This document shows, one piece after another, positions 1 through 64,000 of a DNA stretch of 64,000 bases. Position 1 is the stretch's first letter; every line of letters starts with the position of its first letter. Source of the DNA: Phycisphaerae bacterium. Lineage in GTDB: Bacteria > Planctomycetota > Phycisphaerae > UBA1845 > Fen-1342. The DNA lies in assembly GCA_963675745.2 (NCBI GenBank), contig CAXXWX010000026.1, positions 160,001 through 224,000 on the forward strand, read 5' to 3'. The position numbers were made by a program, and so were the translations under genes. The notes under the pieces were generated by a model. The model was given only the letters and a program-made list of their open reading frames with translations. It had not been told where the DNA came from and searched no databases.

Positions 1-1370
1 GCCCGACGGCGCAACTTGAAATGCCGGGCGATGTTCTCCACGTCCACGATCGGGTCGTCAACAAGCAGTCCCAGTGACAGGATCAAGGCAAAGAGCGTAA
101 CACGGTTAATCGTGTAGCCACACAGCAGGTTCACCGTGAGCGTCAGCCCAAAGACAACGGGCACCGCCACGGCGACAATCAGCGCCTCCCGCCAGCCGAG
201 CCCCAGCGTAAGCAGGGCAATGACGATGAAAACGGCGACCGCCAGCGCCTCGACCAGCTCGTTGACCTTCTCGTTCGCGGTCAGACCGAAGTTGCGCGTG
301 ATGATCAACTCCATGTTGTCCGGGATCATCTCGGCCCGCAGGCGCTCCGCGGTGGCAAGCACGTCGCGCGCCACCCAGACGGCGTTGGACCCCTTCTTCT
401 TGGCAACGGCGATCGTCACCGCCGGCTGCGCGGCGGCCGCATTTGCGGGGTCTTGAGCCGGGGCGCCAACGCACTGCCCCGGAAACCCCTCGTGGGCTGA
501 GAATCCACGCGCAGGCCCCCACCCATGCCGCACATACCCATCGACCTCAGCCGGACCATCCACGATCTCGGCAACGTCTTTGAGGAAGATGGGATGGTCT
601 TCCACAACGCGTACGACCAGATCGTCCAATTCCCGGGGACTGCCAAGAGCCTTACCGGACTCGACAACGTATGACTGATCCCGCCGCGTGAAGTCGCCCG
701 CCGTGATACTGACGTTTGCCGCGCGGATAGCGCGTTCAACCTCGAGTGGCGAGACGCCGTACGCGTGCATTCGCTCCGGGTCCAGGTACACCTGCACACG
801 TCGCGGCTCGCCGCCGACCACGTACGCGCGGGACGTGTTCTTCACCGCGGCGAGGCGCTCCACGAGCTCCTCACCGACGCGGCGCAGCGCATGGCTGTCG
901 GCCTGCGCGCTTGTGAGCGTCAGCGTAACAATGGGCACATCGTCAATCTCGACCGGCTTGACCACCCAGCCGGCCACGCCCGGCGGGGCTAGGTCGAGGT
1001 TTTCGTCGATCCGCTTATATAGCTTAACGAGGCTGCGCTCGCGGTCCTCGCCAACGTAGAAGCGAACGGTGATAATCGCCAGATCCGGACGCGACATCGA
1101 ATAGACGTATTCGACGCCGTCAATCTGGTACAGGATGCGTTCCAGTGGCGTGGTGACCAGCCGTTCCACTTCCGCTGCCGAGTGGCCGGGGAACTGAACG
1201 TATACATCGGCCATCGGCACCACAATTTGCGGGTCCTCCTCCCGCGGCGTAACCAGCAACGCCGCCAACCCCAGAACGGCGGAGAGAATAATCAGCACGA
1301 TGGACAGGTTTGACCGCAGAAAAACGTGGACGATGGCGTTCGTGAAGCCGTGCGAGCGGTCGGCGGACAT
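1..1370 (-). CDS. RND efflux transporter permease subunit (AcrB/CzcA family), 3' part runs off the window start
   Basis: Not in the ORF track because there is no stop in the window. My translation from ATG at 1370 reads MSADRSHGFTNAIVHVFLRSNLSIVLIILSAVLGLAALLVTPREEDPQIVVPMADVYVQFPGHSAAEVERLVTTPLE..., and later ...ALILSLGLLVDDPIVDVENIARH, both AcrB-family signatures. It starts 1 bp after the MFP stop. Confidence 0.9.
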   Translation of the reverse strand, partial: MSADRSHGFTNAIVHVFLRSNLSIVLIILSAVLGLAALLVTPREEDPQIVVPMADVYVQFPGHSAAEVERLVTTPLERILYQIDGVEYVYSMSRPDLAIITVRFYVGEDRERSLVKLYKRIDENLDLAPPGVAGWVVKPVEIDDVPIVTLTLTSAQADSHALRRVGEELVERLAAVKNTSRAYVVGGEPRRVQVYLDPERMHAYGVSPLEVERAIRAANVSITAGDFTRRDQSYVVESGKALGSPRELDDLVVRVVEDHPIFLKDVAEIVDGPAEVDGYVRHGWGPARGFSAHEGFPGQCVGAPAQDPANAAAAQPAVTIAVAKKKGSNAVWVARDVLATAERLRAEMIPDNMELIITRNFGLTANEKVNELVEALAVAVFIVIALLTLGLGWREALIVAVAVPVVFGLTLTVNLLCGYTINRVTLFALILSLGLLVDDPIVDVENIARHFKLRRR

Positions 1371-1371
1371 A

Positions 1372-2478
1372 TCACTGCCCCCCGCCCGGCGGCAAAGCGA
1401 CCCGCTCGCCCGCCACCAGACCTGCCAGGACCTCTACATCGCCGTCCTCGAATGTACGACCAAGTTGCACGCTGCGCCGGCTCAGAACGGGCGGCGTAGC
1501 CGTCTGTTTGACCACATCGACGAAGCACAACTGTCCGATGCGGTCGACCGCCGGTTCCGGAATGACGAGCACTTCTTCTGGATCGAGCGGGATCAGCAAA
1601 CGCCCAAACATGCCGGTGTACAGCCCGGGTGGGCACGGTCCGGACACTTTCACCGTAAAGGCGCGGCTCGCCGACGTCGCCTCGGGAACGATCTCCCTGA
1701 CGTGGCCGGTGCAGGTTTGGCCAAGCGCATCTATGCGGACCCGGATATCTTCTCCAACGCTCAGCCGTTGCGTAAGCGACTCACGCACACTTGCCGTCAA
1801 TTGCATGCGCGTGGCGTCATACATCTTCAAAAGCGGCTGTCCCGGCGACGCGACATCGCCAACCTCCACCAGCTTGTCGACAACGACTCCATTCATCGGA
1901 CTTCGGATCGTCGCATACTCCAGAACAGCCGCGATCTCCTTTTGGGCCTGCTCTGCGCGCTGAAGGTTGGAGGACGCCGTCTTCAGTTCGGTCTGCGCGC
2001 GCTCAAACTCAATCTGTGCCGCGTTCTTGGATTGGTAGAGTTGGTTGATGCGGTCGAATTCCACCTGGGCCTGATCGCGGGCGGCGGCGGCGCTGGCGAC
2101 GGCCGCCTCCGCCTGCTCAAGTCGGGCGCGAAGCTCCTCGTCATCGAGTCGGACCAGCACAGCCCCCTGCTCCACTTGCTCGCCCGCCGTGACATTCACT
2201 TCCAAAACTCGCGCCAGGATCTTCGCGGCGATCGTGGTCTCGTGAATCGCGCTGATCGTACCCACGGCAGTCTCAACGACCGGCATGCTGACGAGGCGCG
2301 CTTCGGCCACGGAACGCGCGCCGAGCGTTCGAACCTCCCGGGCAGGCATGCCGTGTTCGGCCTCGCCTATTTTGTGGTGAAAGAAGCCGGCAAGCCCCAT
2401 GATGAGCAGGCTCACAACGACTATGAAGAGCACGCTCCCCCCCAGATACCAGATCAACGGCGAGTTTCTCTTGACCAT
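1372..2478 (-). CDS. RND efflux periplasmic adaptor (membrane fusion protein)
   Basis: N-terminal TM, lipoyl-like halves (VTAGEQVEQGAVL; IRSPMNGVV...VEVGDVASPGQPL), coiled coil and C-terminal GLVAGERV. Start taken at ATG 2478 behind a GAGG RBS (track start 2526). Confidence 0.9.
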   Translation of the reverse strand: MVKRNSPLIWYLGGSVLFIVVVSLLIMGLAGFFHHKIGEAEHGMPAREVRTLGARSVAEARLVSMPVVETAVGTISAIHETTIAAKILARVLEVNVTAGEQVEQGAVLVRLDDEELRARLEQAEAAVASAAAARDQAQVEFDRINQLYQSKNAAQIEFERAQTELKTASSNLQRAEQAQKEIAAVLEYATIRSPMNGVVVDKLVEVGDVASPGQPLLKMYDATRMQLTASVRESLTQRLSVGEDIRVRIDALGQTCTGHVREIVPEATSASRAFTVKVSGPCPPGLYTGMFGRLLIPLDPEEVLVIPEPAVDRIGQLCFVDVVKQTATPPVLSRRSVQLGRTFEDGDVEVLAGLVAGERVALPPGGGQ

Positions 2479-2681
2479 CGTTACACCTCTCTGACCGCCA
2501 GCGGCAACAGAGCTGACAAAGGCCACGGCTGACGGGCCTCCAGCATACGCGCTTTTGCCCGCGTGTTAAGCGCTCCGCTGACTACACCGGTCTTCGCGAC
2601 TCAACGTGTGCCCAGGCCCCGCGGGAACGGCTGTGGGTGGCACGCTCTCGCGACACGCGCCTGCGCTGCGCCAGGATCGCC

Positions 2682-3023
2682 TCAGCGGCTTTGCGGCGGC
2701 TGCCAGCGCTCGACTCGCATCTGCCGCGTGCCGAAAACGACGTGTGGTCCTTCGGCTCGGCGATTGGAATAGTGCCACGTGGTGTTGATCTTTGACACCT
2801 TCACGTGCTTGGGCTCGCCGAGTAATGACAGGACCTCGACGGCATCCATTCCCGCCGTGAGTTTGGACCAGCCAATCGTCCAGGTCGGTTCCGATCGTGA
2901 GTCCGACGTCACGCTCGGGGCGGCCGCGGCGCTCTCGGCGGCCTCGGGCGGCGTCTGGCACCCGATGAACACCACGGAAGAGAGAATCACCGTGGCCAAA
3001 GTGAGGATCGTCGCTGTGCGCAT
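2682..3023 (-). CDS. small lipoprotein, possible SmpA/OmlA (BamE)-like domain
   Basis: Signal peptide with lipobox FIGC. The motif LTAGMDAVEVLSLLGEP...TWHY resembles SmpA/OmlA domains. GGAGAG RBS precedes ATG 3023. Confidence 0.6.
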   Translation of the reverse strand: MRTATILTLATVILSSVVFIGCQTPPEAAESAAAAPSVTSDSRSEPTWTIGWSKLTAGMDAVEVLSLLGEPKHVKVSKINTTWHYSNRRAEGPHVVFGTRQMRVERWQPPQSR

Positions 3024-3179
3024 CTTGTTCTCTCCACGAAGGTCAACCATCGATCCGCGATCAGTGTGCAATAGCAGTGCCTTAATGCGACCTCTTGAAC
3101 GAGCGGCCCGCGCTGTGTCGAAGCGGCCATGCCGCGCGGCGCATCTCTGAAGATCCTTTGATCGGTTGCATGCCCATCC

Positions 3180-4947
3180 CTAGCAGGCCGCGCTGGGCGT
3201 AAACCTGCTCGATCCGGGCGCGATGTAATCCTCGGCGGCGGTTGACAGGAACTTCGACGCGCGCTCGCTGATGATTCGCGAGACGATCTGCTCGTTTGCG
3301 TCGTTTGCCTTGGCGGCAACCAGGCTGCGAATGGAGAACACGTTGACAGGAACTTCGACGCGCGCTCGCTGATGATTCGCGAGACGATCTGCTCGTTTGC
3401 GTCGTTTGCCTTGGCGGCAACCAGGCTGCGAATGGAGAACACACGTAGCGCGTCAGATACCGACCTTCGGCCGAGTCCTTGCGACCGGTGAACGGGTAGG
3501 TATCCGGACCCCGCTGGCACTGGCTGTTGATGTTGACGCGGCAGACCTGGTTGACCAGCACGTCAACCAACCGGCTCAGGCGTGTCGCGTCCGCTCCGAA
3601 CAGTGCCGCCTGTTGCCCGTATGGGCAGGCGATTATCCAGTCGATCACCGTTTGTTCATCGTCATACGGAACGATCGGCACGACCGGGCCAAACTGTTCA
3701 AGCTGGCAGACCCGCATCTCGGGCGTACAAGGATAAAGAACGGCCGGGTAGTAGAGCGTCTGGTCGATCGTTCCGCCGCCGGCGTTGATCACCTGCGCTC
3801 CGCCCGCCACCGCCTCGTCCACTATCTCTTTCAGCCACTGCGGCTTGCCGGCCTCGGGCAGTGGGGTGATATTCACACCCTCTTCCCATGGCATGCCAAC
3901 GGTCAAGCCCTCGACCTGCGCGCTCACCCGCTTGCAGAAGTCGTCGGCAACGCTGCGGTGGCAGAAGATGATCTTGATCGCCGTACACCGTTGTCCGTTA
4001 TACGAGAACGCGCCGAGCACGCACTCGCGCGCGGCCAGGTCGAGATCGGCGTCCGGCAAGACCACCGCCGGATTCTTGGCGTCCAACCCCAGCACGCAGC
4101 GCAGCCGATTCAACTTCGGGTGCTGATGCTTCAGAATGCTCGCCACTTTCGCCGACCCGATGAAGGCCAGAACGTCGATCCGCCCGCTTTTCATGAGCGG
4201 CCCAACCACCACCGACCCATCACCATAGACGGTGTTCACAACCCCCGGCGGGAACGACTCCGCAAACGCCTGGAGCAACGGCGCGTGCAGGAGCACGCCA
4301 TACTTCGGCGGTTTGAAAATCACGGTATTGCCCATGATCAGCGCGGGGATCAACGTGGTGAACGTCTCGTTGAGCGGGTAATTGTACGGCCCCATGCACA
4401 GGACCACGCCGAGGGGACTACGTCGGATCTGGGCCAGGAAGCCCGGTTCCAGGGCAAAGCGCGAGCTGATCCGATCCAGCTCCTTCAATGCCTCGACGGT
4501 GGCCCGTACGTAATCCACGGTTCGGTCGAATTCCTTGCGGGCGTCCGGCAACGTCTTGCCGATTTCCCACATCAGAATACGAACCACGCGGTCGCGCGCG
4601 AGCTGCATCCGCGGGATAAAGGCCTCGACGCGACGGATTCGATCCGCAACCGCCATCGTTGGCCATTCGCCGCAGCCCTTGCCAAAGGCGTCGCACGCGG
4701 CCTCCAGCGCGTGCAGAGACTCCACTTCGGTCATGAGAGGATAGCCCCCCAGGGCAACTTGAGCCGGACCCTCCGCGCCACGCAGGCATACCGGCGATAG
4801 CACCTCTCGCTTTGGGCCGGCCCACGGGAGCACCTGGCCGTTCAACAGATAGTGATGGCCTTCCCGCGATCGTTCGAACCTGGCCTGCTCCGGGATGGCA
4901 TCTGGAGCCGGAAAGACATCTGATGGCGCTTTCACCTGGGTGGGCAT
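3180..4947 (-). CDS. aldehyde dehydrogenase, NADP-dependent non-phosphorylating GAPDH (GapN-like); 3' end frameshifted and duplicated (pseudogene or assembly error)
   Basis: ALDH motifs PYNYP, FIGS, GLDAKN, catalytic NGQRCTA, EQFGP and PFTGRKDSAEG. The expected C-terminus SVSDALRVFSIRSLVAAK... lies in another frame after about 3463. Start at ATG 4947 with GGAGG RBS; the end coordinate is uncertain. Confidence 0.8.
3241..3442. repeat. 101-bp direct tandem duplication (2 copies) in the ALDH 3' end
   Basis: 3241-3341 and 3342-3442 read identically (gttgacaggaacttcgacgcgcg...atggagaacac). Confidence 0.95.
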
Positions 4948-5683
4948 GACCGCCTCCGATCTGGCACGCTGCCACTGGCAACGGCCGTCATTATTGCCCA
5001 ATTCAGGCGATTGTGCAGGTCACGCCATGAGTCTTTTGCACGCGGCGGTCAAGCGCCGCGCGTGGTCGGCCACGGACGGTGAGGAGCGAGGGACAGGAAA
5101 GCACTGGCGGTCAGCAGCCAGACCACCGCCAGGACGTCAATCGTGCGGGTTATCGAATTCATCGCCATCTCCTTGCGGTCTGTACGGCCAGGTCACCAGC
5201 GGGCCGGCCCCACTGATGCCGGCCCCGGAGACCAATGCTCGGTCTCACAAGAGAGTTCGAACAAGATAGCGGATTCAGCCCCCCGAAAGGGAAAATTCTT
5301 CTACGTGCCCACGCGAGACTTCGTCCGGCTCCCATGGGGATCCGAACTGACGCATTCAGCATACCCAAGCCGTGTTCACAGCCGAAGCACCACAAGCTGG
5401 CTGATCAGTACGCCCTCCGCGATGTTATCCCTGTCGAGCTTGTCGCATCGCCGCGCCGTCGTAGACATACCGCTGGGCGATGAAGTCGCGGCTCTGGTTG
5501 CCCGAGGCCGCGACGAACTCGTCAGCCCGCCGGCAACTTAACGATGTGCGCACTCCAGGCCGCGGGGTTGCTCAAGATTTGCTGGCGACGCCTTACCCAT
5601 CTCAGTACGATGGAGGGGCGTGGAGTGCCGAGTCCCGCCCCACTTCTCGGCCGTGTGATCGGTGCTCCAAATGGGAGAGCAAC

Positions 5684-8600
5684 GTGAATCTAATCCGGCT
5701 GCGGCATCCCCCATCAAGCGTGACCCGCATGCTGGTAACCCACCTCATCGTGATGCTGGTCTTGATCGCGGGGTGTCCACGTGTTTCGACGCCGACTGCA
5801 CCCGTTGCGCCGTCAGACCCCGCCACGACCGGTAACGATCAGAACACCGGCCCCGCGCCGACGACACCGGCGGACGAAACCCCGTCGCACCCCGCTCCGA
5901 ACGAAGGTGATCTGAGCCCAGGCGCGGAACCGACTGATACTGATCCCAACAACCCGGCCGTAGCGGACACGCAGCCGGGGTGTATTGTCTGTCACGCCCT
6001 TGCACAAGGAGACCGTCGCGCCGTGGCTACACTGTCCGGGGCGAGTGCACACCTCGGGACTGTGACCGACGCGATCTGCCAGAACTGCCACGAGATGACC
6101 AGGCATCGCAGTGGCGTCATTCGACTGTGGGGAAGTGTCGCGGTTAAATCCGTGGTTCTCTCCATCTCGAACGACGCCGATGCGCCAACCGATCTGACGG
6201 CATTCTGTGGCAATTGCCACGCGAATACTGGTGACTTCCGGCATCCCAGCGACGGGCGAATAACCTGCAATTCCTGCCACGATGTGCATGCACCCTTGCG
6301 GGGTAATCTGGCGCTGATCCGCCAATCGGTCCTCAACCCGACCGGCCGGGGCACGACCAAGGTGGTGTTCACGGCGCGCAGCGGCGTTGGCAGCTTTGAT
6401 GACGGCGACCCGGCGGCCAACGACGGCGTCTGCCAGGTGTGTCACACCGGCACGGTGTTCCACCGCTACGACGGCTCCGGCATCGCGCACTTCGCCGGCG
6501 CGGATTGCGCGAGTTGCCACTCGCATGCCGACGGCTTCATCTCCGGGGCCGGCTCGTGCATCGCCTGCCACAGCACGCCGCAAGGCACCCGCCTGGCGGT
6601 GGTGGCCGCGGACGGCGGTGGCGGGCACCATCTCGACGAAGCCGTGCTCAGCGACGACGACTGCCTGGTCTGCCACGACACGAGCGCGCACCAGGAAGGC
6701 GTCGTGCGCGTCTGGTCCGACCCGACCAATCCGACGGCGGCGTTGCCGCTGACCGGTGAGGCGGCAGAGCTGGTCTCGTTCTGCGACGCCTGCCACAGCG
6801 CGCTGACGCATCCGACGATCCACACGGTGGGCGCGGACTGGGAGCCGGTCTGCACGGAGTGTCACGAGCTTCACGATCCGCAGAACGCCAACCTGGCGCT
6901 GGTGCGTGACGTGATCCACAATCAGACGCTGAGCGCCGACCGGCCGGTGGTATTCACGGCGCGCACGGGTGGCGGCAGCTTTGATGACGGCGACCCGGCG
7001 GCCAACGACGGCGTCTGCCAGGTGTGTCACACCGGCACGGTGTTCCACCGTTACGACGGCTCCGGCATCGCGCACTTCGCCGGCGCGGACTGCGCGAGCT
7101 GCCATGCGCATGCCGACGGCTTCATCTCCGCCGCCGGCTCGTGCATCGCCTGCCACAGCACGCCGCAAGGCACCCGCCTGGCGGTGGTGGCCGCGGACGG
7201 CGGTGGCGGGCACCATCTCGACGAAGCCGTGCTCAGCGACGACGACTGCCTGGTCTGCCACGACACGAGCGCGCACCAGGAAGGCGTCGTGCGCGTCTGG
7301 TCCGACCCGACCAATCCGACGGCGGCGTTGCCGCTGACTGGTGATTCGGCGGAGCTGGTCCCGTTCTGCGACGCCTGCCACAGCGCGCTGACGCATCCGA
7401 CGATCCACACGGTGGGCGCGGACTGGGAGCCGGTCTGCACGGAGTGTCACGAGCTTCACGATCCGCAGAACGCCAACCTGGCGCTGGTGCGTGACGTGAT
7501 CCACAATCAGACGCTGAGCGCCGACCGGCCGGTGGTGTTCACGGCGCGCACGGGCACCGGCAGCTTCGATGACGGCGACCCGGCGGCCAACGACGGCGTC
7601 TGCCAGGTGTGTCACACCGGCACGGTGTTCCACCGCTACGACGGCTCCGGCATCGCGCACTTCGCCGGCGCGGACTGCGCGAGCTGCCATGCGCATGCCG
7701 ACGGCTTCATCTCCGCCGCCGGCTCGTGCATCGCCTGCCACAGCACGCCGCAAGGCACCCGCCTGGCGGTGGTGGCCGCGGACGGCTCCGGCGGGCACCA
7801 TCTCGACGAAGCCGTGCTCAGCGACGACGACTGCCTGGTCTGCCACGACACGAGCGCGCACCAGGAAGGCATCGTGCGCGTCTGGTCCGACCCGACCAAT
7901 CCGACGGCGGCGTTGCCGCTGACCGGTGAGGCGGCAGAGCTGGTCTCGTTCTGCGACGCCTGCCACAGCGCGCTGACGCATCCGACGATCCACACGGTGG
8001 GCGCGGACTGGGAGCCGGTCTGCACGGAGTGTCACGAGCTTCACGATCCGCAGAACGCCAACCTGGCGCTGGTGCGTGACGTGATCCACAATCAGACGCT
8101 GAGCGCCGACCGGCCGGTGGTGTTCACGGCGCGCACGGGCACCGGCAGCTTCGATGACGGCGACCCGGCGGCCAACGACGGCGTCTGCCAGGTGTGTCAC
8201 ACCGGCACGGTGTTCCACCGCTACGACGGCTCCGGCATCGCGCACTTCGCCGGCGCGGACTGCGCGAGCTGCCATGCGCATGCCGACGGCTTCATCTCCG
8301 CCGCCGGCTCGTGCATCGCCTGCCACAGCACGCCGCAAGGCACCCGCCTGGCGGTGGTGGCCGCGGACGGCTCCGGCGGGCACCATCTCGACGAAGCCGT
8401 GCTCAGCGACGACGACTGCCTGGTCTGCCACGACACGAGCGCGCACCAGGAAGGCATCGTGCGCGTCTGGTCCGACCCGACCAATCCGACGGCGGCGTTG
8501 CCGCTGACCGGTGAGGCGGCAGAGCTGGTCTCGTTCTGCGACGCCTGCCACAGCGCGCTGACGCATCCGACGATCCACACGGTGGGCGCGGACTGGGAGC

Positions 8601-10879
8601 CGGTCTGCACGGAGTGTCACGAGCTACACGATCCGCAGAACGCCAACCTGGCGCTGGTGCGTGACGTGATCCGCAATCAGACGCTGAGTACCGACCGGCC
8701 GGTGGTGTTCACGGCGCGCAGCGGCGTTGGCAGCTTTGATGACGGCGACCCGACGGCCAACGACGGCGTCTGCCAGGTGTGTCACACCGGCACGGTGTTC
8801 CACCGTTACGACGGCTCCGGCATCGCGCACTTCGCCGGCGCGGACTGCGCGAGCTGCCATGCGCATGCCGACGGCTTCATCTCCGCCGCCGGCTCGTGCA
8901 TCGCCTGCCACAGCACGCCGCAAGGCACCCGCCTGGCGGTGGTGGCCGCGGACGGCGGTGGCGGGCACCATCTCGACGAAGCCGTGCTCAGCGACGACGA
9001 CTGCCTGGTCTGCCACGACACCAGCGCGCACCAGGAAGGCGTCGTGCGCGTCTGGTCCGACCCGACCAATCCGACGGCGGCGTTGCCGCTGACCGGTGAG
9101 GCGGCGGAACTGGTCCCGTTCTGCGACGCCTGCCACAGCGCGCTGACGCATCCGACGATCCACACGGTGGGCGCGGACTGGGAGCCGGTCTGCACGGAGT
9201 GTCACGAGCTTCACGATCCGCAGAACGCCAACCTGGCGCTGGTGCGTGACGTGATCCACAATCAGACGCTGAGTACCGACCGGCCGGTGGTGTTCACGGC
9301 GCGCACGGGCACCGGCAGCTTCGATGACGGCGACCCGACGGCCAACGACGGCGTCTGCCAGGTGTGTCACACCGACACGGTGTTCCACGTTTACGATGGC
9401 TCCGGGTCGGCGCACTTCGACGGCCAGGACTGTACGAGCTGCCACTCGCACCAGACGCACTTCTTGCTGTCCTTGAGTTCGTGCAGGGACTGCCACACGA
9501 CGATGCAGGACGATGGCGACGGCGTACCGCCGGACGGGCGGCGCGCGGTGCTGGCGGACTTTGCCCGCGCGAGCCACCACGTCTCGGCGAGCATTGCGGA
9601 CGAAGACTGCCTTGTGTGTCACGAGATGTCCCGGCACGGTCGGGGGCATGTGCGGTTGATTGACCCCGACGACGGAGTGACGGTGTATGTTCACGACCAG
9701 CTTGACGCGGATGAATTGACGCCGTTCTGCCTGCATTGCCATGACGCGAACGGCGCCACCGCCGGCAACTGGAATCAACCATTCAGCGACGGCGCGACGG
9801 TCCCGGACATCGATCAGTCAGGACGCTGGGCCACGTCGGCGCACGCGACCGGCGGAACAACGAATCCCGGGCAAGGCTGCACCGACTGCCACGGCAACGG
9901 CCACGGCTCCAATCTTCGCCACCTGCTACTGCCCGCGGACGGCTCACCAGGCACGGATAATACAAACGAGGAAGAGGGATTCTGCCTGGCGTGCCACTCA
10001 ACCGGCGTAGTCGTGAACGAAGCCGTCTCGAACGGCTGGTTCGGCGGGGTGTACGCGGACTTCACAAACGACATCGCCGCGACGCTCGGCCAGCATGCAT
10101 CACACCCGGTTGTCGATTCCGCGGATGGGCACGTCTTCGACCTGGGGCTGGGGCCGCAGGAGCTTGAGTGCACCTCTTGCCACAGCGTGCACCAGGACTC
10201 CGGCAAATACTGGGCGGCACCCAACGGGAAGACGCCGGTAACGCGCTGGGGGAGTGGCGAACTCTGGGGCGACGACGCGGGCGAAAAGGTCGGGCAGTTT
10301 GATCCGACTGGGATTTACCAGGCGCCGGCGATCGGTGAAGCGGGTTCCAACCTCTCCGGCGACCCGCTTCCGATCGGATTCGATGACGAGTCGCTGCTCA
10401 CCGCGGATGTGCTTCCGGATTACAACGCGTTCTGCCTGACCTGCCATCAGCACGCGTTCAACGGGCTCTTGGCGATCGACTGGGCGAGTGAAAAGCACGG
10501 CGCGGCCGCCGCTGAACCCGACGGACCGGCCGGTGCTGAGCTGGCAGCGCCATATGATTCGGCGGAGCGGGGCCACTATTTCCTGGCGTGCGTTGACTGT
10601 CACGAAACGCACGGCAGCGAGAACAACTGGCTGCTGAGGCGATCCGCGAATGGAGATGTCGTGTCCACGCTGTTAGCGCCGGACACAACGAACAACTGGG
10701 GTGACTTGTGTGGCAGGTGCCACCTAACCAGCCTGCTGAACACCCACCACAATAGTGACGTCTGGCGTAACAAGCTCGGCATGCCTCCGGGCAGCCCGGA
10801 TTGCCAGCGCTGCCACGAACCCGTACCCGAGGTGAGCTGCATGACGTCCGGATGCCACAACCACAACGAGTTCTTCTGA
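5684..10879 (+). CDS. giant multiheme c-type cytochrome lipoprotein (46 CxxCH + 1 CX4CH), about 1730 aa
   Basis: GTG 5684 follows GGGAGAG (alternative start ATG 5729). Hydrophobic signal ends in lipobox LIAGC, followed by a Pro/Thr/Asp linker. Heme motifs: 4 N-terminal, 5x6 in repeats, 12 C-terminal and a terminal CMTSGCH. Confidence 0.92.
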   Translation: MNLIRLRHPPSSVTRMLVTHLIVMLVLIAGCPRVSTPTAPVAPSDPATTGNDQNTGPAPTTPADETPSHPAPNEGDLSPGAEPTDTDPNNPAVADTQPGCIVCHALAQGDRRAVATLSGASAHLGTVTDAICQNCHEMTRHRSGVIRLWGSVAVKSVVLSISNDADAPTDLTAFCGNCHANTGDFRHPSDGRITCNSCHDVHAPLRGNLALIRQSVLNPTGRGTTKVVFTARSGVGSFDDGDPAANDGVCQVCHTGTVFHRYDGSGIAHFAGADCASCHSHADGFISGAGSCIACHSTPQGTRLAVVAADGGGGHHLDEAVLSDDDCLVCHDTSAHQEGVVRVWSDPTNPTAALPLTGEAAELVSFCDACHSALTHPTIHTVGADWEPVCTECHELHDPQNANLALVRDVIHNQTLSADRPVVFTARTGGGSFDDGDPAANDGVCQVCHTGTVFHRYDGSGIAHFAGADCASCHAHADGFISAAGSCIACHSTPQGTRLAVVAADGGGGHHLDEAVLSDDDCLVCHDTSAHQEGVVRVWSDPTNPTAALPLTGDSAELVPFCDACHSALTHPTIHTVGADWEPVCTECHELHDPQNANLALVRDVIHNQTLSADRPVVFTARTGTGSFDDGDPAANDGVCQVCHTGTVFHRYDGSGIAHFAGADCASCHAHADGFISAAGSCIACHSTPQGTRLAVVAADGSGGHHLDEAVLSDDDCLVCHDTSAHQEGIVRVWSDPTNPTAALPLTGEAAELVSFCDACHSALTHPTIHTVGADWEPVCTECHELHDPQNANLALVRDVIHNQTLSADRPVVFTARTGTGSFDDGDPAANDGVCQVCHTGTVFHRYDGSGIAHFAGADCASCHAHADGFISAAGSCIACHSTPQGTRLAVVAADGSGGHHLDEAVLSDDDCLVCHDTSAHQEGIVRVWSDPTNPTAALPLTGEAAELVSFCDACHSALTHPTIHTVGADWEPVCTECHELHDPQNANLALVRDVIRNQTLSTDRPVVFTARSGVGSFDDGDPTANDGVCQVCHTGTVFHRYDGSGIAHFAGADCASCHAHADGFISAAGSCIACHSTPQGTRLAVVAADGGGGHHLDEAVLSDDDCLVCHDTSAHQEGVVRVWSDPTNPTAALPLTGEAAELVPFCDACHSALTHPTIHTVGADWEPVCTECHELHDPQNANLALVRDVIHNQTLSTDRPVVFTARTGTGSFDDGDPTANDGVCQVCHTDTVFHVYDGSGSAHFDGQDCTSCHSHQTHFLLSLSSCRDCHTTMQDDGDGVPPDGRRAVLADFARASHHVSASIADEDCLVCHEMSRHGRGHVRLIDPDDGVTVYVHDQLDADELTPFCLHCHDANGATAGNWNQPFSDGATVPDIDQSGRWATSAHATGGTTNPGQGCTDCHGNGHGSNLRHLLLPADGSPGTDNTNEEEGFCLACHSTGVVVNEAVSNGWFGGVYADFTNDIAATLGQHASHPVVDSADGHVFDLGLGPQELECTSCHSVHQDSGKYWAAPNGKTPVTRWGSGELWGDDAGEKVGQFDPTGIYQAPAIGEAGSNLSGDPLPIGFDDESLLTADVLPDYNAFCLTCHQHAFNGLLAIDWASEKHGAAAAEPDGPAGAELAAPYDSAERGHYFLACVDCHETHGSENNWLLRRSANGDVVSTLLAPDTTNNWGDLCGRCHLTSLLNTHHNSDVWRNKLGMPPGSPDCQRCHEPVPEVSCMTSGCHNHNEFF
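6361..9450 (+). repeat. 585-bp (195-aa, hexaheme) tandem repeat, 5 full copies plus a partial sixth
   Basis: Copies start at 6361, 6946, 7531, 8116, 8701 and 9286 (ggtggtgttcacggcgcgca). The ORF-track shadow ORFs recur every 585 bp. Confidence 0.97.
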
Positions 10880-11006
10880 AAGCCCGAAGTCCATTCAGCC
10901 GCCGACGTATTGCCGTGCGGCGGACGCCGGTGACCCCGCATCGCGGTAACGAGCAACGATAAGCATGGGCAGGCACAGGAACCGGGTGGCCACGTCCTGC
11001 GCGCGG

Positions 11007-11219
11007 TTACGGCTGCACTTCGGCACAATCGATCAGTTCGCCGTTACGGTAGCAGAGCGTTTCCGTCGTAGTGAACATGGTCAGGTCACGCAGCAGCCAG
11101 CCGGCACCGAAGCTCGCCAGGTGCGATCCGACCAGCCACTCGGTGCAGCCGGTCGTTGCGCCAAGCAGGGTGACGGCGGCGACCGTCGCCACAAGCCATG
11201 TCTTTAGTCCGCGTCGCAT
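11007..11219 (-). CDS. small lipoprotein (70 aa), hypothetical
   Basis: MRRGLKTWLVATVAAVTLLGATTGC gives a basic N-region, hydrophobic core and lipobox-like TTGC. GGAG RBS present. The C-terminal Cys pair is CYRNGELIDC. Confidence 0.65.
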   Translation of the reverse strand: MRRGLKTWLVATVAAVTLLGATTGCTEWLVGSHLASFGAGWLLRDLTMFTTTETLCYRNGELIDCAEVQP

Positions 11220-11360
11220 TTTCGACTCCTGTCGCCTGGTCCGGCAGGTCTTATTCAGCCCCTGCGTGTTTCGCCGACGCCTGCTTGTGTGGGGCGGCGA
11301 CCGGCCCGAATACCGCCAATCTGCCGCAAACATCCATCCGCTCGGCGTCCTTGTCGTGTC

Positions 11361-14300
11361 CTAACGCCGATACGCGGCCCGGCGGCTGCGCCTCCGGTTA
11401 TGTCGCTTCAAGCCAACCAGCCCAAACAACACAAAGATCGGCATGATACCCAGCATGCCGCAGGCGTTAATCGGCGTGACGGTCTCAACAATGGTCAAGT
11501 CAACATCATCGACGTCGACCTCGGCCATGGTTTGGGCGGCGTTCGGTGTGGGTGTTTCCTCACAGGTGGTGCTTGCGTTCACAGTGACTTTGCCGGACAC
11601 GAGCAGTCTGAGCACCAGTTCGATCTGAACATCCTCGTCCGGGATGACGTCGCCGAGCTCGATCGTAATCTGGCCATCTTCAACATAAGCGTTGAGCGGC
11701 ATCGCCTGCGCCGCCTGTCCGGCGATCCACCACGCGGAGACGAATTCCGTATTCTCCGGCAGCGGGATTGTCAGCAGGACGTCAGTGGCAGTGCCGTTGC
11801 CGACATTCTCGACCGAGGCACCAAATGTCACTTCATCGCCGACGTAGGCATCTTCGGCGGGCGCGTCAATCCGTACGCGGAGGTCGGGTGCGGGATTGAC
11901 TGGCGGTGGTGTCTCCTCGACCGAGGTTGTGAACACAACGTCGTCGCCATACACCGTACCGGCGCTGTTGGTGGCGTAGGCGGCGACGTAGTAGGTCGTG
12001 TTTGGGTCCAGGCCGGTGATGTTACTGGCAAATACGCCGGTGCCGGTGCCATCCGTGGTCTTGTCGTCGTCGATGGTCGGATTGGTGAACGTGCTCCAGC
12101 ACACGCCACGCGTTGTGACCGCGTCACCGCCGTCGGCGGTAACATTGCCACCGGCATCGGCGGTCGTCGTGGTAATGTTGGAGATCACGGTCGTCGTTAC
12201 CGTCGGCGCGGCGTCCGCCGTGAACGACACTTGGCTACCATAGCTGGTACCGATGGCGTTCGTGGCATACGCCCGGACATAGTATGTCGTGCCGGCGGTC
12301 AGCCCTGTGATGGTGCTGGTGAACTCGCCGGTACCCGTGCCGTCAGTAGTCTTGCTGTCAGCGGTGGTCGGACTTTCCGACATGCTCCAGCACACACCGC
12401 GGACGCTGACATCGGCTCCGCCGTCATCAGCCACGGCGCCCCCCGATCGTGCAGATGTAATCGTGATGTCCGACACCGCGGCGGTTGTCACGGTCGCGAC
12501 CGTGGTGAGAGCGGCCGTGGTGAGGCTGACCTCATCACCATACGCCGTTCCCGCGGCGTTGGTCGCGTAGGCTCGGACGTAGTAAGTCGTGCCGGCGGTC
12601 AGGTCCGGTGATACTGCTCGTGAACTCTCCGGTGCCCGTACCGTCGGTCGTCTTGCTGTCAGCCGTGGTCGGGTTCTCCGACGTGCTCCAGCAAACACCA
12701 CGCGCTGTCACCGCATCGCCACCGTCGTCTGTGACATTACCGCCCGAGTCAGCGGCTGTCTCAGTGATGTTGGAGACCGCCGTCGTCGTCACCGTCGGCG
12801 CACTGTCAGCCGTGAACGAGACTTGGCTGCCGTAGCTGGTGCCGACGGCGTTCGTGGCGTACGCCCGGACATAGTACGTCGTCCCGGCGGTCAGGCCGGT
12901 GATACTGCTCGTGAACTCACCGGTTCCCGTACCGTCGGTCGTCTTGCTGTCGGCGGTCGTCGGACTCTCCGACGTGCTCCAGCAAACGCCACGCGCTGTC
13001 ACCGCGTCGCCGCCTTCGTCGTCACGTTGCCACCCGAGTCGGCGGTGGCATCGGCGACGTTGGATACGGCTGTGGTAGTTACGGTCGGCAGCGAATCTGC
13101 CGTAAACGACACTTGGCTGCCGTAGCTGGTGCCGACGGCGTTCGTCGCGTAAGCCCGAACGTAGTAAGTCGTCCCGGCGGTCAGCCCGATGATACTGCTC
13201 GTGAACTCGCCGGTTCCCGTACCGTCGGTCGTCTTGCTGTCAGCGGTCGTCGGGCTCTCCGACGTGCTCCAGCAAACGCCACGCGCCGTGACCGCGTCGC
13301 CGCCATCGTCGGTGATGTTGCCGCCCGAGTCGGCGGCTGTCTCGGTAATGTTCGAGATCGCCGTCGTCGTCACGGTCGGCGCACTGTCGGACGTAAACGA
13401 GACCTGGCTGCCGTAGCTCGTGCCGACAGCGTTGGTCGCGTAGGCCCGAACGTAGTAAGTCGTCCCGGCGGTCAGCCCGGTGATGCTGCTGGTGAACTCG
13501 CCGGTTCCCGTGCCGTCGGTCGTCTTGCTGTCGACGGTGGTCGGACTCTCCGACGTACTCCAGCAAACGCCGCGCGCTGTAACCGTGTCGCCACCTTCGT
13601 CCGTCACGTTGCCACCCGAGTCGGCGGTGGTATCGGCGACGTTGGATACGGCTGTGGTAGTTACGGTCGGCAGCGAATCTGCCGTAAACGAGACTTGGCT
13701 GCCGTAGCTGGTGCCGACGGCATTGGTCGCGTAGGCTCGGACGTGGTAAGTCGTGCCCGCGGTTAGGTCGGTGATACTGCTGGTGAACTCACCGGTTCGC
13801 CATCGGTCGTCTTGCTGTCGGCGATCGTCGGGCTCTCTGACGTGCCAGTGACGGCATCGCCGCCGTCGTCCGTGACGTTGGTCACGTCACCGTCGGTGCC
13901 GAATCCGCCGTGAATGAGACTTGGCTGCCATAGCTCGTGCCGACGGCGTTCGTGGCGTACGCCCGGACATAGTACGTCGTGCCGGCGGCTCAGGCCGGTG
14001 ATACTGCTCGTGAACTCGCCGGTCCCCGTGCCATCGGTCGTCTTGCTGTCGGCGGTGGTCGGGCTCTCTGACGTGCTCCAGCACACACCACGTGCCGTAA
14101 CCGCGTCGCCGCCATCGTCGTCACGTTGCCACCCGAGTCGGCCGTCGTCTCTGTGATGTTCGAGATCGCCGTCGTCGTCACCGTCGGTGCGCACTGTCCG
14201 CCGTGAACGAGACCTGGCTGCCGTAGCTCGTACCGACGGCGTTCGTGGCGTACGCCCGAACATAGTACGTCGTGCCGGCCGTCAGACCCGTGATGCTGCT

Positions 14301-17300
14301 CGTGAACACGCCGGTACCCGTGCCGTCGGTCGTCTTGCTGTCGGCGGTGGTCGGACTCTCCGACGTGCTCCAGCAAACGCCACGCGCCGTGACCGCGTCG
14401 CCACCATCGTCCGTCACGTTACCACCCGAATCAGCCGTCGTTTCGGTGATGTTCGTGATCGCGGTGGTGGTCACCGTCGGCGCCGAATCCGCCGTGAACG
14501 AGACCTGGCTGCCGTAGCTCGTACCGACGGCGTTCGTGGCGTACGCCCGAACATAGTACGTCGTGCCGGCCGTCAGACCCGTGATGCTGCTCGTGAACTC
14601 GCCGGTACCCGTGCCGTCGGTCGTCTTGCTGTCGGCGGTGGTCGGACTCTCCGACGTGCTCCAGCAAACGCCGCGCGCCGTGACCGTGTCGCCACCATCG
14701 TCGGTAACGTTACCACCCGAATCAGCCGTCGTTTCGGTGATGTTCGTGATCGCGGTGGTGGTCACCGTCGGCGCCGAATCCGCCGTGAATGAGACTTGGC
14801 TGCCATAGCTCGTACCGACGGCGTTCGTGGCGTACGCCCGAACATAGTACGTCGTGCCGGCCGTCAGACCCGTGATGCTGCTCGTGAACTCACCGGTTCC
14901 CGTGCCATCGGTCGTCTTGCTGTCGGCGGTGGTCGGACTCTCCGACGTGCTCCAGCAAACGCCACGCGCCGTGACCGTATCGCCGCCATCGTCGGTAACG
15001 TTACCACCCGAATCAGCCGTCGTTTCGGTGATGTTCGTGATCGCGGTGGTGGTCACCGTCGGCGCCGAATCCGCCGTGAATGAGACTTGGCTGCCATAGC
15101 TCGTGCCGACGGCGTTCGTCGCATAAGCCCGAACGTAATAAGTCGTCCCTGCGGATAGTCCAGTGATACTGCTCGTGAACTCACCGGTTCCCGTACCGTC
15201 GGTCGTCTTGCTGTCGGCGGTGGTCGGGCTCTCTGACGTGCTCCAGCAAACGCCGCGCGCCGTGACCGCATCGCCACCGTCATCCGTCACATTCCCGCCC
15301 GAGTCGGCCGTCGTCGCTGTGATGTTCGAGACGGCTGTGGTGGTCACGGTTGGCAGCGCGCTGACTGTCACATCGCGCGTATCTGTGATTTGCACCGCCG
15401 GATCACCCGCCATACCGCCGTATTCCACCACATATCCATCAAGGATGGGATCGTCGGGCAGATCGTTCCACTTTCCACCGCCGGAGGAATAAATCTCGGC
15501 GCAGTGCTCATTGCCGCCGCTGTTGTTGGGCTCCCCTGGATTCCAATTGGCAAACTGGCCGCCGACCGGCGTGCTGCCGTTCGAGAATTGCGTCCCGGCC
15601 TCGGGGCCGGTCACCCACTTCCAGACGCCCTCCACGGTTTCATCACTGCCGCCAATCCACGCGTCCGCGGCCAACTTCAGCGTAATGAAGTCGTTCTCTT
15701 CCTGCGAGGTGATGGTGGCAAGATAGCCCTGCATGCCGAACAAGGCGCTGGCGGCCGCGGCGTCCCGGGCGTCGCTCCAAGTGATCTCGTCGCTGGCGGC
15801 GTACTCGTAGAAGTGCGTGGTGCTGCCCAGTGGAATCGCCCCGCCCGCGGTGAAGGCGATCGTGCGCGTGGCCCGGCTGGCCGAGGTCGAGCTGAATGTG
15901 ACCGTGCGCAACAAGGTCTGCCAATCAGCGGCGCTGGCGGTTCCGCTGAATGAGAGGATGCCGGTGGTACCGCTGTACGACGCCGTGACGCCGCCCGGCA
16001 GCGCTCCGGTGTACGCGAGCACGTCATCCGTGTCGAAGTTGGTGGTGATGCTGACCATGAAGTCGGTGATGTCGCTGGCGACGATCTCGAGGTCGGGATC
16101 CACCGCAGCAGCGTCCCCGCCAATGAAGTAGTCCGCCGAGCCACCAGATGCTGTCACGGAGATGCCGGTAGTGAACTCGATCTCGCTGCCGTAAGCAGTG
16201 CCGACGCTGCTGGTGGCGTATGCGCGAACATAGTACGTCGTGCCGGCCGCCAGTCCGGTGATGCTGCTGGTGAACTCGCCGGTGCCGGTGCCGTCAGTCG
16301 TCTTGTCATCGCCAATGGTCGGATTGGTCGATGTGCTCCAGCACACGCCCCGAGCGCTGACGGTCTCGCCGCCGTCGTCGGTGACATTACCGCCCGAGGT
16401 AGCTGTTGTGGTGGTGATCTCCGTCACGGCGGCCGTGGTGACCGTCGGGACGGCGTTGGTCGTGAACGACACCTGGCTGCCGTAGCTCGTACCGACGCTG
16501 TTGGTGGCATAGGCCCGTACGTAGTAGGTCGTGCCCGTGGTCAGGCCGGTGATGCTGCTGGTGAACTCGCCGGTGCCCGTGCCATCGGTCGTCTTGCTGT
16601 CAGCAGTGGTCGGGCTCTCTGATGTGCTCCAGCACACGCCACGGGCCGTAACCGTGTCACCGCCGTCGGCAACGACGTCACCGCCGCCCGTAGCTGAGGT
16701 AGCGGCGATGTTACTGATGGCGGCGGTGTCCACGGTCGGAGCCTGGATGATCTCGCCCCCGTACACGGTGCAGAAGATCTCCCCGCCCTGCTCGTACACT
16801 GCGACGATATCGCCATACCGGTTGTTCAGCCCCAAACTGAGATAGTTGGCGCTGGCGATGGTGACGGCGTCGTCAAACGACGCGCCATTGTCAGTGCTGA
16901 TGGCGTATTTGACGCTGGCGCCGTCCACGTACCCGTCGATCACGTTGGAAAACGCGTCGACGGCCAACGTGCGTCCCTGACTGATCGAAGTGGTGCCAAA
17001 GGTCAGCGCCGTTTGCGAGTAGTCCGATACATCGATGCGCAGCGCGTCGCTGCCGCTGCCGCATGTGTAGAGGAAGACTCCGCCGTCGGTGGACGCCAAA
17101 ACGGTGGTGGAATACATGATCGAACCACCGGGTGTGTATGGCCCACTAAACGTGGCTCCATGGTCGGTGCTCTTGAAGACGTAGACTGTCGGGTCATCAG
17201 TCTGAACGTAGACGTCGCCCGTATCGGGATCAACGTGTACGTCGGCATACATACGCCAATCGTCCACCGTGGTCGTGCTGAACGCCCCAGAGCCGTTGCT

Positions 17301-17780
17301 GCCGTTGCGGAAGAGGGTCGCCCCATCCCTGGTTATGATGTACACATATGGGGAATCCACGGCCATGTGGACGGTGCTGGAGGCGGCCCCAAGGCTGCTC
17401 GGCGCGCTGAACGACACGCCGTTATCCGTGCTGCGTGAGAAGGTCGCCTGACCACCCTCGACCCAGGCGACGTGTACAACGCCGTCAGCGTCGACGGCAA
17501 TCTCGGCTTCCGCCGACGACGCATTGACCTGCACCGGAGCCTGGAAGCTCTCGCCGCGATTGGTGCTCCGCGCCACCCAGATGCCGCTGGGGTTGCGGTA
17601 CAGGACATAGATGGTCCCGTCCGGTGCCATCGCGACATTGCGACTCGTGTTCGGATATGCGATGCTGTTGGACGTTCCACTATCGGAAACCGGCACGTCG
17701 GCATAGAGCACTTCGGCCTGAGCCGTTGCCGCCAGCTCCAGGGCAACCAGGACCGCCCCCACCAGGTGTCGTGAAGTCAC
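11361..17780 (-). CDS. large surface/adhesin-like protein: BNR beta-propeller, about 14 FN3-like repeats, C-type lectin domain, DUF11-like domain, C-terminal CG-TM-basic anchor; split by several frameshifts
   Basis: Track ORFs 14178-18110, 13763-14263, 12999-13607, 12535-13002 and 11361-12701 are pieces of one repeat array. Start GTG 17780 follows GGAG, with a signal ending ATAQA. Asp-boxes (STNRGESF, STDNGVSF, STDHGATF), lectin motifs (WIGG, EPNN, WND) and a tail CGMLGIMPIFVLFGLVGLKRHNRRRSRR. Confidence 0.8.
11930..16745 (-). repeat. 291-bp (97-aa) FN3-like repeats: 2 copies at about 16170-16745, then about 12 copies at about 11930-15356
   Basis: Unit PTVTTTA...GGNVTDDGG..VTARGVCWSTSESPT...GLTAGTTYYVRAYATNAVGTSYGSQVSFT. 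Shadow ORFs at 14272, 14563 and 14854 are spaced 291 bp. Confidence 0.92.
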
Positions 17781-18244
17781 TGTCTGTCTCCTTGGTCCAC
17801 AAGTTTGCTCGGCTCGAGTGTCCCTGCTGTGCCATGCCGCAAGCAGCAGGCGCGGCCAGTCCATGAAACAGGATGTTGCCAGAGAGTCCCGCCGCTTAGA
17901 GTGGCCGGTGCGGACAACACAAGTTCGAGCCGCCACAGCCCGTGCAGTGGCAAGAGCCGGACTGTCCCACCGGGCGCCGATCGCACTTCCGCCCTGACGG
18001 CAGCCGTCCTTCGCGTTTCCGCGGTCAGGATCTCTAGTGTCAGATCGGTACCGCAGGCCGGTGCAAAAAGTTGGAGGATTCAACGCGCTGGTTGGAGCAT
18101 CCAGGGGCAAGGTGGCCGGCCGGCTTTCGCAGGCCTAACCAGAAACACGGGGGAAGCATCTGCATGCCTGTGCCGCCGCCCATCAGGGTCTGGTTCAATG
18201 CGTCAACGTCACCTGTCGTGGCAGCAAACGCCCCGCCTGAGATG

Positions 18245-18772
18245 TCATGATCGCCGCTGAGTACTGAGCTGCTCAGTGCGCAACACGGTACCGCATTCCG
18301 GACACTGGGGTCCCGGGCAACCCCTTAGATCGTATCCACATTGAGTACACTGGCCCAGTCGTATCCTGGTGCTCAGCCGACGTTGCCTCCTCCAGACAAT
18401 CAGAACATATAGAGCAGGCTGCACCGCGAGGGCTACGAACAGAAGCCACCAGGGAAGTGCGATTCCGTTCATCACGAAACCGTCTGATTCCGCCGGGTAC
18501 GCCCAGTAAATCGAGAACAGTCCGGTATCCATGGGCTCATCACTGATCCAAGGACCTTCGTGACGTGTGATGACGCGGAAGATGCCATTGCCACAGTCTA
18601 ACGTAAGGTCTGCGTCAGATACCCGTAACCAGAGCATGCCGGTAACGTCGCCAAGACTACTCGCAATCCCCAATGTGCCCACGACGACGAGCGCCAGCAC
18701 GCCAAAGACTGCCAGCCAACGCATAACCGAAGCGACGAACGGCCCTGTAAGCCGATTCATGCGTGAGAACAT
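18245..18772 (-). CDS. membrane protein with C-terminal zinc ribbon
   Basis: Two hydrophobic segments, then CTQCGYDLRGCPGPQCPECG, an architecture common in Phycisphaerae. Confidence 0.75.
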   Translation of the reverse strand: MFSRMNRLTGPFVASVMRWLAVFGVLALVVVGTLGIASSLGDVTGMLWLRVSDADLTLDCGNGIFRVITRHEGPWISDEPMDTGLFSIYWAYPAESDGFVMNGIALPWWLLFVALAVQPALYVLIVWRRQRRLSTRIRLGQCTQCGYDLRGCPGPQCPECGTVLRTEQLSTQRRS

Positions 18773-18978
18773 CCGAGCACTCTTGTGTCACTTGCCAAGA
18801 AGATACTGCGAGAGCTTTCTTCTCTCTCCACAACCGTACAAACAGCACAAACAGAGTACAAGTGGGGACAGCCACGGACGCCTTGCTCCGCAGAATCACT
18901 CCGACTGCAAGGATCAAGCCGCTTGGGTCGTCGGAATCGCTAATGGTTAGCAGGCCGCCGATACGACCTGCACCGCCG

Positions 18979-19038
18979 AGGCCTGACCGGTTGGAAACCG
19001 GTCCCACAAGGCCTGACCGACCGGAGGTCGGTCCCACA
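18979..19038. repeat. tandem pair of 30-bp REP-like hairpins
   Basis: aggcctGACCGGTT-gga-AACCGGTCccaca followed by aggcctGACCGACC-gga-GGTCGGTCccaca. Both have 8-bp stems and a GGA loop. Confidence 0.75.
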
Positions 19039-19104
19039 GGTTCCACAAGACGAACGCGTCGGTGTCGCCGCGGCAAGGCACAAGGCCGACCGCTTCGGTT
19101 TACG

Positions 19105-21636
19105 TTACGGCCCGGTGAACTCCGTCTGGAATTCGGCACAGTCCTGCAGATCCACGTCGTTGTCCTGGTCAGCATCGGCGTTCGCGAAATCGCCCGGGTC
19201 GCCGCCAGGCGGCGGGATGGTGATGTCCGGGCCGGCCATGACCAGTCGGAAAACCTCGAAGTCGTCGCCGTCAACATCGCCGTCGCCGTCCAGATCGCCG
19301 AACTCAGGCAGCCCGCAGAGCAGTTCGATGTCATCGAGGTAGACCGTGAACGGCCCGACGGTATCGACGATGCTGAAGCCCAGGTGTTCGAGGACACCCT
19401 TGTCATTGTCAGACGCGAGATTACCGTTGCCGGTCATTCCGTGGATCGGGTCGGTGAGCGGGTCGAAAACGAAGGTCTGCCAGACACCGGGCATGGGTTC
19501 AACGAGGACGCCTTGTGGTGCACCGTTCACGTCACTTGCGGCACCGACCCATTCAATTGTGCCGGACGTGCCGCCGTCCGCGCCGATGTCGGCCGTCGTT
19601 CCCGTCTCGCGGATGCCAAGCGTTAAGCGCAGACGCCCCGTGTCGAGACGCAGCCGGACCCGCACCGGTCGATCGAGGGCGATCGTGGGGTTGGGCACGA
19701 CTGGTGCGTTGTGCGTGGTCAGGCGCATCCAGCGCTGAGGATCAGTATCCACAAACTGCCATTGAATCGCATATGACTGCGTCGGGCTGTAGCCGCCGAC
19801 CGTGTCCGAAACCTCTGCGATATCAGGCGATTCCTCCAAATCCGTCGACGTCGAACCGCTATAGCGCGGGTGATTGAAGAGCACGCGTTCGCCATGTGAG
19901 TAACCCTCGAAGTCGCTCAGCATGTGATGCGAACACGGCGGCGGCGGCAGAACCGTCACGCCCCAGGTCTCCTGGTCACTGCCGGATGCGTTCGACGCCT
20001 CCACCGTGAATGAGATCGTCTGACCCACTTCGCCAACCGTCGGCGCCCAACCACTGACCAGGCCGTTGTCCGCGCTGGCCGTTGGCGGGCCGGAAATGAC
20101 GCTCCACGAACTCGCCACGCCCTGCGCGAGTTGGAGTTGCAGGATGTACTGCTCGCCCGCAACCACCGTGTCGGGGTCGGGCGAGACCTCCGCAATCACC
20201 GGCGGAAGCGGTGCGCCGAGCGTAATGTCCCGGCGTACAACGTCACCCGCTACGACTGATACAACGGGGCCGGACCCCGGACTGTAGCCTGGATGAGATG
20301 CCGTAAGCGTATAGGTCCCGTCCGGCACGAGCAGAAACGAGTAAAAACCGTCGCCCGAGGACAGCGCGGTGTAAGCTGATCCGGTCCGAGTAACCTGCGC
20401 ATCGACCACCGGCAGGCCGCCGGTGTCCGAAACGTAGCCATAGACCACTGCTGTGGCCGGCGAGGTCTTCCAGGGCATAGCCGGCACGCCGGCCGCACCG
20501 GCATACGGGCCCGCCGTGTAATCGCTCCAGTAATCGAACGAACTCCAGGAAAAGACGCTGTTGCCCTGGGCACCGCGCGTGCGCGACAGATCGATCTGCT
20601 CCAGCAGCGAGGTCACGCCCTGGCTGGTGCTGTGCCCCGCAACCACGTGTCGCTCGCCAGCGCCGGCAATCCAGGTCTGAAGCCGCGTGTCCCATGTCGT
20701 TCCCGCTCCGCCGGAGAAGTACATCATCGGTACGGCGATATCGAGCGCGCCGGCGTTCACCCAGCCGAGCGCATCCTGATGCTGGTTTGTCGGAGCGGTC
20801 GCGGGATTCGAGTAGACCGCCCCGCTGACCTTCACCTGCGGCCTGACAGACATGATCTCGGCGTAGATGTTGCGGACGTTGCGCGTAATCTGATCAGCGG
20901 TCCACTGTGTCAGGTCAAGACCGTCGGGGTTGGTCTGGGGATCGTTGAAGCGCGCCATGCTGATGGGGTCATAAGATGGCTCATTGCTCCATGGCGTGCG
21001 GATGCGATCGTAATGCACGCCGTCAACATCGTAGTTCTCGACGACGTACAGCACCTGCTGGCGTATGTATGCCTGTACGTCGGGCACTCCCGGCGCGAAC
21101 CAGACATACTCGCTCTCGCTGAACTGCGCGGGGGCATTGGGCACCTCATGGTGCAGCCAGTCGCGGTGGGCGGGATCGTCCGCCAGACAGTGGCTGTACA
21201 GAACATGGTTCGGGTCGGGCGGCAGCGTGTGTGCCGACGCCGGCACGCTCTGCCAGCATGTGTGCGTGTTGATGTAGGCGTGAAACTCGAGGCCGCTGGC
21301 GTGGGCGGCGCTGATGGCATAGGCGAGCGGGTCCCAACCCGGATCGGTCCCGCCGATCAGCGGCGACCAGACCTCGTACGGCGAGGGATACAGCACGTCC
21401 GCCTGGCCGCGGATCTGCCAGAAGACGGCGTTGAAGTTGGCGGCGGCGACGTCTTGCACAATCTCGTCGATGATCTGCTTGCAGGTCGCCTCGTCCGCGT
21501 CGGGCCACTCGTAACGCGTTACCCACATGGCGCGGAATTCCGGCGATTGACCGAACGATGTCGCGGTCAGGCCGACAGCGATGACAAGCAATGCGAATTG
21601 CCCCACATGGATGAACTGCCGCTTCGATCGGCGCAT
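19105..21636 (-). CDS. secreted glycoside hydrolase-like family 10 protein (GHL10/DUF187, YddW-like) with carboxypeptidase-regulatory-like domain and C-terminal dockerin-like domain
   Basis: EFRAMWV, NFNAVFWQIRGQADVLYPS, WDPLAYAI, YDVDGVHYD and IAVPMMY. C-terminal GDLDGDGDVDGDDF...ADADQDNDVDLQD. GGAGG RBS before ATG 21636. Confidence 0.85.
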   Translation of the reverse strand: MRRSKRQFIHVGQFALLVIAVGLTATSFGQSPEFRAMWVTRYEWPDADEATCKQIIDEIVQDVAAANFNAVFWQIRGQADVLYPSPYEVWSPLIGGTDPGWDPLAYAISAAHASGLEFHAYINTHTCWQSVPASAHTLPPDPNHVLYSHCLADDPAHRDWLHHEVPNAPAQFSESEYVWFAPGVPDVQAYIRQQVLYVVENYDVDGVHYDRIRTPWSNEPSYDPISMARFNDPQTNPDGLDLTQWTADQITRNVRNIYAEIMSVRPQVKVSGAVYSNPATAPTNQHQDALGWVNAGALDIAVPMMYFSGGAGTTWDTRLQTWIAGAGERHVVAGHSTSQGVTSLLEQIDLSRTRGAQGNSVFSWSSFDYWSDYTAGPYAGAAGVPAMPWKTSPATAVVYGYVSDTGGLPVVDAQVTRTGSAYTALSSGDGFYSFLLVPDGTYTLTASHPGYSPGSGPVVSVVAGDVVRRDITLGAPLPPVIAEVSPDPDTVVAGEQYILQLQLAQGVASSWSVISGPPTASADNGLVSGWAPTVGEVGQTISFTVEASNASGSDQETWGVTVLPPPPCSHHMLSDFEGYSHGERVLFNHPRYSGSTSTDLEESPDIAEVSDTVGGYSPTQSYAIQWQFVDTDPQRWMRLTTHNAPVVPNPTIALDRPVRVRLRLDTGRLRLTLGIRETGTTADIGADGGTSGTIEWVGAASDVNGAPQGVLVEPMPGVWQTFVFDPLTDPIHGMTGNGNLASDNDKGVLEHLGFSIVDTVGPFTVYLDDIELLCGLPEFGDLDGDGDVDGDDFEVFRLVMAGPDITIPPPGGDPGDFANADADQDNDVDLQDCAEFQTEFTGP

Positions 21637-21796
21637 CGTGACCTCCTGCGGAGATAGTGCTTCCATCCCTTACTATCGTCGAGTATAGCGAATGAGAGGA
21701 TGCGACCGTTTGAAGATACGAGGATTCGTCGGGCGTTTCTTCGGCCGCCGCGGAAAGCGGCGCCGCAGGCGTGCCGGCGGCCCCCGGCGCTGCGCT

Positions 21797-22435
21797 CTAC
21801 GTCATGCCGACAAGACTCTTGACCTGCTCGACCGCGCTGACCGCGTCGAAGCCGTAGGCGTCGGCCCCGATCTCGCGGGCGAACTCCGCAGACACCGGCG
21901 CCCCGCCGACAATCGTGCGAATCTCGCCGCTCAGTCCCCGCTCGCGCAGCAAATCGACCACAGTTTTCATCGCCGGCATGGTTGTCGTCAGCAGGGCCGA
22001 CATTCCAATCACCGGCGCGGCCAGCTTCCTGGCCTCGTCGATGAAGCGCTCCGGTGCCACGTCGTTACCCAGGTCGACGACGTCAAACCCCGCGCCCTTG
22101 AGCATGATGCCGACCAGGTTCTTGCCGATGTCGTGCAAATCACCCTGCACCGAGCCAACAACGACCTTGCCCAACGATGGCACGTCGTCCTTGATGAGCA
22201 ACGGTCTGATCAAGTCCAGCCCGGCGTTCATCGCCTTGGCGGCCATGAGCACTTCCGGCAGGAAGATTTCGTGCGCCTTGAATCGTTCACCGACCGTGGT
22301 CATCCCGCCAATCAGACCACTGTCCAGGATCTGCTTCGCGGAGAGACCGGCGTCTATTGCCTGGCTCGTGCGTTTCGCCGCCTGGTCCTCATCGCCGTTA
22401 ACGACGCTCTCGGCAAGCTCGGCCAACGTATCCAT
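21797..22435 (-). CDS. methyltransferase cognate corrinoid protein (MtbC/MttC-like)
   Basis: B12 cap domain plus GDLHDIGKNLV (DxHxxG), MSALLTTTM, IVGGAPVS and IGADAY. Confidence 0.95.
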   Translation of the reverse strand: MDTLAELAESVVNGDEDQAAKRTSQAIDAGLSAKQILDSGLIGGMTTVGERFKAHEIFLPEVLMAAKAMNAGLDLIRPLLIKDDVPSLGKVVVGSVQGDLHDIGKNLVGIMLKGAGFDVVDLGNDVAPERFIDEARKLAAPVIGMSALLTTTMPAMKTVVDLLRERGLSGEIRTIVGGAPVSAEFAREIGADAYGFDAVSAVEQVKSLVGMT

Positions 22436-22522
22436 GCCGGTTCTCCATGCAGGTCTTGACGCATTCAGTGTCCAAGCCGCGCGCCGATCCGCTCCCGTAC
22501 GACGGCGTCGGCGGGACCGCCC

Positions 22523-23989
22523 TTACTCGCCACACTCAGGCAGGCCGTCCATGCCAAACCGGCGGGCCTCAGCCTCCATGAGGCGGGTCAACTCCACCTT
22601 GATGTCGTCCGCCAGACGCGACGGCTGATAGGCGGCCAGCAGTCGCTGTACCTCGCCATGCGCCCGCTCGCGAAGACTGAGACCGCCCTCTTCCTGCCAA
22701 CGTGATCGGTTGGCCCGATCAATCGTCACGCCCGGGAAAAGGTGCTCGTCACGCAGGTGGCGTCTCGTGTGCTTCGAGATCAGCAGATGGTGTTCCGCGA
22801 GCAGCTCTTCGAAGCGAGGCAGGGCCGGAAAGTCCTCGCGGGGCTCGATGCCCTTCAACATGCGCAAGGTCATCCCGCAGATTTCGTTGTCCAAGATCAG
22901 CTTCTCGATGCTCAGGCAGCTCTCGAAGTCGAGCATGCCCGGCCCCGAAATGTTGTTGATCCCGGCGAGCGACGCCAGCGTCGCACCCATGGATGATTCC
23001 AGGCCCGCCTGGGCGTCAAGCTGCTTGCTGTCACTGAGCGCGATGTAGGCCTGCGTCGGCAGCCCGACGTGCTTGCCGATCTCGCTGTACGCGCAGTCCA
23101 GCATCATCGTCTCGACAGCGCCCATCGGCGTGGTCTCATAGCGAACGTCGAAAATCGCCGGCGAGCCGCCATAGAGTATCGGCGCGCCCGGTTTGGCAAG
23201 CTGGGAGATGACCACGCCGCTCAGAGTCTCGGCGGTGTGTTGCACCAGGCTGCCCACGAGGGTCACCGGCGCGACAAAACCCGCCAGCGGCATCGAAATG
23301 AACTCAACGGGAATAGCGCTCAAGGCACAATCGACCACGTTCTGGGAAGTGACATCACTCCACTTGAGCGGCGCCGTCGGGCAACATGAGAATATGCTGA
23401 GCGGCTTGGCCGCCAGCGCCTCGCTTGATCCGCGCACCGCTAGCTGAAGATCGCGCATGATGTTGAAGGCGTCCACCGTAAACGCGCCTGTCACAACCGG
23501 CTTCTCGCAGAAAAGCAGACTCAGGTACAGGCGAAAGCTGTCGGAGATTCGCTCATGAACATCGCGCGGGATCAGCGCGGTGCTCTGGGATGCGATATTG
23601 CCGAGTTGACTGACGACTTTTGCATAACGCACATAATCATGCGTCTTGGGCGTGCGCGTCGTGTTGGAGTCATAATCCAAAACGTTGATCGCCGCCGAAC
23701 CGGGCGTGTAGTAGACGTTTGAGCCGCCCAGCTCGTGGGTCTGCTCACCAAGCACGTCGTACAGCGCAAATGTTCCAGGGGCGGATTCGAGGGCTCGATA
23801 GATGATCTCGTCGGTCAAGACGACGCGCCGCACGTTTCCATCCACAGTGGCGCCGTGGTCTGAGAGCATCGAGAGGATGCCATCGTTGTGTATCTCGACG
23901 CCGATACTACAGAGGACGCCGCGTGCCTCGCGGACAATCTGCTCGATCAGCTCGTCGGTCAGGAATCTGACGGTCGGTCTCATCACCAC
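22523..23989 (-). CDS. trimethylamine methyltransferase superfamily protein (MttB-like, non-pyrrolysine)
   Basis: APVTLVGSLVQHTAETLSG, PGAPILYG, GAVETMM, DSKQLDAQAGLES, GMLDFESCLSIEKLILDNEI. The reading frame is uninterrupted with no in-frame TAG. Confidence 0.92.
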   Translation of the reverse strand: MVMRPTVRFLTDELIEQIVREARGVLCSIGVEIHNDGILSMLSDHGATVDGNVRRVVLTDEIIYRALESAPGTFALYDVLGEQTHELGGSNVYYTPGSAAINVLDYDSNTTRTPKTHDYVRYAKVVSQLGNIASQSTALIPRDVHERISDSFRLYLSLLFCEKPVVTGAFTVDAFNIMRDLQLAVRGSSEALAAKPLSIFSCCPTAPLKWSDVTSQNVVDCALSAIPVEFISMPLAGFVAPVTLVGSLVQHTAETLSGVVISQLAKPGAPILYGGSPAIFDVRYETTPMGAVETMMLDCAYSEIGKHVGLPTQAYIALSDSKQLDAQAGLESSMGATLASLAGINNISGPGMLDFESCLSIEKLILDNEICGMTLRMLKGIEPREDFPALPRFEELLAEHHLLISKHTRRHLRDEHLFPGVTIDRANRSRWQEEGGLSLRERAHGEVQRLLAAYQPSRLADDIKVELTRLMEAEARRFGMDGLPECGE

Positions 23990-24154
23990 GCTCCCGTACG
24001 CAGCCCGCCGGCGCCGCCGGCTCGGTTCGAGACAGAATCAGCCCCTGGAAGATACTTCACGAGCCCCCCGCCCGCAACGGCGCCGCATCGAAGCGCGCGC
24101 AACGCTCCGGGACACGTGCGGCGGGAATTCAGCGCCGGGGGTTTCCGAGTCATC

Positions 24155-24337
24155 TGCCCCGCAGGGGCATCTGAATATAGCCCAGCACGCAGTGCTGGGT
24201 TTGGATCGCGTACCCGGCCGTTGAGTCCCGTACGGGACGACTGAAAGCTCAGCCGTCCCGGTGGGACTCGGTTCTCACATGGCCACAATTCTCCCAGCAC
24301 TTCGTACTGGGCTATGTTCACTGCGTCCCTGCGGGAC
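24155..24337. repeat. large imperfect nested palindrome (REP/REPIN/MITE-like element)
   Basis: Left arm ccccgcagggg...tgaatatagcccagcac..gtgctggg...gagtccc..gggacgactga is mirrored by the right arm tcagccgtccc..gggactc...cccagcac..tactgggctatgttca...tccctgcggga, centred near 24247. Confidence 0.75.
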
Positions 24338-24477
24338 GACATGGCTACGGTCCGCAGATTGTGTCACGGCGCCCGCGCAACGCTCTCTCTGCTCCTGAAT
24401 CCCATGGCACGCTTGCCAGAACCGTCACACCTGGCCGACAATGCACGCGGATTAACCAACCAAACCAGGAGCCCTGT

Positions 24478-25653
24478 ATGTCCCCGCGTCCTCTCAATGT
24501 CGGTCTGGTCGGCGGCGGTGCCGGCGCGTTCATCGTCCACCCCCATCAGCGAGCCATTCACTTCGACGGCACCCGGCGCGTCATCGCCGCCGCACTGCAC
24601 CCCGATGCGAAAGTCGCACTCGATGAGGCGAAGAACTGGCCCTACCCAATCGAGGGCTACGCCAGCTATGACGAGATGATCGCGGCCCAGCGCGACAAGC
24701 CCGCCGACCAGCGACTCGACTACGTGCTGATCGTTACCCCCAATCACGTACACTTCGACCCGGCAATGAAGTGTATGGCGGCGGGGTTGCCCGTGTTCTG
24801 CGAGAAGCCGTTGACCGTCACACTTGAAGACGCCGACCAGCTCGTCGCGGCCGCGAATAAGTACAAGATTCCATTTGGCGTCGCCCACACATACCTCGGC
24901 CACTGGACCACGCGCTTCGCCCGCCACATCGTGCGCAGCGGCCTGCTCGGCGAAATCCGCTGGGCCGATGCGTACTACCTCCAGGGCTGGCTCGCCGACC
25001 GCACCGAGGATCAGGGCGTCATTCAGGCCGAGTGGCGCGTCGACCCCACGCGCGCCGGCGCGAGTTGCTGCGGCGGCGACATCGGCACGCACGCGCTCAT
25101 GCATCTCCGCTATATCACCGGCCTCGATGTCACGCGCCTGCACGCCGACCTCGAGACCTTTGTCCACGGCCGGCAGCTCGACGACCATTTCACCGCGTAT
25201 TGCGAGCTTTCCAACGGCGGTAAGGCGCTCGTTCGCGCGTCGCAGATCGCGATCGGCCACAAGAACGACCTGGGCATTGAGGTCAACGGCACCAAGGGCT
25301 CGCTCGTCTGGGTCGCGGAGACGCCGGAACACGTTATTGTCCGGCTCACCGACCAGCCCGACCGTGTGTACTACCGCGGCGCGGTGAGCGCCAACGACGG
25401 GTTCCTGGAGGATCTGCCGGCCGACCTGATGGCCGAGCCGACCATCCCCAGCGGGCACCCCGAGGCGTTTCATGACGCGTTCGCCCGGCTGCACCGCTGT
25501 TTTGAAGCCGACGTGCGTGCGTATCACGACAAACGGCCATTCGACTGCGACGGCAGCAAATACGCGAACGTGGCAGACGGCCGCATGGGCATCGCGTTCA
25601 TTGAGGCGGCGGTGAAGAGCGCTCGCGCGGGTGGTGAGTGGGTAAGCGTCTAA
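24478..25653 (+). CDS. Gfo/Idh/MocA family oxidoreductase
   Basis: VGLVGGG, IVTPNHVH, CEKP, YLQGWL and GDIGTH. AGGAG RBS before ATG 24478. Confidence 0.92.
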   Translation: MSPRPLNVGLVGGGAGAFIVHPHQRAIHFDGTRRVIAAALHPDAKVALDEAKNWPYPIEGYASYDEMIAAQRDKPADQRLDYVLIVTPNHVHFDPAMKCMAAGLPVFCEKPLTVTLEDADQLVAAANKYKIPFGVAHTYLGHWTTRFARHIVRSGLLGEIRWADAYYLQGWLADRTEDQGVIQAEWRVDPTRAGASCCGGDIGTHALMHLRYITGLDVTRLHADLETFVHGRQLDDHFTAYCELSNGGKALVRASQIAIGHKNDLGIEVNGTKGSLVWVAETPEHVIVRLTDQPDRVYYRGAVSANDGFLEDLPADLMAEPTIPSGHPEAFHDAFARLHRCFEADVRAYHDKRPFDCDGSKYANVADGRMGIAFIEAAVKSARAGGEWVSV

Positions 25654-25725
25654 CGCCGGCGAATCGAGCCGCGGCAGGCTCATGACGTGCGAAGCCGCGA
25701 CGCCACGTCTGCACGCGCGAATCCG

Positions 25726-28173
25726 TCAACTCCCGGAATCAAACGCGCGTTGGAACGCGACAAAATCCTGTATGTCCACGTCCAGGTCGGCGTCGCAGTC
25801 GAAGGCCTCGAGACACGCTTGCGCGTCTACCGGCGATGTATCGGGGCCGGCCAGGCAGTCCGTGAGCGCGAGCTGGTCATTCCAGTCAATCCCGCCGTCG
25901 CAATCGGCGTCACCCAATCGACAGTAGGCGACGACGAAGTAGGCAACCGGTTGGGCCATGATGGAATCGACGTACTCGAACTGTATAGTGCTCGCCCCGA
26001 TGGTCCGCGGACGAGCGACTTCGCTCCCCGCTTCGGTCACCGCGAAGACACGAATGCGGCTGTCGTCGCCCCACGCGCTGGGACGCAAAAGCGTCAGGTC
26101 GCCGTCGTCGCCCCGCGGTTGGCGAATCGTGATGCGATAGTCTGCCCGTTCGAAAATCAGATAATGCGGCGTGGAGCCGGCGAGCGCCTGGCCATTGAGA
26201 GTGGTCAGCACGCCTGCAATGACCGCGCCGTTACTTTCGGCCAGGAAGCCGTCGGCGGCGATGACATGCTCATCCTGCGACATGCCGGTCGGCGTCAGGT
26301 TTGCCGTAAGCACCGTGCCGTCGCCGAAGACGGTGCACGTCTGTCCTTCGATCGCCAGGTTCTCAAAGAACGTCATGCCGGCGCCGACGAGTGTGGACAC
26401 GAAGTGCTTCTGGAAAGCGTCCAACAGCTCGAGCCAATCGAGATCCAGCAGCGAAAGATCGTGCGCCAGCGAATAGCCCATCGACACGTGGTACGTCAGC
26501 GCGGGCAGGTCGTTCGCCATCGTCGCGCCCGCGAGGTTGTGCGCGTGGAAGATCAGGTTCTCGTGCGCCCAGAGCGGCGCCATCGGGTAAGGCGTGTAAG
26601 TGCCGCTCGGCCACGGGTGCCAGCCGATCGTCTGCGAATTGCAGTAGCCGCTTTCGAACCACGCCAGACGATCAAAACCTCCCTCGGTCATGATCGGCAG
26701 CCGTTGCGCGCTCCGCGCGGCTACGTCGATGAGTCCCTGAGTGTATTGGGTCGGGTCAGGCGCGGCGGGATTGCCGTCGTAACTCGGCTGGCCGCGCGCG
26801 CCGATCTGATCCTCGAACAGGAAATCACAGGGCACGGTCAACGTGAATTCGTCGCGCGTCTGATCCTGACGCGTGATGACCGCCGGCGATTGCGGAGTGA
26901 CCACGTACCCGCCGTGACCGTTGTAGGTTTCGTAGATCAGGCTCCCCGTGCGATCGCGCGCCACGATACCGGTTCCCAGCGACGCCAGCGTCGGAGATTG
27001 ATCATCCCACCACGTGGGATTGGTGTAAGGCATGACCAGATGCCCCGCTGACCGGGCGTAGGCCACCAGGTTCTGCAATTCGCTCTGCGTCCCCAGCGCG
27101 GCGTTGGGCGGCAGATAGTCCGGGTAGTACTCGTCAAACCCGTTCGGCCAGAACGCCACCAGGTGCAGCAGGTTGCCTGTCGGCAGACTGTCCAGGAAGC
27201 TCTGAAATGACGCGAAGGTCCACGAGCCTTGCTGGAAATCGCACTTCAGCAGCACGGCACGCGCGAGTTGTTCACGCAACGCCGCGCCGAGCTTGTCTTC
27301 CAGCGTCGGCATCGCGTCATGACCGCTGCGTGTCCAATACGCCGCCATCGCCTCATCCAGCGCCGCCCCAACGCTGAGCACTGTCGTCGGTGAGGTCCAT
27401 TGCTCCGTCGAGCCGATCTCCACGTCATAATCGTGGTGGTACTTGGCGACGCCGCCGGCGTATGTGTCGTCACGCAGGATCAACCAGTTGCTGGTCTTCA
27501 GCGGTATCTGGCGGTCTTGCACCAGGTAGACGGCAAAACTGCCCACGCTCAAATCGGTGTAGGCAAAGTCCGCGAACATCTGGCCCGGGTAACGCGAACC
27601 GAAGTCGTAGCTGTCGAAGAAGCTCGGCAGCAGGCGTATGCCCTCCTGGTACGGCACGAACACACCTTCAATCTCACCGCGGCTAAACGAGAGGTGCACG
27701 GGATAAGCAAGCAGTTCCACCGCATGGCTGGAGTGGTTGGCGATCGACAGTGTCGTGTCCACCTCGGGCCCATCCGTGGGCGCGATCGAGATTGTGACAT
27801 CGCAGGCGTATGTTCCGGTCGCGTGGTAGCTCAATGTCAGCGTCGTGGACGGCGCGTCCCACGAGTACGAGAAGAGCCGGGATGGGTCCGTCGGCGAGAA
27901 ATCCTCGCCGTCGAGCCAGGAATCATCGCTGAAGCGCAAAACCCAGGGGCCGTGCACGTTTCCGGGCGAGACCTGCGCGCCGGTGGTCTTATCGGTGATG
28001 TAGATCAGCCGCCCATCCGCCTTGCGCATTGCCAGTTCGAAATAGTCGGCGTTCCACAGGCGAACGCGATCCGCCTCGTTGTCCGCGAAGCCGATCTGCC
28101 CTGCCGCATCGCCGGGCCAGACCAGTGCGGCGGCCAGAATCGCAGAGGCGGTGAGGAACCGGAGCCTGAACAT
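25726..28173 (-). CDS. secreted putative glycoside hydrolase (DUF6259-like) with C-terminal dockerin-like domain
   Basis: Signal MFRLRFLTASAILAAALVWPGDAAG, a beta-sandwich region, then a barrel-like core (WPNGFDEYYPDY, VMPYTNPTWW, FLFEDQIG, IMTEG). Tail GDADCDGGIDWND...DCDADLDVDIQDF. The track's extension to 28977 is antisense to the next gene. Confidence 0.7.
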   Translation of the reverse strand: MFRLRFLTASAILAAALVWPGDAAGQIGFADNEADRVRLWNADYFELAMRKADGRLIYITDKTTGAQVSPGNVHGPWVLRFSDDSWLDGEDFSPTDPSRLFSYSWDAPSTTLTLSYHATGTYACDVTISIAPTDGPEVDTTLSIANHSSHAVELLAYPVHLSFSRGEIEGVFVPYQEGIRLLPSFFDSYDFGSRYPGQMFADFAYTDLSVGSFAVYLVQDRQIPLKTSNWLILRDDTYAGGVAKYHHDYDVEIGSTEQWTSPTTVLSVGAALDEAMAAYWTRSGHDAMPTLEDKLGAALREQLARAVLLKCDFQQGSWTFASFQSFLDSLPTGNLLHLVAFWPNGFDEYYPDYLPPNAALGTQSELQNLVAYARSAGHLVMPYTNPTWWDDQSPTLASLGTGIVARDRTGSLIYETYNGHGGYVVTPQSPAVITRQDQTRDEFTLTVPCDFLFEDQIGARGQPSYDGNPAAPDPTQYTQGLIDVAARSAQRLPIMTEGGFDRLAWFESGYCNSQTIGWHPWPSGTYTPYPMAPLWAHENLIFHAHNLAGATMANDLPALTYHVSMGYSLAHDLSLLDLDWLELLDAFQKHFVSTLVGAGMTFFENLAIEGQTCTVFGDGTVLTANLTPTGMSQDEHVIAADGFLAESNGAVIAGVLTTLNGQALAGSTPHYLIFERADYRITIRQPRGDDGDLTLLRPSAWGDDSRIRVFAVTEAGSEVARPRTIGASTIQFEYVDSIMAQPVAYFVVAYCRLGDADCDGGIDWNDQLALTDCLAGPDTSPVDAQACLEAFDCDADLDVDIQDFVAFQRAFDSGS

Positions 28174-28476
28174 CCAATACAAACCTCGCGCACATGATGA
28201 AGGGGCCCGCGCTTTTGCGCTGGCGAGCCCGTACGTACGTCGAGGGTAGTTGATCGCGAGCCCGAGTCCAAGCGCTTTTAGCCCGCACGGTATCAGCAGC
28301 GGCGGGACGTCGCGACCGGCAGACACGTCGTCGGAGAATGCGGCCACCCGAATCCCGGTGCTTGACCACCCGCCCCCGGACGTGCCTAGCATTGGTGTGA
28401 TAACTATCGGGCCACGGAACCGCTCGGCCGAGCTACTCGGTTGTGCGGCTCCACACTCAGTCAGAAGGGAGATACC

Positions 28477-29124
28477 ATGCACACTTGGCGGATCTTGTTG
28501 ATGCTGGCGGTTGCCGCGTGCGGAATCGGGGCGGCAAACGGCACGGTGGTCAACGTCGATTTCGAGGGCGGCCTGGCCGGCGACCAGACCTACGCCGGCG
28601 ATGACGCCGCCCTGAGCTCCGCCGGCGGAACCGTCTGGAACAGCGTCATGTTCACGGGCGCCGCTGACCTGCTCGATGAGTTCGGCGGGAACACGCCGTT
28701 TGACGTCGAGATCTTCGGCGACGCGGTCACGTCGAACCCGGTGGCAGGTAATGTGCTTCAGGATTCCGGCGCAGCGGCCCCAATGAACCTGCTCGGGCTC
28801 ATTCCGGGTGAGACATACACCCTCGCCGGTTACGTCGACACAAACGGCGGCTTCGGCGTCACCGACGCGACCGGCCCTGTCGGCTTCTTCGCCTACGGCG
28901 CGCCCGACGCGGATGGCTGGTCGCTGCCGGGAACCGAGGGCGACGGCGGGGACTACTTCCTCGTCCAGGGACTCCAACCCTACGAGGTCGAGACCGGCAA
29001 GTGGGGCGTTTCACTCGTGCTCGACGGCACAATGACGGGGCTTCAGATCAGCGGCGCCGTTCCTGAACCGTCGTCGCTGCTGCTACTGGGCATCGCCGCC
29101 TTGCTGAGCATTCGTCGCCGCTAA
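28477..29124 (+). CDS. PEP-CTERM sorting domain protein
   Basis: Signal peptide and C-terminal VPEPSSLLLLGIAALLSIRRR. GGGAG RBS. Confidence 0.92.
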   Translation: MHTWRILLMLAVAACGIGAANGTVVNVDFEGGLAGDQTYAGDDAALSSAGGTVWNSVMFTGAADLLDEFGGNTPFDVEIFGDAVTSNPVAGNVLQDSGAAAPMNLLGLIPGETYTLAGYVDTNGGFGVTDATGPVGFFAYGAPDADGWSLPGTEGDGGDYFLVQGLQPYEVETGKWGVSLVLDGTMTGLQISGAVPEPSSLLLLGIAALLSIRRR

Positions 29125-29230
29125 GGCAGCTCCCGCATTCACACGGTGGCCGTGGCAGGCGACTCCATCCAGTTGTTACGCGCCCTGATTGCCGGCCAGT
29201 CCGGCGGTACCCGTGCCGCTGCGCAGCGCT

Positions 29231-29782
29231 CTACGCCTGTGACGGGCCACCGGTGCCGACTGACGAACGCCAATGCTGCAGCAGCGTGATGATCGCCCAG
29301 ATGGTCGCGATGATATAGGTTGCCACCGCGCTGTAGACGAACGACCACATCAGTCCCGAACGTTCCGCCGCGGCCAGCCCCCACAGCCGTTCGATCGAGG
29401 TCGCCATCGAGACCGCGTAGTACACGAAGAAAATGATCGTGAAACACGCGAAGAAGTGGCGATCGAGCAGGCGAAACTCTGGTTTCGATTCGAGCCACGT
29501 CTCCCAGCTCGGCGTGTTCGACAGGCGCGGCTCGATCTCCTCCCGCATGAAGCGGCCGGCGCGCACCATCTGGTGGTGTTGCGCCAGAAACAGCATGATG
29601 AGCACGAGCATGAAGAACGGCAGCACAAGCCAGACCAGTGCGTCGGTGTCCCATGTCACGTAGGTCATCGTCGGTACGCCCAGCAATCCGATGATCACCG
29701 TCCAGAAAAGACGCACCTGTAGACCTTCAATCTCTCGGCGAATGGACGCGAACTGGTCTCTCAGGAATTGATTGTCTTCCAT
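29231..29782 (-). CDS. hypothetical integral membrane protein (about 4 TM)
   Basis: Four hydrophobic segments. AGGAGG RBS before ATG 29782 (MEDNQF...). Confidence 0.75.
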   Translation of the reverse strand: MEDNQFLRDQFASIRREIEGLQVRLFWTVIIGLLGVPTMTYVTWDTDALVWLVLPFFMLVLIMLFLAQHHQMVRAGRFMREEIEPRLSNTPSWETWLESKPEFRLLDRHFFACFTIIFFVYYAVSMATSIERLWGLAAAERSGLMWSFVYSAVATYIIATIWAIITLLQHWRSSVGTGGPSQA

Positions 29783-29943
29783 CGTCTGCCTCCTGTGACG
29801 GACGTTGTGGTGCCGATTCGTTACCGGCAAGATGTGCCCATGCGCGAATCCTACAACCGGCGGCCCGCTGTCGCCACCGGCGCATCATCTTCTGATGCCG
29901 CGCCGAGGGACTTTCTGGTGGCCAATGATGTGCGAATCCGTGT

Positions 29944-31329
29944 TCAGCGCAGCGGCGACGGCTCGGATGGCAGACAACCGCCGTTCGAGAGGATCACCTG
30001 CTGATACCACGAATACGAGTCCTTGGGGATGCGTTCCAGGGTCTCGAAATCCACGTAGATCAGCCCAAAACGCATGCGATACCCTTCCGCCCACTCAAAA
30101 TTGTCGAGAATCGACCAGTGGAAGTAACCGCGAACGTCGATACCGTCGGCAATCGCCCGGCGCAGCGCCACCAGGTAGCGTGCGGTGAAGTCGATGCGCG
30201 GCGCGTCATGCACGTGCCCATCCACGTGTACCCAGTCCATCGCGGCGCACCCGTTTTCCGTGATGTAGATCGGCAGGCGATAACGCTCGTGCAGGAAACG
30301 CGGCCCCCAATACAGCACCAGTGGATCGACCGGCCAGTGCGACATTGTCTGCGGGTATCCACGCGGCCGCGCCGACTCGCACGGCTCACCCGCGCCCGGC
30401 GTCGATGCCGTCGGAATCCCCTGGTAGATATTCACGCCGAAGAAGTCCAGCGGTTGGCTGATCAGCGTCAGGTCGCGCTCAAAGCCTGTCGGCATCTCAT
30501 GGCCGAAGTGCTGCAAGCCGCTTGCGGGGTACTCTCCGAGCACCACGGGGTCGGAATACCATGTGCTCGAGAAGCACCAGCCGGGTTTGCCCGAGACGCT
30601 CTCAAAAGCATGGCGGGCGGTCGCGACATCAGCCTCCGCCGATGTCGCCGGATACGGAATGGCCCCGTGTGGTGCCCAGCCGATCTGTGGCGAAAGCGTC
30701 GCCGTCGAGCGTATCACCTGCACCGCTCGGCCATGGGCCATCAGGGCATGATGAATCCCACGCAGCACATGTGGCTGGTCATAGCGCATTCCCGGTGCGT
30801 GTATGCCCGTTTCATGGCCCAGCCCCATGAAGCACTGCGGCTCGTTGAGGGTCATCCAGTGCTGGACACGGTCTCCCAACCGTTCGACGACCACGCGCGT
30901 GTAGTCACCGAACCAATCGACGACCTGCCGGTTCAGCCAACCGCCGCGCCGAAACAGCGTCTCCGGGAAATCCCAGTGAAAGAGCGTAATCCAGGGCGTA
31001 ATGCCGCGGCTCAGCAACGCGTCCACGACTCGATCGTAAAAATCCAGTCCGGCAGCCGAAGCTGTGCCCGTCCCGTCCGGCAGAACGCGCGACCAGCTCA
31101 CGGAGAGGCGATAGGCCTTGGCCCCCAGGTCCGCGATCAGAGCCACATCCTCGGGATAGCGGTGATAGTGATCGCACGCGACCTCGCCGGTGTGGCCGCC
31201 AAAAACCGCTCCCGGACGTGCGGAGAACGCATCCCAGACCGACGGGCTGCGGCCATCAGCCTCGACAGCGCCCTCGATCTGATAGGCGGCGGCCGCAACG
31301 CCCCATAAAAATCCATTTGGGAAGCTCAT
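29944..31329 (-). CDS. GH1 beta-glucosidase
   Basis: FLWGVAAAAYQIEG, ACDHYHRY, TLNEP (acid/base), ITENG (nucleophile) and DNFEWAEG. Confidence 0.96.
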   Translation of the reverse strand: MSFPNGFLWGVAAAAYQIEGAVEADGRSPSVWDAFSARPGAVFGGHTGEVACDHYHRYPEDVALIADLGAKAYRLSVSWSRVLPDGTGTASAAGLDFYDRVVDALLSRGITPWITLFHWDFPETLFRRGGWLNRQVVDWFGDYTRVVVERLGDRVQHWMTLNEPQCFMGLGHETGIHAPGMRYDQPHVLRGIHHALMAHGRAVQVIRSTATLSPQIGWAPHGAIPYPATSAEADVATARHAFESVSGKPGWCFSSTWYSDPVVLGEYPASGLQHFGHEMPTGFERDLTLISQPLDFFGVNIYQGIPTASTPGAGEPCESARPRGYPQTMSHWPVDPLVLYWGPRFLHERYRLPIYITENGCAAMDWVHVDGHVHDAPRIDFTARYLVALRRAIADGIDVRGYFHWSILDNFEWAEGYRMRFGLIYVDFETLERIPKDSYSWYQQVILSNGGCLPSEPSPLR

Positions 31330-31367
31330 AAAAGGCTGCCTCGCAAGTGTGGTGAACACATCGACTT

Positions 31368-31380
31368 TGTTTCAGAAACA
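31368..31380. promoter_or_regulatory. palindromic putative operator TGTTTC-A-GAAACA in the GH1/LacI divergent region
   Basis: Perfect interrupted palindrome. A related site TGTTTCGTGAACA lies at 31501-31513, and the spacer between the divergent genes is AT-rich. Confidence 0.45.
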
Positions 31381-31540
31381 CATGTGCCAGTTTAGCGACT
31401 TGAGCAACACCAATCAAGGTCGTTTGCCACAATACTCTCGGAAAACACCTTGCAAATGGCTATTATTTGAGTTACCCTGAAGGCATGAGCGGATCAGAAT
31501 TGTTTCGTGAACAACCTGAAACAACACCGGATATGTAACA

Positions 31541-32608
31541 ATGGGTACGGCAACCGTTCGAGGCATTGCGGGCAAGCTGGGCGTCTCACCGGCGACTGTC
31601 TCGCGCTCACTGAACAACTCCCCCGATGTTAGCGAGCCCGTCCGCGCGAAGGTGCTCGCCGAAGCGCGCCGCGTGGGGTACGAATTCGTCCGCAAACCCC
31701 CTCGTACGGGTCGCGTCGGCCTGCTCTTCTTTGATGAAACGACCGGGCCACGGTACAGCGGATATGACGCGCTGGTGTGGGGTAGCGTGACGCGGGCCGC
31801 GTTATCGCTGCATTATGACGTGTGCACACTCAACCCCCTCGATCGCAAGCCGGAGGAATCGTTCGGCGCGTTTGCGACGCGCAAGGGTGTTGAGGGATTG
31901 CTTGTACGCGTGGATGAAGGGTCTCGGCATGTGGCGCTGGAGATCGCCGCCGATGGCGTGCCCCACGTCGTGATTGCCGACCGCTTTGATGATGAGCGTG
32001 TGAACTACGCGTACTGCAACTCGGTGCAGGCCAGCCGGCAGGCGATCGAGCACCTCCTGCAACTCGGACACCAACGCATCGCGATCGCCCACAACACCAT
32101 CCTTGACACCGATCATCGTGATCGAATCGCAGCTTACGAAGAGGTGCTTACCCGCTCCGGTATCGGGATCGATCCGGAGTTGATCGTGCCCATCAGCGCC
32201 GAGATCGGCGGTGGTGCGGCGGCGTTCAACCGCCTGGTATCGCTGCGCGAGCCCCCCACCGCGCTGTTTTTGACCGACCCGCAGTTGACGCTCGGCGTGC
32301 TCCGCCGCGCCTTGGAAGTAAACGTGCGTATCCCCAACGAGCTTTCGATCGTGGGCGTGGATGACGAGCGTCTGCGAAAGACCACCCACCCGGTCTACAC
32401 CGCGGTCTGCCAGAACGCCGCCGAGCTTGGCAATCAGGCCGGCCGTTGGCTCTGTCGCCAGTTGGCGCAAGGTTTCCGGCGTAATGGCAATTCGGGGAAA
32501 CTGCGTTCCGAACTGGATGCGTTTCTGGAGATCAACCAGACCACCGCACCGCCGCCGGACCGGGCGGTGCGTATGACACCCAGCGGGCAACGGATCCAGG
32601 CTGAATAG
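31541..32608 (+). CDS. LacI family transcriptional regulator
   Basis: [25 protein letters not shown], plus [11 protein letters not shown] and [12 protein letters not shown]. Confidence 0.95.
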
Positions 32609-32631
32609 GCACGCCCCAAGGGACTCGGGCT

Positions 32632-33459
32632 ATGCAGGCATATTCCACCTCGAACAACGCAGTGCAGCGGCCGGCCAGTCGTCAGACGGCGTTCACGCTG
32701 ATTGAGCTGCTCGTTGTCGTGGCGATCATTGCGTTATTGATCTCCATTCTGCTGCCGTCGCTGGCGCACGCGCGCCGGCAAGCCATGCGCGTACTGTGCC
32801 AATCGAATCTCCGGCAGCAGAACATGGCCACGCTGCTTTACATCAACGACAATGACGAGCGCTACCCAATCGCCAAGAACTTCTTCTGGGAACGATACTT
32901 TTACAATGACCTCACATTCGCCAACTACACCCAGGATGCGCTGATTCCATACCTGGGCGGCGTGCGCGGACAGGATGTGCCCGTCGACCCGGTTGATTAC
33001 AACATCATCGCGTTCTCAAAGGTCTTTCGCTGTCCGTCGGTCGAACGTCGTCCAGCCACGCCCAACACCACCGATCCGAACGGCGTCAGTTGGATCAAGA
33101 GCCCCGCGGCCAACCACTATCGCTACAACACCCACAAGGCAGTCGTTCATCCGCGCCCGCCGCGCAAGCCGCTGGGGCGTGCCGTGGGGCAGGTCGCTTC
33201 GCCGGCTATCGCGATCCTGTCGTACGACATTGTTTTCCCGCAGTGGTCACTCAAGGACATTCCGCACGGCACCGAGGGCCGACGGCAAATCAACGTGGCG
33301 TACGCCGACGGGCACGTAGCGCCGATGACGGGCGAGGAGTACTTCGAGCTCAGCCCGCATTCGAACGAGCCGGACTACACGGATGAAGGGCGCAATCTGT
33401 TCATCGCCAACGGCTGGGACAAGGTCTACGACGATCCAAACGAGTTATCGCAGGAGTAG
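32632..33459 (+). CDS. prepilin-type N-terminal cleavage/methylation protein with H-X9-DG domain (DUF1559-like)
   Basis: [39 protein letters not shown] and H...INVAYADGH. Confidence 0.93.
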
Positions 33460-33464
33460 CCCGA

Positions 33465-35897
33465 GTGCCGGGAACTGGAGGCAGGCAGGGAGTTTGCTGG
33501 CGCGTTGGTATCGCGCTGCTGGTGCAGACTGCGCTGCTTGCCGCGGCCGTGGCCGAACCGCTGCCTCACCTGCGCGTGTCGGGCTCCAGGCTGGTCGATG
33601 ACCAGGACCGCCCTATCGTTCTCAAGGGCTGCAACCTGGGTAACTGGCTGCTGCTTGAACCGTGGATGCTCGGCGTGAGCAACCAGTTCGCCGATCAACA
33701 CGAGATCATCAAAGCGTTCGAGGACCGCTTCGGGCAGAACCGGGCAGAGGCTCTTCTCGACACATACCGCCGCAACTGGATTACGCCGCGCGAGCTCGAA
33801 CTCGTTCGTCACTTTCAGTTCAACGTCGTGCGCGTACCGTTCCACCACCGACTGCTCGCCGATGAATCAACGCCAGTTGAGCTGCGCGACGACGCGTTTG
33901 AGTGGCTCGATCGCGCTGTGGATATGGCTGAGGCGGCGGGCGTGTACGTCATTCTCGATATGCACGGCGCGCCCGGCGGGCAAAGCGTCGACATGACCAC
34001 CGGCCGCAAAGGGCGGAACCGCCTGTGGAATGATGCGGGGTGCCAGCGCCGGACGGCCTGGTTGTGGCAGCGTATCGCCGAGCGCTATCGCGACCGCGAC
34101 GCCGTCATAGCCTACGACCTGCTGAACGAGCCGTGGCACGACTACCGCACGGATGTCCGTGGCCCGCTGCTGAAGCTCGTGAGCAAGCTGTATGACTCGA
34201 TTCGCGAAGTCGATCCGGAAACGCTGATCTTCGCGCCCGGCACGCTACAGGGCATTCGTTTTTACGGCGATCCGCGCGCGCACGGCTGGACGAATGTCGG
34301 GCTAACCGAGCACCACTACCCCGGCCTGTTCGGCCAGGGCGCGCCGACGCTCGCGGCACACGCGAACTACCTCACCACCTTGACGCCGGCCCGCGCCGCG
34401 TACCTCAACACGCTCAACGTGCCCTTCCTCGTCGGCGAATTCAACGTGGTGTTCGACACCGCCGCGCAACCCGAAATGATGCGGCGTTACTACGACGAGT
34501 TCGCCGGATACAACTGGCTCGCAACGATGTGGTCGCTGCGGATCGTTCGGCCCGAAGGTGGTGTCGGCGAGAACAACTGGTACCTGGCAACGAACGCAGA
34601 GCCGTTTGCGCTACCCGACTTCAAGACCGCAAGCTTTGACGAGATTGAGGCGGCGTTTGAACGGCTTGGCACGCAGGAGCTGGCCGTTGATGAGCCACTG
34701 CGTCTCGCGTTGACGCAGGCGACTCCACCGGACCTTCCCATCGCGCTGGGGGACACGGCTAACCGGAAAATCCTCGACAGCGCGCCGAAGGGGTGGCGCG
34801 CGGTCGACGTCGGCGGCGCGGCGCCGGGCGGGGGCCACTACGATGAAGAGGACCGCGCCATCCTCTTCGGGCGTGGCGGTGATTTGTGGGGCGCGCACGA
34901 CGAATTCCGTTTCCTCGCGCACGCCGCCACGGATGATGCCAAACTCGTCACGTGGTTGACCGAGTTGCAAGCCCCGCACCGGCACGCCAAGGCCGGACTC
35001 ATGTTGCGCGCCGGTCTTGATGCCGATGACGCGCATGTGCTGATCCACGGATTCGCCGACGGCCGGGTCGTACTGGCGTGGCGTCCGGAGAAAGGGGCCG
35101 CGACACAGGAACGCGTGCTGGCAATCACCGGATTCCCGATGGGGCTCGACATCGAACGCAACGACGGCCACATCCGTGTCCGATTCGCCGATGTCGATGG
35201 TCAATGGTGCGAAACAAGCGCCCCGGAAATCCCTGCTTTGCGCAGCGGCGGACAGATTGGCATGGTCGTGTGCGGCCATGACGAGCATGCCTATGCCCGC
35301 GCGACGTTTGTTGGCCGGGGCCGCGTCGCCCACGACCGCCCTGACGGAAAACATGAGAACCTGCTCCGCAACGCGTCGTTCGAACGGTGCGCGGCCGAGA
35401 CAACCGATTTGCCGGCTGATTGGCAGCGTTGGGGCGCTTGGTTCAACCGCGAGGATAGTTGGACGCCGCGCCGTGACGGCGAGTGCGTGCTTGCGTATCA
35501 CCACTGGCGGCTTGAGCGGGCCGACAGTGCGGGAATTTACCAGGAGGTGGTCGGGATCGCGCCGGGCGTCTCGACCACTTTCTCTGTCTTCGCCAATCGC
35601 GACGAACCCCGAGAGGACATGCACGGTCCGGCGAGTGTCGAACTACGGATCGAGAGCACATTGAACGGACGGATGGTCCATGTTGCCTCGCAAACGTACG
35701 CCGCCGCACAAATCGCGACCGGCGACAAGTGGAGCAAGCTGACTGTTGACGGTGCCGTGCCGAGCGACTCGGCGCGCGTCTTGCTGATTGTGAGTGCCAG
35801 TAAGGAAACCCCGCGTGATGCCGCGTTGAAGTTTGACGCCGCCGCGCTGCGAACTGTGGAGAACGCCCCCGGGCTGGTGCGCGCCGGGTCTGACTGA
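33465..35897 (+). CDS. GH5 glycoside hydrolase with C-terminal concanavalin-like and CBM-like domains
   Basis: NLGNWLLLEPWM, VRVPF, LDMHGAPGGQS, LLNEP and VGEF. AKAGLMLR module and NLLRNASFE CBM-like start. Confidence 0.9.
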   Translation: MPGTGGRQGVCWRVGIALLVQTALLAAAVAEPLPHLRVSGSRLVDDQDRPIVLKGCNLGNWLLLEPWMLGVSNQFADQHEIIKAFEDRFGQNRAEALLDTYRRNWITPRELELVRHFQFNVVRVPFHHRLLADESTPVELRDDAFEWLDRAVDMAEAAGVYVILDMHGAPGGQSVDMTTGRKGRNRLWNDAGCQRRTAWLWQRIAERYRDRDAVIAYDLLNEPWHDYRTDVRGPLLKLVSKLYDSIREVDPETLIFAPGTLQGIRFYGDPRAHGWTNVGLTEHHYPGLFGQGAPTLAAHANYLTTLTPARAAYLNTLNVPFLVGEFNVVFDTAAQPEMMRRYYDEFAGYNWLATMWSLRIVRPEGGVGENNWYLATNAEPFALPDFKTASFDEIEAAFERLGTQELAVDEPLRLALTQATPPDLPIALGDTANRKILDSAPKGWRAVDVGGAAPGGGHYDEEDRAILFGRGGDLWGAHDEFRFLAHAATDDAKLVTWLTELQAPHRHAKAGLMLRAGLDADDAHVLIHGFADGRVVLAWRPEKGAATQERVLAITGFPMGLDIERNDGHIRVRFADVDGQWCETSAPEIPALRSGGQIGMVVCGHDEHAYARATFVGRGRVAHDRPDGKHENLLRNASFERCAAETTDLPADWQRWGAWFNREDSWTPRRDGECVLAYHHWRLERADSAGIYQEVVGIAPGVSTTFSVFANRDEPREDMHGPASVELRIESTLNGRMVHVASQTYAAAQIATGDKWSKLTVDGAVPSDSARVLLIVSASKETPRDAALKFDAAALRTVENAPGLVRAGSD

Positions 35898-35920
35898 ACC
35901 CTGTATAAGGAGGAAAGAGC

Positions 35921-36541
35921 ATGAGGAGATTGTTGCTGATTGGGTTGTTATGTGTGGCGGTTAGTCCAGCATCCGCAAACCTGCTGGTCAACGGCGGTTT
36001 CGAGGACGGCGACACCGGCCCGATCAATGGCGATGGCGTACCGCCAAGCTGGTTCGCATGGGGCCCCGAGAGCGGCTGGCATCACAACGACGCCGGCAAG
36101 GTCATTGATACCAAGGCCGTGAAGTTCTGGTGGGATGACGTAGGCCTCTGGCAGGATGTCGCCGTCGTCGGTGGCACCGAGTACGACTTCAGCGTGATGG
36201 CGTTCAATTCCACCGATGATCTACTCACCGGCTGGAACGGGCTGCTGAGAGCCGAGTTTTACGACAGCACGGTCGGCACCGATCCGGGCGACGTGCTCTC
36301 ATCGGTGCAACTTGACCGTTACTACTCGGCGACCGATCCGGTGGACGCGTGGGTCGAGATCAGCGGGCCTGCAACCGCGCCCCCGACCGCCGACATCGGC
36401 CGCATCATCATCCAGATCGCCGACTGGCAGTCATCGGGTGTAGGTGGTTCGCTGAATTTCGACAACGCGTCGATTACGCCGGAGCCAACGTCGGCGCTGG
36501 CGCTGCTGAGCCTTGCACTATTGGCACTGCGCCGCCGGTAG
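35921..36541 (+). CDS. PEP-CTERM protein with CBM4/9-like domain
   Basis: Signal, NLLVNGGFE...FDNASI, and tail TPEPTSALALLSLALLALRRR. AGGAGG RBS. Confidence 0.9.
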   Translation: MRRLLLIGLLCVAVSPASANLLVNGGFEDGDTGPINGDGVPPSWFAWGPESGWHHNDAGKVIDTKAVKFWWDDVGLWQDVAVVGGTEYDFSVMAFNSTDDLLTGWNGLLRAEFYDSTVGTDPGDVLSSVQLDRYYSATDPVDAWVEISGPATAPPTADIGRIIIQIADWQSSGVGGSLNFDNASITPEPTSALALLSLALLALRRR

Positions 36542-36676
36542 TCCGGCCGCGTTGTCGCGACCGAGTGAGTGGAGGTTGGGCCGCGCGTTCCGCTCGCGGG
36601 AGCGGGTGCGTCAGGGCAGTTGTGGGCTGAATTCGCCGCCGGTCGTGTCGGGGCGAGAGTGTTTTGGAGAGCGAGA

Positions 36677-38926
36677 ATGCGCAAGTTTGGACAGCTTCTG
36701 GTGGTGGCCGCGTTGTTGGGCACGTTCGCGAGTGCCGGCCACGCCGTCGATAACCTGTTGGTTAATCCCGGCTTCGCCGACACCGATCCGAACGTCCCCG
36801 GCTATGGTGACGGTTGGGGGATGTTTGGCGCGGCCGACTTCAACGATTTCTTCGGAAACCCGCACGCGAGCTTTTACGGCGATACCGCGGGTAATACCGG
36901 CGGCGTGTTTCAGGTGGGTCTCACCGGCGGTGCCGGCGCGACCTATCAATTCACCCTGGCGAACACGCGTATCGAGGCGAACTGGGATGCCGACCTGTAT
37001 TTCGGACTCGAATACTACGCGGCTGACGACACCACCAAGCTCGGCGAAACGCTGGTGCTCGCGGACACCGCGACACGCGTCGCGCAGGCACGCGTCGATG
37101 GAAACGTCTTCGCGATGGCGGGCACGGCGGTCACAGGGACAGCGTTCGTACGGCCCATTGTCAGATTCGACAATGTGAATACGGGCTACTCCAGCGAACC
37201 GTCCGCCAACACCTTCTTGTTCAATACCTTCCTGAATGTCGCGCCCTTGCCGGGACAGAACTACCTCAAGAACCCGGGGTTCGATGACCTGGACGGCGAC
37301 GCGGCGTTCGGCGACTACTGGTCCGCCTATGGCGCCGCGGGGTTTAACGAGTTTTTCGGGCCAAACAACCCGCACGCGAGCCTGTTCGCCGACACAATCG
37401 GTAACTTCGGCGGCGTATACCAGCAGGGGATTCTCGGAGTGGCCGGCGCGACCTATCAACTCTCACTTAGCAATGTGCGCGTCGAGGCCGACTTCGACGG
37501 TGACCTCTTCTTCGGGCTCGAGTATTACGGCGATGATGACTACACCAAGCTCGGCGAGGACATTGTCGCCATCGATACCGTCCTCACCGGGGATGGCCTG
37601 GCGTATACGATGCTTGGCACCGCTGTCACAGGTACCGTGTACGTCCGCCCGGTGGTCTTCTTTGACAATGTGCAGACCACCGGCACACAGCGCGGCGTGT
37701 TCATTTTCGACGCCACGCTGACCGAACCGGCGCCGGGCTTTAACCTGCTGCGCAACCCCGGCTTCCTTGATACCGATTCCAATGGTGAGTTCGGTGATCA
37801 TTGGGGCTCATTCGGCGCGACGGGCTTCCACGACTACTGGGGCGGCAACCCGCACGCGAGCCTGTTCGGCGATTGGTTCGACAATATCGGCGCTGTATTC
37901 CAACTCGGGCTGCCGGCGCTGCCCGGCGAGGCCTATGAGTTCGATCTGCTCGACACACGGATCGAGGAGAACTGGGATGCGGACCTGTACGCCGGCATCG
38001 AGTTCTACGCCGCCGACAACGCAACCAAGATCAGCGAGACCTTGGTGTTGCTGGACACGGCGGCTCGGCTGGCTCTGGGCCTGACCGATGGCAACGTCTT
38101 CAGCATGCAGGCCACGGCGCCCGCCGGCGCGAAGTATGCCCGGCCGATCATACGCTTCGACAATGTGAATCAGGACTACTTCGGCGATGTCGAGCAGACC
38201 AACTCGTTCACCTTCAACACGTTCATGGGCCTGGCCCCGCTGCCCGACGAAGAGCACATCAAGAACCCCGGCTTCAACGACGCCGATGGCGATGGTGGTT
38301 TTGGCGACTACTGGGGCAAGTTCGGCGCCGTCGACTTCAACGAGTTCTTCGGATCGGGCAATCCCCACGCCAGTTTCTTTGCCGACACGATCGGCAACAC
38401 GGGCTTTGTCTATCAACCGTCGATCCTCGCCATCAGCGACGCGCAGTACGAGTTCCAACTGCTCGACGTACGCATCGAGGCCAACTTCGACGCGGACCTG
38501 TACTTCGGTCTGGAGTACTACGGCGATGACAATTTCGTGAAGATCGGTGAGACCGTCGAACTAATCGATACAAGCATCACCGGCGACGGCTTGTCTTACA
38601 GCCTGTACAGCACCGCCCCGCCGACCGCGGCCTACGTCCGGCCGATTATCTTCTACGACAATGTGGGGACCACCGGCGGTGAGCAGAGAAACGCTTTCGT
38701 CTTCGCCACATCGCTGACCGAAGCGGCCGGCCTCGTCGGCGATCTGAACTGCGACGGCATAGTGAACAACGGCGATATCGACCCGTTCGTGCTGGCCTTG
38801 AACGACCCCGGCGCCTACGCCGCCGCCTACCCGGATTGCGATATCAATCTGGGAGATATCAACGACGACGGAAACGTGAATAACGGCGATATCGACCCGT
38901 TTGTGGGGCTGCTGACATCGCCGTGA
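36677..38926 (+). CDS. secreted non-catalytic protein: four tandem CBM-like domains plus dockerin-like domain
   Basis: Four domains begin NLLVNPGF, NYLKNPGF, NLLRNPGF and EHIKNPGF, each with NPHAS and VRP/ARP..FDNV-type motifs. Tail GDLNCDGIVNNGDIDPF...GDINDDGNVNNGDIDPF. Start ATG 36677. Confidence 0.85.
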   Translation: MRKFGQLLVVAALLGTFASAGHAVDNLLVNPGFADTDPNVPGYGDGWGMFGAADFNDFFGNPHASFYGDTAGNTGGVFQVGLTGGAGATYQFTLANTRIEANWDADLYFGLEYYAADDTTKLGETLVLADTATRVAQARVDGNVFAMAGTAVTGTAFVRPIVRFDNVNTGYSSEPSANTFLFNTFLNVAPLPGQNYLKNPGFDDLDGDAAFGDYWSAYGAAGFNEFFGPNNPHASLFADTIGNFGGVYQQGILGVAGATYQLSLSNVRVEADFDGDLFFGLEYYGDDDYTKLGEDIVAIDTVLTGDGLAYTMLGTAVTGTVYVRPVVFFDNVQTTGTQRGVFIFDATLTEPAPGFNLLRNPGFLDTDSNGEFGDHWGSFGATGFHDYWGGNPHASLFGDWFDNIGAVFQLGLPALPGEAYEFDLLDTRIEENWDADLYAGIEFYAADNATKISETLVLLDTAARLALGLTDGNVFSMQATAPAGAKYARPIIRFDNVNQDYFGDVEQTNSFTFNTFMGLAPLPDEEHIKNPGFNDADGDGGFGDYWGKFGAVDFNEFFGSGNPHASFFADTIGNTGFVYQPSILAISDAQYEFQLLDVRIEANFDADLYFGLEYYGDDNFVKIGETVELIDTSITGDGLSYSLYSTAPPTAAYVRPIIFYDNVGTTGGEQRNAFVFATSLTEAAGLVGDLNCDGIVNNGDIDPFVLALNDPGAYAAAYPDCDINLGDINDDGNVNNGDIDPFVGLLTSP

Positions 38927-39054
38927 GGATGAAGACCAGCGCGGCGGCGCACAATTCGTGACGCGCCGACGCCGGTCGCACTGTACAATGCGCTTGGTCG
39001 GTCACAACCAGGCCGGCCAGGCGCATCTGACTATGCGTATCCTGATGTGAGCAA

Positions 39055-40854
39055 GTGAACGTGATGAATCGAGCTGGCCAATCGGCGTGGATGTTGTGCG
39101 TGGCGTTCCTGATCGCGCCAGCGGCCGCCGCTGATACGGTCGACGTTTGGCTCACACGGGGCGACCAGGTCAGCTTGCTTGAACAGCGGCCCGCACTCGC
39201 CTGGCAATCCGGTGACGGTACCCACAGCACCAAAATCCACGTCGATCCAAACGTCACCTATCAGACCATCGACGGCTTCGGCGCATCCGTGACCGACTCG
39301 TCGGCATGGCTGATTCAATATGAATTGAACTCCGCCCAGCGCAATGCGCTGATGGACGCGCTGTTCGCGCGCGACACCGGCATCGGCATCAGCTTTCTCC
39401 GTGTGCCCATGGGCGCGTCTGACTTCGCACTCAGCGCGTATACCTACGACGACATGCCGGCCGGTCAGACTGACCCCACGCTGGCCAATTTCTCGATCTC
39501 CCACGACGAAACCTACATCATCCCGACGCTGCTCGATGCGGCCGGCCGTACCGACGAGCTGAAGATCATCGCGTCGCCGTGGAGCCCACCGGCGTGGATG
39601 AAGAACACGCAAAGCCTGTGGGGTGGCTCGCTGGAGTCGCAGTACTACGCCCCCTACGCGCAGTATTTCGTGCGGTTCGTCGAGGGCTATCAGGCCGCCG
39701 GCGTACCGATCTACGCCGTCACCCCGCAGAACGAGCCGCTGAACGACACCACGTCGATGCCGGCGGCCACGATGCAGACCTATCAGCAGAGCGCATTCGT
39801 CGGCGACCATCTGGGACCGGCGTTTGCGACGGCTGCCATCAGCACAAAGATCATCGCCTTTGACCACAACTGGTCCGATTGGAATTACCCGGTGGTTGTG
39901 CTCAACGACGCCGAGGCCGGGCCGTTTATCGCCGGCGCGGCGTTTCACGGCTATGCCGGCGACGTGTCGCAGCAGTCGACGTTTCACACGTTTCATCCGG
40001 ACGCCGAGGTCCACTTCACGGAAATCACCGGCGGCGACTGGGCCACGAACTTTGCCGACAATCTCATGTGGGGGCTGCGCAACATCATCATCGGCGCGAC
40101 GCGCAACTGGTCGCGCAGCGCGCTCTTCTGGAACATCGCCCTGGATCAGAATCACGGCCCGCGCATCGGCGGTTGTTCCGACTGCCGCGGCGTTGTCACA
40201 ATAGACACCGGCAGCGGTGATGTGACATACGAGGTCGAGTATTACATCATCGGGCACGCCAGCAAGTTCGTGCGGCCGGGCGCGGTGCGGATCGACTCGG
40301 ATTCGCTGACGGACACCGTCGAGACGGCCGCTTTTGTGAATGTCGATGGCTCGAAGGTGCTGATCGCGGTCAACCCGCAGTCGAGCTCGCGCTGGTTCGA
40401 TGTCGTGGTCAACGACCAGTCCTTCGCCTATCGCTTGACCGGCAAGTCCGTCGCCACGTTCGTCTGGGGTGTGATCGTTCCGGGCGATTTCGACTCCGAC
40501 GGGAGCGCCGATTTCGACGATGTGGATGACGGGAGTCAGGGCAACGCCAACAGCCTGTTCGATTATCTCGGCCAGGCGCCGCCGGCACCTGTCCACGATC
40601 TCGACCCAAACGGCGCGTCGGCCGGGTTGATCGACACGGCGGATCTGACGGCGTTGGTCGAGGGGATCATCGGATCGGTGCTCGGCGACCTGACGCGCGA
40701 CTACGTAGCCGACTTCGCCGACTTCCAACTCCTCGCGCCCAACATGGGCACCGCCGGCGGCTATTTCGCGGGCGACCTGAACGCCTCACTGGCAATCGAC
40801 ATCACCGACTACGCATTGATGCAAACAAGAGTCGGCACCGGAACTCGTCGATAG
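39055..40854 (+). CDS. GH30 glycoside hydrolase (glucosylceramidase/endo-beta-1,6-glucanase-like) with dockerin-like tail
   Basis: YQTIDGFGAS, LRVPMGASDF, ASPWSPPAWMK, TPQNEP, FDHNW, FTE and GHASKFVRPGAVRI. Confidence 0.93.
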   Translation: MNVMNRAGQSAWMLCVAFLIAPAAAADTVDVWLTRGDQVSLLEQRPALAWQSGDGTHSTKIHVDPNVTYQTIDGFGASVTDSSAWLIQYELNSAQRNALMDALFARDTGIGISFLRVPMGASDFALSAYTYDDMPAGQTDPTLANFSISHDETYIIPTLLDAAGRTDELKIIASPWSPPAWMKNTQSLWGGSLESQYYAPYAQYFVRFVEGYQAAGVPIYAVTPQNEPLNDTTSMPAATMQTYQQSAFVGDHLGPAFATAAISTKIIAFDHNWSDWNYPVVVLNDAEAGPFIAGAAFHGYAGDVSQQSTFHTFHPDAEVHFTEITGGDWATNFADNLMWGLRNIIIGATRNWSRSALFWNIALDQNHGPRIGGCSDCRGVVTIDTGSGDVTYEVEYYIIGHASKFVRPGAVRIDSDSLTDTVETAAFVNVDGSKVLIAVNPQSSSRWFDVVVNDQSFAYRLTGKSVATFVWGVIVPGDFDSDGSADFDDVDDGSQGNANSLFDYLGQAPPAPVHDLDPNGASAGLIDTADLTALVEGIIGSVLGDLTRDYVADFADFQLLAPNMGTAGGYFAGDLNASLAIDITDYALMQTRVGTGTRR

Positions 40855-40982
40855 CCACAGCTCGCTTTCCTGCGTGCAGGAACCGGTACCGTGAACACCG
40901 TGGCCTGTCAGAATCACACGTCGTTCAGGCCGAGCGCGGGAACTAATAGTCGTAACAAGTGCCGAGCCTACCGCTGATCAGC

Positions 40983-41942
40983 TCAGCAGATGTGTTGCCG
41001 ATCCACTGCTGAAAGCGGCCCGAGCTCAGACGCAGCGCCGTTATCGAGAACCTGCTCCGGCGTCTTCGCACCTGGTATGACTGTCTGGCACGCGGGGTGT
41101 GTCAGGCAGAAACGCAGGCTGACCTGCGACATCGTCTCGTCAGGATGCGCGTCGAATAGCGGCTGGTGGGCTTCGAGCCGCGTGAGGTAGTCGTCCAGTT
41201 TCTCTGCCGACAGATTCATGCGGCGGTGGTCGTCCGGCCCAAACGTACTCTGGCGCGTGAACTTGCCGGTGAGCAGACCAAAGAGCAACGGAATGCGGAC
41301 GATCACGCCGATGCCGTACTCAACGGCCTTGGGGAAGAGGACATCTTCGGCAGCGCGCTCCAGCAGGTTGTAGCGGACCTGGATGCAGTCGAGCAGGTCG
41401 TGGTGCGCATCGAGCTGTTCGGCTTGTTCGGTTTCCCTGAACGACTGGATGCTCAGGCCGATGTGCAGGATCTTGCCCTGCCGCCTGAGCTTCTCCAGCG
41501 CCGCCCAGGGCTCATCGCGGCGCAGGAGTTCGGTGTCGGGACTGTGCAGTTGGAGAATGTCGAGTGCCTCGACTTGCAGACGCCGAAGACTCTGCTCAGC
41601 GGCAAAGACGAGGTACTTTGCGTCGTAATTCGGACGGATCGGACCGTAGCCGGCGTCGTCTTTGTCATCTGCGTTGTAAAAATCGTTGCCTGCCTTCGTG
41701 GCGATGATCACGTCGCGTTTGCCGCGTTCCTTCAATACTCCGGCGATCAACTCCTCGGAATGCCCGAAGCCGTACACATCGGCGGTGTCCAGCAGCGTAA
41801 CGCCCTGGTCGAGAGCGGTGTGCAGCGCGCGGCGCGAGACATCGTCGTCAGTCGGCCCCCAATTGGCGCCGCCAATGGCCCAGGCACCAAAACCGACGGT
41901 GGAGACCATGGGACCACGATTGCCGAGTTGCTTGTTTTGCAT
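40983..41942 (-). CDS. aldo/keto reductase
   Basis: GFGAWAIGG, DTADVYG, ATKAG, SLRRL..LDILQLH and IPGAK. Confidence 0.95.
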   Translation of the reverse strand: MQNKQLGNRGPMVSTVGFGAWAIGGANWGPTDDDVSRRALHTALDQGVTLLDTADVYGFGHSEELIAGVLKERGKRDVIIATKAGNDFYNADDKDDAGYGPIRPNYDAKYLVFAAEQSLRRLQVEALDILQLHSPDTELLRRDEPWAALEKLRRQGKILHIGLSIQSFRETEQAEQLDAHHDLLDCIQVRYNLLERAAEDVLFPKAVEYGIGVIVRIPLLFGLLTGKFTRQSTFGPDDHRRMNLSAEKLDDYLTRLEAHQPLFDAHPDETMSQVSLRFCLTHPACQTVIPGAKTPEQVLDNGAASELGPLSAVDRQHIC

Positions 41943-42013
41943 GGCGTTTCTCCTCGCCGGTGATTGCTCGGAAGCGCTCTGCGTGGCCTGCCACTGTCCA
42001 AGACCAGCGGCAC

Positions 42014-44837
42014 TCAGTCTCTCTTTGCGACGTCCGGAGCCGGAAGCACGGTGAACGATCCGCTCGCGCTGTGATCACCACATGTGACGGTCGCCGTGTA
42101 TTCGCCCGCCGGCACGAAACGAACCTGGCCGAGATCGCTGTCCGGATGACCCATGCGCTCGTGCTCATCGGCCTGCAAGTCCCAGATCACGCGGTTCAAA
42201 CCGGGGCGGCCGGCGCCCGTGAGCGTGCGCACCGTGCGCCCGGTGGAGTTCTCAATCGTCACGGACACGTCGTCATCGACTCGATCGCGGAGCCAGTACG
42301 TGATATAGGCGCCCATCGGCGGGTTTGACGCCGTGAACATCTGGTCGCCCCACAGCCCTTCATACGGCAGATACTGCCGGGGTCGCGCGTCGAGGATTCG
42401 GAACAGGTGCAGTTTGGCGTCAAGCACGTCCGGCGTAAGCTCCGACAGCGGCGAAGCGTCGTCGAGCACATAGATCGAGCGTCCGTGCGTGCCGACCACA
42501 AGGTCGCGCTCGCGCGGGTGCTGGAGAGAGATCGTCAACGGCGACGGTCGGCAGCGACTCACCATTCAGCTTTGTCCAATGGCCGCCGCGGTCGATCGAA
42601 ACGTACGCCGCCTGCTCCGTGCCGCAGTAGAGCACGTTCGGATTGGCGCGGTCCTCGCGAATGACCTTGACCGGCCAGCCGTCACGCAAATCGCCGGCGA
42701 CCGAGCGCCAGGTTGTGCCGCCATCCACCGTGACCAGCGCGCGCGGCTTGAAATCATCGCTGCGGTGGCCGTCGATGGAGACATAGGCGGTCTGCCGGTC
42801 GTGATGCGACGGTTCGATCCGCGAGATGTACAGACCGCCGGCTTCCGGCGGCGTCACGTCGCGCCATGTCCCGCCGCCATCCTCCGTAACATGGATCAGG
42901 CCATCATCGGTGCCGGCCCACAGCAGCCCCTTTACGAGCGGCGACTCAGCCAGCGCGACCACTGTGCCATAGGTCTCGGCGTCGGACCCGACGGTCGTGA
43001 TCTTGTCGACCTCCGCGCGCGACAGGTCGTCGCTGATCCGCTCCCAGCGATCACCGCGTTCACTAAGCCTGAACACGTGGTTCCCGCCGAGATAGAGCAC
43101 GGTCGGGTCGTGCGGCGAGACAAAGAAGGGGCTGTTCCAGTTGAAGCGGAAGCGCGGCTGGCCTTCTTTCGGGGCCGGCTTGATACGCTTGCGCTGGCCG
43201 GTGTCGAGATGCACGCGCACCAGCTCGCCGCCCTGCGATTCCGCGTAGACGATATGCGGGTCAACCGGATCAAACGCGACGTGAAAGCCGTCGCCATCAT
43301 TGATGAAAGACCAGTCGCGGTTGGTGATGCCGATGCCCTCGGTGCTGATCGTGTCGCCGCCGGACTGCCAGATCGTCTCGCTGGGCCCGATCCAGCTTCC
43401 GTTGTCCTGGAGCCCGCCGCCGATGCGGTACGGGTCGGTCATGTCGATGGCGATGTTGTAGAACTCGCCGACCGCCAGATGGTTGAGATAGTCCCACGTA
43501 GACCCGCGATCGTGCGAGATATAGATGCCGCCGTCGGTGCCCATCAGCAGGTGGTCGCTGTCGTCCGGGTCGATCACAAACGCGTGCATGTCCACGTGCG
43601 GCTTGCGGGCGGTACGGCGGAAGTTGCGGCCCCCGTCATCCGAGACGTACAGCGTCCAGCCGAGCAGGTAGATACGCTGGTCATCGCTTGGATCAACGCG
43701 GACCCGCGAGAAATAGAACGCGCGCGGGTTGAGGTCGCCCATCCGCGTCCAACTCTCACCGCGATCCTCGCTGCGGAACACGCCGCCCGACGTGCTGTAG
43801 CTATCGAACGTACCGGGGCCCCAGCCGCCATGGTCTGACTCAACGACGGCGTAGACGATCCGCGGATCAGTGGCGTAAATGTCAAGGCCGATGCGACCTG
43901 TCTGTGGCGGGAGGCCGTTGGTCAGCTTGGTCCAGTTCGCGCCGGCGTCGGTCGAGCGGTAAATGCCCCCCTCCTGCCCACCACTTTGAAAGCTGTAGGC
44001 GCTCCGTCGGCGGGTGTACATGCCGGCGTAAACGGTGTCGGGGTCCTTCGGATCGACAATCACGTCGCACGCGCCCGTGTTCTCGTTGACGTACAGCACC
44101 CGCTGCCACGACGCGCCCGCGTCGGTGGTCTTGTAGACGCCCCGTTCTTCGTTCGCGCCCCACAAGTGGCCCAGGGCGGCGACATAGCACGTGTCAGGGT
44201 CGCGCGGATCAACCGCCAGGCGCGGGATGTCGTGCGTATCGGCCAAGCCGAGGTGTGTGAACGAAGCGCCGCCGTCGGTCGAGCGATACGCGCCGTGCCC
44301 CCACGAGGAGCTATTGCGCCCATTGCCCTCGCCGGTGCCGACCCAGACGATCTTGGCGCGGCCACGATCCGCATCGGGCTGTTCGGTGTTTTCGTCAGCC
44401 TGCTCCTGCGCCCAACCGGGCCAGTCCGGCGGCGCGTCAGCCACCACCACAGACCCGATGGAGGCGGTTTCGTAATTGTCAAAGACTGGCGCAAAGGTCG
44501 TGCCGGCGTTGATAGTCTTGAACAGCCCGCCGGTGGCGAACCCGACGTAAAACGCCTTCGGGTTACCCGGCGCCAGGGCGATGTCGGCCACGCGTCCGCT
44601 CATATTCGCCGGGCCGACGCTGCGCCATGAGAGGGCCTTCAAGTCATCCTCGCGCAGCGCTCGGCGCGCGGGCTGCGGATCAGGCTCCGACACATGGGCC
44701 ACCGCGACCGGGCCCGGCTCCGCCGTCGGCGCATCAACAACCACCTGTCCGGCCGCCGCAGCGCGGGGCGCGCCGCATCCCGCCACGGCACAGAGCAGCA
44801 AACCCTGAGTCAAGTATTTGCGAACCGTAGGCAACAT
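42014..44837 (-). CDS. VPS10/BNR-repeat beta-propeller glycosyl hydrolase-like lipoprotein; frameshift near 42525
   Basis: WRSVGPANMSGR, many Asp-boxes, GGLQDNGSW, RFNWNSP and GTDDG. The conserved ...HPRERDLVVGTHGRSIY continues in another frame (track ORF 42014-42565). Confidence 0.85.
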
Positions 44838-44985
44838 GGTGAATCTCCCGGTCGGCCGGTCCTGGCTAAATGTCGGCGTCGTGAGTTCACACGCTACGCC
44901 AACGCGACCACGCTCGCAAGCACCCGCCAGTGACGGACGCGCCGAATAGCGATACCGCTGATCGCCTTGCCCGGGCTGCCCTTAT

Positions 44986-47016
44986 TCAACGCTCCTCCGC
45001 CGCCTGTTTCAACAGCCGCTGGTGGAAGGCGTGCATCTGGCGGAAGCGATGCAATAAGTGTTGTCCCGTGTGATTAAGATCCGCCTTGTACGGATCATCG
45101 GCAAACCGATTGCGATTCCAATCCGCCTCAAGCCACTCGATGGCCTGGACACAGCCGCTATCCAGTTCCCGCAGGAGCGTTTGATTCAATCTCCCATCAC
45201 GCCGCACTTCAGCACTGGCCATGAAGTGCTGGAGCGTATACGCAAGAATGTCGGCCGAGTGCTCGATCGCATCCCAGGCAACGCGATTACGTTTGATGTC
45301 GGCCCGGATGCGCTCGAACCGGCCACGAACGTGCTCGAGCGCGGACAGGTGCCGCAGTGCCGCCGCTCCCAGGGCCCCGCCGGCCTCTTCCTGCGCGGCG
45401 GCCAACGTCTCATCGTCGATCCAGCAGCTTGTTTTGAACTGCTTCAGCGGCCAATCGATCCGACATAGCTCCTGCCAGGCGCCGGCCAACTCAGCTCCTT
45501 GCGCCGAGTCGAACTGCTCACGCGCAAAGCCGCGGTAGAACGCCGCCTCGTCCCAGTTGCTGCCCGCCCAGGCATAGGCGGCTGCGTAGGCGATTCCCGG
45601 CCACAGCACGTCACTCATGTAGCGCGTGGGGATCCAGATCGTCGTGTTCACGCCGCGCGCGTCATGTACTCGCGCGATATCGGCGAAGCGACGGATGTTC
45701 TCGTAGCGGGCTTCCGAAGGCAGGATCATGTGCGGATAGCACATCAGCGCCGGACAGGCGACGACCTCGAAGCCCAATTGCTTGAAGTAGATCAGTGAGT
45801 CCTCCGACACATTCGGCCCGTAGTGCCAGTCATAGATCACCACCCCGGTTCGAGGGAGGCGTTCCGCAATCCGGCGGTGCTGCAAGAGCATGTCACCCCA
45901 AAGCGCCGTGCGGCGATCGTGGCCCGCTGCGAGGTCGCGACAGCGCAACACGTGCTTCAGAAACCAGTCCGCGTGTGAGATTCCCGGGAACCTGGCTTCA
46001 CAGCGCGCGCAGGCCGTCATGTCCACCTCATCGCAGCCGATGTGCAACTCGGGATACGGGAACGAGTCCGCCGCGCGGGCGTACATCTTCTTCAGGTACT
46101 CATAGGTCTTCGCGCTCGCGGGGCACAGGACATTCGTGTACCCGGGCTGATCCGTACCGGTCCAGCTTCCGGCGGGCTTGTTCTCTGTAGTCTGATGCAG
46201 GATGTCCCGGGCTTCCGGATGCCGCAGAAACACGCGCGCGTGTCCGAGAGATTCAATCTCCGGGATCAGCTCGATGTGATGACGCCTGGCGAGCAGGACC
46301 AGGGGGCGGAGTTGCTCGACGCGCCATGCCTGGGGATGTAACAGCGCGCCGTACTCTTCATTGTAGAGGCACACATTCTGGTCATCCGTCAGGTGCATGT
46401 GTAGCCGGTTTATCTTGCGGCGACCGCAGAAGCGGATCAGCCGCTCGTAGTAGTCGGCGTTCTCGTTGGCCCGGGCCGGGTCAACCATGATTCCCCGGTA
46501 CGCCAGGTCGGGCCAGTCGATGATCTCCCCACAGGGCAGATCTCCGTCTTTGTCGATGAACTGGCGCAGTGTCTGAATGCCGTAGAACACGCCGGCAGGC
46601 GTCCGACCCTGGATGAGCACGCCGCTCGCGCTGATCCGGATTCGATAGCCTTGGTCCTGGATGCTGCTCGCATATGCCGACGCGCTGTGAGGGAACTCGA
46701 CAGTCGCCATATCGAGCTGGATCGTAGGTCCATCATCCCCGACGAGGACCTGATGCTGATCGAGACACTCCCTCAAGATCCCTGCTTCATTGGCAAGCTC
46801 CGCGCGGGCCGGCCCGATGGCTACGCGATCGACGCGCACGTGGCCTGTGTCGGGCCGCCACTGCTTCACAAACGGCACCGCCGCCGAATCACCCGCAGCG
46901 GCAGCAAACCCTGTGAGAGCGAAAACCAGAGTGAGCCCCCACACGTGTATAAGCGAAGCCGTAGCGGACACGATTTCTCCGTGTAAATCAAACCTGCTGC
47001 TCATGTCACGTGCCAT
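44986..47016 (-). CDS. GH20 family beta-N-acetylhexosaminidase-like protein
   Basis: GH20 domain 2 (QGY.I.I, GVFYGIQTLRQ, IDWPDLAYRGIMVD), IPEIESLGH, catalytic HIGCDE and WGDM. Start uncertain. Confidence 0.9.
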   Translation of the reverse strand: MARDMSSRFDLHGEIVSATASLIHVWGLTLVFALTGFAAAAGDSAAVPFVKQWRPDTGHVRVDRVAIGPARAELANEAGILRECLDQHQVLVGDDGPTIQLDMATVEFPHSASAYASSIQDQGYRIRISASGVLIQGRTPAGVFYGIQTLRQFIDKDGDLPCGEIIDWPDLAYRGIMVDPARANENADYYERLIRFCGRRKINRLHMHLTDDQNVCLYNEEYGALLHPQAWRVEQLRPLVLLARRHHIELIPEIESLGHARVFLRHPEARDILHQTTENKPAGSWTGTDQPGYTNVLCPASAKTYEYLKKMYARAADSFPYPELHIGCDEVDMTACARCEARFPGISHADWFLKHVLRCRDLAAGHDRRTALWGDMLLQHRRIAERLPRTGVVIYDWHYGPNVSEDSLIYFKQLGFEVVACPALMCYPHMILPSEARYENIRRFADIARVHDARGVNTTIWIPTRYMSDVLWPGIAYAAAYAWAGSNWDEAAFYRGFAREQFDSAQGAELAGAWQELCRIDWPLKQFKTSCWIDDETLAAAQEEAGGALGAAALRHLSALEHVRGRFERIRADIKRNRVAWDAIEHSADILAYTLQHFMASAEVRRDGRLNQTLLRELDSGCVQAIEWLEADWNRNRFADDPYKADLNHTGQHLLHRFRQMHAFHQRLLKQAAEER

Positions 47017-47115
47017 GCAACAACATCACGCCACACTGCGCAGCGCGTGTCAAGCCGTTGGCAGGTCGCGACCACCGTGCGCGCCCCTTCACGCGCAGCC
47101 GCGTGCAGCGCGTGA

Positions 47116-48087
47116 CTATTCGCTTCCCGAGACCGCCTGGTGCCCGGCCGCGTTGATCTGTGTTCGGCGAACGCTCTCGCCCAGGTTGGCGGCCGGCCTG
47201 CGCGGCACCGGGCCTGGTTTCGTCGGGTGCATGTATAGCTCAAACCAGTGCTCGGCGTACATCCGTACGACATCCAACGGCAGGTTATGGCCGAAGCCCT
47301 CGTAGATCACGAGCCGCAGCCGCTCGGTGTCGCCGGCGTAATACGGCCGGGCGGCGTCAACAAACGCCCGTGCTGTCGCCGGGTCCACGATCGTGTCCTG
47401 CCCGCCACTGACCATGAGCACCGCCGTCGGATACAGCGTATCAACGTGCAGGATCGGGTCGCACTCGCGCAGCAGCGCGTCGGTCTCGGGCCAAAGGGTG
47501 AGCGTTTGGCCTTGCCACAGCCCGTTCGTGTGCCATGTATCGAACCACTGCCGATAGGCGCCGCTGCTTACAAACGCCACAATCGCGGCCAATCGAGGTT
47601 CGCGCGTCGCCACGGCCAGCCCGGGAATCCCCGTCGATGAGCTGCCCAGCCAGCCGATCTTCTCCGGGTGAACGTCGCCCCGCGCGATCAGATAGTCAAT
47701 CACGCGACCGGCGTCGGTCGGCGCCCGCGCGCCGCTGAGCGTGTATCCGTGCGCGAAGCGCTGGTCGAAGAAGAGCCATTGCGGGCGCCGCTGTGGGTCT
47801 GGGTCGGGAGGGTGCTGCACGGTAAACGCCACAAGCATGTAGCCGCGCGCCGCCAGCCCGGTGCTCCACGCGGGCAGCTCCACCGGGTCCAACGTGCCGA
47901 GCATCAGGATCGCCGGATGCCGTTCGACAACGCCCGGCACGAATGCAAGGTTCAGCGTCGCAGCCGGTCCGCCCTCATTGAGCGTGACTCGCTCAAAATG
48001 CACTCGGTTCTGTGCCGCGCAGCCAAGCACGCAGACAACGCACGCGAGCGCAGTTGCCAGTCGAGTCAAGGATCCCATCCAGCGCAT
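47116..48087 (-). CDS. alpha/beta hydrolase (S9/dienelactone-hydrolase-like) lipoprotein
   Basis: Lipobox VLGC, nucleophile elbow GWLGSSSTG, GGQDTIV and GFGH. Confidence 0.75.
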   Translation of the reverse strand: MRWMGSLTRLATALACVVCVLGCAAQNRVHFERVTLNEGGPAATLNLAFVPGVVERHPAILMLGTLDPVELPAWSTGLAARGYMLVAFTVQHPPDPDPQRRPQWLFFDQRFAHGYTLSGARAPTDAGRVIDYLIARGDVHPEKIGWLGSSSTGIPGLAVATREPRLAAIVAFVSSGAYRQWFDTWHTNGLWQGQTLTLWPETDALLRECDPILHVDTLYPTAVLMVSGGQDTIVDPATARAFVDAARPYYAGDTERLRLVIYEGFGHNLPLDVVRMYAEHWFELYMHPTKPGPVPRRPAANLGESVRRTQINAAGHQAVSGSE

Positions 48088-48444
48088 GCCTCCCTGCGGC
48101 AGAGCTCCACGATGTCACGCTCCCCAGCCAACACCGTACCCGGGCGCACCTGCAGGCTCAACCTGGTTCACGCCGGACCGGCACTGCGGATCGTCCTCGG
48201 GATGCGGCGCTGTGATCACGCCGCACGCCATCGCGTGCAGCGTTTGGCCGTCAACCGATCCCGGTGTGGATCGCATACCTCGGCAATGCGGATTAGAATC
48301 AGGTCAAAGACGCGTCCGCAACATCCCGTTAGCTGAGCGCTTCCTGATCGCGTACTGCGCGAAGCTGGCGGGAATCGAGAGCTCTTGATGGATTCGCTGC
48401 CGCCGGTCATGGTGGCGCGCCGCGCGGCGAGTGGAGACGACCGG

Positions 48445-50730
48445 ATGATAAGAACACGCGCCGTACTCGCTCTGTGGGTCATGGCCCTTGTTGCCTGGCC
48501 ACCGCCCCGGCCGGCATCAGGGCAGGAGCACTCCGGGCAACCGGTCGAACCAGCACCGACATCCCAGCCTGCGCTGCGCGAGAGCATCGCCGCGCAACGC
48601 GCCGAACTCGCCAACGAACTGACCGCCGCCCGGCGCAACCTGGAGAGTGCCACAGCGCCGGAGGACGCGACACCCCCGGAACATCTCACGAAGGAAGTGT
48701 CCCTGCTCGAAACGATCGATCTGCTCTACGGTCAGCAGGATGCGCAGGTACAACATTTCGAAGAGTCGCAGACGTCGCGCGCCCAGTTGGAAGCGGATCT
48801 GGCCACGCTTAGAGCCACCGGGCCGTCCGAGGAGCGGGCCGACTCCTTCCTGTTGCTGGAATCCGTACGCAGCGAGCTGAACGCCCACATCGACCGGGGC
48901 GCTAAGCTCAACGCGGCACGCGAGGCCACCCATAAGAGCCTGGAAAACGCCCGCGCGCAGCATGCGGAACGGGAGCGGGCCAGACGGCAGGCCAAGGAAG
49001 CACTCGCGGCAGCGACTGACGAGGCCGACATCCCCGGTTTGTCCGTGGCTCTGAGGCTGGCGGAACTCGAAAGCCGGCTCGCCGCCGAAACGATCGTGCT
49101 GCGCACGTTGGAGCAACGCAACCAGGACATCAGCGAGGCGATCTATGAACTGCGTCTCACGTTCCTGACGGAGAAAGTAGCCTGGATAGAGAGCCGGGCG
49201 CGCTTCACTCAGGATGATCTCGATGAACAGCTCGAGAAGATCGCCCGGGATGACTTCGCCCTGCGACGTCAGCTCAAGGAGGCGGAATCTGATCTGGATA
49301 CCGCCGCCCGCAAACTCGCCGACGCGCGCCAAAGGCGTGACAGTGCCGCGGAAACCGATCAGGCCCTGGTCGAAGAGGTCGAAGCCGCGCGGCTCGAACG
49401 CGAAGCCCACCAGCTTCACGTGATGCTCCTTCAGGCGCGCCTCCAGCGACTCGTGTGGGTAAAGCAGGTCTGGACACGTCGTTTCCGCACGTTCAACGGC
49501 CAGGCCACCGGCGAAGAGCTGAAGTTGTGGGACGCCGAGACGCGCGACGCACGTAATCAGCTCGAGACAGAGAGCAACCTGCAAGCCGAGGAGGCCGCCG
49601 AGGCGCGCAAATCACTCGTGACCTTGCAGGAAAAGCTGTCATCGGCGGAAGAGGCCGGCCCCGGCGTACGCCGCTGGCTGCGAGAGCAGGCTCGGCAGGT
49701 GCAGGTACGCATCAACGTCTGCGAGTCAAGCATTGCCAGCATTGAGACAGCGCGGCGTCTGGGCGACAAGCTGCTGGCCGAAATCGGCGCCGAAACAACA
49801 ACCACCGGCTTCGCGGCGCGGCTTGCGCGGATGCGGGAAGCCCTGCTCGGCATGTGGCGCTACGAACTGATTTCCATCGAAGATCGTCCGATCACCGTGA
49901 GCAAGATCGTCATCGGGATCCTGCTGCTGGTCATTGGCGTGACCGTGGCGCGACTGTTGACCAGGATTCTGGGACGGCGACTGCTGCCGCGGGTAGGGCT
50001 TACCGAAGGCGCCGCCGCGGCAATCCAATCGCTCCTGTTCTACCTGCTGGTGTTGAGCCTGGCCCTGTTGGCGCTGCGCATCGTCAACGTCCCCCTTACC
50101 GCGTTTACCATCGCTGGCGGGGCGATCGCGATCGGCGTTGGCTTCGGCAGTCAGAACGTGATGAACAACTTCATCAGCGGGTTGATCATGCTGGTGGAAC
50201 GCCCCATTCGCGTCGGCGATCTGATCGAGGTCGAGAACCTGCTCGGGTCAGTTGAGCACATCGGACCGCGTAGCACACGCGTCCGCAGTGCCGACAACGT
50301 CGACATCATCGTGCCCAACAGCTCGTTTCTCGAACACAACGTGGTCAATTGGACGCTCTCTGATGACCGCTACCGGGCCCACGTGGTCATCGGGCTGGCC
50401 TACGGATCGCCGACGCGCAGTGCCGCCAAGCTGATCCGCCGGGCGGTCGAGGAACACGGCAAAGTGCTCAAGACACCCAAGCCGATCGTCCTGTTCACAG
50501 ATTTCGGTGACAACGCGCTCATATTCGAGGCGCACTTCTGGCTGCGCATGCGGCGCCTGATGGATCGCAGAACGATAGAGAGCGACATCCGCTACCGCAT
50601 CGACGCCCTGTTTCGTGAAGCGGGGATTGTGATCGCGTTTCCGCAGCGCGACGTGCATTTCAATGCCGTCAGACCCGTGGAGGTGCGCCTGTTGTCCGAG
50701 CAGCCAGCCTCCGAGCCGGACAAAACTTGA
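48445..50730 (+). CDS. mechanosensitive channel, MscS family, with long periplasmic coiled coil (MscK-like)
   Basis: GVGFGSQNVMNNFISGLIMLVERPIRVGD, IVPNS, VVNWT and IAFPQRDVH. Confidence 0.93.
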   Translation: MIRTRAVLALWVMALVAWPPPRPASGQEHSGQPVEPAPTSQPALRESIAAQRAELANELTAARRNLESATAPEDATPPEHLTKEVSLLETIDLLYGQQDAQVQHFEESQTSRAQLEADLATLRATGPSEERADSFLLLESVRSELNAHIDRGAKLNAAREATHKSLENARAQHAERERARRQAKEALAAATDEADIPGLSVALRLAELESRLAAETIVLRTLEQRNQDISEAIYELRLTFLTEKVAWIESRARFTQDDLDEQLEKIARDDFALRRQLKEAESDLDTAARKLADARQRRDSAAETDQALVEEVEAARLEREAHQLHVMLLQARLQRLVWVKQVWTRRFRTFNGQATGEELKLWDAETRDARNQLETESNLQAEEAAEARKSLVTLQEKLSSAEEAGPGVRRWLREQARQVQVRINVCESSIASIETARRLGDKLLAEIGAETTTTGFAARLARMREALLGMWRYELISIEDRPITVSKIVIGILLLVIGVTVARLLTRILGRRLLPRVGLTEGAAAAIQSLLFYLLVLSLALLALRIVNVPLTAFTIAGGAIAIGVGFGSQNVMNNFISGLIMLVERPIRVGDLIEVENLLGSVEHIGPRSTRVRSADNVDIIVPNSSFLEHNVVNWTLSDDRYRAHVVIGLAYGSPTRSAAKLIRRAVEEHGKVLKTPKPIVLFTDFGDNALIFEAHFWLRMRRLMDRRTIESDIRYRIDALFREAGIVIAFPQRDVHFNAVRPVEVRLLSEQPASEPDKT

Positions 50731-50836
50731 TTGTCAATCGGCGGACCAGCTCCGCGAAACGCGTAAGATAGGCGGCGCGCGATAAGCACAGAGTTCTCGG
50801 TTCGGACGCACGTCCAAGCCACAGGTGGGAGACGGA

Positions 50837-53461
50837 ATGATGAGAGGCATGACCTATGCATTTCTGGTGCTGACCGCGGCTATCCTGCCCCAGGGCGACG
50901 CCGGCGCCGACTCCAAGCAGCCGCCACCCCGGATCATCTGTATACGCGGTGGTCAGGTCATTGATGGAACTGGTGGCCCGCGGCGCGCGGCGGACGTATT
51001 GATCGAAGGGGACCGCATCGTGGCCATCGGCGAGATCGACGCCGAGCGCGCCGCCGGCGCGCGGGTCATCGACGCCCGCGGAATGGTCGTTACGCCGGGG
51101 TTCATCGACGCGCATTCGCACGGCGACCCGCTCAAGACGCCTGAACTGGAAAACTTTCTGGCCATGGGCGTCACGACGATCTGCATCGGTCAGGATGGCG
51201 AAAGCCCCGAGAAACTCGCCGAGTGGATGCGGGCTGTCGAGCAGGCACACCCCGGCACGAATATCGCCACGTTCGTGGGCCACGGCACAATCCGGAACCT
51301 CGCCGGCGTGGGGTTGAAACGCGATCCCTCGAAGCAGCAGATATCGCGCATGCGGGAGCTGGTGCGCGAGGCCATGGGCCTCGGGTGTCTCGGGCTGACC
51401 TCAGGATTGGAATACCAGCCGGGCTCGTTCGCGGACCTCAACGAGCTGATTGCGCTTGCGCGCCCGGTGGCGCAGGCGGGCGGCCTGGTAATGAGCCACA
51501 TGCGCAGCGAAGATGATGACGTCATCGAAGAGGCGCTCGCCGAGCTGCTCACGCAGTGCCGCGAGGCCGGGTGTCCGGCGCACGTTTCCCACATCAAGGT
51601 GACCTACGGACATGGCGCGCAGCGCGCGGAAAAGGTCCTCGCGCAGATGGAAGCGGCCCGCGCCGGCGGTAACCGTGTAACCGCCGACATCTATCCCTAC
51701 CTGGCCAGCTATACCGGCATCGGCATCGTCTTCCCCGATTGGGCGAAGCCGCCACACGACTACGCCGAAGTTGTCCGAACGCGGCGCGCCGACTTGGCAG
51801 AATACCTGCGCAAACGCGTGACCTTGCGCAACGGGCCCGAAGCGACACTCTTCGGGACGGCACCCTGGACCGGCAAGACACTGGCCGAGGTGGCGGCGGA
51901 GCTCAACAAGCCCTTTGAAGACGTGCTGATCGACGATATGGGGCCAGACGGAGCGCAGGCAGCCTACTTCGTAATGGACGCGGATTTGCAGGAGCGTCTT
52001 CTGACCGACCCGCATGTGATGATCTCGTCGGACGGCAGCTCGACGTCACGGCACCCGCGCGGCCACGGGGCCTTCGCGCGCGTCATTCGCAAATACGTCG
52101 TCGAGCGCAAGCTGCTCTCGCTTGAAGAGGCTGTCCGCAAGATGACCGACCTGCCGGCGCAAACCACCGGTCTGGCGTGGGGCAAACGTGGTCGCCTGGC
52201 TCCCGGTTATGCCGCCGATGTGCTGGTGTTCGACCCCGAAGCAGTCGCCGACAACGCGACGTACGCCGATCCGCACGTACTCGCGGGCGGATTCGCGTGG
52301 GTGATCGTGAACGGCCAGGTCGCGCGCGAACAGGATCGCGCGCTGGGGAGTCGCGCGGGGCGCATGTTACGGCGACAGGACACGGCTATTGGCAGGAAGG
52401 TCGACGAGCTCCTGCGAGATTTCGACCGGCCGAACGTGCCCGGGGCCAGCGTCGCCGTCGTGAAGGATGGCGCACTCGTCTTCGTCAAGAGCTACGGACT
52501 GGAACGCATCGAGACAGGCAAGCTCGCGACGCCGTTCACCAACTATCGCATTGCCTCGATGACCAAGCAGTTCACCGCGATGTGCATAATGATGCTGCAC
52601 GACCGCGGACTGCTGGACTATGACGAGCCCATCGCGCGGTTCTTCCCCAAACTGCCCGTCGAGGCCGGTCGCATCACGATTCGCCAGTTGCTGGGTCACA
52701 CGTCGGGGCTGGTGGACTACGAGGACATAATTCCTGAAGACCGCACCGACCAGCTCAACGACCGCGATGTACTGCGGCTGCTGGAAAGGCAAAGCGCCAC
52801 GTACTTCGCGCCCGGAACGCAATACCGCTACAGCAACGGCGGTTACGCCCTGTTGGCACTGATCGTCGAGCAAGTGTCGGGCACCGGTTTCGCCACGTTT
52901 CTGCGGGAGAACATTTTCGTCCCGCTCGGGATGCGCGAAACCGTCGCCTACGAGAAAGGCGTATCCACCGTCAATCGACGGGGATGGGGCTACCGGGAGA
53001 CCGCCGAGGGATTCGTGGATGCCGACCAGAGCCTGACGAGCGCCGTGCTCGGAGACGGCGGCATCTACACCTCGGTGCTGGACTACTGCAAGTGGGACGC
53101 GGCCCTGTATGGCACGTGGCTGGTGGGACACGAATCACTGGCCCAGGCGTTCACGACGGGAGCCCTGGCCGATGGAACGCCCACGGGTTACGGCTTTGGC
53201 TGGCGTATCGAGCAACGTGGCGCAACGCGCGTGGTGCATCACGACGGCGGCACCTGCGGGTTCAACAGTGCGGTTCGACGTGCGCCGGATCAGCGACTGA
53301 CGGTGGTGGTGCTGACAAACCGGGCCGGCAAGCACGCCCGCCAAATCGCCGACGAGCTGCTGAACTGGCTGCTGACCGATGCGGCGAAGGGTAGCGAGTC
53401 ACCCACGACGCCCGCCAATGACGCGGCCCCCGCCGAGTCTTCGCCCGATCACTCCCCCTGA
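50837..53461 (+). CDS. N-acyl-D-amino-acid deacylase (amidohydrolase) fused to beta-lactamase-family serine hydrolase
   Basis: N-part: VIDGTG, PGFIDAHSH, SHMR, SHIK, SSDG, HPRGHG and GYAADVLVFD. C-part: SMTK (SxxK), LLGHTSG, YSN and HDG. Signal peptide present. Confidence 0.9.
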   Translation: MMRGMTYAFLVLTAAILPQGDAGADSKQPPPRIICIRGGQVIDGTGGPRRAADVLIEGDRIVAIGEIDAERAAGARVIDARGMVVTPGFIDAHSHGDPLKTPELENFLAMGVTTICIGQDGESPEKLAEWMRAVEQAHPGTNIATFVGHGTIRNLAGVGLKRDPSKQQISRMRELVREAMGLGCLGLTSGLEYQPGSFADLNELIALARPVAQAGGLVMSHMRSEDDDVIEEALAELLTQCREAGCPAHVSHIKVTYGHGAQRAEKVLAQMEAARAGGNRVTADIYPYLASYTGIGIVFPDWAKPPHDYAEVVRTRRADLAEYLRKRVTLRNGPEATLFGTAPWTGKTLAEVAAELNKPFEDVLIDDMGPDGAQAAYFVMDADLQERLLTDPHVMISSDGSSTSRHPRGHGAFARVIRKYVVERKLLSLEEAVRKMTDLPAQTTGLAWGKRGRLAPGYAADVLVFDPEAVADNATYADPHVLAGGFAWVIVNGQVAREQDRALGSRAGRMLRRQDTAIGRKVDELLRDFDRPNVPGASVAVVKDGALVFVKSYGLERIETGKLATPFTNYRIASMTKQFTAMCIMMLHDRGLLDYDEPIARFFPKLPVEAGRITIRQLLGHTSGLVDYEDIIPEDRTDQLNDRDVLRLLERQSATYFAPGTQYRYSNGGYALLALIVEQVSGTGFATFLRENIFVPLGMRETVAYEKGVSTVNRRGWGYRETAEGFVDADQSLTSAVLGDGGIYTSVLDYCKWDAALYGTWLVGHESLAQAFTTGALADGTPTGYGFGWRIEQRGATRVVHHDGGTCGFNSAVRRAPDQRLTVVVLTNRAGKHARQIADELLNWLLTDAAKGSESPTTPANDAAPAESSPDHSP

Positions 53462-54606
53462 GCGCTCGCGGCCGCCATCCGGTCCAACTCCTCCAGTTTC
53501 AGCCGCACACTCACGATGTACGGCGGCTCGCCCTCGTCCCAATGCCCGTATGTGGTCGTCACGATCGCGCCGTCCGGCAGAATCACCACGCCCGGATAGG
53601 CACAATCCCAGCGGTGCTTGTTATCCATCAGCCGCACGCGATACTGGCCTTCGCGGCCCTTGATGATGTCTTCATAAGTCCCCACCCAGGCAACCCAGTC
53701 GCCCTGGGTCGGGCTCTCCAGCGTCGTATCACGAAACGATATGAACAGGCGGCCGTCCGGCGCGTACACCGCGGTGTGCCGGTCACCGGTCAACGCCCCC
53801 GGCAATTCGCGCGGCTTGCTCCACGTCTGCGCCTCGTCGCTGGAGAACATCACGTGCGAGTTCCGCTTGCGCCGGTTTTCACGCAGCAGAATCGCAAGCT
53901 GCTTTCCGTCGGGCGAGCGAATCATGCCCGGCTCACACAGATGCACGTCACTGCCACGCCAGATCGACCGCGGCGCGCTCCACGTAAGCCCGCCGTCAGT
54001 TGAGCGCGTCTGGTAGATATCAAATGCCTCGCCGCGCTTACCGTCCTTCGCGAAGAATCGCCCGTCATCGTGGAACAGCGCAACGTAGTCGCCGTTCTTC
54101 ATGCGTTCGAGACACCCCATCACGACGATTCCGCCCCAGTCGCCGGCTGGCTCGAGCGGCGACCATGTCGCGCCATCGTCCTCCGAAGTGGCCATCCGCG
54201 CCGGATACAGACCCGACCAGAGAATCAGCCTCCGCTTACCAGTCTGCGGATCGATCACGCGATGGATCGTCGGCACCTCCTGGCTGCCGGCCCAGTTCTT
54301 TGGCGTCGGGAGCCGCTTGCTCCACGTTCGCCCACCGTCGTCGCTGCGCTTCATCACGATCGCGCCGCGCCCGTGCCCCTTGGGATAAACCGCAATGATC
54401 GTCTTGCCATCTTCCAACAGGACGGTCGTTGGATGCCCGAGGTACTGCCCGGCTTCGCGATCGACGACGGTCTGGCGGTGCTTCTGGTCGGCCATATCCA
54501 GCAATGGAATGCTGTATCCGCGCGGCGGCGTATCCTGGGCCGCTGCGCCCATCGGCAGCAGCACCAACAAACCGAGCAGCGCAATCACACGTGCTGTAAC
54601 GGACAT
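53449..54606 (-). CDS. BNR/Asp-box sialidase-family protein, secreted
   Basis: Asp-boxes SDDGGRTW, SEDDGATW, STDGGLTW and SSDEAQTW, plus CEP and CAYP. Signal peptide. Confidence 0.85.
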   Translation of the reverse strand: MSVTARVIALLGLLVLLPMGAAAQDTPPRGYSIPLLDMADQKHRQTVVDREAGQYLGHPTTVLLEDGKTIIAVYPKGHGRGAIVMKRSDDGGRTWSKRLPTPKNWAGSQEVPTIHRVIDPQTGKRRLILWSGLYPARMATSEDDGATWSPLEPAGDWGGIVVMGCLERMKNGDYVALFHDDGRFFAKDGKRGEAFDIYQTRSTDGGLTWSAPRSIWRGSDVHLCEPGMIRSPDGKQLAILLRENRRKRNSHVMFSSDEAQTWSKPRELPGALTGDRHTAVYAPDGRLFISFRDTTLESPTQGDWVAWVGTYEDIIKGREGQYRVRLMDNKHRWDCAYPGVVILPDGAIVTTTYGHWDEGEPPYIVSVRLKLEELDRMAAASAQGE

Positions 54607-54705
54607 ATTCGCCTCCAGATCAGCTATGCGGAGATTCAAATCGCAGCGCCGCCACGCACCAAGGCCGCGCTGGCCTGGCGCCGGCCGCGGCGCGCGCCTT
54701 GTTCC

Positions 54706-57700
54706 TCACGGTTGCCAGGGCGCCGAGAAACTGTACTTACCGGCGGCGAGCCGGCACACGAGTCCATCGGGATCGCTGTCTAGCACCTCCACGCCAACTG
54801 AATCGGCCAGCGGCTTACCGTTCTCTGACACGTCGGCGGGACCGCTCGTGGGAAGGTGCAGGGTGGCACTCGTGTTGGCCGGGACTGTAATATCAACATT
54901 TATCCGCGAGCCTTCGATACGCCATGCGCAGGCGATGCGTCCGTTAATCGAGTGGTACTCGCCGCGCGCCCAAGTGAGGCCGCCGCCGGGGATTGGCTGG
55001 ATCACGAATTGCTTGTACGCGGGCACGCCGGCGTCGGGATTGATGCCGATGATCGTCCGCATCATCCACTCGCCCACCGAGCCCAACGCGTAATGCGCAA
55101 ACGAGTTCATACCGGGGTTCTGAAAACCGCGGCCCTCAACATAGCCGTCCCAGCGTTCCCAGATGGTCGTGGCGCCGTGATCGATCGCATAGCCCCAGGA
55201 TGGCATCGTACGATTGGCAATCAGCCGATACGCCTCCTCGTTGTAGCCATTGCGCGTCAGCTCGTTCATCAGGCAAATCGTGCTGTGAAAACCGGTCGAG
55301 ATGTTCCCGTCGTACCGCGCGAAGCAATCAACCATGCGCCGGGCGGCTGCCGCGCGCTGCTGCTGCGGCAACAACCCGAAGTGCAGTGCAATCGCGTAGC
55401 CGGCCTGAGTGTCGCCGGCAATGCGCCCGTCGGCGTCAACATAGGCCTGGTTGAACGCTTCACGAATCCGGGCGGCGAGCGCGGCGTATCGCTCGGCATC
55501 GTCGCTGCGGCCGATGACGCGCGCCATTTTCGCGACAATCTCGGTCGAGCGCGCAAAGAAAGCCGTCGCAAACACCTCCTTGGGCATCTCGGCCCCGCGC
55601 TCGGGCCATCCCGCCAGCTTGAGCGTGTCCGCGTTCAACCAATCGCCGTAGTCGTTGTTTCGCTGGTTCGTCCAGAGCAGGTCCGGATTGGCCGCGTGTA
55701 TCCAGTCGACCCACCGCCGTGCGGCGTCGAAATGCTCTTCGAGCATGCGCGTATCGCCGTAATTGACGTACACGCACCAGGGTACAAACACACCCGCGTC
55801 GCCCCAGGCCGGTACGCCGGAGAAGCGCCGCGCGGGGTCGTACGGATGCGGCGCGAAGTCGGGGAAGCGGCCATCAGCGGTCTGGGCGTCGCGCAGATCG
55901 CGCAGCCACTTGGCCAGGAACGCCCCCATGTCCATGTTAAAGCAGGCGGTCTGGCAAAAGGCCAGAATGTCACCGGTCCAACCGAGACGCTCGTCGCGCT
56001 GCGGACAATCAGTCGGCACGCTGGTCATGTTGGCCCGTTGCGTCCAGAGGATGTTCTCCCAGAGCCGGTTGAGCATGGGATCCGAACACTCAAACCGGCT
56101 GACCTCGCGCGGCGCCGACTGAACCACGCGGCCGGTCAGCGTCTCGAGCGTTGGCGGCTGGGATAAGCCGGTGATCTCCACGTAGCGGAATCCGTGATAC
56201 GTGAACTGCGGCTCGAACATCTCCAACGCGTCGCCCGCGAGAGTGAAGCGGTCGGTCTGAGCTGCACTGCGCAGGTTGTCGGTGTAAATCGTACCGTCGG
56301 AGTTGAGCACCTCGGCGTGGCGCAGCGTCACGGTGTCGCCGGCCTCGCCGCGCAGGCGCAAACGGCACCAGCCAACCATGTTCTGGCCCAGGTCGAATAC
56401 ATAACAGCCGGGTTGCGGCGCGTTGATCGCGATCGGCGTGATATCGCGCGTGACGCGAATCGGCTCGTTGGGCTGAGCGACGAGCGCACCCGGCGGCGCG
56501 TCAAACGTGCCGGCGGGTTTCCACTCACGGTCATCAAACTCGGGCGTGTCCCAGCCGGGCAGCCGGCGGCGCGCATCGATCATCTCTCCATCGAGCAGAT
56601 CCGCACTTCTCAGCGGCCCCTCGGTCGTGTACTTCCACGACTCATCGCTCACTATCACCGCGCGCCGGCCATCAGCGTATTCAACTTCAAGCTGCATCAG
56701 GAACCGCGGCTGGCGGCCGTAGATGCCGCGCGGCGCACCATCCGGCACGATGCCCGCCAGGCCGATCCGGCCGGCGTACCAGCCGTCGGCCAGTTGAACC
56801 GCGATCGCGTTGGCGCCGATGCGCACCTGCTCGGTGACGTCGTAGGTCTGGTACTGGATACGCTTGTGATAGTCTGTCCACTCGGGCGCGAGCACGCGGG
56901 CGCTGACGCGCTGCCCGTTGAGGCGCAGCCCGTACAACCCCAGCGAGGTCGCATACAGCGTGGCACGGGCAATCGGCGAACCCGCTTCAACTTGAAAAGT
57001 CTTGCGCAGCAACGGCGGGACCAACGGCTCCGTACCGGTCGGACCGTGAGAGGCCAGATCGCCGTCGACCAGGCGGCGCGTCGACCAGCCGCTTGTCTCG
57101 ACACTATCCGAGGCGGACACGACCGTGTTCAGCGCGACGTTCCTGCCGCCGGCCAGCACCTGCATCTCGGCCAGCGCGAAGCCATACTCTCCCTCCCCCC
57201 GCGCGCACAGGCGCGTGACCATCAGGCGCACAAAACGAGCCGGCGTTTGCGGAAATGTGAACGAAACCGCCTCGGCCCCGGGGTTTGGCAGATCGGCTGA
57301 CGACTGATCGACGACAACCATCGCGTCCTGAAAACCGGCGTCATCCGCCGTCTCGATCCGGAAACGCACGGGGAAGAGAAAACCCGGCACGTCGCTCCGC
57401 CAGTTGTACGGCCGTGCTGGAAACAGCTTGACGGCGTCTATCGTCGCAGTCTCACCCAAATCGATGGCGACCCATTTCGAATCCGCCGCCGAGTCGGCAA
57501 GCTGCGTGTGGAAGCCGTTGTGCACCGCACCGAACGGGGCCGCGGGTGAAGCATCGCCGATCCACTGCGCCTGCCAGTCGGCCTCATCGAGCAGCCCCAT
57601 CGTCCAACAGGCGGGCGCGCTCCATGGCGAAGGCTGTCCGTCAGCGTCCCAGACGCGCACTTTCCACCAGACCCGCACACGCGAGCGCAGCGGCCGGCCG

Positions 57701-58005
57701 GCGAAGGCGATCTGAATGGACTCGTTCGACGCGACTTTGCCCGTGTCCCACAGATCGCCCGAGTCCGCGGCGAGCTGCGCCGCATCATTGGAGACCAGAA
57801 TCTGGTAGGCGGTCTGCTCCGCACCGCGGCGTGAGTCCACCATCTCCCACGACAAGCGCGGCTGCGCCTGATCGATGCCCAGCGGATCCACGAGATATTC
57901 GCAGCGCAGGTTCGTCGGCGCGCCCAGGCCCACCGGTGCGGGTGATGGCTGGTCACCGGCCACCGGTGTCAATCCGAACAAGGCCAGAATCGCAACCGCC
58001 ATCAT
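54706..58005 (-). CDS. GH78 alpha-L-rhamnosidase with inserted discoidin/F5-8-like domain
   Basis: LRCEY..PLGID, DLGQNMVGW, FTYHGFRY, PTDCPQRDERLGW, GATTIWERW and NSFAHY. GGAGG RBS before ATG 58005. Confidence 0.95.
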   Translation of the reverse strand: MMAVAILALFGLTPVAGDQPSPAPVGLGAPTNLRCEYLVDPLGIDQAQPRLSWEMVDSRRGAEQTAYQILVSNDAAQLAADSGDLWDTGKVASNESIQIAFAGRPLRSRVRVWWKVRVWDADGQPSPWSAPACWTMGLLDEADWQAQWIGDASPAAPFGAVHNGFHTQLADSAADSKWVAIDLGETATIDAVKLFPARPYNWRSDVPGFLFPVRFRIETADDAGFQDAMVVVDQSSADLPNPGAEAVSFTFPQTPARFVRLMVTRLCARGEGEYGFALAEMQVLAGGRNVALNTVVSASDSVETSGWSTRRLVDGDLASHGPTGTEPLVPPLLRKTFQVEAGSPIARATLYATSLGLYGLRLNGQRVSARVLAPEWTDYHKRIQYQTYDVTEQVRIGANAIAVQLADGWYAGRIGLAGIVPDGAPRGIYGRQPRFLMQLEVEYADGRRAVIVSDESWKYTTEGPLRSADLLDGEMIDARRRLPGWDTPEFDDREWKPAGTFDAPPGALVAQPNEPIRVTRDITPIAINAPQPGCYVFDLGQNMVGWCRLRLRGEAGDTVTLRHAEVLNSDGTIYTDNLRSAAQTDRFTLAGDALEMFEPQFTYHGFRYVEITGLSQPPTLETLTGRVVQSAPREVSRFECSDPMLNRLWENILWTQRANMTSVPTDCPQRDERLGWTGDILAFCQTACFNMDMGAFLAKWLRDLRDAQTADGRFPDFAPHPYDPARRFSGVPAWGDAGVFVPWCVYVNYGDTRMLEEHFDAARRWVDWIHAANPDLLWTNQRNNDYGDWLNADTLKLAGWPERGAEMPKEVFATAFFARSTEIVAKMARVIGRSDDAERYAALAARIREAFNQAYVDADGRIAGDTQAGYAIALHFGLLPQQQRAAAARRMVDCFARYDGNISTGFHSTICLMNELTRNGYNEEAYRLIANRTMPSWGYAIDHGATTIWERWDGYVEGRGFQNPGMNSFAHYALGSVGEWMMRTIIGINPDAGVPAYKQFVIQPIPGGGLTWARGEYHSINGRIACAWRIEGSRINVDITVPANTSATLHLPTSGPADVSENGKPLADSVGVEVLDSDPDGLVCRLAAGKYSFSAPWQP

Positions 58006-58111
58006 GCCGTTCCTCCACTGCTCGATGGACATTGAATAAGGCCAAGGCCACACCCACGACGTACGCGTGGCGATGTTAGCAAACCGCCAGAGACGCTATG
58101 ATGCGTCCACG

Positions 58112-59461
58112 ATGAACCGAACGCCAGACATGCCGCCGAGTTTCCGCCCGTCGCTCCGTCGTCGCAACGTCGGGCGCTGGCTCTATCTGCTCACTCTGAC
58201 CGCGGCGGCGCACACGGCGTGTACGCCCATAATACCTGCGCCCAATCCGCCGCTCGCCAATGATGAGGAGGCCGTTCGTCTCGCCGCCGAGCAGCTCGCC
58301 GCCGCCCTCGAACCCGGCCCGCCATATATGTACCGCGAGACCAGCTTTCACACCGGGCAAGCGCGCACCGGCGAGAGTCTCCACACCGAACTGGAACGCG
58401 TCTGGACGTTCAGCGGCGTAAACGTCGGCATTCACAGCGCTAGCAAATCGAGCCCAATCGCGGATGAGCAGCGCGTCTACGTCGGCGCCGACAGCGGCCA
58501 CCTGTACGCCCTCGACAAGTTCACCGGCGAACTGCTCTGGCAGTGGACGGCGCGCCCCAGCGGCAACGGCATTCACGCCACCCCCGCAGTGGACGAATCG
58601 CGCGTGTACATCGCAAACTACAGCGGCTGGCTGTCCGCTCTCGACAAGATAACCGGTGAACTTGTCTGGGAAACCGATCTCGGCGACTCGATCGGCGCCT
58701 CGCCGGTGATCGTGGGCGATCGGATCTACGCGGGCGTTGAAACGCGCCAGCCCAACGGTTACCTAGCCATCGTCGATCGGGCCGGCGGCGCGCAGCTCCG
58801 AACCTCCGCCAGATTCGGCGATCATACGCACTGCACGCCGACCGTCGATCCACAACTGGGGCGTGTGTACCTCGGTTCCAACCACGGGCAGTTTCACTGC
58901 CTCGACGCCGATGACGCCCGCGAACTGTGGCGTTTCACCGTGCGTGGCGCCGCGCTCGACTTCCCCGACAGCCTGTCCCGGCCATCGATTCACGGCCAGA
59001 TCAAATCGACCGCCGCCCTCGTCGAACAGCGCGTGCTGTTTACGTCCTGGGACGATCGCCTTTACTGCCTCGACGCCGGCAATGGGGCGGAACTCTGGAG
59101 CTTCCTGGCTGGCAGTCGCTGCATGTCCAGCCCGGCGGTCGATCCCGTGCAGCGCCGCGTGTATTTCGGCAGCCACGACGCGCGGATCTACGCCATCGAC
59201 TTTGACACCGGCGAGCACGTGTGGGACTTCGTCGCCGCGGCCCGGGTGTACTCGTCACCGGTGATCGTGCCGCGAACGGACGGCGCGGGGAACGTGATTG
59301 TCATCGGATCATCGGACGCGCACGCCTACATGCTCGACGGCGACACAGGCGAATCGCTCTGGCAAGCCCGCCTGGACGGGGCCATAACCAGCGTCCCGCT
59401 CGTCAGCGACCACCGCCTCTACATCGCCACCGACGGCGGCGACCTGGTGTGCTGGGAATAA
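58112..59461 (+). CDS. PQQ-like beta-propeller repeat (BamB-like) lipoprotein
   Basis: Repeats of SSP..VY.G..DG.LYALD..TGE..W and a lipobox-like HTAC. Start uncertain. Confidence 0.85.
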   Translation: MNRTPDMPPSFRPSLRRRNVGRWLYLLTLTAAAHTACTPIIPAPNPPLANDEEAVRLAAEQLAAALEPGPPYMYRETSFHTGQARTGESLHTELERVWTFSGVNVGIHSASKSSPIADEQRVYVGADSGHLYALDKFTGELLWQWTARPSGNGIHATPAVDESRVYIANYSGWLSALDKITGELVWETDLGDSIGASPVIVGDRIYAGVETRQPNGYLAIVDRAGGAQLRTSARFGDHTHCTPTVDPQLGRVYLGSNHGQFHCLDADDARELWRFTVRGAALDFPDSLSRPSIHGQIKSTAALVEQRVLFTSWDDRLYCLDAGNGAELWSFLAGSRCMSSPAVDPVQRRVYFGSHDARIYAIDFDTGEHVWDFVAAARVYSSPVIVPRTDGAGNVIVIGSSDAHAYMLDGDTGESLWQARLDGAITSVPLVSDHRLYIATDGGDLVCWE

Positions 59462-59524
59462 CCATCGACGTGAGGCCCACAGCGCGCGCGAGTGCGGCAT
59501 GGCAGCGCACGTCAGTAATTCGGC

Positions 59525-59644
59525 TCAGCCGTGCTTCTTGGCCTCCTTTTTCTCCCTCTTCGCCTTGCGCTTCTCTGCCTGAGTACGCTTGGCCACTTTC
59601 TGTTGCTCCTTCCTGCCCTTGTCCCTTTTCCCCTTGTCACCCAT
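59525..59644 (-). CDS. small very basic protein (39 aa)
   Basis: AAGGAG RBS before ATG 59644. Sequence MGDKGKRDKGRKEQQKVAKRTQAEKRKAKREKKEAKKHG. Confidence 0.65.
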   Translation of the reverse strand: MGDKGKRDKGRKEQQKVAKRTQAEKRKAKREKKEAKKHG

Positions 59645-59978
59645 TTGCGTTTCTCCTTGCCAGAAAACAACCTGCGCCGGAAATCGCGCAGGAACTGTGT
59701 TCCGAAAATCAATCTCCGACCATTGTAGCCGCCCAACCTCTGGAACGCCCCACTCCCGAAGACGAGTCTGAATCGAGTAATTGGCGCCTCGACGCAAGTG
59801 CGGCGGAGGACGCCGTTGTGTCAAGTGAGTAAAATCGGTAAGCCGCCAACGGTCTGCCGACCGTCAGGCAGGCGCCTCTGTAACCGTTCTGTTCCGCACG
59901 GCGAGGATCAATGCGAACAGGCCGGGCCGGGGCGACGTGTGGAAGTTGGCCGATTCCAACGATTCGGGAGCCAGTCTC

Positions 59979-61871
59979 ATGCGATCACGATCTGATGAAC
60001 TGCTGGCGCGCATCCAAATGCCCGCGGGCGCCGAGGACATCCTCCAGCACAACGCTGCGCGCACAATCGCCGTTCCCCGCGATCGTGCCGAGCTGATCGA
60101 GCTGTCACTTGGCGGAGCGCAGGATCGCTTCGAGGTGTCATACGACGTGCCGGGGCGCGATCCGGTGGTGGAAGCGGAAGTGTCACGCGCGCGAAACGGC
60201 GTGGCGGTCAATATGCCGGAGGCCTACATGCGGCGGCGCGACCCCGACTGCATGGTCGTCGCCGATGACGAGCCGTCGGACAAACCGCGCTTCGCCGACC
60301 GCTTCGACACACCCTTCGCGAATTGGCGCACCGAGATCTTCGCCTGGCTGGCCCAGCAGTCGCTCATCGTGCTGCCCTTCCGCGCCGGCCGACGCGAATC
60401 GAACTACGATGCGCTGCTGATCGCGCCGGCAAACGCCGCCTTCTTCGCAACCTCGCTGGCGGACCTGCAAGGCATGCTCACTCCCGACGAGTTGCCCGCC
60501 ACATTCGCGCCGCGCGCCGTCATCTATGTCGCCCCCCCATTCCGCCACACGCACTGCGACGGTAAGCAGGTGGTCATCCACCACCGCCTGGCGGACGTAC
60601 ACGAGGTGTTCGCTCTCAACCTGTACCCCGGCCCCAGCGCGAAGAAAGGCGTGTATGGCGTGCTGTTGGCGATCGGCGCCAAAGAAGGCTGGATCACCGC
60701 CCACGCCTCCACCGTCCAGGTCATCACGCCCTATGACCACGTCACCACCATCATGCACGAAGGGGCCAGCGGCGGCGGCAAGAGCGAGATGCTCGAATAC
60801 GCACACCGCGAGCGCGACGGGCGGCTGCTGCTGGGTCACAATCTGATCACCGACGAGGAAGTCTTCCTGGCGCTGCCGCGCGGCTGCGAGCTGCGCCCGG
60901 TGACCGACGACATGACCTCCTGCCATCCAAGCATCCAGAACAACAGCGGACGCCTGGTCGTGGCCGACGCCGAGGACGGTTGGTTCCTGCGCATCAATCA
61001 CATCGACGGCTATGGCGTCGGCCCGCATCTGGAGAAGCTCTGCGTGCAGCCGCCTGAGCCGCTGATCTTCCTTAACCTGTACGCCGTACCGCGGGCAACC
61101 TGCCTGATCTGGGAACACACCGAAGACGCCCCGGGCGTCCCCTGCTCCAATCCCCGCGTCATTCTGCCCCGCCGGGTCGTGCCCGGCATCGTCAACGACC
61201 CCGTCGAGGTGGACGTGCGCAGCTTTGGCATACGCACGCCGCCGTACTCGGCCGACAGTCCGTCATACGGCATCGTGGGCATGCTGCACGTATTGCCACC
61301 GGCGCTGGCCTGGATCTGGCGGCTCGTCGCGCCCCGGGGCTATGCCAATCCGAGCATCACCGACTCGGCCGGGTTAAGTAGCGAAGGTGTCGGTTCCTAC
61401 TGGCCGTTTGCCACCGGCCGCCAGGTCCACCAGGCGAACCTGCTGCTGAATCAGATTCGCGCGACACCCAAGACGCGTTTCGTGTTGATCCCCAACCAGC
61501 ACATCGGGTGCTGGCATGTCGGGTTTATGCCGGAGTGGATCGGGCGCGAGTACATCGCCCGGCGGAGCGGCGCCCGCTTCCGTCCCGATCAGGTAACGCC
61601 GGCCCGCTGCCCGCTGCTGGGCCACACGCTGACCTCCATGCTGGTCGAGGGCATACAGATCAACCCGTGGTTCCTACAGGTGGAACTCCAACCCGAAGTC
61701 GGCACCAGCGGCTACGACGCTGGTGCGCGCGTACTCGCCGAGTTCTTTCGCCGCGAATTGGCCCCGTATCTGGAAGAGACAGACCTGGACCCGCTCGGCC
61801 GGCGGATCATCGAATGCTGCCAAGACGGCGGGACGGTCGAGGATTACATCGCGCTGCTCGGCGTGGACTGA
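59979..61871 (+). CDS. DUF4914-like protein (PEPCK-like P-loop)
   Basis: YMRRRDPDCM, LYPGPSAKKGVYG, HEGASGGGKSEM (Walker A), VTDDM and GVGSYWPFATG. Confidence 0.8.
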   Translation: MRSRSDELLARIQMPAGAEDILQHNAARTIAVPRDRAELIELSLGGAQDRFEVSYDVPGRDPVVEAEVSRARNGVAVNMPEAYMRRRDPDCMVVADDEPSDKPRFADRFDTPFANWRTEIFAWLAQQSLIVLPFRAGRRESNYDALLIAPANAAFFATSLADLQGMLTPDELPATFAPRAVIYVAPPFRHTHCDGKQVVIHHRLADVHEVFALNLYPGPSAKKGVYGVLLAIGAKEGWITAHASTVQVITPYDHVTTIMHEGASGGGKSEMLEYAHRERDGRLLLGHNLITDEEVFLALPRGCELRPVTDDMTSCHPSIQNNSGRLVVADAEDGWFLRINHIDGYGVGPHLEKLCVQPPEPLIFLNLYAVPRATCLIWEHTEDAPGVPCSNPRVILPRRVVPGIVNDPVEVDVRSFGIRTPPYSADSPSYGIVGMLHVLPPALAWIWRLVAPRGYANPSITDSAGLSSEGVGSYWPFATGRQVHQANLLLNQIRATPKTRFVLIPNQHIGCWHVGFMPEWIGREYIARRSGARFRPDQVTPARCPLLGHTLTSMLVEGIQINPWFLQVELQPEVGTSGYDAGARVLAEFFRRELAPYLEETDLDPLGRRIIECCQDGGTVEDYIALLGVD

Positions 61872-61975
61872 AAAGCGCGGCCAGGATGGGGTCTGCGACC
61901 GGTCGGCCGGGTGCCACGCGCCCGAGTCGATGACGTTCAGGAGAACACCGACCACCGACCCCCTGGTGCGGACAC

Positions 61976-62003
61976 AAAAAAGGCCGGGCTGTAACACCCG
62001 GCC
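61976..62003 (-). terminator. Rho-independent terminator after rpsG
   Basis: Minus strand GGCCGGG-tgttacag-CCCGGCC-TTTTTT, about 20 nt after the rpsG stop. Confidence 0.85.
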
Positions 62004-62024
62004 AAAGCGTCGATTGAGTTCTTC

Positions 62025-62510
62025 TTAGCGCCTGCTCCAGGCGAAATGCGCAAAGGCCTTGTTTGCGTCGGCCATGCGGTGGACGTTGTCGCGCGTCTGC
62101 ATCGCGGTCCCCTCGCGTTTGAACGCCGCGAGAATCTCATCGGCCAGCCGGTTCGCCATCGGACGGCCGCCCTTGGCGCGGATAGCTTGCAGGATCCAGC
62201 GGATGGCGAGCGACTGACGCCGCTTTGGATTCACCTGGATCGGCACCTGGTAGTTGGCACCACCGACACGACGCGAACGCACCTCAATTGCCGGCTTGAC
62301 ATTCTCGAGGGCCGTCTCGAAAACCTCGATCGGCGGCGTGTCGCTGATCTTCTTGCCGACCAAGTCCAGCGCGTCATAGAAAACCCGCTTAGCCACCGAC
62401 TTCTTGCCGTCCAACATCAGGCAGTTCATGAACTTGGCGGCCAGCTTGCTGCCGTACCGCTCGTCCGGCTGGAGCTGCTTGGCCGATGCTGTAAAGCGCT
62501 TATACGCCAT
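62025..62510 (-). CDS. rpsG: 30S ribosomal protein S7
   Basis: [25 protein letters not shown] and [13 protein letters not shown]. Confidence 0.98.
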
Positions 62511-62536
62511 GTGTCACCCACAAATGCGTGTCTTGG

Positions 62537-62926
62537 TTACTTCTTCCGTTTGACCCCATACTTACTGCGCCCGCGGTTGCGGCCTTTGCCTTCTTTGTCG
62601 GTGCTGACCGCCGCGGTATCCAGCGCGCCGCGCACGATATGGTAGCGGACACCCGGCAAGTCGCGCACACGCCCACCACGCACGAGCACAATCGAGTGCT
62701 CCTGCAGGTTGTGGTCTACGCCGGGAATATAGGCGGTGACCTCGCGGCCGTTGGTCAGTCGCACACGAGCGACCTTTCGCAGTGCCGAGTTGGGCTTCTT
62801 GGGCGTCTGGGTCTTGACCAGCAGGCAAACGCCGCGACGCTGCGGACACTGGTCCAGATCGCGCACCTTGGACTTGGCAATTACCCGCCGTCGCGACCTG
62901 CGTACCAATTGGTTGATTGTCGGCAT
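62537..62926 (-). CDS. rpsL: 30S ribosomal protein S12
   Basis: [34 protein letters not shown] and [12 protein letters not shown]. Confidence 0.98.
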
Positions 62927-62997
62927 AAGTCCTCTCACTCGGACACCAGCCGGCCACACCGCGCTGCTGTCTCCCTGAACCAATCGCAAGACGGGCC

Positions 62998-63026
62998 AGT
63001 ATAAGCGGCTCCCCGATGGATGCCAA
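62998..63026 (-). promoter_or_regulatory. sigma70-type promoter for rpsL-rpsG
   Basis: Minus strand TTGGCA-17 bp-TATACT, about 70 bp upstream of rpsL. Confidence 0.75.
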
Positions 63027-63139
63027 GTCCACCAGAGTACAAAAATGGCCCTGGCGAAGCGCGCGGCCGCTGGACCGTCGGTGGGGCCGCCGGGCGCGCC
63101 TGACCGGCAGAGACTTGGTCGAGAAGGGCGATATCCCGC

Positions 63140-63541
63140 TCAGTGAACGAGGTTCGGGAGCGTTATCCACCCATTGCCGTACTGCCTGGGGATTTCAACG
63201 GCTTCCCGCGCCGGCCGAACGCGACCAAGCCCGATGAGAACGCCGTAGCGGCAGCGTAGCCGCTCTTCCCAATACTCGGCGGAGGCGCAGATCTGGCCCC
63301 CGTGGATCGTTCGAATGAAATCGACGCGTTCGGGGGTCAGCTCGTCGTACTGGCGTACGTACTGCGCGCGGCAACTTCCGATAATGCCGCCGCCGGCAAG
63401 CTTGAAGTGGATCAGTTGACCAGTCCCGATCAGGCCGTACGGCGCCCGCCGTGTCTGCGAAAACCGGGATTCTATGGTCTTTGACCCGTCGAGCAGCCGC
63501 TCGGCGGTCTGTGGGTCAACAATCGCAATGTGCTCGATCAC
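63140..63541 (-). CDS. ASCH (PUA-like) domain protein
   Basis: LLDGSKTIESR matches the ASCH GxKxxExR motif. GTG 63541 follows GGAG; start uncertain. Confidence 0.75.
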   Translation of the reverse strand: MIEHIAIVDPQTAERLLDGSKTIESRFSQTRRAPYGLIGTGQLIHFKLAGGGIIGSCRAQYVRQYDELTPERVDFIRTIHGGQICASAEYWEERLRCRYGVLIGLGRVRPAREAVEIPRQYGNGWITLPNLVH

Positions 63542-63644
63542 GATCACAATCTCCACACGCGCAGGCAACCGGTGGCCGCGTGTCGAGATGAATATCGTCT
63601 GGCTCGGCTGGGGCAGATACCCGTGAGTTGTGGCGTCGGCGTGA

Positions 63645-64000
63645 TCAGCTGCCGTGGTTGACCTTCAGCATCCAGATTTCACTGCCCTCAGCACTGAAGG
63701 CCACCTTGGTCATATATGACTGCATCAACATCAGACCACGCCCGCTCGGACGCTCGAGATTTTCCTCGGCCGTCGGATCAGGGATTTCGTCGGGAACAAA
63801 CCCCCCACCCTCGTCGCGCACCATCACCACCGTTCGCTCGGCGTCAACGTAATAGCGAACCGTGATCCGCTTGCTCGGGTCATTGCGGTTACCGTGCTTG
63901 ACCGCGTTGGTCAGCGCTTCTTCGAGCGACAGCTTGATGGCGAATATCGTGTCCGCGTCGTAACCATGGCTGACCACGGCCGCCAGAATACGCTCCTCCG
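63645..64000 (-). CDS. anti-sigma factor Ser/Thr kinase (RsbW/SpoIIAB-like, HATPase_c_2), 5' end beyond the window
   Basis: LEEALTNAVKHG (N box), DEGGGF (G1) and SGRGLMLM (G2). Confidence 0.92.
   Translation of the reverse strand, partial: EERILAAVVSHGYDADTIFAIKLSLEEALTNAVKHGNRNDPSKRITVRYYVDAERTVVMVRDEGGGFVPDEIPDPTAEENLERPSGRGLMLMQSYMTKVAFSAEGSEIWMLKVNHGS

Follow-up and report, generated by a model that had tools for sequence, protein, structure and literature searches.

A predicted lipid-anchored 47-heme cytochrome built from tandem hexaheme modules: a candidate length-variable electron conduit in a Phycisphaerae bacterium

Cytochromes that repeat small heme modules within a single chain include the GSU1996 dodecaheme, a c7 polymer, and HmcA, while cytochromes of the MtrC/OmcA type alternate PF22113 heme domains with disulfide-bearing beta domains. 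HmcA, with 16 hemes, has been termed the largest solved chain, and according to the same preprint no structure has been solved for a multiheme chain of more than 16 hemes (10.1101/2025.05.29.656830). Modular grafting of cytochromes is treated as an established idea in the available parts of two sources (10.1101/2025.05.29.656830; PMC9250108). Why some cytochromes repeat modules in-chain and others polymerise is an open question in the accessible part of a report on giant multihemes (PMC11492766). Giant multiheme genes with 53, 69, 112 and 113 motifs are known, and long-range transfer or storage is the function proposed for them in the consulted sections of their descriptions (PMC11492766, PMC11495043). 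Because motif counts of up to 113 have been published, 47 hemes are not exceptional alone. The gene described here differs from these giants in that one can define the unit that repeats, the ligands belonging to it, a shorter orthologue and expansions that arose independently; the available portions of the giants' descriptions contain no such unit. In literature searches at the level of article text, we found no description of the hexaheme module, its copy-number variation or the Phycisphaerae gene cluster discussed below.

The window, by which we mean the whole 64,000-nt stretch of Phycisphaerae DNA analysed, contains a 1731-aa open reading frame at 5684-10879 (+) with a GTG start. Its product carries 46 CxxCH motifs and one CX4CH (aa 1719-1725), compared with a mean of 0.38 and a maximum of 4 CxxCH in 2000 shuffles of the same residues; it has no CxxCK motif over its 1731 aa, and its heme density is 34.7 aa per heme. 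The only cysteine outside the heme motifs is Cys31, which lies within LIAGC after a hydrophobic stretch, agrees with the lipobox consensus used to call it the lipidation site, and is followed by a linker with 16 Pro, 11 Thr, 9 Ala and 7 Asp among its 68 residues. In 12 chosen homologue N-termini, a cysteine likewise sits between a hydrophobic stretch and a low-complexity linker. The encoded protein is likely a membrane-anchored lipoprotein c-type cytochrome, and its motif excess, an export signal recognised by inspection and the maturation genes of the genome would place it among the multiheme c-type cytochromes.

This layout (Table 1) largely follows the original prediction, which had named a LIAGC lipobox, a Pro/Thr/Asp linker, 46 CxxCH plus one CX4CH in about 1730 aa, and thirty hemes in five 195-aa units. 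The cysteine and its linker are as described, the motif counts hold exactly, and the units are borne out by a 585-nt periodicity at 6524-9448. That prediction had also taken both flanks for degenerate copies of the unit, with about seven modules in total, and here it stands in part. A module HMM recognises six full modules and one half: the N-terminal flank is one full diverged module and the C-terminal flank starts with a half module, giving 6.5 modules in total, whereas the last eight hemes, 40-47, belong to a domain distinct from the hexaheme module.

Table 1. Features of the 47-heme gene (window positions) and of a barrel-cytochrome cluster elsewhere in the genome.
Feature	Position	Strand	Basis
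Shine-Dalgarno-like GGGAG (putative function)	5673..5677	+	sequence, 6 nt ahead of GTG
Lipoprotein signal peptide: basic n-region, hydrophobic h-region, lipobox IAG-C31	5684..5776	+	inspection
68-aa Pro/Thr/Ala/Asp-rich linker, predicted flexible tether	5777..5980	+	composition
Module 0: diverged N-terminal hexaheme module, hemes 1-6	5981..6523	+	49-52% identity to units 1-5
Hexaheme unit 1, hemes 7-12	6524..7108	+	repeat comparison
Hexaheme unit 2, hemes 13-18	7109..7693	+	repeat comparison
Hexaheme unit 3, hemes 19-24	7694..8278	+	repeat comparison
Hexaheme unit 4, hemes 25-30	8279..8863	+	repeat comparison
Hexaheme unit 5, hemes 31-36	8864..9448	+	3' end diverges from other units
Half module, hemes 37-39	9449..9757	+	module HMM positions 4-90 against aa 1265-1358, 57 bits
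C-terminal cap, hemes 40-47, ends CX4CHxH	9758..10879	+	common to P0013, L015, P0127
OmcE-headed undecaheme, NHL propeller, candidate large beta-barrel, 4-heme, NHL+8-heme and 8-heme lipoprotein genes	G000:C3:22420-31572 (L042)		

The five units, each exactly 195 aa or 585 nt long, repeat the heme spacing 35-40-23-55-25-17, share 93-98% protein identity and differ pairwise at 9-31 of 585 nt. They are acidic (26 D/E vs 6 K/R per unit), and the reading frame is unbroken across 5.2 kb. One stretch of 679 nt is identical between adjacent units. Each unit carries its own variant pattern, and the variants are distributed among the five in a patchwork, as would be expected from unequal crossing-over or conversion between units.

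Local assembly errors near the gene meant that the reality of the array needed testing. Within 3 kb of the gene, the assembly contains an exact duplication of 101 nt (3241-3442) and is 7 nt short at 3463, neither of which the Logan contigs support, and broken FN3-repeat genes lie downstream; together with the 679-nt identical run these features could suggest that assembly inflated the array and that the true gene is shorter. We therefore turned to the Logan contigs of two runs (X1, X2) of one sample, probably the source sample. In both runs the unit is collapsed into a contig that rejoins its own start, and these separately assembled contigs confirm the tandem array. The depth of the repeat contig in X1 was 37.5 against flanks of 9.57 and 8.82, and in X2 16.7 against about 4.4-4.5, for repeat/flank ratios of 3.9-4.5 and 3.4-3.8, respectively; a 31-mer multiplicity of 3.92 would be expected with five units, against 3.0-3.3 with four and 4.5-4.9 with six. 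Since Logan contig depth is not itself a copy number and the runs may come from the source sample, these ratios weakly favour five units as the best value and allow four to six. With a self-joining contig at about four times flank depth in both runs, near the 3.92 expected, a separate variant pattern in each unit and an intact frame over 5.2 kb, an array length produced by assembly is scarcely credible. The count may still be off by one unit in either direction (41-53 hemes), which would leave our reading of the gene unchanged.

We next consider the module family. With residues 280-680 as the query, 60 of the 8000 candidates scored proved to be homologous proteins, and a one-unit search of 1.84 billion representatives returned 22 at E<=1e-30 and 139 at E<=1e-10. 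Named homologues belong to Phycisphaerae or Planctomycetota, and the 18 best of 24 related loci from named genomes are all Planctomycetota or a subgroup of it. Occurrence is sporadic, the module being present in 3 of 60 related genomes and in 0 of 3 within the genus. Close relatives are built in one of two ways, as lipoproteins carrying 2-4 modules or as fusions to an NHL beta-propeller carrying from half a module up to at least five; in both, one of several caps follows. Among 235 module-matching proteins (strict threshold; some entered twice, once as protein and once as locus), 195 have no full module, 21 have one, 8 have two and 8 have three, while four, five and six full modules occur in one protein each. 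That length varies with module number, as had been proposed, is thus seen in the module HMM and the tree, where relatives carry one to six full modules.

The closest cluster, that of P0013, has four full-length members, each with 22 CxxCH and a CX4CH, two modules and 23 hemes. P0013 and its three cluster mates have an N-terminus of like kind, a 60% identical cap and the terminal CX4CH, and 46 minus 4x6 gives 22, their CxxCH count. A Phycisphaerae orthologue with the same ends and two modules suggests that the 47-heme gene likely gained four by duplication; its module number likely grew from two to six through recent tandem duplication. A quick tree built from 68 modules unites units 1-5 in a clade (support 100) and the five modules of L018 in another (91); the module pairs of P0005 and P0006 have their own clades (97 and 99), and module 0 groups with first modules of other lipoproteins (88, on a long branch). 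Because these clades are separate, expansion likely occurred several times.

The 23-heme lipoprotein might instead be the functional form, with the four extra modules a recent neutral expansion in a strain or population. The small differences between units and their patchwork variants fit such an origin, as do the two modules in 4 of 4 full-length members of the closest cluster and the rarity of four or more full modules (3 of the 235 matches at the strict threshold). Older, diverged arrays nevertheless persist elsewhere: P0003 has four modules that are 49-53% identical, L018 five (70-92%) and P0064 five longer ones (59-77%). Such arrays, with identities of 49-92%, also indicate that long arrays are not all assembly products. 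Within units 1-5 of the 47-heme gene itself, none of the 30 CxxCH or of the seven conserved His has been lost, though the time for decay has been short. On balance we consider a purely neutral expansion quite unlikely. The NHL-fused cytochrome of L018 (L018:4260-9647) ends at a contig edge and so has a minimum of 43 CxxCH and of 5.7 modules; it may be longer than the 47-heme protein.

Next, we examined the heme ligands. Each unit has ten non-motif His (nine in unit 4, from the unit translations), and Met is absent between aa 139 and 1273, in agreement with the earlier count of about ten such His per six hemes and no Met. Six non-motif His are invariant in all 35 aligned modules (5 from the 47-heme protein and 30 from other proteins), and a seventh is present in 34. 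A distant alignment of 483 distinct domain rows, with 221-340 covering each position, retains His190 in 100%, His29 in 94%, His178 in 93%, His50 in 88% and His169 in 79%, and has 77% His plus 11% Met at position 111; a His111-to-Met swap is the substitution expected at an axial ligand. The all-bis-His ligation put forward from the His count and lack of Met fits this pattern and gains support from both the conservation and the swap. With six ligands for six hemes, a cassette could presumably be added with no heme left unsatisfied.

The seventh His, at module position 94 in PTIHT, is strong in close modules and weaker in distant ones (57% of rows); candidate roles are a second-shell residue, proton coupling or an extra metal site. 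Its presence in 34 of 35 modules, together with the 23 non-motif His of the cap (counted with 11 hemes) and the atypical CX4CH, would fit a redox enzyme or a metal- or heme-binding scaffold, with the heme chain feeding an active site in the cap or at the extra His. We find this very unlikely, given that CxxCK is lacking, that no catalytic family scores above its cut-off, that ligands are in surplus rather than missing, and that His94 fades in distant relatives. The catalytic multihemes considered (NrfA, OTR, HAO, MccA) gave no family match.

Consistent with the original prediction, family-model, structure-sequence and fold searches gave no full-length match to a characterised family. A fold search of solved structures found no clear match, its weak best heme-protein hit being MtrA, and the predicted apo three-module model had a pTM of 0.39. 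The best solved-structure match of a family profile was 6r2q_A of the Mtr complex (E 2e-15; 7e-9 with another profile), a chain that we take to be MtrA. The protein resembles MtrA/DmsE in its predicted bis-His chain type and CxxCHxxH-like spacing, and differs from these cytochromes of about ten hemes in having 47 hemes, a lipid anchor and a repeated module. Its TIGR03508 score is 80.1 bits against a cut-off of 192.2, no MtrB/PioB gene lies among the scanned neighbours, and PF11854, the MtrB/PioB porin, was not found in the 91%-complete genome, so that neither the family nor an MtrA-type locus applies.

With GSU1996 and HmcA the protein shares the use of one polypeptide of repeated heme modules, and a family profile matches 3ov0/3ouq, presumably GSU1996, at E 2e-6 to 6e-6. 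The unit here, however, is a 195-aa hexaheme without a fold match to c7: the period of six hemes per 195 aa, the lack of a TIGR04257 match and an E of only 0.026 for solved c7 argue against a c7 polymer, and the PF14522 score of the protein arises from summed short motif matches. MtrC/OmcA cytochromes are excluded by the lack of a PF22113 match and of spare Cys for disulfides in the 47-heme protein; PF22113 is matched by some homologues. OmcE and OmcS are comparable as predicted linear stacks of bis-His hemes, but they polymerise subunits of 4-6 hemes, whereas here length is encoded in one chain. A 1731-aa lipoprotein is not a small secreted nanowire subunit, and a two-unit query gave no OmcE/OmcS match at E<=1; family profiles that include the homologues' flanking domains touch 9yuq and 7tfs weakly.

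We turn next to the C-terminal cap. Over aa 1263-1731 the protein is 60% identical to P0013, 53% to L015 and 49% to P0127, with the CX4CH kept. The cap is homologous to the OmcE-headed undecaheme encoded in the barrel cluster on C3: its family profile aligns with the C-terminal part of that cytochrome (hhalign probability 99.6, E 2e-23), and the two sequences match weakly when compared directly (E 0.002). The N-terminal domain of the undecaheme matches 7tfs (E 2e-29), which we take to be G. sulfurreducens OmcE, and 9yuq (E 5e-24). The latter is D. soudanensis OmcE, from a paper on OmcE gene clusters with beta-barrels and beta-propellers that names five phyla and in whose main text the string 'Planctomycet' is absent (PMC13712944). 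A 14-heme ORF at L015:9574-11610 has the same cap, no evident signal peptide and recombinase-like genes nearby, and is possibly a truncated or moved copy.

The 792-aa ORF of the C3 cluster ranks 1 of 1032 long ORFs for amphipathic-strand density by our own heuristic, making it a candidate large beta-barrel, and of 60 related genomes 45 contain a match to it. The cluster has a syntenic counterpart in G028. By its genes, it looks like an OmcE/Uet-type outer-membrane conduit. The Uet cluster of Tenderiales, in the accessible part of its description, comprises an undecaheme UetJ, a tetraheme UetA, a barrel UetC and the NHL proteins UetH/I (10.1101/2022.05.06.490989). In gene content the C3 cluster resembles this set, while the 47-heme gene differs from the Uet genes in lying outside the cluster and in encoding a lipoprotein with a module array. 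Homology of the cap profile to the C3 undecaheme links the gene to OmcE/Uet-type clusters, although by location it stands alone. An NHL-fused relative does lie in such a cluster, in G013, where a 25-heme NHL-fused module protein accompanies a paralogue of the 792-aa ORF, NHL genes and an undecaheme, and a divergent 5-heme gene is found at 7 of 8 NHL-type loci. Lipoprotein-type module genes, on the other hand, stand alone at six examined loci and most barrel-bearing relatives lack the hexaheme module, which is evidence against direct partnership. From the conservation of the barrel cluster, extracellular electron transfer would seem common in an uncultured Phycisphaerae group.

Its immediate neighbourhood in the window consists of a divergent aldehyde dehydrogenase gene and of convergent small and FN3-repeat genes. 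Among 8 neighbouring ORFs scanned over 1-25 kb (the 47-heme ORF included) there is no porin, quinol oxidase or maturation gene, as had been noted from the sequence. The 3' end of the aldehyde dehydrogenase gene, at window 3082-5001 (-), is mis-assembled. Window 11361-18110 (-) holds one or more genes for large exported proteins that combine FN3-like repeats, encoded in tandem 291-nt units, with a C-type lectin domain and DUF11; the FN3-repeat gene(s) are split into several frames around 12089-14260, possibly through assembly error.

Elsewhere in the genome, the proposed search for cytochrome c maturation genes yielded CcsA (C26:778366-780273, above the Pfam cut-off) and an adjoining CcsB-like gene that matches 7s9y weakly (E 5e-5) and is missed by PF05140; CcmE was not found in the genome. 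The same region (G000:C26:778366-794127, L041) also encodes an octaheme lipoprotein of the tetrathionate-reductase family, an NHL 20-heme cytochrome and two cytochrome b561+multiheme membrane proteins, the last presumably CbcL-like. At G000:C6:156948-161632, a gene for an NrfD-family membrane protein fused to a 6-heme domain precedes that of a 23-heme cytochrome. Of the porin-cytochrome and NrfD/CymA-type genes suggested as search targets, the genome thus has an NrfD gene with hemes (C6) and a candidate barrel cluster (C3), and no MtrB-family porin was found.

Taken together, we favour a lipid-tethered, polar, length-variable electron conduit, a reading we hold to be somewhat likelier right than wrong. 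After Sec export, the protein would be lipidated at Cys31 and held on its flexible 68-aa tether, with its hemes attached by the System II CcsA/CcsB-like pair on C26, whose genes are present and whose use here seems plausible. The modules are predicted to stack head to tail as one continuous bis-His heme chain, in which the distal His 29, 50, 111, 169, 178 and 190 of each module would make the hemes six-coordinate and non-catalytic. If straight, the 47-heme chain would be ~36 nm long and that of the 23-heme orthologue ~18 nm, as calculated from 7.7 A/heme in the OmcE filament geometry. Membrane b/c or NrfD-type quinol-reacting cytochromes encoded elsewhere may supply electrons, which could leave via the far cap to an undecaheme/OmcE-like/beta-barrel conduit or directly to an outside acceptor, after a passage of tens of nanometres across the cell envelope or past it. 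The length would change through unequal crossing-over or conversion among the 585-nt units, a mechanism that would keep frame and ligand balance.

Alternatively, the protein could be a membrane-tethered electron store, or capacitor, in which modules add capacity rather than reach, the chain may coil, and oxic/anoxic spells are buffered. The ligand pattern and heme density fit a store equally, the gene lacks a dedicated partner, the genome encodes both an oxidase and anaerobic-type cytochromes, and storage is among the roles given to giant multihemes in the available text of their reports (PMC11492766, PMC11495043). Yet the layout is fixed, running from the anchor through the diverged first module and the array to the conserved cap, and it implies two unlike ends that storage does not need. 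The cap is homologous to a barrel-cluster cytochrome, and expression would probably raise capacity more cheaply than gene length. We regard a store as unlikely, though a serious alternative, and the two readings are not mutually exclusive.

A more specific form of the favoured conduit, which we put forward tentatively and with some doubt, is an accordion nanowire. Its reach would be tuned in ~4.6 nm steps by gain or loss of the self-ligating six-heme cassette, and in Phycisphaerae it would act as a plug-in extension of a widespread but overlooked OmcE/undecaheme/beta-barrel conduit; it might span a wide periplasm or extend outward from the cell surface. Lipoproteins face the periplasm by default, and an enlarged planctomycete periplasm is mentioned in the accessible literature. 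If true, such a nanowire would be a covalent alternative to polymerising nanowires, and the natural 2-, 3-, 4- and 6-module versions would form a ready-made length series. Because natural orthologues have the same ends and different module numbers, conduction, capacity and reach could be measured against length, and a stackable hexaheme cassette with its own ligands could become a building block for defined-length protein wires.

More distant module relatives carry a T9SS-A-like tail (22.2 bits against a cut-off of 23) or Ig/cadherin and PKD domains, export or adhesion domains that hint at surface use. A module copy in P0065 has lost several CxxCH and ligand His to substitution, which fits a decaying pseudogene or an error-rich sequence. 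P0064, P0066, P0068 and P0072 form a separate clade with ~220-aa modules in 1-5 copies and a common FlgD/T9SS-A-like C-terminal tail.
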